Below, one piece after another: positions 1-64,000 of a stretch of 64,000 nucleotides of DNA. Under the pieces are notes generated by a model. It saw only the letters and a program-made list of their open reading frames with translations. It had not been told where the DNA came from and ran no database searches. This DNA is from an uncultured Achromobacter sp. (GTDB lineage: Bacteria; Pseudomonadota; Gammaproteobacteria; Burkholderiales; Burkholderiaceae_B), in NCBI GenBank assembly GCA_963530045.1, contig CAUSDE010000026.1, forward strand, positions 10,417 through 74,416. Direction: 5' to 3'. How positions within the stretch are numbered: position 1 is the first letter of the stretch; each line of letters begins with the position of its first letter. A program made the translations under genes and the position numbers.

Positions 1-56
1 CCGTCGGGCACGCGCCCGTTCGGAATGACGGTCCATAGAAGGGTCTGCTTGGCCAT
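1..56 (-). CDS. 5' end of an uncharacterised protein (MAKQTLLWTVIPNGRVPD...), truncated by the window edge; second gene of the giant-protein operon
   Basis: ATG at 56, 10 nt after the stop of 67..4350, preceded by GAGG (SD-like); frame open to the edge. Confidence 0.7.
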   Translation of the reverse strand, partial: MAKQTLLWTVIPNGRVPD

Positions 57-66
57 GGGGAAATCC

Positions 67-3000
67 TCAGGCAAAGGCTTCGGCGTATTCACGCCAGGCG
101 TAGCGGCTGGTCGTGCTGATCAGCGCCAGTTCTTCGTCCAATGGCAGTTCAGGGTTCGGACCCATCAGGTCGCGGAAGCCCGGATCGCCATTGGCGCCGG
201 CAAACTTGCGTTCGCAACTGATCTGGACGCTTTTCGAGAACATGAAGATCTCGATCTCGATGGTCAGGGTGGCGCGTCCGGCGCACTTGCCGCTTTCGAA
301 TTCGTAGCGCAGTTCCAGATACAGCTCGATGGAGACGCTGACAAGGCCCAGCACACTGACGTAACCGCCCATGCGGAAGTAGCCGGCCAGCGAGCAGGCG
401 TTCTTTTCCATGCGGAAGTAGATGCCCGCCATGACATGCACGCCGCCGGAGGCCACGCCCAGGTTCACCGAAACGCTGGCGCCGAACTCGAAGGCGGCCT
501 CCATGATCTGAACCCCCTTGGGGTCCAGCGTGACGCCGAAGAATCCGCCACCGCCGAACAGGCATACCGACAGATTGAAGGGTTGTTCGCGCGTGCAGAA
601 GTTGAAGCGGACCGACAGGGGCTGGCCGATGAACGGCACGGTGAACCCCGCGCCCAGGCTCAAGTTGGACAGGTTGAAGACGCCGATGGCGATCGCTGGC
701 AGCGCGACGTTGTAGCCGGCGTCGATCCCCTGCGGCGTGATGTCCAGATGCGGCGGGTCGGAAAAGCCGTCCAGCGGGATCAGGTCGCGCAAGGTCTCCA
801 CGAAGGACAGCGGCCCGACGAATTTGATGTCGGTCAGCACCACGTCCACGTCCATCTTCGACGCGGTGTCGACACGGAACTCGATCTTCTCGAAGTTCAG
901 TTCCATGAAGCTGGCGGGAGCGATCAGCACCAGATCGAAACTCTTGAGCGAGCAGACAACAGACAGTCTCGGCGCGCTTTGCCCGTTCTTGCGCACCTTG
1001 GCTTCGACAGCCACGCGAAACCCCTGGGGATCGTTGGCGCGAAACAGCGGCGGCCCGCCGGGCTCCAACGCCCAGTTCTTGATCAGCGGATTCCAGTCGA
1101 AGCGCAACGTCAGTTCGTCGCCCGTCAGCATGGCCAGCAGTTCGGTACTGGCCAGCACGGCGTCGACGGCAGTCGTTAGCGCCTGCAAGGCGGTGGACAA
1201 CAACTGCCGCGGCGCGCCGTCCAGCAAGGCCGACCCCGCGACGGTGGCGGCCAGCGCTTTCGCCGCCGCGGAGATGGCCTGCAGCCGCGGCGCGAGCGTG
1301 GCGGCATCCGAGAGGATCGCGCCCAACTGATCAGGGTCGCCCACCAGAGCGTGCAGCGCATCGTAGAGGGCTTTGCCTTGCGTCAGGAGCGCGGGCACCA
1401 CCCCCAGCGCGGTGATAAGGCCCTCGCCGACATTCGCTGCCTGCAGCAGCGATTGGCGATATCCCGACGGCAATGACGGACCGCCTGCCGGCGGCTGCGT
1501 CGCCGCGCGCAAGGCGTCGACCGCCGCCTGCGCGGCGGCCAGCGCGCCTGGCAATCCGGGCAGCGACGGCGTCGTGTCGAACGACTGGTCCGCAAGCAAG
1601 GCCGCCTGCGCGGCCACCGCGTCAAGCGCCGCCTTCAGTTGATCCACGCGCATGCGCGCATCCTGCACCAGGGGCCCGGCGTAGGCTTGCGCCTGCGCCT
1701 GCAAATCCGCCAGCGTGCCGCGCAGGGCCGTCAGCGCGCCTTGGCCGATGCGGCCCGGATCCTGCGCCAGGCCCGCGACCAGCCCGTACAGCCTGCCGGC
1801 GTCGTTGATGAGGCTTTCCAGTTGTGAGCAGGCTTCAGCGACGAAGCGCGGCACCTTGTCCGCTTGCCCCGCCACGTCGGTGACGGTGCTGATCACTTCT
1901 CCCAGCGGGATGCAGCCGAACAGCAAGGGCAAGGGCAGCCCGCCCGTGCCGGGGGAGAAGGCTTGCGCGGCATTGAAGGTGCCGCCGAGGAATTCGTCCG
2001 CGTTGCCGCTGACCGGCCCTGCCAGCCGGGACAGGGCGCTGGGGCGCAGATTCGGCTGGACGAATCCGCCGGCCCGGTCGCCCTGGGCCGAGAAATCCAA
2101 TGATGCGCCGCCTTCGAGACCCGGCTCCGCGTCGATATCGCCGAAGACCTGGCCGGCGTTGCCCGCATCGAAACCGTTCGCCAGGTAATAGGCGTTCCAG
2201 CTGAGCGTGCTGGTCTTGGTGCTGCCGGTCAATTTGGCCAGTGCCGCAATGCGCAACGCCGCGCGCCGGACGTGCGGATAGAAGACGGGGCCGTTCAGAT
2301 TGTCGCTGTACGCGCGCAGTTGCGCGTTGCCGGGGTCGACCACGGCATCGAACTCCAGCCACTCCGCTTGCGCGGCGGTGTCGCCGGCCTTTACGCTGGG
2401 CGCCAGCGTGATTTGCTGCTGCCGCATCGGCGCTTGGCGCATGGTTTGCGGCGCACTGCGCCAGGCTTTTTGCGCGAGTGCCGCAAACGCTTCGGCTTTG
2501 TCGTAAAGCGGGGTCAGCCAACGTCCGGTCTGCGTGCGGGGACAAGCATAGCCGCCGTCCATGAAGATCATGGGCAGGTCGAACTGCACGGTGCGGCCGT
2601 CGATGTCCGTGGCCGAGCACGCAAACCGGAAGGGCGTCTGGTTCACGTATGGCCAAAACAGCAATTGCTTGTCGACCGAGCTGTCGGCCGCCTCGGGCGA
2701 ATCCAGGCTGGGTGTGACCGTCGTCAAAATGCGCACGCTGGTCAAGGGCATCTGCCTGTGCAGGAAGACGGTGCGGCCGCCGGCTTGCGTGGTGTAGGCC
2801 GGGTCGGCGTACACGCGTTCGCGTTCGCGTACGATGATGAACAGCCGCTGGCGCAGATAGGCGGGGTTGCCGGTCCGGTCGTGATGGAATTTGCGTTCAC
2901 TGACCTTGATCAGCGATGCGCGATGGCCGAATGGATACAGCAGCCCTTTGTAGACCACGCGCACATAATGGTCCCGGCCCATGGCGCCCCGATGCGTCCA

Positions 3001-4350
3001 TTCCTCCACGGACAGGCCCGGCGCGTCCCAGTTGCCGCGCGAGTCCAGCCAGGCGCCCAGCGAAGACAGCATCAGCAGCCGGGTGTCGATTGCTTGGGGC
3101 GTGTAGTCGGCAACCGAGAAGTTCGACGACAGGTGCGCGATCTGGAAACGGTCGAAATCGTCCATCGGCATGCGAAATGGAATGGTGCCCGGCCGGGGCA
3201 GGGACGTGTCCATGGGCACGGGGTAGGGAGCCTGCATGGGCTTTTCCGAGCCTTCCCCCGATAGCGCCCAGACGGCGCGGACGGTGCGCGCTGCGTCGGC
3301 GCCCGGCGGTTCGATGTCGGGGTCTGGCGACGGCGGAGCCAGCAGGCGCGAATGCCAGAGCTCGGTGTGAAGGGTATCGGGCGAGGTGGCGGGCGCTTTG
3401 GCGTGGCGCCAGCGCTCTTGCGCATACGGGCTGAGAATCAGCCGCCAGGGCAGCTCGATCGCGGTTTGTTGCGGGCCTGGCAAGGCGGGTCGAGGCCCGC
3501 GCGGTGCGGGGATGGCGATACTGCCCGCGCGTATCGCGGCGGAGGCGGTCGCTGCCGAGGGCAGGCGCAATGCGCGCAGTCCTGGACTGCCGCTGGCCTG
3601 CCGCAACAGCAATGCCGCGGCCGGCGCGCCGGGCTGCATCGCCAGGCGCAGGTTGCGCAAGGCGAAGCTGGCCAGCGCGGCGCGTTGCGCGGGGGGGAGT
3701 TTGGCGACGCGTTTGTTGAAGGGCTTGTCCAGCAGGTCGCGCAGGCTGAAGACCGGGCGGGGGGCGCTGGGTGTGGGGGCGCGCGCATTGGACGGCACGG
3801 CAAGGGGCAGCGACTCTATCGCGGCCAGCACGCCCTCCAGCGTGTACGGCACGTCAAAGCCGTCGGGGACCGTGAACGCCAGGCGGGATTCGCCCGCCAT
3901 CCGCGCGCGCACCGGCGGCTTGGATGGCGCTTCTTCGCCGCCGCCTGCGGGTTCGGGCTTGTCCGGCGTGCCGTCGCGCGGGGGCGGCCGATTGGAGGTG
4001 CCCGGCGAGGCGGTGGCGAAGAACGTTTCTTCGGCAATCGACTGCGGCGGAAAGTGCACGATCAACGTCGCTGCGCCGCTGCCGCGCTTCTTCAACCTCG
4101 GCGGCTGGCCGGGCGTTACGCTCAGGTTGCGCAGCTCTATCCGCAGCGCCAGGAGATCGGCAGGGCGCAGCACGGGCTGGCCGGGACGCGAGCCGTCGAA
4201 GAAATTGCGGTTGGGGTCGGGGTTGAGGCTCGGTATGCCGGGCGGGATCCGGACGATGCCGCCGCCCAGTGCGGACGCGCCAGCTGTTGCCGTCTGGCGT
4301 CGGGTTGCCGTGCCCGCCGCGGAGGCAGGACGAGGCTTTCTGGTGACCAT
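67..4350 (-). CDS. Giant hypothetical protein (1427 aa): aromatic-rich core, Ala/Leu/Gln helical insert, Gly-rich beta-strand C-terminal domain
   Basis: Long ORF with protein-like composition; start moved to ATG 4350 (MVTRKP) because AGGAGA lies just upstream; no catalytic motif recognised. Confidence 0.9.
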   Translation of the reverse strand: MVTRKPRPASAAGTATRRQTATAGASALGGGIVRIPPGIPSLNPDPNRNFFDGSRPGQPVLRPADLLALRIELRNLSVTPGQPPRLKKRGSGAATLIVHFPPQSIAEETFFATASPGTSNRPPPRDGTPDKPEPAGGGEEAPSKPPVRARMAGESRLAFTVPDGFDVPYTLEGVLAAIESLPLAVPSNARAPTPSAPRPVFSLRDLLDKPFNKRVAKLPPAQRAALASFALRNLRLAMQPGAPAAALLLRQASGSPGLRALRLPSAATASAAIRAGSIAIPAPRGPRPALPGPQQTAIELPWRLILSPYAQERWRHAKAPATSPDTLHTELWHSRLLAPPSPDPDIEPPGADAARTVRAVWALSGEGSEKPMQAPYPVPMDTSLPRPGTIPFRMPMDDFDRFQIAHLSSNFSVADYTPQAIDTRLLMLSSLGAWLDSRGNWDAPGLSVEEWTHRGAMGRDHYVRVVYKGLLYPFGHRASLIKVSERKFHHDRTGNPAYLRQRLFIIVRERERVYADPAYTTQAGGRTVFLHRQMPLTSVRILTTVTPSLDSPEAADSSVDKQLLFWPYVNQTPFRFACSATDIDGRTVQFDLPMIFMDGGYACPRTQTGRWLTPLYDKAEAFAALAQKAWRSAPQTMRQAPMRQQQITLAPSVKAGDTAAQAEWLEFDAVVDPGNAQLRAYSDNLNGPVFYPHVRRAALRIAALAKLTGSTKTSTLSWNAYYLANGFDAGNAGQVFGDIDAEPGLEGGASLDFSAQGDRAGGFVQPNLRPSALSRLAGPVSGNADEFLGGTFNAAQAFSPGTGGLPLPLLFGCIPLGEVISTVTDVAGQADKVPRFVAEACSQLESLINDAGRLYGLVAGLAQDPGRIGQGALTALRGTLADLQAQAQAYAGPLVQDARMRVDQLKAALDAVAAQAALLADQSFDTTPSLPGLPGALAAAQAAVDALRAATQPPAGGPSLPSGYRQSLLQAANVGEGLITALGVVPALLTQGKALYDALHALVGDPDQLGAILSDAATLAPRLQAISAAAKALAATVAGSALLDGAPRQLLSTALQALTTAVDAVLASTELLAMLTGDELTLRFDWNPLIKNWALEPGGPPLFRANDPQGFRVAVEAKVRKNGQSAPRLSVVCSLKSFDLVLIAPASFMELNFEKIEFRVDTASKMDVDVVLTDIKFVGPLSFVETLRDLIPLDGFSDPPHLDITPQGIDAGYNVALPAIAIGVFNLSNLSLGAGFTVPFIGQPLSVRFNFCTREQPFNLSVCLFGGGGFFGVTLDPKGVQIMEAAFEFGASVSVNLGVASGGVHVMAGIYFRMEKNACSLAGYFRMGGYVSVLGLVSVSIELYLELRYEFESGKCAGRATLTIEIEIFMFSKSVQISCERKFAGANGDPGFRDLMGPNPELPLDEELALISTTSRYAWREYAEAFA

Positions 4351-4763
4351 GCCAGTTCTCCTGCAAATAAGGAACAACGGAATTCAATCCCTGCTTGTCC
4401 TGCTACCTGCGAATCGAACTGCATTAGTGGCGGAAATCTATCCCCCTGCCGTGTTAGTGGTCAAGGCCGCGCGCAGCATGCATGGGCGCGTCGCGCGCCG
4501 GGGAATCGAGGGGGACGGATCTCGGGGCGAGCGGGGGAATCCCGGGCAGGATGTGGCCTTTGGGCGTAGGCGCCATCATGCAAGGACGCAGAGTTCAAGT
4601 GAACCCTCAACCTGAAGTCGTTACGTTTGCGCGGATGGATACCAACCGCCGGCGCGGTGGGGCGGGCCGGACGATCGGGATTATTTTTTGTTTGCATCCG
4701 TAACGGCCCCGGCCCCGAAATCGCATCCGGCGCGGCAGGGCGCCGCGCCGGCGCGGCGTCCGG

Positions 4764-5828
4764 TCAGGCAGCGGCCGGCTCCGCGGCCAGCGACGCCATG
4801 TCGATCACGAAGCGGTATTTCACGTCGTTCTTCAACAGTCGTTCGTAGGCGTCGTTGACCGACTGGATCGGCACGATCTCCACATCGCTGACGATGCCGT
4901 GTTCGGCGCAGAAGTCCATCATCTCTTGCGTTTCTTCCATGCCGCCGATGGCGGAACCCGCCAGCGACTTGCGGCCCATGATCAGGTTCGAGCCCGGGAT
5001 CGGGTCCAGCGGCGTCAGCGCGCCCACCAGCGCCATCGTGCCGTTCAAGCCCAGCAACGCCATGTACGGGTTCACGTCGTGGCTGACGGGGACGGTGTTC
5101 AAGAGGAAGTCGAACGTGCCGGCGTGCGCGGCCATGGCCTCGGGGTCGCGCGAGACCAGCACTTCATCGGCGCCCAGGCGCTTGGCGTCACGCCCCTTGT
5201 CGGCCGACGTCGTGATCATCACGACGTGCGCGCCGAGCGCGCGGGCGAATTTCACGCCCATGTGCCCCAGGCCGCCCAGGCCGATGACGCCCACTTTCTG
5301 GCCCGGGCCCACCTTCCAATAGCGCAGCGGGGAATAGGTGGTGATGCCGGCGCAAAGCAGCGGAGCGACGGCCTTCAGGTCCAGCGTGTCGGACACTTTC
5401 ACGACGAAGTGTTCGCGCACGACGATGCGGTCCGAGTAGCCGCCGAAGGTCAGCTGGTCGCTGCCGCGTTCGTGGTCGTTGTAGGTCAGCGTGGCGCCTT
5501 CTTCGCAGTATTGCTCCAGGTTGAGGCGGCAGGCCTTGCAGTGCAGGCAGGAGTCGACCATGCAGCCGACGCCGGCGTAGTCGCCCGCCTTGAACCTGGT
5601 GACGTTCTTGCCCACCTGGGTGACGCGGCCGACGATTTCGTGGCCCGGCACCATCGGATAGACGGAGTTGCCCCAATCGCCGCGCGCCTGGTGCAGGTCG
5701 GAATGGCAGATGCCGCTGTAGAGGATCTCGATCAGCACATCGTCGTCGCCGGGTTCGCGCCGGGTGAAACTGAACGGAACCAGGGGGGTATCGGTGCTGT
5801 GGGCGGCGTAGCCTCGGGCTTGGATCAT
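4764..5828 (-). CDS. NAD(P)-dependent Zn alcohol dehydrogenase (cinnamyl-alcohol DH/YahK-like)
   Basis: GICHSD, PGHE, CxxCxxC structural Zn site, GLGGLG, KYRFVID. Confidence 0.95.
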   Translation of the reverse strand: MIQARGYAAHSTDTPLVPFSFTRREPGDDDVLIEILYSGICHSDLHQARGDWGNSVYPMVPGHEIVGRVTQVGKNVTRFKAGDYAGVGCMVDSCLHCKACRLNLEQYCEEGATLTYNDHERGSDQLTFGGYSDRIVVREHFVVKVSDTLDLKAVAPLLCAGITTYSPLRYWKVGPGQKVGVIGLGGLGHMGVKFARALGAHVVMITTSADKGRDAKRLGADEVLVSRDPEAMAAHAGTFDFLLNTVPVSHDVNPYMALLGLNGTMALVGALTPLDPIPGSNLIMGRKSLAGSAIGGMEETQEMMDFCAEHGIVSDVEIVPIQSVNDAYERLLKNDVKYRFVIDMASLAAEPAAA

Positions 5829-5934
5829 GACGGTCTCGAATAAATTCTGTTGAGCAGGCGTTCACAATATTCCGGCGAAACCGAGGGATCAAGCTAGAAT
5901 TTCCGCATGCTTTATTCGAAGGATTCGCATAATC

Positions 5935-6831
5935 GTGCTGCCCGATAACCTGTCGCACCTGGCCGCATTTTCCGCCGTGGCCCGTCACAGCAGTTTCCGC
6001 CGCGCCGGCGAGGAACTGGGTTTGTCGACCTCGGCGGTCAGCTACGCCATCCGCAGCCTGGAGGAGCGGCTGGGGGTGAATCTCTTCAACCGCACCACGC
6101 GCAGCGTGGCGCTGACCGACGCCGGCCAGCGCCTGGCCGAGCGCCTGCTGCCGGTGCTGAGCGACCTGGGCGACGCGCTCGAGGAAATGAACCACTTCCG
6201 CGGGGCGGCCTCCGGCACGTTGCGCATCAACACGTCGCGCGCGGCGTCCTACATGCTGCTGATGCCGTTTGCCGCGCGTTTCCTGGCAGCCTACCCGGAC
6301 ATCCGGCTGGAAATCGGTGAAGACGACAGCTTTGTCGATATCGTCGCATCGGGCTTCGACGCCGGCGTGCGGCTGCTGGAAGCCGTGCCGGAAGACATGG
6401 TGGCCGTGCCCATCGGCCCCAGTCTGCGCGCCGCGGTAGTGGCGTCGCCCGCGTATCTGCAAGGGCGCGAGATTCCTCGCCACCCCCACGACCTGATGCG
6501 GCACGAATGCGTGCGCTACCGCTTTGCCAGCGGCCGTTTCTACAAATGGGAATTCGAGAAAGACGGCGTGGCGATCGAGGTAGACGTCACGGGCCGCATC
6601 GCGCTAAGCGACGTGCATGCCGAGGTGCGCGCCGCGGTCGATGGCATCGGGATCGGCAGCGTGCCGGAATACTACGTGAACGAGCTCGTGGCATCGGGCC
6701 GGCTGGTGCGGCTGCTGGACGACTGGTGCCCGCCGTTCCAAGGCTTCATGCTGTATTACCCGCGGCAGCGCCGCGTGTCGTCGGCGTTGCGGGCGTTCAT
6801 CGACATGGCTCGGTTGGAAGGCGGCGCCTGA
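5935..6831 (+). CDS. LysR-family regulator (CrgA/PgrR-like), divergent from the ADH
   Basis: HTH SFRRAGEELGLSTSAVS, LFNRTTRSVALT, FDAGVR. Confidence 0.93.
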   Translation: MLPDNLSHLAAFSAVARHSSFRRAGEELGLSTSAVSYAIRSLEERLGVNLFNRTTRSVALTDAGQRLAERLLPVLSDLGDALEEMNHFRGAASGTLRINTSRAASYMLLMPFAARFLAAYPDIRLEIGEDDSFVDIVASGFDAGVRLLEAVPEDMVAVPIGPSLRAAVVASPAYLQGREIPRHPHDLMRHECVRYRFASGRFYKWEFEKDGVAIEVDVTGRIALSDVHAEVRAAVDGIGIGSVPEYYVNELVASGRLVRLLDDWCPPFQGFMLYYPRQRRVSSALRAFIDMARLEGGA

Positions 6832-6860
6832 ATTCGGCCGCGCCGTCGGCGTTTTGCACG

Positions 6861-7718
6861 TTACGGACGCGCGCCTTCCAATAGCGCCTGCACCAGCCGG
6901 TTGTCCTGGTCCGTCAGCCGGCATACGAACGAGATCTGACGGTAGGGCGCCTGCTTGCCCAGCGGCAACACGCGCACCGGATGCACGTTCAGCAGGTTCG
7001 GGCCCGGCTCGGGCAGCACGCATACGCCCAGCCCGGCGGAAACCAGCGCCGTCAGCGCCGCCAGCGATTGCATTTCGATGCGGCAGCGCGCGTGCGGAGC
7101 ATGCTGCGCGACATAACGCGCCGCCAGCCGGCCGCCGATGGTGGTCTTGTCGAAGCGGATCCATTCGTACTGTTGGAACAGGTCGGCAACGCGCGTCGCG
7201 TGTGAATCGGGCGGTGCGATCAACACCAGGGTTTCCCTGAACAGCGGCGTCCAGGCCAGGCGGCTGGACCCGCCGGTTTCGGGCTGCGTGATGATGGCGG
7301 CGTCGATCTCGCCCTTCTTCAGTTTTTCGGTCAGCTCCGTGGCGCGTCCCCGCACCAGCCGCACGTCCAGCAGGGGATAGCGTTCGCGCAGCTTGCGCAG
7401 CAGCGGGGGCAGCAGCGTCACTTGCAGGGGCTCGATGGTGCCCAGCCGGACCCGGCCTTCGACCGCGGGCGTGCTGCGCCGGCGCAGTTCGTCCAGGCGC
7501 GCCAGCGCCTCCTGCAGGACGGCATCGACTTCCGCCGCAAAGGCGTTGGGCCGCACTTGCAACGCGGAGCGGTCGAACAAGGGCTGTCCGAAATACGCCT
7601 CCATCTGCTTCATCTGCAGGCTGACGGCGCTGGGCGACAGGTTCATGTCCGCGGCGCCCGCCGCGAAGCTGCCGCCCCGCAACACGGCGTTGAGCGTACG
7701 GAAAGATTCGATCTTCAT
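6861..7718 (-). CDS. LysR-family regulator
   Basis: GSFAAGAADMNLSPSAVSLQMKQME, LFDR. Confidence 0.92.
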   Translation of the reverse strand: MKIESFRTLNAVLRGGSFAAGAADMNLSPSAVSLQMKQMEAYFGQPLFDRSALQVRPNAFAAEVDAVLQEALARLDELRRRSTPAVEGRVRLGTIEPLQVTLLPPLLRKLRERYPLLDVRLVRGRATELTEKLKKGEIDAAIITQPETGGSSRLAWTPLFRETLVLIAPPDSHATRVADLFQQYEWIRFDKTTIGGRLAARYVAQHAPHARCRIEMQSLAALTALVSAGLGVCVLPEPGPNLLNVHPVRVLPLGKQAPYRQISFVCRLTDQDNRLVQALLEGARP

Positions 7719-7858
7719 CAGAAATCCTCACGTAGTGTTTTAAGAATCCTCGCTTTATATCACCAGGCGCGCGGCCTAGTATTCGCTTCAGACAAAACGA
7801 CAAGCGGCAGGAGCGCGGGCGCCAGACGCCAGCCGGACCGCAACCGAGGAGACCTCCC

Positions 7859-8851
7859 ATGACGAAGACCCTTGCCGGCCTGCGTGCCGCCTTATTGCCC
7901 GCCCTGGCCCTGACCGCGGCGCTGGGCGCGCCCGGCATGGCCGCGGCGCAGGCGGCGCCCGCCGTGCCGGCGACCATCACGATGGTCGTGCCGTTCCCGC
8001 CGGGCGGCAGCAACGACGTGTTCGCCCGCGTGTTGGCTGAAAAGCTGGGCGCGCGTCTGTCCACCACGGTCATCGTCGAAAACCGGCCCGGCGCGGGCGG
8101 CGCGATCGGTGCCGAGTACGTGGCCCGCGCGCCCAAGGACGGTTCCGTGCTGATGCTGTCTTCGTCCACGCTCACGACCAATGCCGCCGTCCAGACCAAC
8201 CTGAAGTACGACGTGGTGCGCAGCTTCGCGCCGGTGGCGATGCTGGCGCGCAGCCCGATGGCGCTGGTCGTGGGCAAGGACTCGCCCTACACGTCCATGG
8301 CCGAGCTGCTGGCGGCTGGCCGCAAGGAGCCCGGCAAGCTGACCTACGGCAGCGCCGGCCTGGGCTCGGTCAACCAGATGGCCAGCGAAATCCTGGCCGG
8401 GGGCGAGAAGACATCGTTTACGCACGTGCCCTACAAGGGCATGTCGCACGCGTTGAACGACCTGGCCGGCGGCCGGGTCGATTTCGTGATCGGCAGCTTC
8501 GCGTCCACCGCTTCGCTGCTCAAGGGCGGCAAGCTTCGCGTGCTGGCCGTGACCTCGCCCGAACGGTCGCAGTTCTATCCGGCGCTGCCCACCATCGGTG
8601 AGGGCCAGCCCGGCTATTCGGTGGAGCTGTGGTGGGGGGTGCTGGCGCCGGCGGGAACCCCCGCTCCCCTGGTCGACAAGCTGAACGCCGAGATCCGCGG
8701 CATCGTCAACGACGAGAAGATGCGCGCCATGTTTGCCGAAGAAAGCGCGGTGCCGTCCGCGCTGACCGTGCCGCAATTCACTGAACTGGTCGAGGCCGAT
8801 GCCGCCAAGTGGAAGCAGGTGGCCCGCGACCGCAACATCTCCATCCAGTAA
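7859..8851 (+). CDS. Bug/TctC tripartite tricarboxylate transporter substrate-binding protein
   Basis: Signal peptide, VPFPPGGSND, VENRPGAGG, HVPYKG. Confidence 0.95.
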   Translation: MTKTLAGLRAALLPALALTAALGAPGMAAAQAAPAVPATITMVVPFPPGGSNDVFARVLAEKLGARLSTTVIVENRPGAGGAIGAEYVARAPKDGSVLMLSSSTLTTNAAVQTNLKYDVVRSFAPVAMLARSPMALVVGKDSPYTSMAELLAAGRKEPGKLTYGSAGLGSVNQMASEILAGGEKTSFTHVPYKGMSHALNDLAGGRVDFVIGSFASTASLLKGGKLRVLAVTSPERSQFYPALPTIGEGQPGYSVELWWGVLAPAGTPAPLVDKLNAEIRGIVNDEKMRAMFAEESAVPSALTVPQFTELVEADAAKWKQVARDRNISIQ

Positions 8852-8891
8852 GCGCCGGCCCGCAACAACCCCTCTTTCCCTGAGTGCAAGC

Positions 8892-9791
8892 ATGAGAAGC
8901 AAACTGTTCGTACCCGGATCGCGCCCCGAGTTGTTCGCCAAGGCGCTGGCGGGCGCCGCCGACGCCTTGTCCTTCGACCTGGAAGACGCGGTAGCGCCGT
9001 CGCGCAAGGACGAAGCACGCGGCCATCTGGGCCGCATGCTGGCCGCGCCCGAAGCCGCCGCGTCCGGCAAGACGCTGATCGTGCGCGTCAATGCGCTGGA
9101 TTCCGGGCATTTCCATGCGGACGTGCAGGCCGTGGTGCGGCCGGGATTGCATCTGGTGAACCTGCCCAAGGCGGAGCGCGAGGCCGACGTCGTGGCGGCG
9201 GCCAGCGCGGTCGAACAGGCGCGCCGCGCCAACGGCGTGGACGAACCGGTCGGGCTGCTGCTGAACATCGAGTCGCCGCGCGCGCTGCGCCGGGCGGCCC
9301 GCCTGGCGGCGGCGCATCCCAGCGTGGCGGGCTTGCAGTTGGGGTTGGGCGATCTCTTCGAACCCGCGGGCATCGCCCGCCGCGCGCCGGTGGCGGTGCA
9401 GCAGGCCATGTTCGCGTTGCGCCTGGCGGCGGCCGAGGCAGGCGTGTTCGCCTATGACTCCGCCTTCGCCAATATCGAGGACGAAGCCGGCTACCGCGCC
9501 GAGGCGGAACTGGCCCGCAGCCTGGGGTATCTCGGCAAAAGCTGCATCCATCCGCGCCAGGTGCCGCTGGCCAACGCGGCGTTCCGTCCGACCGATGACG
9601 AGATTGCGCATGCGGGCCGCGTGGTGCAGGCCGCGCGGCAAGCATCGGCCAAGGGCGTGGCGGCATTCGTGGTGGACGGCCGGATGATCGACGGGCCGTT
9701 CCTGCGCCGCGCGGAAGCGGTGTTGCGCGCCGCGGCCGAGCTGGGCCTCGCCGATGCCGCGAACACCGCCAATGCGGCGGAGGCGCCATGA
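8892..9791 (+). CDS. CitE/HpcH-HpaI family CoA-ester lyase
   Basis: MRSKLFVPG, FDLEDAV, VRVN, GKSCIHPRQ, DGRMID; ATG 8892. Confidence 0.92.
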   Translation: MRSKLFVPGSRPELFAKALAGAADALSFDLEDAVAPSRKDEARGHLGRMLAAPEAAASGKTLIVRVNALDSGHFHADVQAVVRPGLHLVNLPKAEREADVVAAASAVEQARRANGVDEPVGLLLNIESPRALRRAARLAAAHPSVAGLQLGLGDLFEPAGIARRAPVAVQQAMFALRLAAAEAGVFAYDSAFANIEDEAGYRAEAELARSLGYLGKSCIHPRQVPLANAAFRPTDDEIAHAGRVVQAARQASAKGVAAFVVDGRMIDGPFLRRAEAVLRAAAELGLADAANTANAAEAP

Positions 9792-10984
9792 TGGGCTCCG
9801 CCATGCAATCGACGGGCGGGCCGCTGGCAGGCGTGCGCGTGCTGGACCTCAGCGCCTACATCGCCGGGCCCTACGGCTGCGCGCTGCTGGCAGATCAGGG
9901 GGCCGACGTCATCAAGGTCGAGCCTCCCGGCGGCGACAACCTGCGCAAGTACCCGTCCACGCTGGCGGCCGAGAGCCGCGCTTTCCTGGGCGTGAACCGC
10001 GGCAAACGCGGACTGGTCCTGGACCTGAAGACCCCGCAAGCGCTAGCCGTGCTGCATGAACTGGCGAGCCAGGCGGACGTGCTGGTGCACAACTTCCGGC
10101 CCAGCGTGCCGGCACGCCTGGGCATCGCCTATGAGCAATTGGCCGAGATCAACGCGCGCCTGATTTACTGCGCCGTCACGGGCTATGGCGAAACGGGTCC
10201 GTTGAAGGACAAGGCGGGCTACGACCAGGTGCTGCAGACGATGACGGGCATGTGCGCCCTGCAGGGCAAGGCCGAGGGGCCGCCCGAGATCCTGTACGGA
10301 TCGGTGGTGGACTACTATGCCTCGTCCATGGTGGCGGCGGGCGTGGCGTCCGCGCTGTATGAGCGCGAACGCAGCGGTCGCGGCCAGTTCGTGGGCGTAT
10401 CGCTGTTGCGCAGCGCGCTGGCCTTGCAGTCGGCAAGACTGGTCTGGGCCGAAGGCGAACCGCGCGACATCGGGCGCGACATGCGCTCGGGCGGCATCAC
10501 GGGCATCCATCCCACCGGAGAGGGGTATCTGTACATCTCGGCCAATACGCCGCATTTCTGGCAGGCGCTGTGCGCCAAGACCGGCCTGCCCGAGCTTGCC
10601 GCCGACGACCGCTATGACTCGGTGCGCAAACGCGCTGAACACCGCGACGAGATCGTGCCCCGCCTGCACGCCGCGCTGCGCGCGCGCACGGCGCTGGAAT
10701 GGGAAGCCTGGTTCGGCGAAGAGGTGCCTTGCGCCGCCGCGCGCGGCGTAGAAGACATGTTCGACTTCCCGCAAGTGCAGGCCGAAAACATGGTCACGAC
10801 GTTCACGCATCCCGTGGTGGGCAGCTATCGCGGATTCGCCCAGGCCATCAAGTTCGGCCGTAGCCAGACGGAAGCCCCCCGCGCCGCGCCCGCCTTCGGA
10901 GAACATAGCGAAGCGGTGCTGGCGGAGGCGGGGATATCGGCAGAACGGGTGGCGGCGTTGCGGGAACGGGGAGCGCTGGGATGA
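9788..10984 (+). CDS. Family III CoA-transferase (CaiB/BaiF)
   Basis: GPLAGVRVLDLS, GADVIKVEPPGGD, NRGKR, HNFRP, catalytic-region D in VVDYY. Confidence 0.95.
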   Translation: MMGSAMQSTGGPLAGVRVLDLSAYIAGPYGCALLADQGADVIKVEPPGGDNLRKYPSTLAAESRAFLGVNRGKRGLVLDLKTPQALAVLHELASQADVLVHNFRPSVPARLGIAYEQLAEINARLIYCAVTGYGETGPLKDKAGYDQVLQTMTGMCALQGKAEGPPEILYGSVVDYYASSMVAAGVASALYERERSGRGQFVGVSLLRSALALQSARLVWAEGEPRDIGRDMRSGGITGIHPTGEGYLYISANTPHFWQALCAKTGLPELAADDRYDSVRKRAEHRDEIVPRLHAALRARTALEWEAWFGEEVPCAAARGVEDMFDFPQVQAENMVTTFTHPVVGSYRGFAQAIKFGRSQTEAPRAAPAFGEHSEAVLAEAGISAERVAALRERGALG

Positions 10985-10994
10985 GGCCCGACGT

Positions 10995-12431
10995 CTAACC
11001 CGTCACCGCCGGCGCGCCGCCCAATGCCGCCAGGCATTCGTCCAGCGCAGGGATGGTCCGCGCCAGCGCGTCGACGGCGGCGGCGTCCACTTTGGACAGG
11101 GGCGGGATTTCGGCCAGCACGCGCACGTCGCCGAAGCGTTCAATGGCTTCCTTGTTGCCCGCCGACAGCGGGCCGCTCATGACGACGCCCAGGACGGGGA
11201 TGCCGCGGCGCTTGAGCGCTTCCAGGCTCAGCAACGTGTGGTTGATGGTGCCCAGGCCGCTGCGCGCGGCCAGCACCACCGGCATGTCCAGACGGGCGAT
11301 CAGGTCGATCATCATGTGCGTGTCGTCAATGGGCACGTACAGGCCGCCCGCGCCTTCCACGATCAAGGGGGCGTCGGTCGTCGGCGGCACGATGGTGGTC
11401 GCGTCGACCACGGTGTCTTCCAGCGTGGCGGCGGCCCAGGGCGACAGTGGCGCTTGCAGCACATAGGCCGGCAAATGCAGGCGTTCGGGCGGCAACTGGG
11501 CCAGCTGCGCCACGGTGTCGGTGTCGCCGGGTTCTTCGGACACGCCGGTTTGCACCGGCTTCCAGTAGTCGGCGTTCCAGGCGCGCGCCAGGATGGCGGA
11601 CACCAATGTCTTGCCGATGCCGGTGTCCGTGCCGGTCACGAAAACCCCGGCGGGGCGTTGAGTCGTTTTTTTCCACATACCGTAGGCCAGGTGATACGTC
11701 ACCGTGGCTCCTTGTTCGTCAAATGCCGCCAGCACGCGGCGCAGTGCCGCCGCGCTGAGCGGCGGCCGCCCGGGCGCGGGCGTGGTGGCGCCGATGCCTT
11801 TCAGGCCCTTCAGGAAAGCCAGGCCGTCAGGATGATTATGTATCAGCCGTTCGCTGTGGACGCTACCGGCCAAATTGCCCATGGCCGGACGGATGGCGGC
11901 GCGGGCAGGGTAGTGTGGCGTGGCTGCCACGAGGCCCGTGGCGTGATGGGCGGCCCGCCATTCGCCGAAGGTGCCGTCGGCCAGCGTCGCGACGGCCAGA
12001 TGTCCGCCCGGCGCCAATAGCGCGGCCAGCCGGCCCAGGCCGGCGTTCAGGTCCGTGAACCATTGGACGGCCAGGCTGGAGCAGATCAGGTCGTAGGGGC
12101 CTGCAAGACCATGGGGGTATTCGCCGTCCAGCACCTGGAACCTTGCCGTGCCCGGCAGCGCTGGGCCCCGCTGCGAGGCGGCGAGCATCGCCGGCGAGAT
12201 GTCGGTGACCGTCCAGTCGGCCGGCCCCAGCCGGCGGGCCAGCGCCTGGGTCAGCAAGCCGGTGCCGCAGCCGATCTCCAGGATGCGGGGGCGTGGGGGC
12301 AGGCGCAGCCGGGCGATATCGCCGGCCAGGCGTTCGGCCGTGATGCGCTGGACGGGCGCATGGTCTTCGTAGCGGTGGGCGGCCGCGCCGAAACGGGCGG
12401 CGACTTGCGGCTTGCGTGGGGCTTGCGTCAT
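10995..12431 (-). CDS. bioD: Fused BioC-like SAM methyltransferase / dethiobiotin synthase BioD
   Basis: N-half ILEIGCGTG, DLICSSLAVQW; C-half GVFVTGTDTGIGKT, KPVQTG, VEGAGG, LGTINHT in one continuous ORF. Confidence 0.92.
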   Translation of the reverse strand: MTQAPRKPQVAARFGAAAHRYEDHAPVQRITAERLAGDIARLRLPPRPRILEIGCGTGLLTQALARRLGPADWTVTDISPAMLAASQRGPALPGTARFQVLDGEYPHGLAGPYDLICSSLAVQWFTDLNAGLGRLAALLAPGGHLAVATLADGTFGEWRAAHHATGLVAATPHYPARAAIRPAMGNLAGSVHSERLIHNHPDGLAFLKGLKGIGATTPAPGRPPLSAAALRRVLAAFDEQGATVTYHLAYGMWKKTTQRPAGVFVTGTDTGIGKTLVSAILARAWNADYWKPVQTGVSEEPGDTDTVAQLAQLPPERLHLPAYVLQAPLSPWAAATLEDTVVDATTIVPPTTDAPLIVEGAGGLYVPIDDTHMMIDLIARLDMPVVLAARSGLGTINHTLLSLEALKRRGIPVLGVVMSGPLSAGNKEAIERFGDVRVLAEIPPLSKVDAAAVDALARTIPALDECLAALGGAPAVTG

Positions 12432-12455
12432 GGTGCGTGCAGTCAGGCCAGGCAA

Positions 12456-13133
12456 TCAGGCCGCCTGAGTCGATCGGGTGATGAACGCGGCGATATGGCG
12501 CGCGCACCATGACGCGTCCGTCACCGGCAACAGATGGCCGCCCTGTTCCCGGTCGTGCCGTTCGTCTTCCGCCCGGCCGCCAAACGCGGCGTGCGTCATC
12601 GCCGCCGACACGATCGGGTCCGCCTGGCCTGCCAGGATCAGCAGCGGAACGGGCAGGGCCGCCAGCGCGCCGCGCTGGTCTTCGTCGCGTAGCGCTTCCA
12701 GGTCTTGCCCCAGCGTTTCCAGCCGCGGTTCGCCAAAGGCAGAGGCGTCGCCGCAGCGCTGGCGGAAGTCTTGCAGTACCGCGGTCGGATCGGCCGACAG
12801 GCGCTTGACCATGCGGTCCAGCATGCGGCGCGGTACGCCGGCGTCGAAGTCCGGCGCGGCGCCAAAGCGCGGGAAGCCGTTGATCGAGACCAGTCCGCGG
12901 CAATCCGCTGGCAAGCCACGCAGCAGCCGCAGCACGCCCATCGAATGGCCGATGGCGATGACCGGGCCGTCGATTGTCGGGAGGTGCGCCGGCCCGAAGT
13001 AACCGGCATCGGCCGCCGCTTGCGGCCAATCGCGCAGTTCGGCGCGCAGCGGCGCCCAGACCGAGGCGTCGAAGGCCCAGCCATGGACGAACAGCAGCGT
13101 GGGGCGGACGGGCAGGGGGCTGAAGTCCGTCAT
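12456..13133 (-). CDS. bioH: BioH-like alpha/beta hydrolase (pimeloyl-ACP methyl ester esterase)
   Basis: FVHGW, GHSMG nucleophile motif, D and H catalytic region; ATGA overlap with the bioF stop. Confidence 0.85.
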   Translation of the reverse strand: MTDFSPLPVRPTLLFVHGWAFDASVWAPLRAELRDWPQAAADAGYFGPAHLPTIDGPVIAIGHSMGVLRLLRGLPADCRGLVSINGFPRFGAAPDFDAGVPRRMLDRMVKRLSADPTAVLQDFRQRCGDASAFGEPRLETLGQDLEALRDEDQRGALAALPVPLLILAGQADPIVSAAMTHAAFGGRAEDERHDREQGGHLLPVTDASWCARHIAAFITRSTQAA

Positions 13134-14317
13134 GCCAGCACCGCCGCAAAGCCGGCGATCAGTTGCGCCACGTCGGCGTCGCGGTGGGCGGCGCTGAGCG
13201 TCACGCGCAGCCGGCTGGTGCCGGCGGGCACGGTGGGCGGGCGGATCGCCACGGCCAGCAGGCCCCGCTGCTCCAGGTTGGCGGCCATCGCCAGCGCGCG
13301 GCCTTCGTCGCCCACCATGGCAGGCACGATCTGGGTGGAGGAAGCGCCGGTGTCCAGCCCCAAACCCTGAAGCGCGGCGCGCAGATGGTCGCCGGCCGCC
13401 GCCAGCCGGGCGCGTTCGGCGTCCAGTGTGGGCACGAGGTCCAGGGCGGCGTCCATCGCGCCCAGCACCGAGGGCGGCAGCGCCGTGGTGTAGATGAATC
13501 CCGAGCACGTGTTGATCAGGTAGTCGCACAGCGCGCGGGATCCCGCCACGTAGGCGCCGAAGCCGCCCAGCGCCTTGCTGAAGGTACCCATCGCCAAGTC
13601 GATGCGGCCCGGCGCCAAGCCGGCCAGCCCCATGCCGTTGGGGCCGAGCACGCCCGTTGCGTGGGCTTCGTCCAGATAGACGAAGGCCTGATGGCGATCG
13701 GCCAGTTCGGCCAGCCGGACGACGTCGGTCCGGTCGCCATCCATGCTGAACACGCTTTCCGTAATGATGAATCGGGAGACGGGCTTGTCCGACCCCTCTG
13801 CGGCCCGGGCTGCAAGCAGACGCTCCAGGTGGTCCAGGTCGTTGTGCCGGAAACGGATCTGCTTCACGCCGGCCGCCTGGCAACCATGGTGCAGGCTGGC
13901 GTGGTTCAACTTGTCGGCATACAGCTCGACCTCGCCCCGGGTGGCGGCGGCGCGCAGTAAGGCGGGCAGCACGGCGGCATTGGCCTGCCAGCCAGAGGCC
14001 AGCACGAGCGCGGCCTCGGTGCCTTTCAGGCGCGCCAGCTTGGCTTCCACCTGCTCGTGCAGGTCCAGGTTGCCGCAGACCAGGCGTGACGCCTGGGCGC
14101 CCGCCCCGTGGCGGGCCGCCCATTCCCGGGCACGCTCGATCAAGAGCGGGTGCCAGGACAGGCCCAGGTAGTCGTTGCTGGAAAAATTCAGCACAGGCGC
14201 GCCGTTTAGCACGATCCGGCCGGGCGGCGCCGCCGTGGCGGTGCGCAGGCGGCGGCGCACGCGGCGGGTGTCGGCCAAGGCCAACTCGGAGGAAAACAGG
14301 GAATCCAGCTTTGACAT
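13130..14317 (-). CDS. bioF: 8-amino-7-oxononanoate synthase
   Basis: NFSSNDYLGL, NHASL, ESVFSMDGD, DEAHATG, TFSKALG, IRPPTVP. Confidence 0.97.
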   Translation of the reverse strand: MSKLDSLFSSELALADTRRVRRRLRTATAAPPGRIVLNGAPVLNFSSNDYLGLSWHPLLIERAREWAARHGAGAQASRLVCGNLDLHEQVEAKLARLKGTEAALVLASGWQANAAVLPALLRAAATRGEVELYADKLNHASLHHGCQAAGVKQIRFRHNDLDHLERLLAARAAEGSDKPVSRFIITESVFSMDGDRTDVVRLAELADRHQAFVYLDEAHATGVLGPNGMGLAGLAPGRIDLAMGTFSKALGGFGAYVAGSRALCDYLINTCSGFIYTTALPPSVLGAMDAALDLVPTLDAERARLAAAGDHLRAALQGLGLDTGASSTQIVPAMVGDEGRALAMAANLEQRGLLAVAIRPPTVPAGTSRLRVTLSAAHRDADVAQLIAGFAAVLA

Positions 14318-14464
14318 CAATCGTTCCGGCAGCGGCCGGGCGCAGGGGTCGCCCGCGCCAGGCCGTAGAATGCGGGCCATTGTAGTGGAGGCGCGCGCGG
14401 CGCTTTTCGGGGACAAACCTTCCCGGAATAGCCGGGCCGCCGCCGGTTTTTGCGGAGTTCAATC

Positions 14465-15733
14465 ATGCACACGCCCGACTGGGTGGCCCAGGGCCAGCCT
14501 CATATCTGGCTTCCCTATGCCCAAATGAAGACGGCCACGCCGCCGCTGCCGGTCGTGCGCAGCCACGGCAGCCGGCTGGAACTGGCCGACGGGCGCAGCC
14601 TGATCGACGGCGTGGCGTCCTGGTGGACGGCTTGCCATGGCTACAACCACCCGCACATCGCCCAGGCGGTGCGCGGGCAGCTGGAGGCCATGCCGCACGT
14701 GATGTTCGGCGGGCTGACCCACGAACCCGCCCTGAACCTGGCGCGCCGGCTGGCCGGATTGCTGGGCCCGGGGCTGGACCGGGTCTTCTATACCGATTCG
14801 GGCTCGGTGGCGGTGGAAGTCGCCATGAAGATGGCCGTGCAGTTCTGGTTGAACCAGGGCGAACGTGGCCGCAGCCGCTTCCTGGCGTTTCGCGGCGGCT
14901 ATCACGGCGACACGTTCGGCACCATGGCCGTGTGCGACCCGGACGAGGGCATGCACAGCCTGTTCCGCGGCATGCTGGCCGAGCATGACATCGTCGACCT
15001 GCCGCGCGACGAGGCCTCGATGGCGGCGCTGGACCAATTCCTGGAGACGCGCGGCCCGCAACTGGCCGGCATCCTCGTCGAACCCCTGGTGCAGGGGGCG
15101 GGCGGCATGCTGCTGCATGATCCGGAAGTGCTGCGCCGTCTGCGCCGGCTGGCGGACCGCCACGGGCTCTTGCTGATCTTTGACGAGATCTTCACCGGGT
15201 TCGGGCGCACGGGCACGATGTTCGCATTCGAGCAGGCCGGTATCCGGCCCGACATCATCACCTTGTCCAAAGCGCTGACGGGCGGCACGCTGCCCCTGGC
15301 CGCCACGGTGGCCAGCAACCGGGTGTTCGAGGCGTTCTGGTCCGATGACCCGGCGCACGCGCTGATGCACGGCCCCACCTTCATGGGCAACGCGCTCGCC
15401 TGCGCGGCCGCCAATGCCTCATTGGACCTGTTCGAGTCCGAGCCCCGGCTGGCGCAGGCGCAAAACCTGTCGACGGCGCTGGCCGCCGGCCTGGAGCCCT
15501 GTCGCGACTTGCCCTGGGTGCGCGACGTGCGCGTGCTGGGCGCCATCGGCGTGGTGGAACTGGACGGCATCGCTGACCGCGAAGCCCTCAAGCGCCGGCT
15601 GGTCGAGGCCGGCGTCTGGGTCCGCCCGTTCGGCAACGTCGTCTACCTGACGCCGGCGTTGACCATTGCCGACGACGAACTGGCCGCCCTGATGCGCGCC
15701 GTGGTGGACGTGCTGCGCCAGCAACGCCCCTGA
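14465..15733 (+). CDS. bioA: Adenosylmethionine-8-amino-7-oxononanoate aminotransferase
   Basis: IWLPYAQM, SWW, SGSVAVEVAMK, YHGDT, DEIFTGFGRTG, KALTGG, HGPTFMGN. Confidence 0.97.
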   Translation: MHTPDWVAQGQPHIWLPYAQMKTATPPLPVVRSHGSRLELADGRSLIDGVASWWTACHGYNHPHIAQAVRGQLEAMPHVMFGGLTHEPALNLARRLAGLLGPGLDRVFYTDSGSVAVEVAMKMAVQFWLNQGERGRSRFLAFRGGYHGDTFGTMAVCDPDEGMHSLFRGMLAEHDIVDLPRDEASMAALDQFLETRGPQLAGILVEPLVQGAGGMLLHDPEVLRRLRRLADRHGLLLIFDEIFTGFGRTGTMFAFEQAGIRPDIITLSKALTGGTLPLAATVASNRVFEAFWSDDPAHALMHGPTFMGNALACAAANASLDLFESEPRLAQAQNLSTALAAGLEPCRDLPWVRDVRVLGAIGVVELDGIADREALKRRLVEAGVWVRPFGNVVYLTPALTIADDELAALMRAVVDVLRQQRP

Positions 15734-15738
15734 CGCGG

Positions 15739-15758
15739 CGGGCGGCTTCGGCCGCCCG
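15739..15758 (+). terminator. GC hairpin with UUCG loop after bioA (terminator or stabiliser)
   Basis: CGGGCGGC-TTCG-GCCGCCCG; no U-tract. Confidence 0.5.
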
Positions 15759-15789
15759 GCACCCCCAGCGGCAAGGCGCGGAAAGCGCC

Positions 15790-15803
15790 TTGATCCAGAT
15801 CAA
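15790..15803 (+). promoter_or_regulatory. FNR/Btr/ANR box upstream of ccoI-like/ccoS
   Basis: TTGAT-CCAG-ATCAA exact consensus inside the longer palindrome 15785-15808; -10-like TACCAT at 15826-15831. Confidence 0.9.
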
Positions 15804-15837
15804 GGCGCCCCTTAAGGGGGCTGGTTACCATCGGCGC

Positions 15838-16809
15838 ATGCGAGCAAAATCGATCTTCGCCGTCCCTGCCTGCCTGTCTGATGCCGATCGCCAGCAGCGC
15901 CGCCACGCGCTGGTGCGCCTGTCGCTTGCCTGGCTGGCCATGATGCAGGTCATGATGTTCGCGTGGCCCGGCTACCTGCGGCACGACAGCATGCCCGCGG
16001 ACGCCCTGGAAACGCTGGACTGGGCCATCGTGCTGATGAACTGGGCCAGCTTCGCGCTGACCATCCCCGTGGTGCTGTATTCGGCTTGGCCCATCTGGCG
16101 CCACGCCGGCGACAACCTGCGCCACGGCCGCGCCGGCATGGACGTGCCGGTGGCGCTTGGCATCGTCGCGGCCTTCATCCCCAGCGTGCACGCCACCTGG
16201 ACGGGGCGCGGCGAAGTCTATTTCGATTCCGTGACGATGTTCGTGGCGTTCCTGCTGACCGCACGATATCTCGAACTCTGCGCGCGCCAGTCCTTCGGCG
16301 CGGCAGGCGGGCAGCGGCACCAGCGGGTCGAGGCCCAGCGCCTGGACCTGGGCGCCCGCGCCGACCGCCTGGCCTCGCGCTTCGTCCTGGCGCAGGTGGC
16401 GCTTGCGCTTGCCGCGGCGGCCGCCTGGGCCTATGTCGATCCCGCGCACAGCATCCCGGTGATGGTGGCGCTGCTGGTCATGAGCTGCCCCTGCGCCATG
16501 TCGATGGCGGTGCCCACGGCCATGGCCTCGGCGCATTCGGCGCTGGCGGCGCACCCGCACATGCCCGATGCCGCGCTGGACGAACTCTTGCGGCAAGCCC
16601 GCCACAAGGCCCGCCAGAACCTCTACGGATCGCTGATCTGGCACCTGCTCATGACGCCGCTGGCGCTGGTGGGCTGGGTCACGCCGTGGCTGGCCGCGAT
16701 CACCATGCTGGTGTCGTCGCTGGCGGTGGCCTATAACTCCTGGCGCCTTTGCCGCCGCGACTGGTCCGGCGAGCCCTCGCCGTCCGGCGTGCTGGAAGCC
16801 GTGCAATGA
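15838..16809 (+). CDS. ccoI: CcoI/FixI-like P1B-ATPase membrane domain only (lacks HMA, actuator and P/N domains)
   Basis: AMMQVMM, GMDVPVALG, YFDSVTMF, ARYLE, ADR, SCPCA, RQNL, TPWLAAITMLVSS; no TGE, DKTGT or GDGxND. Confidence 0.85.
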   Translation: MRAKSIFAVPACLSDADRQQRRHALVRLSLAWLAMMQVMMFAWPGYLRHDSMPADALETLDWAIVLMNWASFALTIPVVLYSAWPIWRHAGDNLRHGRAGMDVPVALGIVAAFIPSVHATWTGRGEVYFDSVTMFVAFLLTARYLELCARQSFGAAGGQRHQRVEAQRLDLGARADRLASRFVLAQVALALAAAAAWAYVDPAHSIPVMVALLVMSCPCAMSMAVPTAMASAHSALAAHPHMPDAALDELLRQARHKARQNLYGSLIWHLLMTPLALVGWVTPWLAAITMLVSSLAVAYNSWRLCRRDWSGEPSPSGVLEAVQ

Positions 16810-16967
16810 CCATCCTGTACCTGCTGCTGCCACTGTCCCTGCTGTTCGTGCTGGCGATCGGCATATCGCTGTGGTGGGCCGTCTTCAACGGCCAATATGA
16901 CGATACCGACAACGCCGGCACGGCCATTCTGCGCGACGACGACAGCGGCCCCGCCAGCCGCGGCTGA
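16806..16967 (+). CDS. ccoS: cbb3 oxidase assembly protein CcoS/FixS
   Basis: MTILYLLLPLS...WWAVFNGQYDD; ATGA overlap with ccoI-like. Confidence 0.92.
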   Translation: MTILYLLLPLSLLFVLAIGISLWWAVFNGQYDDTDNAGTAILRDDDSGPASRG

Positions 16968-17126
16968 ACGCCGCTGCGCAGCGCGTGCCAGCTTGGCGCC
17001 TTGCGCGCGTTTCGCGCCGCGTCGGCCGCGACGCGGCAACGCGACCGCGATCCGGCCGCAACATTCGCCTATCTCCTTGCCATTGCGTTGCGCCGACGCC
17101 GCGTTCCCCTGCGGGCCGTCTGGCGC

Positions 17127-17140
17127 TTGATCCATATCAA
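17127..17140 (+). promoter_or_regulatory. FNR box upstream of ccoNOQP
   Basis: TTGAT-CCAT-ATCAA. Confidence 0.9.
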
Positions 17141-17206
17141 CGCCGACTTGTGTGACTAGTCCCATCATCTGAGCCTGGAGCTATTTGTTACTTTGGGGGA
17201 AGGGTG

Positions 17207-18694
17207 ATGAACGATTGCGCCGCAATCGCAAGCAAGGCCGAAACCTTCAACTACAAGATCGTGAGGCAGTTCGCGCTCATGACGGTGGTTTGGGGCATTG
17301 TCGGCATGGCTGTGGGCGTTTTTATCGCCGCGCAGCTGATTTGGCCTCAGTTGAATTTCGATACCGCATGGCTGAGCTACGGCCGCCTGCGCCCGCTGCA
17401 CACCAACGCGGTGATCTTCGCCTTCGGCGGCAGCGCGCTGTTCACGACGTCGTACTACGTCGTCCAGCGCACCTGTCAGGCCCGCCTGTTCTGTGGCCCC
17501 TTGGCCGCCTTCACGTTCTGGGGCTGGCAGATCGTCATCGTCGCCGCCGCCATCACGCTGCCGATGGGATTCACCAGCAGCAAGGAATACGCCGAACTCG
17601 AATGGCCGATCGACATCCTGATCACGCTGGTCTGGGTGGCGTACGCCATCGTGTTCTTCGGCACGATCATCAAGCGCCGTTCCAAGCACATCTACGTGGC
17701 CAACTGGTTCTTCGGCTCGTACATCCTGACCATCGCCATCCTGCACATCTTCAACAACATAGAAATGCCGGTGTCGTTGTGGAAGTCGTATTCGGCGTAC
17801 TCCGGCGTCCAGGATGCCATGGTGCAGTGGTGGTACGGCCATAACGCGGTGGGCTTCTTCCTGACCACCAGCTTCCTGGGCATGATGTATTACTTCGTGC
17901 CCAAGCAGGCCGGCCGCCCGATCTATTCGTACCGCCTGTCCATCGTCCACTTCTGGGCGCTGGCCTTCACGTACATGTGGGCGGGCCCGCACCACCTGCT
18001 GTACACGTCGCTGCCCGACTGGACCCAGTCGCTGGGCATGACGTTCTCGCTGATCCTGCTGGCGCCTTCCTGGGGCGGCATGATCAACGGCATCATGACC
18101 CTGCAGGGCGCCTGGTACAAGCTGCGCACCGACCCGATCCTGAAGTTCATGGTGACGGCGCTGTCGTTCTACGGCATGTCGACCTTCGAAGGTTCGATGA
18201 TGTCGATCCGCACGGTCAACGCGCTGTCGCACTACACGGACTGGACCATCGGCCACGTGCACTCCGGCGCGCTGGGCTGGGTCGCCATGATTTCCTTCGG
18301 TTCCCTGTACTACCTGATCCCACGCCTGTACGGCCGCGAAAAGATGTACAGCGTGAAGGCGATCGAACTGCATTTCTGGATTGCGACCATCGGCGTGGTG
18401 CTGTACATCGCCGCCATGTGGATCGCCGGGGTGCAGCAGGGCCTGATGTGGCGCGATACCGCTTCCGACGGCACGCTGGTCTACAGCTTCGTCGAGGAAC
18501 TGAAGACGCGCGTCCCGTACTACCTGATCCGTTTGCTGGGTGGCACGTTGTTCCTGTCTGGTGTGTTTGTCATGGCCTGGAACGTGTGGAAGACGGTGCG
18601 CGGCGCGCAACCGGTCAACCCCGCCATTCCGCAAGACGATCCCCACGCCGCTCGCTCGCCGGTCGTTGCGACCGCCGCGCCGGCTACTGTTTGA
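17207..18694 (+). CDS. ccoN: cbb3-type cytochrome c oxidase subunit I
   Basis: [45 protein letters not shown]. Confidence 0.98.
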
Positions 18695-18704
18695 CGAGGA
18701 CATC

Positions 18705-19442
18705 ATGGCCAACAAGAAACCTGGCTTCTTTTCCCACCAGACGCTTGAGAAGAACATCGGCTGGATGATCATCGCCAGCATCCTGGTGGTGTCCTTCGCG
18801 GGCCTGGTCCAGATCGTTCCGCTGTTCTTCCAGCACAGCACGACCCAGCCCGTCGCAGGCGTCGAACCCTACAGCCCGTTGCGGCTGATGGGGCGCGACG
18901 TGTACATCCGCGAAGGCTGCGTCGGCTGCCATTCGCAGCAAGTGCGCGTGCTGGCGGCGGAAGTGCAGCGCTACGGCTCGTACTCGACGGCGGCGGAATC
19001 GGTCTTCGACCATCCGTTCCTGTGGGGGTCCAAGCGCACCGGTCCGGACCTGGCCCGCGTCGGCGAGCGCTACTCCGACGATTGGCACCGCATCCACTTG
19101 CGCGATCCGCGCAAGGTGGTGCCCGAGTCGAACATGCCCGCCTATCCGTGGCTGGAAAAGACGGTCATCACCGGCCAGAACGTGGCCGAGCGCATGCGGG
19201 CGCTGCGCGTCCTGGGCGTGCCCTACACCGACGCCGACATCGCGGCCGCACCCAAGGCCATCGAGGGCAAGACCGAAGAGGACGCGCTGGTGGCTTACCT
19301 GCAGGAGCTGGGCGTAGGCGTGCGCAAGGCCCAGGCCAAGCAGGCCGAAGACGCCAGGAAGGCCGAAGCGGCCAAGAAGGCGGCAGCGCCTACCGCGCAG
19401 TCCGCCGTGCAACCCGCCGCGCAAGCGGCGACGGGAGGCTGA
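18705..19442 (+). CDS. ccoO: cbb3 oxidase subunit II
   Basis: [30 protein letters not shown]; Ala/Lys-rich tail. Confidence 0.97.
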
Positions 19443-19444
19443 TC

Positions 19445-19621
19445 ATGGTGGGCTACCTGAGCGCAATCGTCACCGCCATTTCGATGGCAACCTTTTTCGG
19501 CATTGTCTGGTGGGCCTGCTCGCGCGGCCGCCAGGGCGCCAACCGCGAATCGGCCATGCTGCCGTTCGCCCTGCCCGATGAGTTCGGCCAGGCACAACAA
19601 GATGGAGCGAATCGGTCATGA
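19445..19621 (+). CDS. ccoQ: cbb3 oxidase subunit IV
   Basis: Small single-TM ORF (FFGIVWWA...AMLPF) between ccoO and ccoP. Confidence 0.9.
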   Translation: MVGYLSAIVTAISMATFFGIVWWACSRGRQGANRESAMLPFALPDEFGQAQQDGANRS

Positions 19622-20595
19622 GCGATTTCGTTAATGGCTTCTGGGGGTATTTCATCTCGGTCGTCGCCGTGGGCGGCGTGGTCTGGTGCCTGTGGCTGCT
19701 GTACACGCAGCGCCGCTGGCTCAGCAACAAGCCGGCCAACGGCCAGGTCGAAGACACCGGCCACGTCTGGGACGGTGACCTGACCGAGCTCAACAACCCG
19801 GTCCCCACCTGGTGGACCTGGATGTATCTGCTGGCATGCGTGTTCGCGCTGGGCTACCTGTTCTTCATGCCAGGCCTGGGTTCGTACAAGGGCCAATTGG
19901 GCTACAGCAGCACGGAAGAAGTCGCGCGGCACCAGGCCAAGATGGCCGAGGCCGTGCGCCCGATCTACGCGCGCTTCGAGACCATGACGGTGCCGCAGGT
20001 GGCGCAGGATCCGGCCGCCCTGGAAATGGGCCAGCGCCTGTTCCTGAATACGTGCGCGCAATGCCACGGCTCTGATGCGAAGGGCGGCCCCAGCTTTCCG
20101 AACCTGACCGATGGAGACTGGCTGTACGGCGGTTCGCCCGAAACCATCATGGAGACCATCACCAAGGGACGCCACGGCGTGATGCCGCCCTGGAAAGCGG
20201 CGATCGACGCCAAGACCGCCGGCGACATCGCCCAGTACGTGCGCTCGTTGTCGGGCCTGACCGCGGACGACATCCGCGTGTTCCGCGGCAAGCGCGAGTT
20301 CGCCAATTTCTGCGTGGCCTGTCACGGCGTGGACGGCAAGGGCAACCCGTTGCTGGGCGCGCCCAACCTGACGGACGACGTCTGGCTGTACGGCAGTTCG
20401 GAGGCCTCGATCGTCAAGACCATCCTGGATGGCCGCGACAACCGCATGCCGGCGCACGAGCACATCCTGAACCCCGAGCAGATCAAGGTGCTGACGGCGT
20501 GGGTGTGGGGCTTGTCGAACAACAAGCCGGGAACCGCCGAGAAGGGCGCGGCGGCGCCGGCCGCGCCGCTTGCGGCCAACGCTGCGGCGAAGTAA
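19618..20595 (+). CDS. ccoP: cbb3 oxidase subunit III (diheme c)
   Basis: TGHVWDGDLTELNNPVP, CAQCH, CVACH, WLYG. Confidence 0.97.
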   Translation: MSDFVNGFWGYFISVVAVGGVVWCLWLLYTQRRWLSNKPANGQVEDTGHVWDGDLTELNNPVPTWWTWMYLLACVFALGYLFFMPGLGSYKGQLGYSSTEEVARHQAKMAEAVRPIYARFETMTVPQVAQDPAALEMGQRLFLNTCAQCHGSDAKGGPSFPNLTDGDWLYGGSPETIMETITKGRHGVMPPWKAAIDAKTAGDIAQYVRSLSGLTADDIRVFRGKREFANFCVACHGVDGKGNPLLGAPNLTDDVWLYGSSEASIVKTILDGRDNRMPAHEHILNPEQIKVLTAWVWGLSNNKPGTAEKGAAAPAAPLAANAAAK

Positions 20596-20670
20596 GGCGG
20601 GCAGCAGGGCTTAGGTGGGGGGCGCGTCTCGCGGCCCCTACATCATTGGACTTACCGTACGGAGCAGCAA

Positions 20671-22161
20671 ATGGAAGATGGGTCAACCGCAAGCGTCGGC
20701 ACGCCGCCTGGCGGAGACCCGCCGCCCTGGCAACCGTATACGCGGCCGCCGCGTCCCGGCCAGGAAACGCTGGAGCAGACCCTGGCCGGTGTGCGCAGCA
20801 AGATCTATCCGCGATCCGTCAGTGGCATCTTCGCCCGCTGGCGCATCGCCTTCGTCTTTATCACCCAGCTGATCTTCTACGGGCTGCCCTGGTTGCAATG
20901 GAACGGCCGGCAGGCCGTGCTGTTCGACCTGGGCGCCCGCAAGTTCTACCTGTTCGGGCTGGTGCTGTGGCCGCAGGACGTGGTGTACCTGGCCGTGCTG
21001 CTGGTGATCTCGGCGCTGGCGCTGTTCCTCTTCACCGCGGTGGCGGGCCGGCTGTTCTGCGGTTACGCCTGTCCGCAAACGGTCTACACCGAAATCTTCA
21101 TGTGGATCGAGCGCAAGGTCGAAGGCGACCGCATCGCGCGCATCCGCCTGGACGAATCGCCATGGACCTGGCGCAAGGCGCGCCTGAAAGTCACCAAGCA
21201 CGTCTTGTGGATCGCGCTGGCCTGGTGGACGGGGTCCACCTTCATCGGTTATTTCGCGCCGATCCGTGAACTGGGCCATGAACTGTTCGCGCTGCAGCTC
21301 GGCCCGTGGCAATGGTTCTGGATGCTGTTCTACGGGTTCGCCACGTGGGGCAACGCCGGATTCATGCGCGAGTCCGTCTGCAAATACATGTGCCCCTACG
21401 CGCGTTTCCAGAGCGTGATGGTCGACCCGGACACCTTCGTCGTCACCTATGACAAGCGTCGCGGCGACCCGCGGGGCGGCCGCTCGCGCAAGGTGGACCA
21501 CAAGGCCGCCGGCCTGGGCGACTGCGTGGATTGCAGCTTGTGTGTGCAGGTCTGCCCCACCGGCATCGATATCCGGGAAGGGCTGCAGTACATGTGCATC
21601 GGTTGCGGCGCCTGTATCGACGCCTGCGAACAGGTCATGGACAAGATGCAGTACGAGCCCGGCCTGATCCGCTATACGTCGGATCGCGCCATGCAGGATG
21701 GGCTGTCCGCCAAGGGCGCGCGTTCGCATCTGCTGCGCCCGCGCGTGCTGATCTACGGCACGCTGATCCTGATCATGGCGGTGGCGTTCGTGGCGTCGCT
21801 GGCAATGCGCAACCCCTTGCGGGTGGACGTCATCCGCGACCGCGGCGCGTTGGGCCGGGAAGTGGCGGGCGGCCAAATCGAAAACGTCTATCGCCTGCAG
21901 ATCATCAACACGTCGGACACCGCCATGCGCCTGCGCCTGTCGGCCGACGGCATGCCGGGCCTGTCCGTCATGACGGGCCAGCAGGGCTCGGACGTGGTTG
22001 AAGTGGAACCCGCCGCCAACAAGCTGGTTCCCATGGTGATCCGGGCGCCGGCCGGCGTCGCGCCCGGCGCGCATGCCATCACGCTGCGCGCACGCGGCCA
22101 CGACGGCGAAAACCATCCGATCGAAACCGACGAACCCGCTAGCTTCTACGTGCCTGATTGA
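20671..22161 (+). CDS. ccoG: CcoG/FixG 4Fe-4S membrane protein
   Basis: GRLFCGYACPQT, CKYMCPYARFQS, CVDCSLCVQVCP, CIGCGACIDAC. Confidence 0.96.
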   Translation: MEDGSTASVGTPPGGDPPPWQPYTRPPRPGQETLEQTLAGVRSKIYPRSVSGIFARWRIAFVFITQLIFYGLPWLQWNGRQAVLFDLGARKFYLFGLVLWPQDVVYLAVLLVISALALFLFTAVAGRLFCGYACPQTVYTEIFMWIERKVEGDRIARIRLDESPWTWRKARLKVTKHVLWIALAWWTGSTFIGYFAPIRELGHELFALQLGPWQWFWMLFYGFATWGNAGFMRESVCKYMCPYARFQSVMVDPDTFVVTYDKRRGDPRGGRSRKVDHKAAGLGDCVDCSLCVQVCPTGIDIREGLQYMCIGCGACIDACEQVMDKMQYEPGLIRYTSDRAMQDGLSAKGARSHLLRPRVLIYGTLILIMAVAFVASLAMRNPLRVDVIRDRGALGREVAGGQIENVYRLQIINTSDTAMRLRLSADGMPGLSVMTGQQGSDVVEVEPAANKLVPMVIRAPAGVAPGAHAITLRARGHDGENHPIETDEPASFYVPD

Positions 22162-22181
22162 CTACGTAAAGGACGAACTTC

Positions 22182-22418
22182 ATGACCCTCGCACAATCCG
22201 CTCCGCCGCCCAAACCCTGGTACTACGAACCGTGGCCCTGGATCCTGATGGCCGGCCCGTTCGCGGCCATGGTCGGGTGCTTCATCACGATCTACTTCGC
22301 CTACAGCAACTTCACGCACGAGCCGATCCTGGAAGGCGTGGTCAAGCGCGGCCTGGTGATTGAGCAGGCGGCGCCCAAGACCGGCGAAGCCGCGGGCGCC
22401 GCGCGCGCCAATCCCTGA
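22182..22418 (+). CDS. ccoH: Short CcoH/FixH-like protein (78 aa)
   Basis: KPWYYEPWPWILMAGP FixH N-terminal signature directly after ccoG. Confidence 0.8.
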   Translation: MTLAQSAPPPKPWYYEPWPWILMAGPFAAMVGCFITIYFAYSNFTHEPILEGVVKRGLVIEQAAPKTGEAAGAARANP

Positions 22419-22431
22419 TGGGAGGACACAA

Positions 22432-22668
22432 ATGGGCTTGCGTTCATTGATGTGGATATTGTGGCCGTCGTTCCTGGCGGCTGCGGCGGGCAGCGCTCTG
22501 ATCTTCGCGCTGATCGATCCGTTGGACGTGGCGATCTTCGGGCACGTGCCCACGGGGCGCATGGGCTTCTACACGGTGTCGTTCTTCGTGTTGTGGGTGA
22601 TGGCCGGCTTGTCCAGCACGCTGACGGCCTACCTGATGCCCAAAGCGGCCGAGGAAGACCCGCTTTGA
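22432..22668 (+). CDS. Small two-TM membrane protein of the cco cluster
   Basis: GGAGG SD; MWILWPSFL...LIDP...GFYTVSFFVLW. Confidence 0.8.
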   Translation: MGLRSLMWILWPSFLAAAAGSALIFALIDPLDVAIFGHVPTGRMGFYTVSFFVLWVMAGLSSTLTAYLMPKAAEEDPL

Positions 22669-22678
22669 ATGGAAAGGG

Positions 22679-22697
22679 GCCCGCCAACCTGGCGGGC
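22679..22697. terminator. Hairpin between convergent cco operon and yjdM
   Basis: GCCCGCCA-ACC-TGGCGGGC. Confidence 0.5.
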
Positions 22698-22703
22698 GCC
22701 GCG

Positions 22704-23045
22704 TCAGACCTTTTTGACGAACTCCGACTTCAGGCTCATCTGGCCGAAGCCGTCGATCTTGCAATCGATGTCGTGGTCGCTGTCGACCAGGCGGATGCCT
22801 TTGACCTTGGTGCCCATCTTGATCACGCCGCCGGACCCCTTGAGTTTCAGGTCCTTGATGACGGTGATGGTGTCGCCGTCCTGCAGGACGTTGCCGGCCG
22901 AATCGCGGTAGACGCGGGCGTCGTCGTCCGAAGGCGCGGCGTCCTGCGCCGACCATTCATGCGCACATTCCGGGCAGACGTAGCCGCCGCCATCCTCGTA
23001 GGTGAATTCGGATTGGCATTTCGGACAGGCGGGCAATGCACTCAC
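22704..23045 (-). CDS. yjdM: PhnA/YjdM zinc-ribbon protein
   Basis: [36 protein letters not shown]. Confidence 0.93.
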
Positions 23046-23133
23046 GGGTGTACCTCAGGTGAAACGCGCGAATCGCGCAATACTCGATTGTACTGCCCCT
23101 GAGGTCTATTTTTTCCTTAACAAGCGCCTATCT

Positions 23134-24060
23134 TCACGCATTTTCGTGCAGTAAGTCGACAAAATGCTGTCCTGCAGCGCTCAAGGGGCGGTCGCGCGGC
23201 ACAATGCTGCCGAACGCGGCCAGCGACTGCCGGATCTGGTAGGGCAGGATCGCCAGCAGGCCGTGGCGGGCGTATCGGCTGGCGACCGATTCCGGAATGA
23301 CACCCAGCATCTGCGATTTCATCGCCAGATTGGTGGTGGTCAGGATGGAGGCGGATTCGATCAGTCCGGGCGGCAGGGCCGTGTTGTGAGATCGGAACTC
23401 ATGTTCGATCACGTCCCGCATCGGGCTGCCTTGCGGCTGCAGGATCCAGGGGTAGGCCTGCATCGCGTCGAAACTGACGCGCCGTTTGCGGGCCAGCGGG
23501 TGATCCACCGACGCGATGACGGACAGGGCCTCGTCGCCGATCGGGCGGAACAGGTAATTGCGGTCCGACAGGGTCAGCATGCGGCCGATCACCACGTCCA
23601 GCTTGCCTTCGTTCAACTGCGCGATCAGCAGGTCGCTGGTGCCGGTGGAGATTTCCACCGCCAACAGCGGATATGTCCGTTTCAGGCGCAGCAGCGCGTC
23701 GGTCAAATGGCTGGGCGAGGCCGCCATGATGCTGCCGATGAAGAGCTTGCCGGCGCTGCCCAGCCGCAGTTCATCCAATTCGCGGGCCAGCGACGACACC
23801 GTTCCGCGCATGCCCCGGAAATGTCCCATGACGCACTCGCCCGCGGCCGTCAGCGCCAGGCCGCGGCCCACGCGCTCGAACAGCGGCTGGCCCAACGCCA
23901 GCTCCAGTTCGTGCAGCATCTTGCTGGCGGCGGATTGGGTCATGTTCAGTTGCTGCGCAGCCGCGCGCAGGGTGCCCCGGTCGTCAATGGCAAGCAGCAG
24001 CACGACCTGCCGCATGCGCAGCCGGGCCAACAGGGCAGGGACATTCAGGTTGCGTTCCAC
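23134..24060 (-). CDS. LysR regulator (GbpR-like) of the sugar-acid cluster
   Basis: RLRMRQ, AAQQLNMTQSAASKML, LFER. Confidence 0.92.
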   Translation of the reverse strand: MERNLNVPALLARLRMRQVVLLLAIDDRGTLRAAAQQLNMTQSAASKMLHELELALGQPLFERVGRGLALTAAGECVMGHFRGMRGTVSSLARELDELRLGSAGKLFIGSIMAASPSHLTDALLRLKRTYPLLAVEISTGTSDLLIAQLNEGKLDVVIGRMLTLSDRNYLFRPIGDEALSVIASVDHPLARKRRVSFDAMQAYPWILQPQGSPMRDVIEHEFRSHNTALPPGLIESASILTTTNLAMKSQMLGVIPESVASRYARHGLLAILPYQIRQSLAAFGSIVPRDRPLSAAGQHFVDLLHENA

Positions 24061-24183
24061 GATTGATCGCTTCAGGTGAACGGTTGGTGCGAAAGTTTCA
24101 TTTTACGGAAACGGAGGTTCTCCCTAAGATGCATTCACAACAAATTGCCCGGCAGCGGCAAAGAATTCATCAAGGAGACAACC

Positions 24184-25170
24184 ATGAAGATCCGCGTATT
24201 GGCCGCGATGGCGGCGGGCGCCCTGTGCCTGTCCGTCCTGGCCACCGGCCCGGCGCACGCCCAGGCGCAACCGGCCGGCTGGCCCACCAAACCGCTGCGC
24301 CTGCTGGTCGGGTCCGCGCCCGGCGGCGGCACCGACGCCATGGCGCGCGCCGTGGCCGACAGGCTTGGACCCATGCTCAAGCAGACGGTCGTGGTCGAGA
24401 ACAAGCCGGGCGCGTCCAACACGCTGGCGGCCGATCTGGCCGCGAAGTCGGCGGACAGCCACACCATGGTGATGGGCGTGTCCACGGCCCACGCGATTGC
24501 GCCCCATCTGCTCAAGCTGGGATACGACAATGACCGCGACCTGACGCCCGTGGTGTTCGTGGGCGCGGTGCCCAACATCCTGGTCGTCAACAACCAGGTG
24601 CCCGCGAAATCGGTGCAGGAACTGATCGCGCTGCTTAAAAGCAAGCCGGGGGAATACAACTTCGCCAGCAGCGGCTCCGGCAGCACCCAGCACATCGCGG
24701 CGGAACTGTTCAAGGACGCCACCGGCGTGCAGATGACGCACATCCCCTACCGCGGCAGCGGTCCGGCCATGGTGGACCTGATGGGCGGACAGGTGCAGAT
24801 CGCCTTCGAGACGGCGTCCTCCGTCATCCCCCACATCAAAAGCGGCAAGGTGCGCGCGCTGGCCGTGCTGAGCGCCCGGCGCAACGCCCAATTGCCGGAC
24901 GTGCCGACGATGGCCGAGGCCGGCGTGCCCGGCGTCGAAATGAGTGCGTGGTATGGCATCTACATGCCCAGCGCCACGCCCGCCGCCATCCAGAAGCGCA
25001 TCCATGACGACGTCAACCAGATCCTGGCGCTGCCTGAAACGCAGACCCGCCTGTTGGCGATCGGCGCGGACATCACGCCAATGAGCCAGGAACAGTTCGC
25101 GCAATTCCACAAGACCGAGAATCAGCGCTACGCCGGCATCATCAAGAAGAACAACATTTCCGTGGAATGA
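24184..25170 (+). CDS. Bug/TctC substrate-binding protein
   Basis: Signal peptide, APGGGTD, VENKPGA, HIPYRG; AAGGAG SD. Confidence 0.95.
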   Translation: MKIRVLAAMAAGALCLSVLATGPAHAQAQPAGWPTKPLRLLVGSAPGGGTDAMARAVADRLGPMLKQTVVVENKPGASNTLAADLAAKSADSHTMVMGVSTAHAIAPHLLKLGYDNDRDLTPVVFVGAVPNILVVNNQVPAKSVQELIALLKSKPGEYNFASSGSGSTQHIAAELFKDATGVQMTHIPYRGSGPAMVDLMGGQVQIAFETASSVIPHIKSGKVRALAVLSARRNAQLPDVPTMAEAGVPGVEMSAWYGIYMPSATPAAIQKRIHDDVNQILALPETQTRLLAIGADITPMSQEQFAQFHKTENQRYAGIIKKNNISVE

Positions 25171-25177
25171 CCCCAGC

Positions 25178-26218
25178 ATGAACCCCAACTCGAATTCCAA
25201 CCCGAACCCCGTCATTGCCCTGACCCTGGGCGACCCCGCCGGTATCGGCGCCGAACTGATCGCCCGTCTGCTTGCCAAGCCAGAGGCCTGCGAGCGCGCC
25301 AATATCGTGCTGGTGGGCGACGCCTGGCTGTGGCGCGAAGGCCAGCGCGTGGTGGGCGTGCAGGTGGCGACGCAGACGGTGGACAGCATCGAGGCGGTGC
25401 GCAACCGGCCGGACACCCGCCTGCCGGCGTGGCTGGAAATGGACACGATCCGGCCCGACCAGGTCACCGTCGGCCAGCCCCAGGCGGCCGGCGGCGCCTC
25501 GGTGCTGCGCGTGCTGGATGCTTGCATGGACGCGGCGCGCGCCGGGCATGTGGACGCGATCTGTTTTGCGCCGTTGAACAAGTTCGCCATGAAGCTGGGC
25601 GGCTTGAAGCACGACGACGAACTGCACCACTTCGCGCAGTACCTGGGCGTCACCGGCTACTTCTGTGAATTCAACACGCTGGGCGAGCTGTGGACGTCGC
25701 GGGTGTCCTCGCATATTCCGCTGAAGGACGCTGCGGCGGCGCTGAGCATCGACGGCATCAAGGCGGCGACGCGGCTGATCTACCGGTCGCTGCAGGCCAA
25801 CGGCATCGCCACGCCGCGCGTGGCGGTGGCCGCCTTCAATCCGCATGGCGGCGACGGTGGCACGTGCGGCCGCGAAGAGGTCGATATCATCGCGCCCGCC
25901 GTACGCCAGCTGAACGAGGAGGGGCTGCCCGTGCAGGGACCCTTTCCCGCGGACACCATCTTCCTGAGAGCGCAGGCCGGCGAGTTCCAGGCGATCGTCA
26001 CCATGTACCACGACCAGGGGCAGATCGCGATCAAGCTGCTGGGCTTCGCGCGCGGGGTGACGGTGCAGGGCGGCCTGCCGATCCCCATCACCACGCCCGC
26101 GCACGGCACCGCGTACGACATCGCGGGCCAGGGCCGCGCCAATGTGGAAGCCACCTGGCAAGCCTTCCAGATCGCCTGCCGGATGGGCGTATCGCACCGT
26201 TTCCCGTCTTCCAAGTAG
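25178..26218 (+). CDS. pdxA: PdxA-family dehydrogenase (PdxA2-like)
   Basis: GDPAGIGAE, NPHGGD, GPFPADTIF, MYHDQGQI, TPAHGTAYDIAG. Confidence 0.9.
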   Translation: MNPNSNSNPNPVIALTLGDPAGIGAELIARLLAKPEACERANIVLVGDAWLWREGQRVVGVQVATQTVDSIEAVRNRPDTRLPAWLEMDTIRPDQVTVGQPQAAGGASVLRVLDACMDAARAGHVDAICFAPLNKFAMKLGGLKHDDELHHFAQYLGVTGYFCEFNTLGELWTSRVSSHIPLKDAAAALSIDGIKAATRLIYRSLQANGIATPRVAVAAFNPHGGDGGTCGREEVDIIAPAVRQLNEEGLPVQGPFPADTIFLRAQAGEFQAIVTMYHDQGQIAIKLLGFARGVTVQGGLPIPITTPAHGTAYDIAGQGRANVEATWQAFQIACRMGVSHRFPSSK

Positions 26219-26227
26219 GAACCCGAC

Positions 26228-27400
26228 ATGAAGATCAAATCCGTCCGCGCCCGCGTTTTCGAATGGACCGGCAAGACCGTGCCGCCCCAGGGCAATTTCT
26301 GCTCCAACGCCATGGACCTGCTGTATTCCAAGCAGGAAACCATGAGCACGTTCCGCTTTCACGGCTGGACCGTCGTCGAAGTGGAAACCGATGACGGCAT
26401 CGTGGGGCTGGGCAATGTGGCGCTGGCCCCGCGCGTGGCCAAGGCCATCATCGACCAGTACCTGACGCCGCTGGTGGTGGGGCAGGACCCGTGGGACTAC
26501 GAATACCTGTGGCAGCGCATGTACCGGGCCACGCACGCCTGGGGCCGCAAGGGCGTGACGATGGCGGCCATCTCGGGCATTGACCTCGCCATCTGGGACG
26601 TCCTGGGCAAGTCGGTGAACAAGCCTGTCTTCAAGCTGTTGGGCGGCCGGACCAAGGAGAAGATCCCTGTCTACTACTCCAAGCTGTACCGCACCGATCT
26701 GAAGGCGATGCAGGAAGAGGCGCAGACCTATCTGGACCAGGGATTCACGGCGTTCAAGATGCGCTTCGGCTACGGGCCGGCGCATCTGCAGAAGGGCGTG
26801 GCCGAGAACCTGAAGTCGGTCGAGGCCGTGCGCGAAGTCATCGGGTACGACACGGACCTGATGCTGGAATGCTATATGGGGTGGAACCTGGAATACGCCA
26901 AGCGCATCCTGCCCAAGCTTGAGAAGTTCGAGCCCCGCTGGCTGGAAGAGCCCGTCATCGCCGATGATGTCGACGGCTACGCCGAATTGAACCAGCTGAC
27001 GTCGATCCCGATCTCGGGCGGCGAGCACGAGTTCTCGCTTTACGGGTTCAAGCAGCTGCTGGACAGGAAGGCGGTGTCGGTCGTGCAGTACGACACGAAC
27101 CGCGTGGGCGGCATCACGGCGGCGCACAAGATCAATGCGCTGTGCGAGGCCTACAGCGTGCCGGTCATCCCGCACGCCGGCCAGATGCACAACTACCACC
27201 TCACCATGAGCACGCTGGCCTCGCCCATGAGCGAGTATTTTCCGATGTTCGACGTGGAAGTCGGCAATGAGCTGTTCTACTACATCTTCGACGGTGAGCC
27301 GGTGGCCAAAGAGGGCTTCATCGACCTGGACGACAACAAGCCGGGCCTGGGGCTGACGCTGAAGACCGAGTACCTGAATGATTTCAACATCATCGAATAG
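26228..27400 (+). CDS. Enolase-superfamily sugar-acid dehydratase (L-lyxonate/L-rhamnonate dehydratase-like)
   Basis: [35 protein letters not shown]. Confidence 0.88.
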
Positions 27401-27407
27401 GCCCGCC

Positions 27408-28355
27408 ATGATCACGACCCCCACGATCCCCACGCCCCAGGCGCCGCGTTACCGCGGCATCTTCCCGGTGGTGCCCACGCCTTTCACCGAGGCGGGCGAC
27501 CTGGATCTGCCCAGCCAGAAGCGGGCAGTGGACTTCATGATCGATTCGGGCGTGGACGGCCTGTGCATCCTGGCGAACTTCTCCGAACAGTTCGTGCTGT
27601 CGGACGACGAACGCGAGGTGCTCACGCGGACCATCCTGGAACACGTGGCGGGCCGCGTGCCCGTCATCGTGACGACCACGCACTTCAGCACCCGGGTGTG
27701 CGCGGCGCGCAGCCGGCGCGCGCAGGACCAGGGCGCGGCCATGCTGATGATCATGCCGCCCTACCATGGGGCGACGATCCGCGTGCCTGAAGCGCAGGTC
27801 GAGGCGTTCTTCCAGCAGGTGTCGGACGCGGTGGACATTCCCATCATGATCCAGGACGCGCCGGTGGCGGGCACGCCGTTGTCGGCCGCGCTGTTGGCCA
27901 AGATGGCGCGCGAAATCCGGCAGGTCTCGTATTTCAAGATCGAGACCGCGGGCGCTGCCTCCAAGCTGCGCGACCTGATCGCGTTGGGCGGGGCGGCGGT
28001 GGAGGGCCCCTGGGACGGTGAGGAAGCCATCACGCTGCTGCCCGACCTGGACGCGGGCGCCACGGGATCCATGACGGGCGGCGGCTTCGCCGACGGCATC
28101 CGCCCCATCATCGAGGCGCACCGCGCGGGCCGGCGCGATGAGGCCTGCTGCCTGTACGAGCGCTGGCTGCCGCTGATCAACTATGAAAACCGGCAGGGCG
28201 GCATCCTGACCGCCAAAGCGTTGATGAAGGCCGGCGGCGTGATCGATTGCGAGGCGCCCCGGCACCCGTTCCCGCCCATGCGCCCCGAGGTCCGGCAGGG
28301 CCTGTTGGAAACCGCCCGCCGATTGGACCCCCTGGTGCTGCGTTGGGGGCGTTAA
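27408..28355 (+). CDS. DapA-like 2-keto-3-deoxy-L-pentonate (L-KDA) dehydratase
   Basis: ILANFSEQF, MPPYHGAT, IQDAP, YFKIE, GPWDGEEAI, LINYENRQ. Confidence 0.85.
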   Translation: MITTPTIPTPQAPRYRGIFPVVPTPFTEAGDLDLPSQKRAVDFMIDSGVDGLCILANFSEQFVLSDDEREVLTRTILEHVAGRVPVIVTTTHFSTRVCAARSRRAQDQGAAMLMIMPPYHGATIRVPEAQVEAFFQQVSDAVDIPIMIQDAPVAGTPLSAALLAKMAREIRQVSYFKIETAGAASKLRDLIALGGAAVEGPWDGEEAITLLPDLDAGATGSMTGGGFADGIRPIIEAHRAGRRDEACCLYERWLPLINYENRQGGILTAKALMKAGGVIDCEAPRHPFPPMRPEVRQGLLETARRLDPLVLRWGR

Positions 28356-28450
28356 TCCCTGAAACGGGAACACTGCGTTCCGCCACGCCGAACAAGCTGT
28401 AACGGCGTGGCGGGTAAAATCTCCGGCTATCGATCACGTCGGGGGCTCGT

Positions 28451-29374
28451 GTGCAGCCGGTTATATCAGTTCAGGGCTTATCCAAGCGGTACGCCTCGGG
28501 GTTCCAGGCGCTCAAGAGCGTCAACCTGGAAATTCAGCGCGGTGAGATCTTCGCCTTGCTCGGGCCGAATGGCGCGGGCAAGACGACACTGATCAGCATC
28601 ATCTGCGGCATCGTCAATCCCAGCGATGGCCGTGTCCTGGCCGACGGCCACGACATCGTGTCGGACTTCCGCGCCGCGCGTTCCAAGATCGGCCTGGTGC
28701 CGCAAGAGATTTCCACCGACGCGTTCGAAAGCGTCTGGAACACCGTCACGTTCAGCCGTGGCCTCTTCGGCAAGCCGGCCAATCCGGCCTACATTGAAAA
28801 GGTGTTGCGCGACCTGTCCTTGTGGGACAAGAAGGACAGCCGCATCATGGCGCTGTCGGGCGGGATGAAGCGCCGCGTCATGATCGCCAAGGCGTTGTCG
28901 CACGAACCCGCCATCCTGTTCCTGGACGAGCCCACGGCGGGCGTGGACGTGGAGTTGCGCCGCGGCATGTGGGAAATGGTGCGGCGCCTGCGCGAAAGCG
29001 GCGTCACCATCATCCTGACCACGCATTACATCGAAGAAGCGCAGGAAATGGCCGACCGCATCGGCGTGATCCGCAAGGGCGAGATCATCCTGGTCGAAGA
29101 AAAGGACGCGCTGATGGCCAAACTGGGCAAGCGCCAGCTGAGCCTGACCTTGAAAGCGCCGTTGCCGGGCATCCCGACCGCGCTGGACGCCTATCAGCTG
29201 GACTTGTCCAGCGATGGGTACAAGCTGGTCTATACCTACGACAACCAGGGAGGCGGCCAGATTTCCCAGCTGCTGCACGACCTGAGCCGGCTCCAGATCG
29301 AATTCACCGACCTGAATTCATCGGAAAGCTCGCTCGAGGATATCTTTGTCAGCCTGGTACACGGTCAATCATGA
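28451..29374 (+). CDS. ABC transporter ATP-binding protein (YadG-like)
   Basis: [28 protein letters not shown]. Confidence 0.95.
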
Positions 29375-30132
29375 ACTTCTACGCCATCCGCGCGATCTAC
29401 CTGTTTGAAATGGCCCGGGCCTGGCGCACGCTGATGCAAAGCGTGTTGTCGCCGGTCATCTCCACGTCGCTGTACTTCGTGGTGTTCGGTTCGGCCATCG
29501 GTTCGCACATGGTCGAGATCGACGGGGTCAGCTACGGCGCGTTCATCGTGCCGGGCATGATCATGCTGTCGCTCTTGACGCAAAGCATCGCCAACGCGTC
29601 CTTCGGCATCTACATGCCGCGGTTCTCCGGCACCATCTACGAAATCCATTCGGCGCCCATCTCGTATGTGGAGATCGTCATGGGCTACGTGGGGGCGGCC
29701 GCCAGCAAGTCCATCATCCTGGGGCTGATCATGCTGGCCACGGCGCGCCTGTTCGTGTCGTTCGAAGTCGCGCACCCGGTCTGGATGCTGGGCTTCCTGG
29801 TGCTGACGGCCGTCACGTTCAGCTTGTTCGGCTTCATCATCGGCGTGTGGGCCGACGGCTTCGAGAAGCTGCAGATCATCCCGCTGATGATCATCACGCC
29901 GCTGACCTTCCTGGGCGGCACCTTCTATTCGATCAAGATGCTGCCGCCGTTCTGGCAGACCGCCACCCTGTTCAACCCGGTGGTCTACCTGGTCAGCGGC
30001 TTCCGCTGGGCGTTCTACGGCGTGTCGGACGTCAGCGTCGGGGTCAGCGTCGGCATGACGCTGGTGTTCCTCGTTGCCTGCCTGATCGGCGTACGCTGGA
30101 TCTTCAAGACGGGCTATCGGCTGAAGACCTGA
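29371..30132 (+). CDS. ABC-2 permease (YadH-like)
   Basis: [35 protein letters not shown] overlap. Confidence 0.93.
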
Positions 30133-30852
30133 TCAATCGGCGGCCGTGGGCGCGCGGCGGGCCATGCCGTCAAAGGCATCGAGCAGCCGTTCGCGCCACG
30201 CATGGACGGGGTCGTCTTCGGCCAGCAGTTCCAGCGGGCTGGTGCAGCGGGCCCACATGAACATCCCGAACACCGCATAGTCGGCATAGCCGTGCTGGCT
30301 GCCCGCCAGGTAGGGCTGCTTGCCCAGCGTCAGGCGCAGCGGCAGCAGCGCTGCCCGTAATGCCGCGATCTGTTCGGCGTAACCCGCCGGCAGGTCTTCC
30401 AGTCTGCCGAAGCGCTTTTCCCGCGAGGCGCGGAAGTAGTCCTGGTCTTTCTCGTGGATCAGGCCGTGGATGGCGGGCAGCAACAGGCGCGCCAGCACCG
30501 GCACCAGCGTGGCATCGGCCCAGGCGTTCGCGAACCGCGTGACCGCGCGCCCGCCCGCGCCGCCGAACAGGGACGGCCGTTCGGGAAACGTGTCTTCCAG
30601 ATAGCAGGCGATCTGCCATGAATCGCTGACCACATGGGTGTCGTGCACCAGCACCGGAACCAGCTTCTGGCCGGAAAAGTCGATCGCTTCCTTTTCGGTG
30701 AAGCGCCAGGGCACGGTCTTGGCGGACAGGCCCTTGTGGGCCAGCGCCATGTGCGTTTTCCAGCAATGCGGGCTAAAGCGCAGCGACGCGTCGGCGCCGG
30801 CCAAATCGTACAGGGTGAGATCCGGGTTCAAGATGTCGCGCTCCTTGGACAT
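30133..30852 (-). CDS. Glutathione S-transferase (LigE/beta-etherase-like subfamily)
   Basis: FSPHCWK..ALAHKGL, VPVL, SDSWQIACYLE, YADY. Confidence 0.88.
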   Translation of the reverse strand: MSKERDILNPDLTLYDLAGADASLRFSPHCWKTHMALAHKGLSAKTVPWRFTEKEAIDFSGQKLVPVLVHDTHVVSDSWQIACYLEDTFPERPSLFGGAGGRAVTRFANAWADATLVPVLARLLLPAIHGLIHEKDQDYFRASREKRFGRLEDLPAGYAEQIAALRAALLPLRLTLGKQPYLAGSQHGYADYAVFGMFMWARCTSPLELLAEDDPVHAWRERLLDAFDGMARRAPTAAD

Positions 30853-30908
30853 GCCAGTGGAAAAGGACGGCAGTCAGGATAACGCTTCCCCGCTTGGCGG
30901 CCCATAAG

Positions 30909-30941
30909 AAAAAGCGCCACGCGCCCGAGGACGCGTGGCGC
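30909..30941 (-). terminator. Rho-independent terminator of the DUF4168-like gene
   Basis: 10-bp stem GCGCCACGCG/CGCGTGGCGC followed by TTTTTCTT on the minus strand. Confidence 0.75.
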
Positions 30942-30971
30942 AGGCCGGACAATCCCCGGTCCGGCCTTGGG

Positions 30972-31364
30972 TTACTTCGGCGCGCCCTGGCTCATGTTCA
31001 TGACTCGCTGCTTCAACTGCGGGTCCTGCTGCACGGCCTGGCCGATGCCATTGAATTCTTCGACGGTCAGTCCGTCCGCACGCACCAGCTGCACCATCTT
31101 GGCGTCCGCTTCCTGCACCACCTTCTGCTTGGCGTCATCGGACTTTGCGGCGTCGACCTTGGGCCGGTATTCGTCGACCACGCCGGACACCTTTTGCGAT
31201 GCCGATGCGAAGCGTTGCAGCTGCTGGTCGGTGGGTTGCGTAATGGCGGGGGCCATCTGCGGTTGAGCCGGCGGCTGGCTGGCGTTCTGCGCCAGGGCGG
31301 GGGCACCGGACAGCGCCGTCGTCAGAATGGCGGCGGATAGGAATGCGTAAGTGGAACGCTGCAT
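30972..31364 (-). CDS. Secreted DUF4168-like protein
   Basis: Signal peptide (ALA-Q), TDQQLQRFA, GLTVEEFNGI..VQQDPQL. Confidence 0.85.
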   Translation of the reverse strand: MQRSTYAFLSAAILTTALSGAPALAQNASQPPAQPQMAPAITQPTDQQLQRFASASQKVSGVVDEYRPKVDAAKSDDAKQKVVQEADAKMVQLVRADGLTVEEFNGIGQAVQQDPQLKQRVMNMSQGAPK

Positions 31365-31593
31365 GAAACCTCCTTGTTCCGGTTGAATGTCCGACCATGA
31401 TGACGACGGGACCGGCCGCGGGACAAGTTTCGCGATGTGTTTTCCTGTGTCGGCAGGCCACGAGATCCGGGCGTGCCGCGGGAGGGCCGCCCCTGGGGCG
31501 GCGCCGGAAACGTTTTGCGCGGTTTCGTAGTCGCTGCTGGTCGCGATGTGTCTTTAGGTTTGTGCGGCGCAGCGCGGGTCGCGCGCCGACGGG

Positions 31594-32412
31594 TCAGATC
31601 AGCAGCATGCTCAGCATCACCAGCGCCAGCAGCAGGATGTACACCCGGGCATGCAGGCGGTCGGGAATGCGCGGGATCAGCGGCGCCGCCAGCCGGATGC
31701 CCGCCAACGAACCCAGCGCTAACGCCGCGAAAGCCAGCAGATCGACATAGCCGACGATCCATGGGGCCAACGCGGCGGGCAGGCCGCGCGCCGCCGCCAT
31801 ATAGGCCAGTGTGCCCACGATGGCCACCGGCAGCGTCAGCGGGTTGGCCATTGCCGCCGCCTTGGCCATGGGCAGGCCGCGCCGGCGCAGCAAGGGCACT
31901 GTCATCACGCTGCCGCCAACCCCAAGGAAAGTGGCGATGGCGCCAATGACCACGCCGCCGCCCACCACGACGCCCTGTCCCAAGGGCCGCGGCGCCTGCG
32001 TGTCATGCTGCTGCGCCAGGAAACCTTGGCGCAGCAGGCAGTCCAGGATCGTCACGCCCAGGTAGGCGATGAAGATCCCGCGCACCAGGTCGCCGCTGGC
32101 GCGGGTGGCGGCCCACGCGCCCAGCAGGGCGCCCGCGGCGATGAAGGCGGCCAGCGGCCAGACGTAGGCGCGCACGATATTGCCGGCGCGCTGATGCTTG
32201 CGCGTGGCGGCGATGGAATTCACGATCATGACGCAGGTGGACGTCGCCACCGCGATGTGCATCGCGGACTGGCCGATGGCGTCGCCCGCGCCGTGCGTGG
32301 CCGTCAGCACCCCGTACAGCACCGGCACCACGACAAAACCGCCGCCGAAGCCGAAGAGGACCGTGGTGACGCCGCTGGCGCAGCCGAACAAAGCCAATAC
32401 GAGATAAAGCAT
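31594..32412 (-). CDS. TauE/SafE (TSUP) family exporter
   Basis: LFGFGGGFVVVP, AVATS, FLGVGGS; alternative start 32421. Confidence 0.9.
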   Translation of the reverse strand: MLYLVLALFGCASGVTTVLFGFGGGFVVVPVLYGVLTATHGAGDAIGQSAMHIAVATSTCVMIVNSIAATRKHQRAGNIVRAYVWPLAAFIAAGALLGAWAATRASGDLVRGIFIAYLGVTILDCLLRQGFLAQQHDTQAPRPLGQGVVVGGGVVIGAIATFLGVGGSVMTVPLLRRRGLPMAKAAAMANPLTLPVAIVGTLAYMAAARGLPAALAPWIVGYVDLLAFAALALGSLAGIRLAAPLIPRIPDRLHARVYILLLALVMLSMLLI

Positions 32413-32533
32413 GCCGTCCATCCTTTCGCATAGAAGTCGCCACGATACGGCGGGGAGGATTGGCCTGCTTTATAGGATTGGACAATAATGTTCGTATTTC
32501 GGCCAAGCCCGTCGGTTGCCCACTCCGTCTGCC

Positions 32534-33301
32534 ATGCGAAATACCCATATCGACCGCTACGACTCGCTAGACCGCGCCGTGGTCGCCATCGGCAACGACT
32601 ATCCGCCCGGCCAGCTGCTGCCGGCCCATGCCCACCGCCGCGCGCAGCTGCTGTACGGCGCCACCGGCGTCATGCAGGTCGAAACCCGCGACGGCAACTG
32701 GGTGGTGCCGCCGCAGCGCGCCGTCTGGATACCCGCCGGCGTGACGCATCAGGTCCGCATGCTGGAAGTCAGCACGCGTAGCGCGTACATCGAACCCGGC
32801 GCCGCGCGCGCGGATCGCGACGCCTGCGAGGTGATCGAGGTGTCGCCGCTGTTGCGGCAATTGCTGCTGGAAGCCGTGGACATGCCCGCCGCCTATGAGC
32901 GCGAAGGGCGAGACGGCGCGCTGGCGGCCTTGCTGCTGCACGAGGTCGACCGCGCGCCCGTGTTGCCGCTGCATATTCCGCTGCCGCGGGACAAGCGGCT
33001 GGCGCCGCTGTGCCGGGCCTTCATCGCCGCGCCAGACGCGCGCGTGCCGCCGCAGGCGTGGGCCGACCGCCTGCACATGAGCCTGCGCACGTTCAGCCGC
33101 CACTTCCGGCAGCAGACCGGCATGTCCTTTTCGGCGTGGCGGCAACGCGCTTGCGTGGTGCTGGCGCTGGCGCGGCTGGCTTCCGGGCAGCCGGTCACCG
33201 CCATCGCGCTGGACTTCGGCTATCAAAGCCCCGCGGCGTTCTCCACGATGTTCCGCCGGGTGCTGGGCAGCCCCCCGACCGAGTACCTGCGGCAGGACTA
33301 G
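32534..33301 (+). CDS. AraC-family regulator (cupin + HTH, NimR-like)
   Basis: HAHRRAQLLY, WVVPPQRAVWIP, IALDFGYQSPAAFSTMFRR. Confidence 0.93.
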   Translation: MRNTHIDRYDSLDRAVVAIGNDYPPGQLLPAHAHRRAQLLYGATGVMQVETRDGNWVVPPQRAVWIPAGVTHQVRMLEVSTRSAYIEPGAARADRDACEVIEVSPLLRQLLLEAVDMPAAYEREGRDGALAALLLHEVDRAPVLPLHIPLPRDKRLAPLCRAFIAAPDARVPPQAWADRLHMSLRTFSRHFRQQTGMSFSAWRQRACVVLALARLASGQPVTAIALDFGYQSPAAFSTMFRRVLGSPPTEYLRQD

Positions 33302-33325
33302 TGTGTTGGTACTATCGCGGCACGA

Positions 33326-34552
33326 ATGTCGGCCCGTGCCGGGCCGATCGCCGATACGGATTCCATCACCTTGTCGCAATCACCGCTTTCTGTGGGTATC
33401 GCCGGCGCGGGCAGCGCGGGACTGGCCACTGCGCTGGCGCTGGCGCAGGCCGGGCATCAGGTGCGCGTCTTTGAAAAGCATCCGGGTTTCACGACCCAGG
33501 GCGCGGGCCTGCTGCTGCAGCCGCCCGGCGTGCGCGCGCTGCGCTCCTTAGGGGTGGACGTGGCTGCGCTGAATGTGGGCGCGCCGATCGACCGCCTGCT
33601 GGGGGTGTCGCATCGCGGCTGGCCTGTCGTCGATATCGATTACGTGGGGGATGGCGCCCGCGCGGTGACCCGGGCGGCGTTGGGCGGGGTGCTGTTCGAC
33701 GCCTGCCGGCGCGCGGGCGTCGCGTTCTCGTTCGGCTGTCCGGTCCAGACGCTGGACAGCCAGGCGGGCAGGGCGCGGGTGGTCCATGGGGAAGGCGCGA
33801 ACCAGGCGGAATCCCTGTTCGACGTGTTCGTGGTGGCCGATGGCGCCGCGTCCGCGCTGCGTGAACAGGTGGGGTTGGCCAGCAAGTCCCGCGTGTATCG
33901 ATGGGGAGCGTTGTGGGGGCAGTTCTGGACGCCGGACTGGCCGGGGGCCACGCAGCTCTTGCAGCGCTTTCGCGGCACGCGCCAGATGATGGGGCTGCTG
34001 CCTACTGACATCGGCCCCCAGGGCGTCCGCCTGTCGCTGTTCTGGAGCATTCGCCATGACGCCTTGCCCGCTTGGCGCGCCGCGCCGATCGGGCAGTGGA
34101 AGGATCAGTTGCTGGCGTTGTGGCCCGAAGCCGCGCCGGTCGTGGCCCAGGTGTCCCGGCATGAGGACCTGGCCGTGGCCACTTATCGCCACACGTGGCC
34201 GCGCGGGCTGGCGGCCGGGCCCTACTGCGCGGTGGGGGACGCCGGTCATGCGATGAGCCCGCAGTTGGGACTGGGGGCGACGTTGGCGGTGTTGGATGCG
34301 CTGGCGCTGGCGCGCGCGCTGGGCGAGCACGGCGCCGCCGAGGGACCGTCGCGTTACGCGCGCAGCCGGCTGCTGCCATCACGCCTGTACCAGACGCTGA
34401 GCCGCGCCTTGACGCCGTGTTTCCAGTCGTCGGGCCCGGGCCTGTGGCGCGACCTGCTGTTCGGCGGGTCGTTGCTGGTGCCCGGCGTGCGCGGGTTGAT
34501 GAAGCGGGGGCTGCTGGCGATGCCGGCGGCGGACGAGGCCCGGCGCCGTTGA
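33326..34552 (+). CDS. FAD-dependent monooxygenase (UbiH-like)
   Basis: IAGAGSAG, VADG, VGDAGHAMSPQLGLGA. Confidence 0.88.
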   Translation: MSARAGPIADTDSITLSQSPLSVGIAGAGSAGLATALALAQAGHQVRVFEKHPGFTTQGAGLLLQPPGVRALRSLGVDVAALNVGAPIDRLLGVSHRGWPVVDIDYVGDGARAVTRAALGGVLFDACRRAGVAFSFGCPVQTLDSQAGRARVVHGEGANQAESLFDVFVVADGAASALREQVGLASKSRVYRWGALWGQFWTPDWPGATQLLQRFRGTRQMMGLLPTDIGPQGVRLSLFWSIRHDALPAWRAAPIGQWKDQLLALWPEAAPVVAQVSRHEDLAVATYRHTWPRGLAAGPYCAVGDAGHAMSPQLGLGATLAVLDALALARALGEHGAAEGPSRYARSRLLPSRLYQTLSRALTPCFQSSGPGLWRDLLFGGSLLVPGVRGLMKRGLLAMPAADEARRR

Positions 34553-34559
34553 TGGCGCG

Positions 34560-35204
34560 TCAGGCCGCGTACCACAGCACCGCGAAGAAATGGCACACGG
34601 TGCCGGCCAGCACGAACAGGTGCCAGATGAAATGGCTGTAGCGCCAGCGGTTGTCGAACACGAAGAACACCACGCCGCCCGTGTAGGCCAGGCCGCCGGC
34701 CACCAGCCACCACAGCCCGCCCGTGGGCACGCGTTCGATCAGCGGATTTACGGCGATGATCACCAGCCAACCCATCGCCAGGTAGAGGCCCGTCGAGATG
34801 GCTGGCCGATTCAGGCGCTTGCTGGCCTTCAATCCCACGCCCAGCAGGGCCAGTCCCCAGACCAGGCCGAACAGGGTCCAGCCCCACGGGCCGCGCAGCG
34901 CGCCCAGCGCAAACGGCGTATAGGTGCCGGCGATCAGCAGGTAGATGGCCGAGTGGTCCAGCACGTTGAAGATCTGCTTGGCGCGGCAGAGCGGCAGCGC
35001 GTGGTAGATGGTGGAGGCCAGATACAGCAGGCACATCGATGCCGCGAACACGGCGGCGCCTGCGATGAAGGCGGCGTCGCCCTGGCGTACGGCGGCGATG
35101 ATCAGGAACGGGGCGGCGGCCACGGCGCCTGCCGCGCCCACGCCATGGCTGATGGTGTTGGCGATTTCTTCGCCCAGGGTCTGCGGTCTGTCGTTGGGAA
35201 ACAT
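34560..35204 (-). CDS. Hemolysin III/PAQR (TrhA-like) membrane protein
   Basis: EEIANTISHG, STIYH, DHSAIYLLIAGTYTP, HFIWHLFV. Confidence 0.95.
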   Translation of the reverse strand: MFPNDRPQTLGEEIANTISHGVGAAGAVAAAPFLIIAAVRQGDAAFIAGAAVFAASMCLLYLASTIYHALPLCRAKQIFNVLDHSAIYLLIAGTYTPFALGALRGPWGWTLFGLVWGLALLGVGLKASKRLNRPAISTGLYLAMGWLVIIAVNPLIERVPTGGLWWLVAGGLAYTGGVVFFVFDNRWRYSHFIWHLFVLAGTVCHFFAVLWYAA

Positions 35205-35488
35205 GAATGCGTCTTGTTGTGTTGGTGCAAGGCTTACACCATAGGCGGTTTGCGCGGCGCGCTCAAGCGGCCACTCGTCCGCCGGCCCACTGATGCGGGC
35301 TGGCTTGATCTTGTGCAAATCGCGCACGGGCCGGACAGGCGGCCAGGCGCGGCCGCGAAGTTACTCTGTGATACATTTCACGCAGAAATAAATCCGCCCG
35401 CAGAGGCGGTGTACGTTCTTTTCCCAGGCTCGCGTCCGCGATCTGCGCGTCCGCGCGGCCGCAACAGATACTCTAAGGGGAGGCACCG

Positions 35489-35668
35489 ATGATTCCGGCA
35501 ATTGGCCTTATGGTTGGGGCATACATCGTTACGCGGATGACAGCCATGTTGACGCGTCCCGACTCCAGTAAAGTGGTCAGGGTATTGTCCATACTCACTA
35601 TCGCCGTTGCGTTGATGTCCTGTCTGCAATTGTTGACGGGCGGTCTCGGTCCGGCGCCAAGATTCTGA
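35489..35668 (+). CDS. 59-aa small two-TM membrane protein (below the ORF-track cutoff)
   Basis: GGGGAGG SD before ATG; MIPAIGLMVGAYIVTRMTAMLTRPDSSKVVRVLSILTIAVALMSCLQLLTGGLGPAPRF*. Confidence 0.7.
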   Translation: MIPAIGLMVGAYIVTRMTAMLTRPDSSKVVRVLSILTIAVALMSCLQLLTGGLGPAPRF

Positions 35669-35782
35669 GCTCCAGGCGTCCGCGACCTTGCGGACGCGAT
35701 GGCCTGCGTGCCGCAGCGAGCGGCCCCGCGGCGTCAAGACGCCGACGCGAAGTCAAGAAGGTTTACTGGCCGAGGCCTAGCA

Positions 35783-36874
35783 ATGGCGCGCAGTTTTACC
35801 AGTCTGTTTTTCAAAGCCGCAAAGAAACTAAGCAAACTCCAGCGCGCCGCGATGCGCATGGCGGCCCCCAAGTCCGCCAGGAAGCGAACCCCGTCGGTAC
35901 GCAAGGCGGCAGCCAAGCCGGCGCCGCCGGCCGCGACGCCCCGCCAGCCGGCTGCCCCCTCCCTGGGCGGCGGCCGTTGGGAGTCGTCGCGGCAGTTCTC
36001 CGACGGCGCGGGGCGTCAGCTGACCTTCGCGCGCTATACCCCGGTATCTGCGCCACGCGCCGGCATGCCGTTGGTGGTGATGCTGCATGGATGCCGCCAG
36101 ACGTCGCTGGCATTTGCGCGCGGCACGCGCATGAACCAGTGGGCCGACGCCGGCGGCTTCATGGTGCTGTACCCGCAGCAATCCATGACTCGCCAGGTCC
36201 AGCGCTGCTGGCGCTGGTTTCAGCCCGATGACCAGCATGGCGGCGCCGAGGCCGACTTGATCGCGGCGCTGATCCGAGCGGAAGTCGCGCGGCACGGACT
36301 GGACCCGGAACGGGTCTACGTCGCGGGGCTGTCCGCGGGCGCGGGCATGGCGGCGTTGGTGGCCCTGCGGCATCCCACGTTGATCGCCGCCGTGGCCATG
36401 CATTCCGGCCCGGTGGTGGGCGATGCCCATAGTGCCGCCGGCGGCATCGGCACCATGCGGCGCGGCAGCCTCAAGCCCTTGCTGCCGCTGCTGGAAGGCG
36501 TGGCCGACCCAGGCGTGTTCCGTCTGGGCATGCCCGCGCTGATCCTGCAGGGGCAGTTGGATCCGGCGGTGGCGCCCCGCAACGGAAAGCAGCTGTTCGA
36601 ACAGTTCCGCGCGTTGAACGACTTGCGCCCGGAAGACGTTCCGGTCGAGCGCGTGCTGGGGCTGGGCACCGACAAGGCGTACCGCCGGGTGGACTTGCTG
36701 CGCGGACGCAAGACGATTTTGCGCCTATGCGAAATCACGCGACTGGAGCACGCGTGGAGTGGCGGCGACGCCTCGGTGAAGTACCACGCGCGCGGCGGCC
36801 CCGATGCCTCCGCGCTGGTCTGGCGCTTTTTCCAGGGCTTGCGCCGGACGGGCTCGGGCCAGCCGCAAGCGTAG
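35783..36874 (+). CDS. PHB depolymerase/LpqC-family esterase
   Basis: VMLHGC, VLYPQQ, CWRWF, GLSAG lipase box, HAWSGG. Confidence 0.88.
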   Translation: MARSFTSLFFKAAKKLSKLQRAAMRMAAPKSARKRTPSVRKAAAKPAPPAATPRQPAAPSLGGGRWESSRQFSDGAGRQLTFARYTPVSAPRAGMPLVVMLHGCRQTSLAFARGTRMNQWADAGGFMVLYPQQSMTRQVQRCWRWFQPDDQHGGAEADLIAALIRAEVARHGLDPERVYVAGLSAGAGMAALVALRHPTLIAAVAMHSGPVVGDAHSAAGGIGTMRRGSLKPLLPLLEGVADPGVFRLGMPALILQGQLDPAVAPRNGKQLFEQFRALNDLRPEDVPVERVLGLGTDKAYRRVDLLRGRKTILRLCEITRLEHAWSGGDASVKYHARGGPDASALVWRFFQGLRRTGSGQPQA

Positions 36875-37016
36875 ACGCCATTGTTCGCGAATCGGGAATG
36901 CAGTTGTCGACGCCGGCAGCCGGAGAAACCGCAGGTCGCGGCGGTAAGATCGCCCCATTCCTGATCCCGGCGGAGCGCGTGCTTCGCCCAGGCTGGCCTT
37001 TTTGGAAATCTTCGCC

Positions 37017-37529
37017 ATGTCCCTCTCCCTCTATCGGGCGTCCGTGCCTGTCTTCGTTCGCGGCATGGCCGTGCTGGCCGACCTGCTGGAAAAAGCCGTC
37101 GCCCATGCGCAGGCCGAAGGCCTCGACCCCGCCACGCTCGTCAATGCGCGCCTGGCGCCCGACATGTATCCCCTGTCCGGCCAGATCCAGCGCGCCAGCG
37201 ACGCCGCCAAGTTCGCGGTGCAGCGCCTGTCCCAGGGGCAGGCCCCGAAGTTTCCGGACGAGGAAACGACCTTCGCGCAGTTGCAGCAACGCATCGCCGA
37301 CACCATCGCATACCTGCAGAGCGTGACGCCTGAACAAATGGACGGCGCGGAAAGCCGCAAGGTCGTCGTGAACTTCGGCGAGTTCAAGCCGGAGTTCAGC
37401 GGCGAGGATTACCTGCTGACGTTCGCGCTGCCCAACTTCTATTTCCACGTCACGACCACGTATGCGATCTTGCGCAACGCCGGCGTGAAAATCGGCAAGC
37501 TCGATTTCCTGGGGCCGTATTCGCAGTAA
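37017..37529 (+). CDS. DUF1993 protein
   Basis: ARLAPDMYPL, QIQRASDAAK, PNFYFHVTTTYAILR..GV.IGK.DFLG. Confidence 0.92.
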   Translation: MSLSLYRASVPVFVRGMAVLADLLEKAVAHAQAEGLDPATLVNARLAPDMYPLSGQIQRASDAAKFAVQRLSQGQAPKFPDEETTFAQLQQRIADTIAYLQSVTPEQMDGAESRKVVVNFGEFKPEFSGEDYLLTFALPNFYFHVTTTYAILRNAGVKIGKLDFLGPYSQ

Positions 37530-37537
37530 ACCCGCCG

Positions 37538-38038
37538 TTACTGCTTGGCGGCCTGATCGCCGCAACCGGTCATTTCGCCCATTTTGGCCATGTTCTGCTG
37601 GATCTCTTCGGGCGAATAGTCGAACTGGTGCGTGGCGATGGACCAGCGGTGGCCGAACGGATCCACGACCTGGCCATAGCGGTCCCCCCAGAACATGTCA
37701 GCGACCGGCATCGTCACGGTGGCGCCGGCTGCGACGGCCTGCTTCATCGCCGCGTCTACGTCTTTCATGTACAGATGCAGCGTCACCGGGGAGCCTTTCA
37801 GCGCCTTGGCACCCAGGCTGCCCCATTCAGGGAAATCGTCCATCAGCATCAGCACGGAATCCCCGATGCGGATGGCGGCATGCATGACCTTGCCGTTGGG
37901 CCCCGGCAGGCGCGCGAGCTCTTCGGCGTTGAAGGCTTTCTTGTAGAAGGCGATGGCGTCCGAGGCGCCTTCGCACACGATGTGCGCGGTCAGCGTGTGC
38001 ATGCCGTCGGGGATGGGATTCTTTGCGGGCGTAGCCAT
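37538..38038 (-). CDS. VOC/glyoxalase (PhnB-like) protein
   Basis: AIAFYKKAF, HAAIRIGDS, MFWGDRYGQVVDPFGHRW. Confidence 0.92.
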   Translation of the reverse strand: MATPAKNPIPDGMHTLTAHIVCEGASDAIAFYKKAFNAEELARLPGPNGKVMHAAIRIGDSVLMLMDDFPEWGSLGAKALKGSPVTLHLYMKDVDAAMKQAVAAGATVTMPVADMFWGDRYGQVVDPFGHRWSIATHQFDYSPEEIQQNMAKMGEMTGCGDQAAKQ

Positions 38039-38118
38039 GGTGTGTCTCCAGAATCGTGGACTATCAGTGGGGGACGGAGCACCCGGGTCCAATGCGGCCG
38101 GGCGCCTCCTTTCTCTAC

Positions 38119-38145
38119 GACGAACGGGGGCTGCCGATTTCGACA
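38119..38145 (-). promoter_or_regulatory. Putative ECF42-type promoter of the VOC gene
   Basis: TGTCGA-N17-CGTC on the minus strand. Confidence 0.55.
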
Positions 38146-38158
38146 GGCCGCCCGGGTT

Positions 38159-38515
38159 TTATTTGCCGACCAAGGTATTGAAGCCGCCCAGGCACATGCG
38201 CTTGAAATCGAAAATGCCTTCGCAAGACATGCCGGTCAACCTGGGGTCCGCCATGACGAGGGCGTTGATCCGGTCGCGTTCGGCCTTGTTTTCGAACACG
38301 ACCCAGGCGAACACGACCGTTTCGTCCTCTTTGGCGCCAGCGGCGGCGGTGAATGAGCCAAAGCCCTCCCTGTCGATGTCTTCCGCGACGCATTCCCGGT
38401 AGTCCAGCGCGCCATGCTCCATCCAGACGGCCATGGCCTGTTCCGCCATGTTTTTGTAGGTCGGCAGCTTTGCGCGGGGCACGGCAAGCAGGTAACCATC
38501 TATGTACTTTTCCAT
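38159..38515 (-). CDS. DUF1428 (YbaA-like) protein
   Basis: YIDGY..AVP, HGALDYREC, ETVVFAW, VMADPR, FDFKRM..GGF. Confidence 0.92.
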   Translation of the reverse strand: MEKYIDGYLLAVPRAKLPTYKNMAEQAMAVWMEHGALDYRECVAEDIDREGFGSFTAAAGAKEDETVVFAWVVFENKAERDRINALVMADPRLTGMSCEGIFDFKRMCLGGFNTLVGK

Positions 38516-38778
38516 CAAACACTCCTTTGATCCATGTTGTTCTATTCAGTGGCGGGCGCACCCGCTGGTTGCGCTCGCCGCCGTCCGGCCTCAATGCCGG
38601 CAGATGTCACTGTATCGGGATTGGGAGCGCTTTCAGATAGGGGATTGCGACATTCTTGCGGGTGGATTGCGACAGTCGGCAGGCGTATGCTTGGCGTCAT
38701 GAAAAATGACGCCGCGCCGCATCCGCCGCGCGGGTCTATGAGCCCCTTCCGAGGGGGCATCTTCGGAGCCGCCCGGCG

Positions 38779-39741
38779 ATGAAAAACGTCGCTTTCCTTT
38801 TGCCGACGGGAGCCAATATCGCTTCCCTGGAAACCGCGCGCCATGGCTTTCTGGTGGCCAACGAGTATCTGGCGGCGCATGGCCGCGAACCGCGGTTCCG
38901 CGTGCGCACGTTGGCCTTGACCCGCGAGGTCAGTCTGGACGACGGCCGCATCAAGGTGCAGGCCGATCTGGTGCTGGCCGACGAGCCTGAAATCGACATC
39001 TGCATCGCGCCGCCTTTGCTGGGCGCGGTGTCCGATGCCGTGCTGTCCAACCGCGAGCTCATCGACTGGTTGTCGCGCCATCACCGCGAAGGCGGCGAAG
39101 TCGCCAGTTTGTGCATGGGCGCCGCGCTGCTGGCGGCAGGCGGAGTGCTGGATGGCCAGCAGGCGGTGGTGCATTGGGTGGCGCAGAACCTGTACGCCAG
39201 CCTGTTCCCGAACGTGCAATGGGTCAGTGACCGGATCGTCATGGCCGACAACGGCATCTATACCAGTGGCGGCGCGTTTTCGGCGGCGCATCTGGTGTTG
39301 CACCTGATCGAGAAATACACCGACCGCGACACCGCCATCTGGTGCGCCAAGTACTTCCAGCTGGATTGGAGCCGGCAGAGCCAGCTGCCGTTCTCGGTGT
39401 TCATGGGCCAGAAGGGCCATGCCGACGACGTCGTGCGCGCCGTGCAGAACGACATTGAAGGCCGCTACACGGAAAAGATCACCGTGGAAGATCTGGCCGA
39501 CCGCCATGCGATGGGCCGCCGCACGTTGGAACGGCGGTTCCGGCAGGCCACCGGAAACAGCATCGTGGAATACGTGCAGCGGGTCCGCGTCGAAGCCGCG
39601 AAGAAGCGGCTGGAGACCTCGCGCAAGAGCGTGTCGGAAGTCATGTACGAAGTCGGCTACAACGACACGAAGGCGTTTCGCGACATCTTCAGTAAATACT
39701 GCGGCATGTCGCCGGTGGGTTATCGCGAGCGCTATCAGTGA
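38779..39741 (+). CDS. GlxA-family regulator (DJ-1/PfpI + AraC)
   Basis: VASLCMGA, IYTSGGA, RTLERRF, EVMYEVGYNDTKAFR. Confidence 0.92.
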   Translation: MKNVAFLLPTGANIASLETARHGFLVANEYLAAHGREPRFRVRTLALTREVSLDDGRIKVQADLVLADEPEIDICIAPPLLGAVSDAVLSNRELIDWLSRHHREGGEVASLCMGAALLAAGGVLDGQQAVVHWVAQNLYASLFPNVQWVSDRIVMADNGIYTSGGAFSAAHLVLHLIEKYTDRDTAIWCAKYFQLDWSRQSQLPFSVFMGQKGHADDVVRAVQNDIEGRYTEKITVEDLADRHAMGRRTLERRFRQATGNSIVEYVQRVRVEAAKKRLETSRKSVSEVMYEVGYNDTKAFRDIFSKYCGMSPVGYRERYQ

Positions 39742-39751
39742 CGCTGCGCCA

Positions 39752-40045
39752 TCATCCGCGTTGCGGCGTCGCGGGGGCCGCGCTTTGCGCGGCGCCGCCG
39801 CGCAGGCGCAGATACTCCGCGTGGCGGCGCAAGTATTCGGCATCGTTGAGGTCAGGCGTGTCTTGCGTGCGCGAGAGTTCCGCCATCCCGGACTCGCGCC
39901 ATGCGCGCAGATCGGCCTGGATGTCGGCCTGCGTCAGCGTGCCGGCCGGGGGCGGCGGCACTTGGGTTTCTTCGGCGGCTGCGGCACTGCCAGCGGCAAG
40001 CGCGAAGACAAGTGTTGCGGCGGCGGATGCGAAGGTCATGGTCAT
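39752..40045 (-). CDS. Small secreted DUF4148-like protein
   Basis: AGGAG SD, signal peptide, LTQADIQADLRAWRESGM. Confidence 0.75.
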   Translation of the reverse strand: MTMTFASAAATLVFALAAGSAAAAEETQVPPPPAGTLTQADIQADLRAWRESGMAELSRTQDTPDLNDAEYLRRHAEYLRLRGGAAQSAAPATPQRG

Positions 40046-40112
40046 GTCGAGATCTCCTGTTGGTCGCATTCAATGCGGTTTGGGGGGATCGGCGTTTTCC
40101 GATCCTTGACGC

Positions 40113-40260
40113 CATTCTGGACAGCAGCGGCTGACCCCACCGTGACCCGCGCATAACATCTTTGTCAGCTTCGGCCACGCGATTTTCCGGGCTTGCGTCG
40201 TTTCGTCATTTCCGCGTCAGCAACGCGTCACGGTCAGGACAGTGTCGGGAATCTAGAGTG
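40113..40260. promoter_or_regulatory. Back-to-back promoters with OmpR/CusR-type GTCA repeats (DUF4148-like gene and RND operon)
   Basis: + strand: GTCA at 40205/40216/40227, then GTCACG-N20-CTAGAGTG; - strand: GTTA-N7-GTCACG-N20-CCAGAATG. Confidence 0.75.
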
Positions 40261-40292
40261 CATGCTCTTCACGTCTACGGGGCGACGCAGCC

Positions 40293-41495
40293 ATGGTGTC
40301 CTTCACGCAATTCCTGACGCGTCCGCGGATCATCGCGTCGGCTTCCTTTCTGGCGTTGGCGACCGCGGCAGCCGCCTATCTTTGGTGGCCGCGAGACAGC
40401 GGTGCGGCCGCGCCGGCCGAACGGCCAGCCGTTCCGGTGCGCATTGCGCTGGTGGAACGCCGGCCCGAATTGCCGATGCGCTTGCGCTTGCCTGGCGACG
40501 TCCGTTCCTTGCGCAGTGTCGATGTGCGCACGCAGGTCGATGGCGTGCTGAACGAGATCGCCGCGCAAGAGGGCGCCATGGTGCGGGCCGGAGACGTCCT
40601 GGCGCGCATCGACCATCGTGTGATCGAGTCCGAGCTGGTGCAAGCCCAGGCGCAGCACGCGATGGCGGCCGCGCAGTTGCACGTGGCGCGCCTCGATCTG
40701 GCGCGGTATCGCAGCCTACGCAAGGAAGAGGCCGTTTCCACGCAGATCCTGGAGCAGCAGGTGGCCCGGGTGAACGAGCTGCAAGCGTCTGCCCGCAATC
40801 TTGAGGCGGCCGTGCAGGCCCAGAAGGTCCTGCTGTCCCATACGGAGATCCGCTCGCCGTTGGAGGGCCGGGTCGGCCTGCTTCGGCTGCATGCGGGCAA
40901 TGTGCTACGTGCCGCGGAATCGCAGGTCATGTTCACCATCGTCCAGATGGATCCGATCGCGGTGGAAGTGTCGGTGCCGCAAGCGCTCTTGCCGCGCATC
41001 CAGGAGGCCTTGTCCGGCATGTCGGACGTGCCGGTGCAGGCGTATGCCAGCGACGGCGGAGCCGTTCTAGGCGAGGGCAGGCTGGCCCTGATCGACAACC
41101 AGGTCTCCGCGGCCAGCGGCACGATACGGTTGAAGGCGCTGTTCGACAATCGCGACGGCCGGCTCTGGCCGGGGCAGTCGGTCGTGGCGTCGGTGCAGTT
41201 GCAGGTGCTGCAGGACGTGCTGGTCGTGCCCGCCCGCGCGCTGCAGCGGGGCGACGGGCGCATCTTCGTCTGGCACGTCGAAGACGGCATGGCGCAGCCG
41301 CGCGAGGTAGACGTGCAGCATCAGACCGATACGCTGGCGGTGGTGTCGGGGGTGGACGCGGGCGCGGCCGTCGTCGTGGACGGCGCATCCCGCTTGTACC
41401 CGGGAGCGAAGGTGCGCACCGAGGCTGCGGGGGGCGGTACGCAGCCGCCTGGCGTGGCGATCGCGGGCAAGGTGGTCGCCGATGCAACGCGCTAG
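40293..41495 (+). CDS. RND periplasmic adaptor (MdtA/MexM-like)
   Basis: N-terminal TM, VRTQVDG, IRSPLEGRVG, IDNQV..ASGTIRLKALFDN, LWPGQ. Confidence 0.93.
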   Translation: MVSFTQFLTRPRIIASASFLALATAAAAYLWWPRDSGAAAPAERPAVPVRIALVERRPELPMRLRLPGDVRSLRSVDVRTQVDGVLNEIAAQEGAMVRAGDVLARIDHRVIESELVQAQAQHAMAAAQLHVARLDLARYRSLRKEEAVSTQILEQQVARVNELQASARNLEAAVQAQKVLLSHTEIRSPLEGRVGLLRLHAGNVLRAAESQVMFTIVQMDPIAVEVSVPQALLPRIQEALSGMSDVPVQAYASDGGAVLGEGRLALIDNQVSAASGTIRLKALFDNRDGRLWPGQSVVASVQLQVLQDVLVVPARALQRGDGRIFVWHVEDGMAQPREVDVQHQTDTLAVVSGVDAGAAVVVDGASRLYPGAKVRTEAAGGGTQPPGVAIAGKVVADATR

Positions 41496-44400
41496 CCTTT
41501 ATGCGTGGTGCATCGCGCATCCCGTCGGCACGGTGCTGTTGACGGTCGCCGTAGTGCTGTTGGGCGCGCTGGCGTATGCGCGTCTGCCCGTGGCGCCGCT
41601 GCCTGAAGTGGACTTTCCCACCATCCAAGTCGAAGCGCGGCTGCCTGGCGCCAGCGCCCAGACCATGGCCTCGTCGGTCGCCACGCCGCTCGAGGTGCAG
41701 TTCAGCGCGATTCCCGGCGTCAGCGAGATGACCTCGTCCAGTTCGATTGGCGCCACCACGCTGACCTTGCAGTTCTCGCTGGACAAGAACATCGACGTGG
41801 CGGCCCAGGAATTGCAGGCAGCCATCAATACCGCCGCGGGCCGTCTGCCCGCCGACATGCCCAACCTGCCCACCTGGCGCAAGGTGAATCCGGCGGACAG
41901 CCCGATCCTGATCCTCAGTGTGACGTCGGAGACCTTGTCGTTGACCGAACTGAGCGATCACACGGAGACCGTGCTGGCGCGCCAACTGAGCCAGGTGGAA
42001 GGGGTGGGCCAGATCACGCTGACGGGCCAGCGCCGGCCCGCGATACGTGTGCGCGCCAATCCCGAGTCGCTGGCGGCCACGCGCAGCAGCCTGGAAGACG
42101 TGCGCAGCGCCATCCAGCGCGGCAGCGTGAACCTGCCCAAAGGATCGCTGTTCGGCGCCGAACGCGTGGCGACGCTGGACGTGAACGACCAGTTGTTCGA
42201 TCCGGCGGACTACGGTGAACTGGTGATCGGCTACCGCGAAGGCCAGCCGGTGCTGCTGAAAGACGTCGCTACCGTCGAGCACGGCGCCGAAGATGATTAC
42301 GCCGGGGTGTGGCCCAACGGTAAACCGGGGGTCGGCGTGATCATCCGGCGCCAGCCCGGGGCCAATATCGTGGCGACGGCGGACCGCATCATGCAGGCGC
42401 TGCCGGCCCTGCAGGCGGCGTTGCCTGCCGATGTGGCCGTGGAGATCTACAACGACCGCACCCGCACCATCCGGTCGTCGCTGCACGAGGTGCAGTTGAC
42501 GCTTGTCGTGGCCATCGTGCTGGTGATCGCCGTGATGGCGGCATTCTTGAGGCAGGTGTCCGCCACATTGATCGTGTCCGCGGTGCTGGGGGTGTCGCTG
42601 GTGGCGACGTTCGCCGTGATGTCCCTGGCGGGATTCAGCCTGAACAACCTGACGCTGGTGGCGATCGTGGTGGCCGTGGGCTTCATCGTGGACGACGCCA
42701 TCGTGGTCATCGAGAACATCCACCGGCATCTTGAGGCCGGAGCGGGCATGCGCGAAGCGGCGCTCAAGGGCACCAGCGAAATCGGATTCACCGTGGTGTC
42801 CATCAGCGTGTCGCTGGTGGCGGCCTTCACGCCGCTGCTGTTCATGGACGGCATCGTGGGCCGGCTGTTCAGCGAATTCGCGCTGACTGCCACCGCCGCC
42901 ATCATGGTGTCCATGGTGGTGTGCCTGACGCTGGCGCCGACGCTGGCCAGCCTGTTCATGAAGCCGCAAGCGCATCCGCCCGGCACGGCGACCGGCCCGT
43001 CCGGCCGCCTGGTCACGCTGTACGAGCGGGCGCTGGATTGGGTGCTGGCACGCCAGCGCGCGACCTTGCTGGTGTTCCTGGCGACGGTGCTGGCCAGCGT
43101 CGCCAGCTTCGTGGCGATACCGAAGGGGTTCTTCCCGCTGCAGGACACGGGATTCATCATCGGGGTGACGCGCGCCGCTTCCGATATTTCGTACGAGGAC
43201 ATGGTGGAAAAGCACAAGCGGATCGAGGCCATCGTCCAGGCCGATCCGGACGTGGTGGGCGTCAACCACGCGGTGGGCGGGGCGGCGACGCTGGGCAATG
43301 GCCGCCTCTGGCTCGTGCTGAGCGATCCGGACGCGCGCAAAGCGTCGGCCAGCCAGGTCATCGACCGGCTGCGCCCGCAGTTCGCCGAGATTCCCGGCAT
43401 CCAGGTGTTCTTGCGCGCCGCCCAGGACATCAACATCGGGGCGGGGCAGCCGCGCGCGCAGTACCTGTACGTGATGCGGGCCCAGGACAGCGCCCAACTG
43501 GCCGACTGGGCCGAAAAGCTGACGGCGCAGTTGCAGCGGGACCCCTTGTTCCGCGACGCGTCGCACGACCTGCAATGGGACGCCCAGATCACCCGGCTGA
43601 CGATCGACCGGGCCGAAGCGGCGCGCTACGGTTTCACGGCAAGCGATGTGGACAACGCGCTGTACGATGCCTTCGGCCAACGCCAGATCAACCAGATCCA
43701 GACCGAGGCCAACCAGTACTACGTGGTGCTGGAGATCGACCGACATCAGCGCGGCACGGCCGACAGCCTGGCGTACTTCCAGTTGCGTTCGCCGTCGACC
43801 GGTGAGATGGTCCCTTTGCTGAGCTTCGTTCGGGTCGAGCCGGCGGTCAGGGGGCCGGCGGTGATCGTGCACGACGCGCTGCTGCCGGCGGTCAACCTGT
43901 CCTTCAACCTGGCGCCGGGGGCGGCGCTGGGTGATGCGGTGGACCGGCTGGAGCAGATCCGCGCCGACCTCGACATGCCGGCCAATGTCACCGGCACCTT
44001 CCAGGGCGCGGCCCAGGCCTTCCAGGACTCGCTGGCCAGCCAGCCCTGGCTGATCCTGGCGGCGCTGCTGGCGGTCTACATCATCCTGGGCGTGCTCTAC
44101 GAGAGCTTCGTGCACCCGCTGACAATTCTCTCCACGCTGCCGTCCGCGGGTTTGGGCGCCATCCTGTTCCTGTGGCTGTGGCGCCTGGATTTCTCGGTGA
44201 TGGCGTTGATCGGGTTGATCCTGCTGATCGGCATCGTCAAGAAGAACGGCATCCTGCTGGTCGACTTCGCGCTGCAAGCCCAGCGCGAGCGCGGGCTATC
44301 GGCGCAAGCGGCGATCCGGGAAGCCTGCTTGACGCGGTTCAGGCCGATCATCATGACGACGCTGGCGGCCGCGCTGGGCGCGGTGCCGTTGATGCTGGCG

Positions 44401-44583
44401 TTCGGCACGGGCGCCGAGCTGCGTGAACCCCTGGGCGTGGCCATCGTGGGCGGCCTCGCGGTCAGCCAGGTGCTGACGCTGCTGACCACGCCGGTCGTGT
44501 TCCTGGCGCTGAACCGCCTGTTCCTGGAACGCCGGGCCGCGACGCACGCGGCACAATCCCTGAAAAAGAGCGGATCGGCATGA
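41482..44583 (+). CDS. RND efflux permease (MdtB/C family, MexN-like)
   Basis: LPEVDFPTI, MASSVATPLE, KVNPADSP, VDDAIVVIENI, GIVKKNGI, RFRPIIMTT. Confidence 0.96.
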   Translation: MQRASLYAWCIAHPVGTVLLTVAVVLLGALAYARLPVAPLPEVDFPTIQVEARLPGASAQTMASSVATPLEVQFSAIPGVSEMTSSSSIGATTLTLQFSLDKNIDVAAQELQAAINTAAGRLPADMPNLPTWRKVNPADSPILILSVTSETLSLTELSDHTETVLARQLSQVEGVGQITLTGQRRPAIRVRANPESLAATRSSLEDVRSAIQRGSVNLPKGSLFGAERVATLDVNDQLFDPADYGELVIGYREGQPVLLKDVATVEHGAEDDYAGVWPNGKPGVGVIIRRQPGANIVATADRIMQALPALQAALPADVAVEIYNDRTRTIRSSLHEVQLTLVVAIVLVIAVMAAFLRQVSATLIVSAVLGVSLVATFAVMSLAGFSLNNLTLVAIVVAVGFIVDDAIVVIENIHRHLEAGAGMREAALKGTSEIGFTVVSISVSLVAAFTPLLFMDGIVGRLFSEFALTATAAIMVSMVVCLTLAPTLASLFMKPQAHPPGTATGPSGRLVTLYERALDWVLARQRATLLVFLATVLASVASFVAIPKGFFPLQDTGFIIGVTRAASDISYEDMVEKHKRIEAIVQADPDVVGVNHAVGGAATLGNGRLWLVLSDPDARKASASQVIDRLRPQFAEIPGIQVFLRAAQDINIGAGQPRAQYLYVMRAQDSAQLADWAEKLTAQLQRDPLFRDASHDLQWDAQITRLTIDRAEAARYGFTASDVDNALYDAFGQRQINQIQTEANQYYVVLEIDRHQRGTADSLAYFQLRSPSTGEMVPLLSFVRVEPAVRGPAVIVHDALLPAVNLSFNLAPGAALGDAVDRLEQIRADLDMPANVTGTFQGAAQAFQDSLASQPWLILAALLAVYIILGVLYESFVHPLTILSTLPSAGLGAILFLWLWRLDFSVMALIGLILLIGIVKKNGILLVDFALQAQRERGLSAQAAIREACLTRFRPIIMTTLAAALGAVPLMLAFGTGAELREPLGVAIVGGLAVSQVLTLLTTPVVFLALNRLFLERRAATHAAQSLKKSGSA

Positions 44584-45944
44584 TGACTCGCACGAAACGG
44601 TTGCCGGCCCTTGCCGCGTTGACGCTGTTGGCCGCCTGCTCGGCCGTGCCTCCGGAACTTGCGGCGCCCGCCCGGCCGCATTCCGCTGAAGGGGTGCTGG
44701 AGCAGGCGGGGATGCCCCTGCGCTGGTGGGAGAGCTTCGAGGATCCGGCACTGGACCGCCTGCTTTCGCAAGCGTTGGCGTCAAACCTGGACCTGGCGGC
44801 GGCGGCCGAGCGCATCCGGGAACAACGCGCCCAACGCCGGCTGGCGGGCGCCGCGTTGTTCCCGGTCGTGAACGCCGGCGCCAGCGCGCAGCGGGCCGCA
44901 GCCGTCGAACCGGCGTCCTGGGCGGGCCTGGACCTGTCCTGGGAGCTGGACTTGTTTGGACGGCTGCGCGCGCAGCGAGATGCCGCACAGGCCCAGGAGC
45001 AGGCAACCGAGCACGACTACCAGGCGCTGCGGTTGAGTTTGATGGCGGAAGTGGCCGTGGCGTATTTGCAATTGCGTCTGGCCGAGCAACAGGCGCGGCT
45101 TGCGGAAAGCACCGGCGAAGTCCTCCGGCGGACCAGCGCCCTGGTGGAGGCGCGCCGGCGGCTGGGAATGGCCAGCCGGCTGGATGCCGAACGGATGATC
45201 GCCGAGTCTGAATCGACGTATGCCGAAGTGCCGCTCGCGCAGCAGCAAGTGACGGCGGCGCGCCATGCGCTGGCCTATCTGCTGGCAACGGAGGTGGCCG
45301 CCATCGACGATGTGCTGGCCCTGGGCGGCGGGCAGCCGCAAGTGCCGCATCGGGACGCCCTGGAAGCGCTGCTGGCGATGCCGGTGGACGCGTTGCGCTG
45401 GCGGCCCGACGTGCGGGCGGCGGAACGGCGCATGGCGGCCTCCGGCGGCGAACTGGCGGCCGAACGGGCCGCACGTTTTCCGCAGCTGACCTTGGGCAGC
45501 CTGGGAGGCGTCGAGCAGGGCGTCAGCGGGCCGGCCTGGACGCTTGGCCTGCAACTGCTGCAACCCTTGTTCGACTTCGGCAGGATCCAGTCCCGCATCG
45601 ATGGCGCGGACGCCAGGCTGGCGCAGAGCCGGCTGGCTTATGCGTCGGCGCTGCGGCTGGCGGTCAGGCAAAGCCAGACCAGCATCCACGGCTACGGCCA
45701 GTCCATGCGCCGGGAGGCGCGGCTGGACGCCGCGGCGACGGCTGCCAGCCAGGCGGTCGGGCTGGCGCGACGGCAGTACGAGGCCGGCATGGTGTCGTTG
45801 CTGGAGGTGCTGGACGCGGAGCGCAGCGCCTACGATATCCAGCGTTCGCTCGCCAGCGCGCGGATCGATGTCGCGTTGCGCTGGGTGGAGATCTACCAGA
45901 CGTTGGGGGTCTACAGCGACGTGCCCGCCGCCCGCGCGGGGTGA
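44580..45944 (+). CDS. Outer membrane efflux lipoprotein (OprM/NodT family)
   Basis: Lipobox LAAC, WWESFEDPALDRL, SWELDLFG, RPDVRAAERR, LEVLDAER. Confidence 0.93.
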   Translation: MMTRTKRLPALAALTLLAACSAVPPELAAPARPHSAEGVLEQAGMPLRWWESFEDPALDRLLSQALASNLDLAAAAERIREQRAQRRLAGAALFPVVNAGASAQRAAAVEPASWAGLDLSWELDLFGRLRAQRDAAQAQEQATEHDYQALRLSLMAEVAVAYLQLRLAEQQARLAESTGEVLRRTSALVEARRRLGMASRLDAERMIAESESTYAEVPLAQQQVTAARHALAYLLATEVAAIDDVLALGGGQPQVPHRDALEALLAMPVDALRWRPDVRAAERRMAASGGELAAERAARFPQLTLGSLGGVEQGVSGPAWTLGLQLLQPLFDFGRIQSRIDGADARLAQSRLAYASALRLAVRQSQTSIHGYGQSMRREARLDAAATAASQAVGLARRQYEAGMVSLLEVLDAERSAYDIQRSLASARIDVALRWVEIYQTLGVYSDVPAARAG

Positions 45945-47062
45945 TGGCAGGCGGCCAGCACGCTGTCGTAGATGTCCAGCGTGCGGCCGACGAAACGCCG
46001 GACACCGAATTCGGCCACGCTTTTCGCGCGCGCCGACCGGCCCATGGCCCGCAGGCGCCCGCGTTGCAGGAGGATCTGCGCCAGGCATTGCGCGATGGCG
46101 GCCGGCGATCCGGGATCCACTATCCAGCCGTCAACGCCGTCCGTGATGTTCTCGGGCAGGCCCGCGTAGCGGCTGACCATCACCGGCTTGCCCATCGCCA
46201 TCATTTCGCGGCACGCGAACGAAATGGTCTCGATCCGGGTCGACAGCACGAATCCGATGTCCAACGCCGCCACGAACGGCCGCACGTCGGGCAGGAGGCC
46301 CGCATAGTAGACGTGATCCTCCATGCCCAGCGCCAGGACGCGGGCCTGCTGCTCGACCGTGGGCGGCTGACCGGCCACGGCCACCAGCACCTGTTCGCGC
46401 AAGGTAGGGGGCAGCAAGGCGACGGCTTGCACCATATGCAGCCAGTTCTTGTAGGAAGCCGTGCCGGCGTTGCTGCCGATGACGAGGCGGCCTGCGGTGC
46501 GGACGGGCCAGCTGTTGCGCACGCCGGCGCCCGCCGCGTGGGAATAGGGTTGGAACCAGTCCGTGTCCACGCCGTTCTTCACGGTCGAAATGGGGCGCCG
46601 GGCATAGGCCGACCGCTGCAGTTTCCGATGGGTGTCTTCGCAGACCGCGATCACGTGATCGGTGGCCAGGCTTGCGCGCAGAAAGGCTCCCAGCCCCGAG
46701 ACCTCGTGGTTGTCGTGCTTTGTGTACACGATCCGCGGCCCCGGTCCGGCCATTTTCATCCTGGCAAGCATCGCGCAGCGGTGGTCCAGCGAACCGTTGA
46801 CGTGCACGATGTCGAATTCGCCGGCCGCCATGATGTCCGCCAGGCGCGAGACCAGGGCGGGCGTGTGCCAGATGCGGCTGGAATAGTCCACCGCCATGGC
46901 TTCGGCAAGACCGGCCTGCCGCGCTTGCCCGTACAGGCGGCTGGTCCGCGGGGCAGCCAGGGCGACGTGATGCCGCGGTCCCAGATGCTGGATCAGGGTG
47001 GTGAGATAGGTGGTGTGCCCGCCGCCATCGCCCTTGTGGTAGTTGGTGTAGAGGATTTTCAT
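45911..47062 (-). CDS. GT4-family glycosyltransferase
   Basis: MKILYTN..GGGHTTY, DIVHVN, NGVDT, E-X7-E (ETISFACRE), AMGKPV. Confidence 0.92.
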   Translation of the reverse strand: MKILYTNYHKGDGGGHTTYLTTLIQHLGPRHHVALAAPRTSRLYGQARQAGLAEAMAVDYSSRIWHTPALVSRLADIMAAGEFDIVHVNGSLDHRCAMLARMKMAGPGPRIVYTKHDNHEVSGLGAFLRASLATDHVIAVCEDTHRKLQRSAYARRPISTVKNGVDTDWFQPYSHAAGAGVRNSWPVRTAGRLVIGSNAGTASYKNWLHMVQAVALLPPTLREQVLVAVAGQPPTVEQQARVLALGMEDHVYYAGLLPDVRPFVAALDIGFVLSTRIETISFACREMMAMGKPVMVSRYAGLPENITDGVDGWIVDPGSPAAIAQCLAQILLQRGRLRAMGRSARAKSVAEFGVRRFVGRTLDIYDSVLAACHHPARAAGTSL

Positions 47063-47124
47063 GGTTGCCAGGCGCAGGGCGCCCGCAAGACGGGCGGCAC
47101 TTGCTTGAAGGTTTGAATTCCTGG

Positions 47125-47257
47125 CACTCTAGTCAGGTGCGACTTACCCTAGCGTGACCTGTTGCTGACGCGAGGGCGTCACAAAACTGACAAAACCCTT
47201 GCTGACAATTGCGTCAGGTTCGGGTCATGTTCTTGACGGGGTTGCCAGGCTAGAGTG
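47125..47257. promoter_or_regulatory. Back-to-back promoters with the same box (GT4 gene and response regulator)
   Basis: - strand: CGCGTCAGCAACAGGTCACG-N20-CTAGAGTG; + strand: GCGTCAGGTTCGGGTCATG-N20-CTAGAGTG. Confidence 0.78.
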
Positions 47258-47356
47258 ACGGTGCGCCGTTGTCGCTGGCGCAGGGGTGCGTGCCGGCGGA
47301 GAAACCCGGTGGCGGCCGCGTCCAATCAAGACCTACTGAGAAGGCCCTCGGAGAAA

Positions 47357-48061
47357 ATGCGCCTGTTACTTCTGGAAGACGAGGCCAAGACGGCCTCGTA
47401 TATCAAACGGGGCCTGACCGGCCTGGGCTACACCGTGGATGTGGCCGACGACGGCACCGAGGGCCTGTTTCTGGCGCTCGAGCAGGACTACGACGGCATC
47501 ATCCTGGACGTCATGCTCCCTGGCCACGATGGCTACACCGTCCTGGAGCTGCTGCGCGCGCGCAAGAAGACGCCCGTGCTCATGCTGTCGGCGCGGGGCT
47601 CGGTCGACGAGCGCGTCAAAGGGCTGCGCAAGGGCGCCGACGACTATCTCCCCAAGCCTTTCTCGTTCACCGAACTGGTCGCACGCATCCAGGCGCTGCT
47701 GCGCCGGGGCGCGGGAGCGGGCGGCGAATCCACCTTGCTTCAAGTCGCCGACCTGCAGGTCGACATGATGGCGCGCCGGGCGATGCGCGGCGGCCAGCGG
47801 CTGGACCTGACGGCCAAGGAGTTCGCGCTGCTCAGCCTGCTGGCCCGGCATGAAGGCGAGATCCTGTCCAAGCTGATGATCGCGGAACAGGTCTGGGACA
47901 TGAATTTCGACAGTGACGCCAATGTGGTGGAGGTGGCCATGCGGCGGTTGCGGGTCAAGGTCGACGCGCCGTACGACAACAAGCTGCTGCATACGGTGCG
48001 GGGCATGGGCTATCTGCTGGAAAGCCGCGACCTGCCCGGCGCGGCGCAACCGGTCGACTGA
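47357..48061 (+). CDS. OmpR-family response regulator (CusR/CzcR/IrlR group)
   Basis: LLLEDE, ILDVMLP, GADDYLPKPF, VWDMNFDSDANVVEV, LHTVRGMGY. Confidence 0.95.
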   Translation: MRLLLLEDEAKTASYIKRGLTGLGYTVDVADDGTEGLFLALEQDYDGIILDVMLPGHDGYTVLELLRARKKTPVLMLSARGSVDERVKGLRKGADDYLPKPFSFTELVARIQALLRRGAGAGGESTLLQVADLQVDMMARRAMRGGQRLDLTAKEFALLSLLARHEGEILSKLMIAEQVWDMNFDSDANVVEVAMRRLRVKVDAPYDNKLLHTVRGMGYLLESRDLPGAAQPVD

Positions 48062-48064
48062 ACG

Positions 48065-49450
48065 ATGAGAGCGTCCATCTCAACGCGCCTGGCGTTGATG
48101 TTCGGCTTGTCCGTGGCGCTGATCGTATCGGTCTGCGCGGTGCTGCTGCACGGCTCGCTGAAGGCGTCGTTGCAGCAGCAGATGCGCAACGAGCTGGAAT
48201 TGCGGCACTCGCTGCTGGATCCGTTGCTGATGTCGCGCGATTCCAAAGAATCCTGGGCGAAAGCGATCAACAAGCTCAACGCGCTGGCGCCGGACGACGG
48301 TCCCGACGCGCAGCACTGGGTGGCCAGCGACGACCCTTTTTACCGTTACGGCGTGGACGCGCCGCAGGGCGTCGATTGGCGGGCCGTGCCGGACGGCTAT
48401 TCGACGCTGCCGCTTGAGCGCGGCTGTTGTCCGCTGAATGTCTTCATCACGACGCTGGCGCCTTTCGGCAGCCGTCCCGAGGTCCGTTTCATTGTCGCGC
48501 TGGATTCCACGCCCTACATGAAGACGTTGGGCGACTTCACCAGCACGCTGGTCGGCATGTCGATCGCCGGCACCTTGCTGGTCGCGCTGTTGGGCTATTT
48601 CATCGCCCGCCTGGGCCTGTTTCCGGTCAGGCGCCTGAGCGCGCAGGCTCACGGCCTGGCGCCGGGAAACTCCGGTCAGCGTTTGCGCACCCGGCATCTG
48701 CCCGCGGAAATCAAGGACATGGCCGTGTCGTTCAACGGCGTGCTGGAGCGGCAAGAAGTGGCGTGGCGCCAGCTTGAGAGCTTCAACGCCGATGTGGCCC
48801 ACGAACTGCGCACGCCGCTGACCAACCTGGTGGGGCAGACCCAGCTGGGCCTGGCGGTGGGCAAGGACGTGCACGAGTTCAAGGAGCTGCTCCAGTCCAA
48901 CCTGGAGGAGCTTGAGCGGATGACGTCGATCATCAACGACATGCTGTTTCTGTCGCACGCGCAAGTCGGCCGGATGGCGATGGACCTGAGCGACGTGTCG
49001 TTGCGCGAAGAGGCGGCCAAGACCACGGAATATGTCGAACCGCTGTTCGGGGACAAGGATCTGACCGTGACGCTCAACGGCGATGCGCGCGCGCTGATTG
49101 ACCGCAGGCTGTTTCACCGGGCGCTGGCGAACCTGCTGGAGAACGCGGCGTTCTACGCCAAGCCGGGAACCGACGTCGCGGTCGCGATGCAAGAGCAGAC
49201 CGGCATGGCGCAGGTGTGCGTCTCCAATGTGGGCGACCCCATCGACGCCCAATCGTTGCCGCGCCTGTTTGAACGCTTCTTCCGGGTGGAGTCCGCCCGC
49301 ACGCAAAGCGACAAGCACCACGGCCTGGGCCTGTCCATCGTGAAGGCCATCGCGTCGATCCACCAGGGCGACGTGTTCGTGCGCAGCGAAAACGGGGTCA
49401 ACACGTTCGGGTTCACCATGGCTTGCCGGCCAGCGCCGGGCGCGCAATAA
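48065..49450 (+). CDS. Sensor histidine kinase (CusS/CzcS-like group)
   Basis: Two TMs, HAMP, ADVAHELRTPL, NLLENA, LFERFFR, HGLGLSIV. Confidence 0.95.
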   Translation: MRASISTRLALMFGLSVALIVSVCAVLLHGSLKASLQQQMRNELELRHSLLDPLLMSRDSKESWAKAINKLNALAPDDGPDAQHWVASDDPFYRYGVDAPQGVDWRAVPDGYSTLPLERGCCPLNVFITTLAPFGSRPEVRFIVALDSTPYMKTLGDFTSTLVGMSIAGTLLVALLGYFIARLGLFPVRRLSAQAHGLAPGNSGQRLRTRHLPAEIKDMAVSFNGVLERQEVAWRQLESFNADVAHELRTPLTNLVGQTQLGLAVGKDVHEFKELLQSNLEELERMTSIINDMLFLSHAQVGRMAMDLSDVSLREEAAKTTEYVEPLFGDKDLTVTLNGDARALIDRRLFHRALANLLENAAFYAKPGTDVAVAMQEQTGMAQVCVSNVGDPIDAQSLPRLFERFFRVESARTQSDKHHGLGLSIVKAIASIHQGDVFVRSENGVNTFGFTMACRPAPGAQ

Positions 49451-49696
49451 GCGCCAGTCCGGGGTAGGGCCGCCGGACAGCGACTGGATATTCACCACTG
49501 CGGGATCGCTTCGCGCGCGCGGGCATTTACTGCCTGATTCGTGTGCGGCGGGATGTCGGCTGCGCGTCAGGCGAACGTATCGGTTTGAGATTCGATGTAA
49601 AAATTTGTAGGTTATTATCGCGCGGCTTGCGTGATTTGAATGAAAGCCGCATCAGGCATACGCCTGGGTTAATAACAGTCAGATTCAAAATCCGGT

Positions 49697-52600
49697 ATGA
49701 AAACGAGAAACAAGAAAGCACCGCATTACGCCACGCAATATGGCGCTACGACCAGAAGTGAATTTACCGGGGTAATGACGCGCCGCCCGCAGGCGGTTGC
49801 GATTTCCCGAAGTTTCGTCCCGGCATGGGCGATCGGCGGCGCGATGTTGCTGAGCTCGGCGATGGCGCATGGGACGGTGATTGGCGTCGGAGATATACAC
49901 GAGCTGCCATTCACTCCCTTGGACAACGCGCCGGTTCACATGGCGGGCGGCACATTGGTGGCGCATATGGATGCCGCCCTTTCCCCGCTGCAAAAACTGG
50001 TATTCGAGGAGAATACAGGCAGCGTCGTGACGGTAAACCAATTTTCCACATTGACGATCGGCGGCGGCGTGGATTTGCGAGGCATTGCGCATTTCGGCGA
50101 GATTGGTAGCCTGGGTGTTATCCAGTTGACGGACGGAGGCCCGATTACGGTCGGCGCGGAAGGCGGATTCACGGTAATGGGTGGCACGCTTAGAAATGCG
50201 GCAGGAAGCGACGCACTGAGCGGGCTTACCCGCCAAGTTGCTTCGACCTACGTCCACCAAGGCGGCACGCTGGACTTTCAAGGCGGCACCGCGCACATCA
50301 AGAATCTGCAAGGCAATGGCACCGTCAATGCCGGTTTCGGTTCGCCGGAAGCGCTGGTTGTGGAACAGGGCAACTTCTCCGGTGCGATACTCGGTGGGGC
50401 AAAGTTCAAGAAAGTCTCCTCGGGCACGTTTGAATATCATCACGACCAAGGCTTGAGCGGTGTGATCGAGGTGGCGCAAGGCACTCTGCTGGCTGGCGGA
50501 ACTGGAAGCTATGGCACCGCAGGCAAGAGCATCCTCAATAACGGCTCGCTCGTGTTCAAGTGGTTCGCGGGCGGTGTCTCGGGGGACATTTCGGGGTCCG
50601 GCAACGTGGATGCGACCGTGAATTCGCTGGTCGCGCTGACCGGAACGAACACCTATAGCGGCACCACGAAGATCGACCACACCTCGCAGATCATTCTTGC
50701 CGACGCCGGTGCGCCGACGGACTCGTCGAGCACGCTGGGGACCGGCGCGGTCTTGAATGACGGCAGGCTCAGCAATCAACGGGCCGGCCGCACGCTTATT
50801 GCCAATGGCATCTCGGGGAACGGCGCCGTATTTCACAGCAGTCCGGGCTGGTTGACGCTTTCGGGAGACAACACCTACAGCGGCGGGACAGAGATCACTA
50901 GCGGCGGCACGCTGGAAATCGGAACCGGCGGCTCGACGGGAAGCCTGGGAACGGGATATTTGGCCACCGCTGCGGGGAGCACGCTGATCTTCAACCGTGG
51001 CGACGATTTCTCCGTGGCCAACAACATGTCGTATTCGGAGTCGACCCTTATCAAAAAGGGCGCCGGCACGATGACCGTCACGGGCCCTACGGGCGGATTC
51101 AATGCGCTGGTGGACATCCAGAGCGGCACGATCCGGTATGTGAACGCGCCGGGCTCATCGATGATCCCCCCGGGAAACATCAATATTGCGCAGGGCGCGC
51201 AAGTGGTCTTTGACAACGCCGAGATCTTTCCTTCCGGCGAACGGTTTACAGGACAGGGGACGATCCGCAAGACCGGCGCGGCACGATTCCATTACTCGGG
51301 CGACAGCTCTGGATTTTCCGGCTCCACCATTATCGACGGGGGAGAACTCTATCTGGCGAATGGTTGGCTGGGCGGCACCGTGACCATCAACGCCGGCGGA
51401 CGCTTGCAGGGCACGGGCCGAGTCGGGACGACGGACATCCTGGCCGGCGGCATGCTGGTCAGCTCGGGTTATTCCCGTTTGCGGATCAACGGCGACCTGT
51501 CTCTCAAGGACGGTTCCACGTTCCGCTATTACCTGGGCGATCCCGGGCCCGACGCGGCCAACGCCGGCACGACCGGTTCCACCCGGGTTGTCGGCAACCT
51601 GGACCTGAACGCCAAGCTGCAGATTCGCGACAATGCGCAGCCGACCATCGGCTACTACCGCTTGTTCACCTACGGCGGTACGTTGAGCGGGAATGGGCTG
51701 ACGCTGGACACGATCCCGGCAGACCACACTCGGGACCAGTTCTTGATCGATACCACGCGTGCCGGCTTCGTCGACCTGCGCGTGGCTCCCGCTACGACGC
51801 CTGATGCTTTGCTGGTCTGGACCGGTGGCTCAGGAACGTGGGGGGCAGGTGGCCTGCAGTGGGAGGCGGATGGCCAGCCGGGCTGGTCGGGTGCCTGGGG
51901 CCAGCAGCATGCTGTGTTCAAAGGCGCCGCCGGTCTGGTCTCGGTCTCCGGCACTCAGACATTCAAGGGCTTGCAGTTCGTGTCCGACGGCTGGCAGATC
52001 GGGCCTCTTGCCGGCACAGGCGGGGCCTTGCAGATGGCGGGTGACGGTAGTGAACTGCGCGTGCTGGCCGGCGTGACCGCCACGGTCGGCGCGCCGATTC
52101 AGGGCGCCAGCGTGTTGGACAAAACGGGCGGCGGCACCTTGGTGCTGGACGGTGTGAACGGCCACACCGGCGGCACCCGACTGTCCGAAGGCGTGCTCAG
52201 TGTGTCGCAGGACGCCAGCCTGGGCGATGGCGCAAGCGACTTGATGTTCAACGGCGGCACGCTGCGCGTAACGGGCCAGAGCTTCTCGCAGACAGCGCGC
52301 AATCTGCAGTGGAGCGCGCAGGGCGGGGCATTCGATATCGCGTCGGCCAGCAATCGCTTCACGGTGGGGCAGGCGCTGTCGGGTGCGGGCGATCTGGTCA
52401 AGCTGGGTGCCGGCACGCTGGTGCTGACGGGCACCAACGCCTACGGCAACACGCGCGTTGAAGCCGGTACGCTGGTGGGCAATACGGATTCGATCCGCGG
52501 CAATTTGCAGAACAACGGTTTCGTCGTGTTCGATCAGGCCTCTAGCGGAACGTTTGGCGGCGACATCTCGGGCTCGGGCGAAGCCACCAAGACTGGCGCG

Positions 52601-54487
52601 GGTGTCCTGACCTTGTCGGGCCGCAGCGTACAGAACTGGCGCGTGACGGCCGGTACGCTGGCCGCCTCGGGCGGCGCCCTGTCCGGCAATGTGGACGTGG
52701 GAGCGGCCGGAGCGTTGCATCTGGACGCCCCGCAATCGAGTACCTATTCGGGCGTCTTGTCCGGAACGGGCGGCTTGTCCAAGACCGGCGCAGGCATGCT
52801 GGCGTTGACCGGCGACAGCGCGGGTTTCGCCGGAACCACCCGCATCGATCAAGGCATCTTGTCGGTCGGCATCAATGGGCAGGGCAAGCTGGGCGGCCAG
52901 GTGACGGTGGCCCGCGACGCCGTGCTGCAAGGAACGGGCACCGTGGGCGGCACCACCGTGCAGGCGGGCGGCGTCATCGCGCCGGGGAACTCCATCGGCA
53001 CGTTGCATGTGGCCGGCGACCTGACGCTGGAAGCCGGTTCGGTGTACCGGGTCGAGGCAGATCCGCAGTCCAATAACAGCGACCGCATCGCCGTCAGCGG
53101 CACCGCCAACCTGGGCGGTTCGGTGGTGCACGTCGGCCCGGACGGCAATCTGGCGGGCGAGCGCAGCTATACCATCCTGACCGCCAACCGGATCAACGGG
53201 GCATTCTCTTCCGCATCGTCCGAGTTCGCGTATCTGGACGCGAACCTGGGCTACGACGCCCAGGCCGTAACGCTGCGTCTGGACCGCAAGCGCGTGCCGG
53301 TGGACCCGTCCACGCCGTCCACGCCGGGCACTCGTCCGGTGCGTTTCGCCGACGCCGCAAGCACGTCGAACCAGCGCGCCACCGCGAATGCGCTGGACAG
53401 CCTGTCCGGTGCGAACCCGCTGTATCAGTACGTGCTGACCCTGCCGGAAGGCGCACCCGCCGGGGTGTTCGACAGCCTGTCCGGTGAAACGCATGCCAGC
53501 GTGACGTCCAGCCTGAACAATCTGAGCGGACTGTCGCGGAACTTGCCGTTCAAGAGCTTGCGCGCCAATCTGGATGCGGGCCTTGCGCCGGGCGCCGCCA
53601 CCGCGCAGGCAGCCGGCACGTCGCCCGCATCGGCACTGCCGGGGTCGGCGGCGCAACCCGCCTGGGCCGAGCTTGTCGGCACCTGGCAGACGCTGGATGG
53701 CAACGGCAACGCCTCGCGCGTGGATCAGCGTACCGGCGGCGTGTTCGTCGGCGCTGACCACGCGGTGGGCGGCGGTTGGCGCCTGGGCGGCGCGTTGGGT
53801 TACACCGACAGCCGCATCCGGGTAGACGCGAATTCGTCCAAGGCGGACGTCGATAGCTACAGCGCGACGGTCTATGGCGGCAAGGCGTTCCAGGCCGGGC
53901 CGGGCAAGATCAATCTGCTGGTTGGCGCGGGCTACACCTGGCACGACATTTCCACGACGCGCAACGTCGCGGTCGCAGGCCAGCAAGACAAGCTGACCGC
54001 CGACTATGGCGCCAGCACCGGTCAGCTCTTTACCGAACTGGGCTATGCGTGGCCGGTGGCCGAGCGGACGCAGCTGGAGCCCTTCGCGGGTGTGGCGTGG
54101 TCCGACACGCGTACCCGCGGCTTCCAGGAATCGGGCGGCGTGGCGGCGTTGAGCGGGGAAAGCAACCGCAATTCGCTGACCACGACCACGCTGGGCCTGC
54201 GCGGCAAGACGGCGTTTACCGCCGGCAAGACGGAAGGCGTGCTGCGTGCCGCCGCCGGTTGGCGCCATGCGTTCGGCGACGTCGAATCGCAAACGCGACT
54301 GGCCTTCAACGGCAGCCAGCCGTTCACGGTCTCGGGCGCACCGCTGGCGCGTGACGCGGCATTCACCGAACTGGGTGTGGATATCGCGGTGTCGCGTTCT
54401 GCCACGATCGGCATCAGCTATAGCGGCCAGTTCGGCGGCGGCAATCGCGAGAATGCGGGTACCGTGGGTGTAACGTGGCGGTACTGA
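49697..54487 (+). CDS. Type Va autotransporter with PATR repeats (AIDA-like adhesin)
   Basis: Long signal peptide; repeats such as LVKLGAGTLVLTGTNAY and APGNSIGTL; Pro linker; C-terminal beta-barrel ending VTWRY. Confidence 0.95.
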   Translation: MKTRNKKAPHYATQYGATTRSEFTGVMTRRPQAVAISRSFVPAWAIGGAMLLSSAMAHGTVIGVGDIHELPFTPLDNAPVHMAGGTLVAHMDAALSPLQKLVFEENTGSVVTVNQFSTLTIGGGVDLRGIAHFGEIGSLGVIQLTDGGPITVGAEGGFTVMGGTLRNAAGSDALSGLTRQVASTYVHQGGTLDFQGGTAHIKNLQGNGTVNAGFGSPEALVVEQGNFSGAILGGAKFKKVSSGTFEYHHDQGLSGVIEVAQGTLLAGGTGSYGTAGKSILNNGSLVFKWFAGGVSGDISGSGNVDATVNSLVALTGTNTYSGTTKIDHTSQIILADAGAPTDSSSTLGTGAVLNDGRLSNQRAGRTLIANGISGNGAVFHSSPGWLTLSGDNTYSGGTEITSGGTLEIGTGGSTGSLGTGYLATAAGSTLIFNRGDDFSVANNMSYSESTLIKKGAGTMTVTGPTGGFNALVDIQSGTIRYVNAPGSSMIPPGNINIAQGAQVVFDNAEIFPSGERFTGQGTIRKTGAARFHYSGDSSGFSGSTIIDGGELYLANGWLGGTVTINAGGRLQGTGRVGTTDILAGGMLVSSGYSRLRINGDLSLKDGSTFRYYLGDPGPDAANAGTTGSTRVVGNLDLNAKLQIRDNAQPTIGYYRLFTYGGTLSGNGLTLDTIPADHTRDQFLIDTTRAGFVDLRVAPATTPDALLVWTGGSGTWGAGGLQWEADGQPGWSGAWGQQHAVFKGAAGLVSVSGTQTFKGLQFVSDGWQIGPLAGTGGALQMAGDGSELRVLAGVTATVGAPIQGASVLDKTGGGTLVLDGVNGHTGGTRLSEGVLSVSQDASLGDGASDLMFNGGTLRVTGQSFSQTARNLQWSAQGGAFDIASASNRFTVGQALSGAGDLVKLGAGTLVLTGTNAYGNTRVEAGTLVGNTDSIRGNLQNNGFVVFDQASSGTFGGDISGSGEATKTGAGVLTLSGRSVQNWRVTAGTLAASGGALSGNVDVGAAGALHLDAPQSSTYSGVLSGTGGLSKTGAGMLALTGDSAGFAGTTRIDQGILSVGINGQGKLGGQVTVARDAVLQGTGTVGGTTVQAGGVIAPGNSIGTLHVAGDLTLEAGSVYRVEADPQSNNSDRIAVSGTANLGGSVVHVGPDGNLAGERSYTILTANRINGAFSSASSEFAYLDANLGYDAQAVTLRLDRKRVPVDPSTPSTPGTRPVRFADAASTSNQRATANALDSLSGANPLYQYVLTLPEGAPAGVFDSLSGETHASVTSSLNNLSGLSRNLPFKSLRANLDAGLAPGAATAQAAGTSPASALPGSAAQPAWAELVGTWQTLDGNGNASRVDQRTGGVFVGADHAVGGGWRLGGALGYTDSRIRVDANSSKADVDSYSATVYGGKAFQAGPGKINLLVGAGYTWHDISTTRNVAVAGQQDKLTADYGASTGQLFTELGYAWPVAERTQLEPFAGVAWSDTRTRGFQESGGVAALSGESNRNSLTTTTLGLRGKTAFTAGKTEGVLRAAAGWRHAFGDVESQTRLAFNGSQPFTVSGAPLARDAAFTELGVDIAVSRSATIGISYSGQFGGGNRENAGTVGVTWRY

Positions 54488-54567
54488 GCGTGCGTAAGCA
54501 AGACCGTCACTGAGGCCGGGGCGCCGTGGGGGCCGAGAGGCTTTTGCGGCATGGCTCGGCGCAAGAC

Positions 54568-54593
54568 CAGACGCCGCCTGCGGGCGGCGTCTG
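54568..54593. terminator. Hairpin between the convergent autotransporter and dadA
   Basis: CAGACGCCGCC-TGCG-GGCGGCGTCTG. Confidence 0.6.
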
Positions 54594-54610
54594 CCGTTTC
54601 AAGTGCCGCT

Positions 54611-55840
54611 TCAGACCGTCGGCAGCGTCTTCCCGACGCTTGCCGCCAGCATCTGCGCCGTGGCCGCCGACAGGGTCCATCCCAGGTGACCGTGCCCCGT
54701 GTTGTAGAACACGCCAGGGCGCTTGCCGGGACCGACACGCGGCATCATGTTGGGCGTCATGGGGCGCAGGCCGCACCAGGGCACCACGCGCGACGTCCGG
54801 ATGCCGGGGAAGTGCTTGCGCGTCCAATCGACCAGCGGCTGCACGCGTTCGGCGCGGATGTCCATGTTGAAGCCGTTGAACTCCGCCGTGCCCGCCACGC
54901 GGAAGCGGTCGCCCAGCCGGCTGGTGACAATCTTGGCGGCTTCGTCCAGCAGGCTGACGCTGGGCGCGGCCGCCTGGCTTTGCGCATCGTCCAGGTGCAC
55001 GCTGATGGAATAGCCCTTGACGGGATAGATGTTGAGCGAGTCGCCCATCTGCCGCGCGAACTTACGGCTGACCGCGCCTGCGCAGATGACGATGGCATCG
55101 GTTTCGTGCTGCTCGCGCACCGTGCCGCCTTCGCGCAGGACGTCCATCGCATAGGGACGGCCCTCGCGGCTGATCTGCTCGATGTCGGCGTCCTGAACGA
55201 ACGTGACGCCAAGGCGTTCGCAGGCCCGCGCCAGGCCGCTGGTGAATTTGTGGATGTCGCCAGTGGCGTCCGACGGCGTGTAGAAGCCGCCATAGCAATC
55301 CGTCTGCAGCGTGGGTTCGATGTTGCGGGCTTCGCTGCCCGACACGGCAAAGCGCTCCAGGCCGCCGGCCTGCAGCAGCGCATTCGAACGGCGGGCGGCG
55401 TCGAAGCTCGCCGCGTCGTGATAGATATGCAGGATCCCCCGGCGTTCCAGGTCGAAGTCGATGCCCTCGGCCTCGGCCATGTCGAACAGGTGCTGGCGCG
55501 CTTGGATCGCGAGCCGCGTGGTGGCGATGGTGTTTTCGCGGTAGTTCGGGATCTGCGCCATGAACTGCGCCAGCCACGAATACTTGTGCCAGCTGAACTT
55601 GGGGTTCAGCAATAGCGGCGCGTTCTTGCGCCACATCCAGCGCAGGCCCTTCAGAACGGTAGCGGTGCTGTTCCAGACCTCGGCGTTGCTGGCCGACAGC
55701 TGGCCGCCGTTGGCGTAGGACGTTTCCATGGCGGGATAGCGCTGGCGGTCGTAGACGGTGACCTGGTATCCCAGCTTGGACAAGGCGTAGGCGGACGTGA
55801 CGCCGGTGATACCGGCGCCAATGATGGCGATGCGGGGCAT
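54611..55840 (-). CDS. dadA: D-amino acid dehydrogenase family flavoprotein
   Basis: IIGAGITG, METSYANGGQLS, IYPVKGYSI, GLRPMTP, NTGHGHLGWT. Confidence 0.92.
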   Translation of the reverse strand: MPRIAIIGAGITGVTSAYALSKLGYQVTVYDRQRYPAMETSYANGGQLSASNAEVWNSTATVLKGLRWMWRKNAPLLLNPKFSWHKYSWLAQFMAQIPNYRENTIATTRLAIQARQHLFDMAEAEGIDFDLERRGILHIYHDAASFDAARRSNALLQAGGLERFAVSGSEARNIEPTLQTDCYGGFYTPSDATGDIHKFTSGLARACERLGVTFVQDADIEQISREGRPYAMDVLREGGTVREQHETDAIVICAGAVSRKFARQMGDSLNIYPVKGYSISVHLDDAQSQAAAPSVSLLDEAAKIVTSRLGDRFRVAGTAEFNGFNMDIRAERVQPLVDWTRKHFPGIRTSRVVPWCGLRPMTPNMMPRVGPGKRPGVFYNTGHGHLGWTLSAATAQMLAASVGKTLPTV

Positions 55841-55888
55841 GATGGCTCCAGATTGGGTGGCCGCGGCCCGAACTGGCCGCCGCACCCC

Positions 55889-56065
55889 ATCTGTCTTGGT
55901 ACCTGAGAGCTTCACCCGCTGCGCTGACGGCGGCGGGATCCCCTTCGGTGGGCGCGCACGGCGCCTCTCTCCAGATTGTCTAGACGCGCGCAGTCCTGTT
56001 GCCTGAGAGTTTCCGGGGCGGTTGCTCCGTCGGCGCCGGCCGCAAGGGCCAGTCTCTTCTGCGCG
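55889..56065 (-). ncRNA. Tandem glycine riboswitch
   Basis: Aptamer 1 GAAGAGA...CGCCGACGGAGCAA...CTCTCAGG..GGAC; aptamer 2 TCTGGAGAGA...CACCGAAGG...CTCTCAGGT..GACAGA. Confidence 0.9.
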
Positions 56066-56171
56066 GTTTTGAATCGACGGGATAGAGAATAGCCAAGTTC
56101 TTGTCGGATGGGATTCAGGGTAAGTACTATGTCGGGCGATCGACACCGGCCGGAATTGAAGGAATAGGACC

Positions 56172-57356
56172 ATGAGGATGCATGTTGAACGGGCCCGGCA
56201 CATTGCCTTGTCGGGGCTGGCGGTTTTGGCGCTGGGCGCAGGCGCTCCGCAGGCGTTTGCCGCGCCGACGCCTGCCGTGGACCCGACCGAGGCCAGCCGT
56301 AGCATCGACGAAGCCGCGCAGGCCGTGATGCGGGAATACGGCGTGCCCGGCATGGCGATCGCCATTACCCGGGACGGTCGGCAGCAGTTCTACAGCTATG
56401 GCGTGGCCTCGCGGCAGACCCAGGCCAAAGTCAGCCGCGACACCCTGTTCGAGGTGGGCTCGATCAGCAAGACCTACACCGCGACCTTGGCGGCCTATGC
56501 CGAAGTGCTGGGCAAGCTGTCGTTGAACGACAGCCCCGCACGCTTCCTGCCCGAATTGCAGGGGTCCGATTTCGCGAAGCTGACGCTCGTCCATCTGGGC
56601 ACGCATACCGGCGGGGGGTTTCCGCTGCAGGTGCCCGACGCCGTGCGTAACGACGCGCAGCTGATGGACTACCTGAAGGCCTGGACGCCGAAATACCCGG
56701 CAGGCACGTACCGCACCTACGCCAATCCCAGCATCGGCATGCTGGGCGTGGTGGCCGCCAAGAGCCTGGGCGAGCCGTTCACGAAGGCGATGGAAAAAAC
56801 GCTGTTTCCCAAGCTGGGGCTGACGCACACGTACATCGACGTGCCCGCCGCCGCGATGGCGGACTACGCGCAGGGCTACAACAAGCAGGATGCGCCGGTC
56901 CGCGTGAATCCCGGCGTGCTGGCGGCGGAGGCCTATGGCGTGAAGACCAGCGCGCGCGACCTCTTGCGTTTTGTCGAGGCCAACATGGATACAACGGGCG
57001 ACGCGGCTATCCAGCGCGCCGTCGCGCGCACCCATGTGGGCTATTACCGGATCGGGGACATGACGCAGGACCTGGCGTGGGAACAACTGGCCTATCCCGT
57101 GGCGCTGGACGCGCTGCTGACGGCCAACGCGGGCACGCTCAACAGCCAGAGCCACCCGGCAGCCGCACTGAATCCGCCGCTTGCGCCGCAGGATGCCGTG
57201 TGGATCAACAAGACGGGATCGACCAACGGCTTCGGGGCCTATGTGGCGTTCGTGCCGGCCAGGAAGGCGGGCATCGTCATCCTGGCCAACAAGAACTACC
57301 CGAACGAGGCCCGTGTGCGGCTGGCCTACCGGATATGGGAGGCGCTCGCCCCCTGA
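56172..57356 (+). CDS. ampC: Class C beta-lactamase
   Basis: Signal peptide, FEVGSISK (SxxK), YANPS (YxN), NKTGSTNGFG. Confidence 0.95.
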   Translation: MRMHVERARHIALSGLAVLALGAGAPQAFAAPTPAVDPTEASRSIDEAAQAVMREYGVPGMAIAITRDGRQQFYSYGVASRQTQAKVSRDTLFEVGSISKTYTATLAAYAEVLGKLSLNDSPARFLPELQGSDFAKLTLVHLGTHTGGGFPLQVPDAVRNDAQLMDYLKAWTPKYPAGTYRTYANPSIGMLGVVAAKSLGEPFTKAMEKTLFPKLGLTHTYIDVPAAAMADYAQGYNKQDAPVRVNPGVLAAEAYGVKTSARDLLRFVEANMDTTGDAAIQRAVARTHVGYYRIGDMTQDLAWEQLAYPVALDALLTANAGTLNSQSHPAAALNPPLAPQDAVWINKTGSTNGFGAYVAFVPARKAGIVILANKNYPNEARVRLAYRIWEALAP

Positions 57357-57359
57357 GCG

Positions 57360-58361
57360 TCAGTTGCGGTGCGCAGGCGCGGCATGGGCGCCGCCCGCGC
57401 GCGGCAGCAGCCCCATGATTTGCAATCGCTGGCATAGCTGCGCCAGGCGCTCCAGTTTGTAGGCGTCCACGTCCATGCCGGCGTAGTCGTAAAAGCCCTG
57501 GCCGTCGCGCAGGCCGTTGCGGCCTTCCTCCATGTTGCGGGCGATGACTTCGGGCGAGGCGAAGCGGGGGCCGATGGCTTCGGACAGGTAGCGCGACGCG
57601 TAGTAAAGGATGTCGCCGCCGCCCCAATCGATGAATTCCAGCAGGCCCAGCACCGAAAAGCGCAGGCCGAAGCCCAGCCGTACGGCGGTATCGATGTCTT
57701 CGGCGCTGGCGACGCCTTCCTCCACCATGCGCGCGGCCTCGTTCATGGCGAGTGCCTGGATGCGCGGCACGATGTAGCCCGCGGCCGGCGCGCACTGCAC
57801 CGGCACCTTGCCGGCCTGGCGCAACGCCTCCAGCAGCTCCTGGGCCGCGGCGTCGCGGGTCTGCGGCCCGCGGCTGACTTCCACCAGCGGAATCAGGGCG
57901 GCGGGATTCAACCAATGCGCATTCAGGAAGCGCTCGGGGTGCGGCACCAGTTCGGCCAGTTCGGTGACGAGGAAGGTGGACGTGGTGGACGCGATCACGC
58001 TGTCCGGCGCGCAGGCCTGTCCCAGCCACTGGAAGGCGTCGCGCTTGGCGTCCAGCCGTTCCGGCACGGCCTCGAACACGATGCGCGCGCCTCGCAGGTC
58101 GGCCACGGCGCCGTCGCGCCCGCACAGGCGCACCCTGCCGATGGCAGCGCCTGCCTGGCCGCCGTCCAGCAGGCCCAGCTGGCGGAACGTGGCGAGTTCG
58201 CGGCGCAGGTTGGCCAGCACGCGCGCGTCGTGCGCGGCTTGCTCCGCCAGCGGCCTAGGTTTGATGTCGATCAGCGTCACATCCCGGCCGGCCAGCAGGT
58301 AGGACAGGGTGATGCCTTCGCCCATGCGGCCGGCGCCGATCACGCAGATTCTGTCGGCCAT
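57360..58361 (-). CDS. 3-hydroxyacyl-CoA dehydrogenase-family protein
   Basis: IGAGRMG, EAVPE, STTS, AHWLNP, PLVE, GYIVPRIQ; alternative start 58370. Confidence 0.88.
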   Translation of the reverse strand: MADRICVIGAGRMGEGITLSYLLAGRDVTLIDIKPRPLAEQAAHDARVLANLRRELATFRQLGLLDGGQAGAAIGRVRLCGRDGAVADLRGARIVFEAVPERLDAKRDAFQWLGQACAPDSVIASTTSTFLVTELAELVPHPERFLNAHWLNPAALIPLVEVSRGPQTRDAAAQELLEALRQAGKVPVQCAPAAGYIVPRIQALAMNEAARMVEEGVASAEDIDTAVRLGFGLRFSVLGLLEFIDWGGGDILYYASRYLSEAIGPRFASPEVIARNMEEGRNGLRDGQGFYDYAGMDVDAYKLERLAQLCQRLQIMGLLPRAGGAHAAPAHRN

Positions 58362-58363
58362 GG

Positions 58364-59461
58364 TCAGCATCCTTGCGCCAGCAATTCGGCCATGCTGCGG
58401 CGCGACAGGGCGTCCAGTCCCAGGCCCTCGAGGGTGCGGCCTTCGGCGTACAGATCGCGTCCGGTGATGGCGCTGGCGAGGCTCAGCAAGCCTTGCGCCA
58501 CCGGGGTGGGGACATCTGCCCAACGGCCCGCCGACACCAGGAAAGACAGGCCCAGCCGCGTATCTTCGAGCATATAGCGGTGGGAGTGCAGGTCGATGGT
58601 TTCGCGCCAGTCGCCGCTGTCGGTCAGTTTGCCGTGGGCGCCGCGGCCGTACATCCATTCGTCGCCTTCGGAGGCGTAGTGGTCGGCCAGCGGAAAGTGC
58701 GGCGCGGCATAGCCCAACGCTTCGCGGATGGCGATGCGTTCGGCGTCCAGCGCGTCAGTCACGCGGCGGATCGAGGCCTGCGTGCCTTCGTTGTGGATGT
58801 CCCACTTGTCGAAGTGTTCCAGCGGGCCGGCGTTCATCATGATGAGGGGCGGGTGGATGATGGGGCCGGCATTCATCAGCGCGCCGGACAGGCCGTCTTC
58901 GATGGGTTCGATGGCGGGGTAAGCCTGCCGCAGCAGCGCAAGGGCTTCAGCGGACAGGCGGCTGGGAAACACGCCGGTAGGCAGGCGCGTGGCGTAGCCG
59001 CTGATCACCACCTTGTTGCCGTGCTTGCGGGCCAGGTAGGGCAGGGTGCCGGTTTCCGCATAGGCAACGCGGGCGGGGTTGCCCGCAACTTTCTGGGCGT
59101 GGGCGAAGAGGTAGCTGCCGAACGTGCCCGGCGGCAGGAACACGACCTGCCCGTCTCGCAACAGCGGGCCAAGCGCTGGCGCCAGCGCGTCGTGCGTCGT
59201 GGCGGGCAGCGGGATGACCAGCAGTTGCGCATGGGCTACCGCGTCGTCCAGGGCCTCTGCCAGTTGCAGATGGCCGGGGCCCGCGCCCACCGGGACCTGG
59301 CGTGTGCCGCGGTAGTCGGTGACCGTCAGCGCACCCGCGTCCCGCAAGCCCTGGAACGCGCTGCTGTCGCGACGCCACCAGCGTACGTCATGCCCATTTT
59401 CCGCCAGTTCGGCCGCCGCTGCATAGCAGCCGTGGCCGCCGCCAATTACGCTGATTCGCAT
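58364..59461 (-). CDS. NAD/NADP opine (octopine/nopaline) dehydrogenase family
   Basis: IGGGHG, ETGTLPY, NAGPIIHPP, LDAERIAI, RYMLED. Confidence 0.9.
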   Translation of the reverse strand: MRISVIGGGHGCYAAAAELAENGHDVRWWRRDSSAFQGLRDAGALTVTDYRGTRQVPVGAGPGHLQLAEALDDAVAHAQLLVIPLPATTHDALAPALGPLLRDGQVVFLPPGTFGSYLFAHAQKVAGNPARVAYAETGTLPYLARKHGNKVVISGYATRLPTGVFPSRLSAEALALLRQAYPAIEPIEDGLSGALMNAGPIIHPPLIMMNAGPLEHFDKWDIHNEGTQASIRRVTDALDAERIAIREALGYAAPHFPLADHYASEGDEWMYGRGAHGKLTDSGDWRETIDLHSHRYMLEDTRLGLSFLVSAGRWADVPTPVAQGLLSLASAITGRDLYAEGRTLEGLGLDALSRRSMAELLAQGC

Positions 59462-59565
59462 GATCAAGCTCCTTCGATAGAGGCTTGATCCTAGCGGCGG
59501 CGCGCGGCGCGGGCTGCGCAAAACGCGCAAGCGCCATTCCGATCCGGCAAGGGAATGGGCCGCGC

Positions 59566-60549
59566 TTATCCGCGATGCTGCCGCAAGGTGTCCGACGGCA
59601 GGCAGCCGTAGCGCTTGCGGTAGTGCGTGGCGAAATGGCCGAAGCTCGTCACGCCGTGGCGCAGCAGGATGTCGGTCACGCTGTCGCCCGTGCGCGCGGA
59701 TTCAAGCGCCGCATGCACCAGCGCCAGGCGCTGGTTGCGTACGTAGTCGCTGGGGCTTTGTTTGAGGAATTGCGTGAAGCCGTTCTGCAGCGTGCGGATC
59801 GACACGCCACAGTGAGCCGCCAGATCCGCCAGCGAGATGGTTTCGTCGACGTGGGTTTCGATGTATTCGCGCGCCCGGCGCACGTGCTGGGGCAAGGGCT
59901 GCCGGCGATCGACGCGCAGCAGGTCCGAGTAGTTGTGGGGCAGCTGGGTCAGCAGCAGGGCCAGCAGATAGTCGGAAAAGCCTGCCGCCAGAGTCTGCGT
60001 CACGCCGTCGATGGCGGGATGCTGGTACAGCCGGCACAGGTAGTCCAGCGTTTCGCGCACGGCGGCCAGGCCCGGCGCATCCGGGTCCACTTCCAGGTCG
60101 AACACCAGCGCCTGCCGGATCGGCCGGTCCAGCAGACGTTGCAACTGGTGTTCCAGCGCCTGCCGTTCCACGCGCAGGATCAGATTGCGGCAATCCCGCC
60201 CGATGCTGATGACGCTGGGCTCCGACGGGGACGAGATCGTGAGGCTACCTTCGCGCATCAGGGCGCGGCGCTTGCCCAGCGTGACCAGGCCGGAGCCTTG
60301 CAGCGTGATGCGGATCAGGTAGTAGCTGGCGATGTCGCCGGCATCGATTTCGACTTCGGCGCCGTAGTGCAGGTCGAACAGCGCCGCGCTGCCGAAGAAC
60401 ACGCCGTATAGCCGCGACTGCAAGGGTTTCCCCTGAGCGACGCACATGCGGTGCGACCATAGGTGCTGGCTGACCTGGTCTTTGATCTCGGTGGCGTTGC
60501 CCGAGTCCAGCAAGCAATGGCGGTTCAGCGGATAGGTGTCGTTGAACAT
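59566..60549 (-). CDS. AraC-family regulator (AraC_binding_2 type)
   Basis: LHYGAEVEI, VRRAREYI, GVSIRTLQ, FGHFATHYRKRYGCLPSDT. Confidence 0.92.
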   Translation of the reverse strand: MFNDTYPLNRHCLLDSGNATEIKDQVSQHLWSHRMCVAQGKPLQSRLYGVFFGSAALFDLHYGAEVEIDAGDIASYYLIRITLQGSGLVTLGKRRALMREGSLTISSPSEPSVISIGRDCRNLILRVERQALEHQLQRLLDRPIRQALVFDLEVDPDAPGLAAVRETLDYLCRLYQHPAIDGVTQTLAAGFSDYLLALLLTQLPHNYSDLLRVDRRQPLPQHVRRAREYIETHVDETISLADLAAHCGVSIRTLQNGFTQFLKQSPSDYVRNQRLALVHAALESARTGDSVTDILLRHGVTSFGHFATHYRKRYGCLPSDTLRQHRG

Positions 60550-60669
60550 GCTTTCCTGCGCAGTGGGAACAGTCGTTGCGTCCGGCGTATAGAGCCGGTT
60601 TGCGCAAAGACCTACAACAGATGGACAAACGGGACGCAGCCCGATCCCGGCACACTCCAAGGGAAAAAC

Positions 60670-62046
60670 ATGACTGACGCCACCCCGCAGCAAGGGACAA
60701 GACGAAGCTACGCCTACGAGTGGTACGTCGTCGTGATCTGCATGCTAGCGTACATATTTTCCTTCGTCGACAGACAGATCCTGGCGCTGATGATCGAACC
60801 GATCAAGCAGGATCTGCAACTGTCCGACACGCAATTCAGCCTGCTGCACGGCTTGGCGTTTTCGTTGTTCTATGCGTTCATGGGCATTCCGATCGCCTTG
60901 CTTGCCGACCGCTATTCGCGGCCCAGGATCATCGCGATCGGGGTGGCGTTCTGGAGCCTGGCCACGGCCGCCTGTGGGCTGTCGCGCAATTTCGCGCAGA
61001 TGTTCCTGGCGCGCATCGGCGTGGGCGTGGGCGAAGCGGCCTTGTCGCCCGCTACCTATTCCATGCTTAGCGACATGTTCCCGCGTGAAAAGCTGGGGCG
61101 CGCGGTGGGCATCTATTCGATCGGGTCGTTCATCGGCGGCGGCATGGCCTTCCTGATCGGCGGCTATGTGATCGACCTGCTGAAAAGCGTCGACACCGTG
61201 GTGGTGCCGTGGATCGGCGCGATGCGGCCCTGGCAGGTCACGTTCTTCATCGTGGGGCTGCCCGGCCTGCTGGTGGCGCTGCTGATCCTGTTGACGGTGC
61301 GCGATCCGCAACGCCTTGGCCTGCGCCGCGATGCCGCCGGCCAGGCGCAAAAGCCCACGCTGCGCGACACGGCCCGCTTCCTGGGCCGGCACCGGGGCAC
61401 GTTCTTCTGCCATTACCTGGGCTTTTCGTTCTACGCCATGGTGCTGTTCGCGTTGCTGGGCTGGACGCCCGCGTTCTACATACGGAAGTTCGGCATGTCG
61501 CCGGTGGAAGTGGGGTACATGCTGGGCGTGGTGGTGCTGGTGGCCAATACGGCGGGCGTGTTCTGCGGCGGCTGGCTGATGGACCGGCTGGCCAAGCGCG
61601 GCTACAGCGACGCGCCCTTGCGCGCCGGCGTGATCGGCGCAGTCGGCATGGCCTTGCCGGCGGTGGCCTTCACGCAGGTGGACAGCCTGTGGCTGTCGGT
61701 GGGCCTGCTGCTGCCCGCGATGTTCTTCGCATCGTTCCCCATGCCCACGTCCACAGCGGCCATGCAGATCCTGCCGCCCAACCAGATCCGCGCCCAGGTG
61801 TCGGCCCTGTTCCTGCTGATTTCGAACCTGATCGGCCTGGGGCTGGGAACCACGGCGGTCGCCTTGCTGACCGACCGCCTGTTCAAGCAGCCGGCGGCGG
61901 TGGGGCAGTCGCTGTCCATCCTCGTCGGCGGCGCGACGGTGCTGTGCATCGTGCTGCTGGCAACCGGGTGTGCACGGTACCGGCGCAGCCTGGCGTTGGA
62001 GGACACCACGCAGGCGGCTCTGAGGCCCGCGCAGGCGGTGTCCTGA
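60670..62046 (+). CDS. MFS transporter (spinster-like)
   Basis: SFVDRQIL, LSDTQFSLL, ADRYSR, ARIGVGVGEA. Confidence 0.94.
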   Translation: MTDATPQQGTRRSYAYEWYVVVICMLAYIFSFVDRQILALMIEPIKQDLQLSDTQFSLLHGLAFSLFYAFMGIPIALLADRYSRPRIIAIGVAFWSLATAACGLSRNFAQMFLARIGVGVGEAALSPATYSMLSDMFPREKLGRAVGIYSIGSFIGGGMAFLIGGYVIDLLKSVDTVVVPWIGAMRPWQVTFFIVGLPGLLVALLILLTVRDPQRLGLRRDAAGQAQKPTLRDTARFLGRHRGTFFCHYLGFSFYAMVLFALLGWTPAFYIRKFGMSPVEVGYMLGVVVLVANTAGVFCGGWLMDRLAKRGYSDAPLRAGVIGAVGMALPAVAFTQVDSLWLSVGLLLPAMFFASFPMPTSTAAMQILPPNQIRAQVSALFLLISNLIGLGLGTTAVALLTDRLFKQPAAVGQSLSILVGGATVLCIVLLATGCARYRRSLALEDTTQAALRPAQAVS

Positions 62047-62225
62047 ACGGGGACGGGAGCGGGGGCCAGGCTTGGAGCCGCGTGCGGCCTGTACAGGCGG
62101 CCGGTCTCGGCCTGTACAGTGAGGCCAGCGTGATGCGATTGTGTATTTGCAGGGCGCTGGTACACAGTCAAGAATGGCCCGTACCGATGCCGCATGCCGC
62201 GGCCGTCCCCTGAACAGGAACTCCC

Positions 62226-63500
62226 ATGACGCTTGCCTCCGCAACCCCCACCCTGGCCGACCTGCGCGTGGATGGCGCGCGCTTATGGCAATCCTTGATG
62301 GACCTGGCCCGTATCGGCGGCACCGAGAAAGGCGGCGTGTGCCGGCTGGCGCTGACCGACCTGGACCGCCAGGGCCGGGACCTGTTCGTCAATTGGGCAA
62401 TGGACGCCGGCTGCGAGGTGCGCGTCGACGCCATCGGCAACATCTTTGCGCGCCGGCCGGGGCGCGACAACCGCCTGCCCGCAGTCATGACGGGCAGCCA
62501 TATCGATACCCAACCCACCGGCGGAAAATTCGACGGCAATTACGGCGTGCTGGCCGGCCTGGAGGTGTTGCGCACGCTCAACGAGGCCGGGGTGCAGACC
62601 GAGGCGCCGCTGGAACTGGCCGTATGGACCAATGAAGAGGGCTCGCGCTTCGTGCCGGTGATGATGGGCTCTGGCGTGTACGCGGGCGCCTTCACGCTGG
62701 AGCATGCGCTGTCGCAGCAGGACCGTGAGGGCGTCAGCGTGCGCCAGGCCTTGAGCGACATCGGCTACGGCGGCGACGCGGCCGTGCCGCCGGCGCAGCC
62801 GGACGGCGTGGGCGCGTACTTCGAGGCGCACATCGAGCAAGGCCCGGTGCTGGAAGCCGCCGATACCGTGATCGGCGTGGTGACGGCCGCGCTGGGCCAG
62901 CGCTGGTACGACGTGGTGCTGACGGGCGTGGAAGCGCACGCGGGGCCCACGCCCATGCCGCTGCGCCGCGACGCCTTGCTGGCGGCGTCCGACCTGGTGC
63001 TGGCCGTGAACCAGATCGCGCTGGCGCACGCGCCGGACGCGCGCGGGACCGTGGGCTGGATGGATGTGTTTCCGAATTCCCGCAACGTGATTCCCGGCCG
63101 CGTGCGCATGACGGTGGACTTGCGCGCGGCCGACGACGCCACGCTGTCCGCCATGGACGCCGCGCTGCGCGCAGCCGTGGATGCAGCGGCGACGGCCCGG
63201 GGCGTCGCCGCACAGGTGGAGCAAGTGGTGTACTTCCCGCCACAGCCCTTCGCGCCCGCGCTGGTGCAGTCGGTGCGCGACGGCGCCAAGGCCTTGGCGA
63301 TGTCCGCCATGGACGTGGTCAGCGGCGCCGGGCACGACGCTGTCTACCTGGCGCGCGTGGCCCCCGCTGCGATGATCTTCGTGCCCTGCAAGGATGGCAT
63401 CAGCCACAACGAGATCGAGGACGCGCGCCCCGAGCACCTGGAGGCGGGATGCAATGTCCTGCTGCGCGCCATGCTGGCGCAAGCCGGCGTGGCGGCATGA
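62226..63500 (+). CDS. M20 Zn amidohydrolase (N-carbamoyl-amino acid hydrolase/allantoate amidohydrolase family)
   Basis: GSHIDTQPTGGKFDG, WTNEEGSRF, EAHIEQGP, HAGPTPM, SGAGHDA, GISHNE. Confidence 0.94.
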   Translation: MTLASATPTLADLRVDGARLWQSLMDLARIGGTEKGGVCRLALTDLDRQGRDLFVNWAMDAGCEVRVDAIGNIFARRPGRDNRLPAVMTGSHIDTQPTGGKFDGNYGVLAGLEVLRTLNEAGVQTEAPLELAVWTNEEGSRFVPVMMGSGVYAGAFTLEHALSQQDREGVSVRQALSDIGYGGDAAVPPAQPDGVGAYFEAHIEQGPVLEAADTVIGVVTAALGQRWYDVVLTGVEAHAGPTPMPLRRDALLAASDLVLAVNQIALAHAPDARGTVGWMDVFPNSRNVIPGRVRMTVDLRAADDATLSAMDAALRAAVDAAATARGVAAQVEQVVYFPPQPFAPALVQSVRDGAKALAMSAMDVVSGAGHDAVYLARVAPAAMIFVPCKDGISHNEIEDARPEHLEAGCNVLLRAMLAQAGVAA

Positions 63501-63628
63501 TCCGCTGACGCGCACGCCCGCACCACGGCGGCGCATGGTGCGCTGCCCTGGTGCCGCCGGCCACGGGACCGCGCCGTTCCTGACCGCATTTCCCGGGGCC
63601 TGCCCCGGGCGCTCCAATGCCCTGCACA

Positions 63629-63644
63629 TGGCACAGAACTTGCT
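63629..63644 (+). promoter_or_regulatory. sigma54 -24/-12 promoter
   Basis: TGGCAC-AGAAC-TTGCT. Confidence 0.8.
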
Positions 63645-63694
63645 TATACAAATTCTGTGTACTAACTCTGTGCACGTGACCCTGGAGAACCACA

Positions 63695-64000
63695 ATGCAG
63701 ACACGGAGTATCCGCATCCAATCCCTGGCCGCCGCACTTGCGCTGACGGCAGCGGGCGCCGCCGCCTTCTCGCCGGTCACGGCGCACGCTGAAAAGGTGC
63801 TGCGCATCGGCATGACGGCGGGGGACATCCCGCGCACGCTGGGCCAGCCTGACCAGGGGTTCGAGGGCAACCGCTTCACCGGTATTCCGATGTACGACGG
63901 CCTGACCCAGTGGGACCTGTCCAAGCAGGATGGCCCCAGCGTGCTGATTCCCGGTCTGGCCCTGTCCTGGGACGTGGATGCCGCCGATAAGACCAAATGG
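63695..64000 (+). CDS. ABC substrate-binding protein family 5, truncated at the window edge
   Basis: GGAG SD; MQTRSIRIQSLAAALALTAAGAAAFSPVTAHA signal, then LRIGMTAGDIP..GQPDQGFEG..MYDGLTQWD..LIPGLALSW. Confidence 0.88.
   Translation, partial: MQTRSIRIQSLAAALALTAAGAAAFSPVTAHAEKVLRIGMTAGDIPRTLGQPDQGFEGNRFTGIPMYDGLTQWDLSKQDGPSVLIPGLALSWDVDAADKTKW

Follow-up and report, generated by a model that had tools for sequence, protein, structure and literature searches.

A MexMN-like efflux pump, an LPS-core-type glycosyltransferase and a CusR-group two-component system behind a shared promoter box in Achromobacter

Described systems and gene content of the locus

The closest described regulatory systems are MexMN-MmnRS of P. 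aeruginosa and AgrRS of C. metallidurans. In P. aeruginosa, the genes for MexM, MexN, a response regulator and a sensor kinase lie in one same-strand row, and no outer-membrane factor, GT4 glycosyltransferase or DUF4148 protein is annotated in the 11 kb examined. We refer to this pair as MmnRS on the basis of its position and of a reference title in PMC11195947. In C. metallidurans (agrCBA-agrRS), a metal-type two-component pair adjoins a multidrug-type RND pump. The AgrR box was footprinted and activation required inverted and direct repeats alike; AgrRS is positively autoregulated and its targets include small periplasmic proteins (PrsQ/CopQ peptides), AgrCBA is not induced in an agrS mutant, and the table of selected targets contains no glycosyltransferase (PMC7380067). 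For LPS-core synthesis, BP2328 of Bordetella is reported as a core glucosaminyltransferase, and the H9Y change inactivates the corresponding enzyme of B. avium (PMC12722373). The metal-induced, LPS-modifying gtrMAB genes of C. metallidurans resistance islands (PMC2864759) and the stress-regulated, LPS-modifying waaZ of E. coli (PMC4651636) are precedents for the recruitment of such genes, in the latter case to envelope stress. The enzymes differ from a GT4, since gtrMAB is described as translocating membrane precursors used to glucosylate LPS and the waaZ product attaches Kdo, and neither is placed under an MmnR/AgrR-type box in the source passages (PMC2864759; PMC4651636).

We analyzed a 64,000-nucleotide stretch of Achromobacter DNA (the window), in which the following features make up the module:

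39752..40045, minus strand: DUF4148 small protein of 97 aa (PF13663, 29.7 bits against a cut-off of 27), start ATG at 40045
40114..40168, minus strand: DUF4148 promoter box, a TGAC-N6-GTTA palindrome, then two half-sites (11-bp period), N12 and CAGAAT
40205..40259, plus strand: pump promoter box, palindrome-free, three GTCA and one GACA at an 11-bp period, N12 and TAGAGT
40293..41495, plus strand: membrane-fusion protein, MdtA/MexM-like (TIGR01730 above cut-off; 46% identical to P. aeruginosa MexM)
41482..44583, plus strand: RND permease of the MdtBC/MexN multidrug group (PF00873; 63.4% identical to annotated MexN; D404-D405 present)
44580..45944, plus strand: outer-membrane factor, NodT type (TIGR01845 above cut-off)
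45911..47062, minus strand: GT4 retaining glycosyltransferase (Pfam), paralogue of an LPS-core cluster gene
47126..47169, minus strand: GT4 promoter box, GTCA-N7-GTCA-N7-GTAA-N12-TAGAGT
47202..47256, plus strand: regulator promoter box, a TGAC-N6-GTCA palindrome, GTCA, GACG, N12 and TAGAGT; predicted autoregulation site
47357..48061, plus strand: OmpR-family response regulator of the CusR/CzcR/CopR group (TIGR01387, 297.8 bits against a cut-off of 279.2)
48065..49450, plus strand: sensor kinase of the CusRS/CzcRS/CopRS group (TIGR01386, 381.6 bits against a cut-off of 292.55)

The gene identities proposed in an earlier note on this DNA were confirmed. Its description of the pump as MexMN-like also holds: relative to MexMN-MmnRS, the permease is 63%, the membrane-fusion protein 46%, the regulator 62% and the kinase 42% identical, and the same box precedes mexM. 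The module differs from that system in having its own outer-membrane factor, an inserted GT4 gene, a separately boxed regulator promoter and four boxes in all. The genes for the outer-membrane factor and the GT4 overlap at their 3' ends by 34 nt. Searched against a plasmid collection, the permease matched annotated MexN at 63.4% pairwise identity and the next protein at 49.5%; with TIGR00914, the CzcA/CusA (HME-RND) model, it scored 357, below the cut-off of 701. AxySUV and AinCDJ were ruled out as identities of the pump, as both are TetR-regulated and MexCD-like (PMC12189693). The longest open reading frame of the DUF4148 gene extends to 40069, but a start at 40045 is more likely because AGGAG stands before it. 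Its hydrophobic leader ends in AAA in an alignment with 10 relatives, from which we infer that the protein is exported.

The promoter box and its probable reader

The earlier note had claimed that four promoters share one architecture with identical spacing. All four 45-mers were found in the window exactly where they had been placed, and the pattern matches the 6.85-Mb genome four times, each match being a module site, and the reversed genome not at all. From word frequencies 0.0008 matches would be expected in the whole genome, a value that inflates the significance because the pattern was derived from the four sites themselves. Conservation in relatives provides the independent test. At 11 of 12 equivalent positions in three other Achromobacter genomes (L005, L006 and L091), boxes with the same spacing and different spacers were present, and the twelfth had been relocated together with its gene; the pump and GT4 boxes are conserved in these three and in L167. 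With a matrix built from 11 orthologous promoters of the three other genomes, the four window sites (42-54 bits) outscored every other site of this genome, the runner-up reaching 18.5. Their scores are inflated by shared ancestry because orthologues went into the matrix.

In full, the box is longer than the earlier pattern: [TGAC-N6-]GTYA-N7-GTCA-N7-GWCV-N12-(-10). After another 11 bp, every module promoter carries a third half-site, which ends 12 nt before a -10-like hexamer. The earlier note described direct repeats only and had overlooked the CusR/AgrR-type TGAC-N6-GTYA palindrome that opens the regulator and DUF4148 promoters. The pump and GT4 promoters lack this palindrome, and the pump promoter has an additional direct repeat at 40205. 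A 12-mer said to be common to the latter two promoters does occur at both, at 40213 (plus strand) and 47172 (minus strand); it was dropped as a conserved feature because in each of the three relatives only 8 of its 12 positions agree between the two promoters.

Scans of 39600-49800 gave no canonical sigma-70 promoter (1.1 in shuffles) and no terminator (6.1 in shuffles). The lack of canonical promoters would fit activator-dependent promoters, of which it is no proof. A repeat search returned the two inward-facing boxes and otherwise chance matches only. Three RNA runs from one study cover the module patchily in contigs, and these were set aside as evidence because contigs cannot reveal strand, start or level.

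The box resembles that of AgrR, which combines a 6-4-6 inverted repeat (ATKACA-N4-TGTMAT) with in-phase direct repeats. The DUF4148 and regulator boxes match the inverted-repeat consensus at 10 and 9 of 12 positions, respectively, and also carry repeats; the pump and GT4 boxes (6 and 5 of 12) have direct repeats only, unlike the AgrR box. The half-sites differ as well, being TGAC/GTCA in the module and ATKACA/TGTMAT for AgrR. In P. aeruginosa, mexM is preceded by TGAC-N6-GTCA-N7-GTCA-N7-GTCC-N12-TATAAA (L187:2745), the same architecture. Since the box resembles that of AgrR and also stands before mexM, the regulatory logic is of the already known MmnRS/AgrRS type, and the four-promoter motif alone is therefore unsurprising. 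The new element of the module is the GT4.

The adjacent MmnR/AgrR-like regulator likely binds all four boxes and autoregulates, in line with the autoregulated OmpR-family pair controlling four units that the earlier note had proposed. When 301 family genomes were searched with a strict version of the box, 35 of them had it, at 40 sites in total (reversed control, 0). Of the 33 genomes that encode a close kinase, 23 had the box; they contained 27 sites, of which 26 were no more than 10 kb away from the kinase, so that the box follows the module's kinase clade across genera. We consider it very improbable that the repeats are read by PhoB or by a paralogous CusR-type protein instead. GTCA with an 11-bp period does look like a pho box, and a paralogous pump promoter (C70) and the czcC promoter have a layout identical to the module box; five further regulators of the CusR/CzcR/CopR group are encoded in the same genome, and regulators of the CusR group cross-bind (PMC11195947). 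However, the pstS box of this genome reads TGTCA-N6-TGTCA and ends 11 nt before the -10, whereas none of 15 module promoters has T before the middle GTCA and the distance to the -10 is 12 nt. The pstS locus obtained no score in the box scan, and the kinase-clade association stands against a foreign reader. PhoB, and with it membership of the Pho regulon, was rejected on account of the preceding base, the 12-nt distance and the contrast with pstS. Co-induction of the pump is not given by adjacency alone, because the C. metallidurans pump beside agrRS was not significantly induced alongside agrRS (log2 0.18-0.95; PMC7380067).

The glycosyltransferase and its relation to the pump

The module GT4 is an extra copy outside the core cluster. 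A paralogue with 45% identity over 97% of the length is retained in the LPS-core cluster of the same genome (C77), and gene order and H9 indicate that its slot is likely that of BP2328/BAV2235. Compared with those Bordetella genes, the module GT4 belongs to the subfamily of the matching Achromobacter core slot gene and keeps H9 and EX7E, but is separately regulated. H9 and E278-X7-E286 were invariant in all 10 aligned sequences. The structural model has a GT-B fold (best TM 0.84), and its best fold matches, 17-23% identical, indicate no acceptor.

The subfamily was examined at 69 Achromobacter loci: 21 were in the core cluster, 30 behind a waaZ-like gene, 14 beside a CusR-type regulator, one in both of the latter positions and three in neither setting. 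In total, the core cluster or a waaZ-like gene upstream accounts for 52 loci, and 15 adjoin CusR-type regulators. One genome (L219) has regulator, kinase, DUF4148-like, waaZ-like and GT4 genes in consecutive order, and paralogous GT4s were found beside cop and czc systems. Boxed copies belong to two or more lineages. We do not argue for three separate recruitments, since the topology test did not reject a single clade that unites the MMN with the cop/czc/waaZ GT4s (p-AU 0.20). No plasmid match to the GT4 was found at 1e-60. The module GT4 is probably a regulated reserve version of an enzyme that builds the LPS core, and the sugar that it attaches there is likely an amino sugar.

The module occurs in 4 of 62 genus genomes, and a metagenome scan gave only two loci. 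The GT4 and pump genes are adjacent and boxed in all four module genomes, which share descent, and on one metagenome contig. No GT4 was found near the pump at any of 18 Pseudomonadaceae pump loci. The closest pumps, those of Pseudomonas (71-72% identical), have the box without a GT4 nearby, and none of the five Pseudomonadaceae pump genomes searched contained a subfamily member. Conversely, the boxed GT4 genes of two genomes (G771 and G772) are separated by 23 and 29 kb from a regulator with 73-74% identity, and no pump match was found within the loci examined. Pump and GT4 are separable, each occurring under the box without the other. The regulon had also been called self-contained, which holds by motif in this genome but not in the relative G081, where three boxes are remote.

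Because of this separability, the glycosylate-and-export or glycoconjugate-export route offered in the earlier note, in which the GT4 would conjugate a toxic small molecule or build a glycoconjugate and the RND pump would export the product, is improbable. The adjacency of GT4 and pump in the module genomes, the divergence of the GT4 clade and the presence of the small-molecule enzymes BshA and MshA among distant GT4 structures speak for such a route. Yet in structural alignments BshA and MshA reach no more than 19-23% identity with the GT4, and the 52 of 69 loci tied to LPS-core genes point to the core. It is also unlikely, although to a lesser degree, that the regulon is real and the GT4 acts on another glycolipid, an exopolysaccharide or a protein, or is a co-regulated passenger of little effect. 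The module GT4 is 45-52% identical to every other subfamily clade, about half, and sits on a long branch (0.79), so its acceptor may have changed; the module has no deacetylase or waaZ-like gene, and its occurrence in the genus is limited. On the other side, reading frame, H9, EX7E and promoter box are kept in four genomes at 72-80% identity, and subfamily members of at least two lineages have come under such boxes.

Signal, proposed mechanism and implications

Judging by the genes around related kinases, a metal is a less likely signal than an organic, electrophilic or redox agent. The closest plasmid-borne kinases (55%) lie amid aldo/keto reductases, a nitroreductase and a flavodoxin and have the same box; a class-wide kinase search gave just 2 of 400, too sparse. 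The periplasmic His48 is invariant and the Cys121-Cys122 pair is specific to this module. His48 would also fit a metal ligand, and in a metal-resistance module the sensor would bind Cu, Zn, Ag or a thiophilic metalloid through these residues, like the cop- and czc-linked GT4 modules. We regard this as rather unlikely. Regulator and kinase both exceed 'heavy metal' NCBIfam cut-offs, paralogous GT4s adjoin cop and czc systems, unspecified DUF4148 genes of another Achromobacter are As(III)- and Sb(III)-induced (PMC11719878), and silver resistance is linked to AgrRS (PMC7380067). The pump, however, is of the multidrug group, and its 88% identical orthologue shares no more than 28% identity with a CzcA-type permease; the regulator stays below the equivalog cut-offs of CusR (273 against 420) and of HprR; and the nearest kinase relatives adjoin organic-detoxification enzymes. 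This alternative and the favoured explanation differ in the signal only.

Parallel efflux and LPS-core remodelling is the best reading of the module and corresponds to the envelope remodelling coupled to efflux that the earlier note had listed as an option. With moderate confidence, we propose that through the shared conserved box the regulator co-induces itself, the MexN-like pump, the DUF4148 protein and the LPS-core GT4. The sensor would detect envelope-level chemical stress, and the regulator would occupy the in-phase half-sites, of which the last overlaps the -35 region, and activate all four promoters. The pump would expel the stress agent while the cytoplasmic GT4, a regulated reserve copy alongside the housekeeping enzyme of the core, would alter core glycosylation, probably by adding GlcNAc, which deacetylases of the core cluster could convert to GlcN. 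The altered core would change the charge or permeability of the outer membrane. Pump and GT4 would be parallel defences and not successive steps of one pathway.

A wider proposal is more tentative, and we put it forward as a possibility with less than even chances. In Achromobacter and Bordetella-like genera, CusR-group two-component systems may run an undescribed switch that remodels the LPS core. Paralogous GT4s of the BP2328 type (sometimes with WaaZ) would have come more than once under boxes of the cop, czc and Mmn types, which would parallel the control exerted by PmrAB-type systems; the module would be the MexN-pump version, its sensor with the periplasmic Cys-Cys pair reading thiol-reactive stress. 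In the open-access literature we found no description of a link between GT4 paralogues and such regulators; most subscription papers lay outside the search.

The specificity of the extended box is sufficient for predicting, across genera, which regulons belong to a poorly understood group of sensors, including that of mexMN in P. aeruginosa, for which PMC11195947 reports no known signal. In the opportunistic pathogen Achromobacter, paralogues of the LPS-core GT4 are found repeatedly next to regulators of the cop, czc and Mmn types. Should they remodel the core on demand, this would be an unrecognised route to altered outer-membrane permeability, phage susceptibility and polymyxin tolerance, phenotypes such as those seen in B. 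avium core GT4 mutants (PMC12722373).

Composition of the module and its promoter box

The identities of the DUF4148, MFP, RND, OMF, GT4, regulator and kinase genes of the module (39752..49450) were confirmed in the 6.85-Mb genome, whose closest named relatives are Achromobacter and which carries the window on contig C26. The regulator and kinase score above the cut-offs of the CusR/CzcR group and below those of CusR and HprR. The pump is MexMN-like as the earlier note had proposed, its permease sharing 63.4% identity with the annotated MexN of P. aeruginosa; the neighbouring genes of that species, in the MexMN-MmnRS region, share 46% (MFP), 62% (regulator) and 42% (kinase) identity with their module counterparts. 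A permease search identified the module in 4 of 62 genomes of the genus (87-100% identity), and it is also present on one metagenome contig. A. pestifer (locus L009) and A. anxifer (L010, without an adjacent DUF4148 match) bear the module as well; possibly overlapping with genomes already counted, they were left out of a separate count. The module flanks here and in one relative (L005) are an autotransporter with PATR repeats (49697-54487), which has no box upstream, and a DJ-1/AraC regulator (38779-39741). The neighbours in L006, L091 and L167 are different, and the module is therefore placed at two chromosomal sites.

Four promoters had been claimed to share the pattern GT(C/T)A-N7-GTCA(C/T)G-N20-C(T/C)AGA(G/A)TG, and 45-mers that fit it are found at:

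40113-40157, reverse strand, promoter of the DUF4148 gene
40216-40260, forward strand, promoter of the pump
47125-47169, reverse strand, promoter of GT4
47213-47257, forward strand, promoter of the regulator

No other match was found in the genome and none in the reversed genome used as control. The motif is real. Because the pattern had been fitted to these four sites, conservation was used as the test, and the box is kept at 11 of 12 equivalent positions in the three other module genomes, with drifting spacers. The claimed architecture is present at all four promoters, but the box extends further: a third half-site follows at a distance of 11 bp, and 12 nt separate it from TAGAGT or CAGAAT. 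A TGAC-N6-GTYA palindrome opens the promoters of the regulator and DUF4148 genes, and the pump promoter has one additional direct repeat. The 12-mer common to the pump and GT4 promoters is not conserved, falling to 8/12 positions in each relative. A scan of the module region gave no canonical sigma-70 promoter.

The two-component pair, its targets and its signal

A matrix trained on 11 orthologous promoters of other genomes gave 42-54 bits to the four sites of the window and 18.5 to the best remaining site of this genome, a gap that is inflated by common ancestry. The extended pattern occurs six times, at the four window sites, C70:15007 and C71:7922. By the matrix, the regulon is self-contained in this genome as had been suggested, but in another genome (G081) the DUF4148 orthologue is found, with two more boxed genes, on a separate contig. 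In other genera, 14 loci of the nearest kinase clade (48-52% identity) include seven with DUF4148 and none with a pump or GT4 match; in others, cytochrome b561-YceI or a porin adjoins the regulator-kinase pair. As the neighbours vary in this way, the core unit is the two-component pair, with exchangeable targets.

A strict box pattern including the palindrome was run on 301 genomes of the family and identified 40 sites, distributed over 35 genomes, whose reversed control gave no site. It is present in 23 of 33 genomes with a close kinase versus 12 of 268 others, and 26 of the 27 sites in close-kinase genomes are within 10 kb of the kinase. Nine box loci of genomes without a close kinase were viewed: the gene after the box encodes an OMF at five of them, a cupredoxin at one and a related regulator at another, and two gave no match to the queries used. 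The box layout also precedes P. aeruginosa mexM, the paralogous pump of this genome on contig C70 and its czcC-like gene. We infer that the adjacent regulator binds the box. PhoB is an unlikely reader, because the pstS box of this genome has another half-site and spacing. In C. metallidurans, the AgrR box mapped by footprinting is described as combining in-phase direct repeats with a 6-4-6 inverted repeat, and activation requires both (PMC7380067). The AgrR consensus is matched at 9/12 positions in the regulator promoter and 10/12 in the DUF4148 promoter, but only at 6/12 in the pump and 5/12 in the GT4 promoter. Against certainty about the adjacent regulator count the five further CusR-group regulators encoded in the genome, the targets that regulators of this group are described to have in common (PMC11195947), and the agrS mutant, in which the pump adjoining agrRS is described as not induced (PMC7380067). 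The module units are likely co-regulated, in the way known for MmnRS-MexMN and AgrRS. In two further loci (L139, L165) the box precedes msrP-msrQ-like genes, as judged by eye, and those of L165 are divergent from a related regulator pair.

In the sensor, His48 is invariant in 18 aligned domains, and a Cys121-Cys122 pair is shared by L167 and the four module genomes and absent from all other aligned kinases. The nearest plasmid-borne kinases (55%), with the same box, lie among aldo/keto reductases, a nitroreductase and a flavodoxin, and for this reason we lean towards an organic or redox stress as the signal. On enterobacterial plasmids (L188:9435, L189:9435), a regulator pair (74%/55% identity) is surrounded by genes for aldo/keto reductase, nitroreductase, cupin and flavodoxin proteins, and the box is located where the kinase gene ends. 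In another Achromobacter, As(III) and Sb(III) are described to induce DUF4148 genes that have no established link to the module's gene (PMC11719878).

GT4 and its relatives in LPS-core clusters

The module GT4 shares 45% identity with a member of a gene cluster of this genome organized as dnaE-GT4-deacetylase-GT2-GT4-deacetylase-like-GT4-msbA, in which the outer genes are, judging by their sequences, presumably dnaE and msbA. BP2328-BP2331 has been described as a core biosynthesis cluster (PMC10743493) and BP2328 as a glucosaminyltransferase; H9Y inactivates its counterpart in B. avium, BAV2235, which has another GT4 two loci away (PMC12722373). H9 is invariant in the GT4 alignment; together with the cluster slot and the second GT4 two genes on, it points to BP2328 as the putative counterpart. 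Two distinct GT4 alleles of different tree clades occupy this slot (L004:8176-9300 versus L116, L117, L123 and L125), which suggests core-type variation within Achromobacter.

Gene neighbourhoods were read at L091 and at 68 of the 83 GT4 loci that reach 40% identity; the 15 unread loci all fall in the 43-46% band, in which most read loci are core-cluster copies. As plain counts over kin that are not independent, the core cluster accounts for 21 of the 69 loci; at 30 GT4 follows a waaZ-like gene, at 14 it adjoins a CusR-type regulator, at one it does both and at three neither. The Atlas provided the waaZ-like assignment (0.99; 98% of members have PF27901), and a local Pfam search gave no match for this gene. 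E. coli WaaZ is described as adding a third Kdo during envelope stress (PMC4651636). In one genome (L219:12-4676, G036:C17) regulator, kinase, DUF4148-like, waaZ-like and GT4 genes form a row, at a chromosomal site that holds just waaZ-like and GT4 genes in most Achromobacter; L118 and L124 carry a regulator and a kinase together with DUF4148-like and GT4 genes.

The regulator-linked copies accompany cop genes, czc-like genes or the module pump, and each of six cop-linked loci has a box directed at GT4. At these six loci (L001:7995-9406 on G000:C12, L007, L008, L113, L114, L115) a CusR-type pair, accompanied by cupredoxin and multicopper oxidase genes, is divergent from a paralogous GT4; the cop-type box, with TAGAGT, is about 270 nt upstream of GT4, and a possible short ORF behind AGGAG lies between them. 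GT4 is found behind a CzcA-type pump in L003:8255-9412 (G000:C3), L121 and L122, followed in the latter two by regulator, kinase and DUF4148-like genes; this pair is lost in the present genome, and the L122 copy is frameshifted. In a low-GC czc-like island (L132, G000:C12:5000-24999), a GT2 and a gene paralogous (37%) to another core-cluster GT4 occur together with two regulators and two DUF4148-like genes, and boxes are located at C12:14092 and C12:9113.

In a tree of 53 rows (53 of 106 extracted rows, mostly Lysobacterales, were excluded), the module GT4s form their own clade (100/100), separate from a cop/czc/waaZ clade (100/98) and from a clade with the C3 copy and Bordetella genes (99/96). 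In topology tests on 28 rows with a simpler model and with groups defined after the tree was seen, a single clade of all three groups was rejected (p-AU 0.0038), whereas one of module and cop/czc/waaZ GT4s was compatible with the data (p-AU 0.20). At least two recruitments of GT4 are therefore likely, though not proven.

Pump and GT4 as separable units

Glycosylation coupled to export by the pump had been offered as one reading of the module, next to envelope remodelling coupled to efflux. The main argument against glycosylate-and-export is that pumps occur without GT4 and boxed GT4 without the pump. No GT4 match was found in the stretches of up to 20 kb viewed at 18 Pseudomonadaceae pump loci (24 found). 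The three closest of these pumps (71-72%) have an OMF and the same box, two of them also an adjacent regulator pair, and five such genomes searched contain no member of the GT4 subfamily (best match 26%). Conversely, in two genomes (G771, G772) a GT4 with the box is located 23 and 29 kb away from a regulator 73-74% identical to that of the module, and the loci read gave no pump match.

No description of a recurring regulated GT4 of LPS-core type in Achromobacter was found in the literature searched; precedents with other enzymes are described for gtrMAB (PMC2864759). The variant feature of the module is its regulated LPS-core-type GT4, each functional step being one that we infer, and this gene is one instance of a recurring pattern in Achromobacter.
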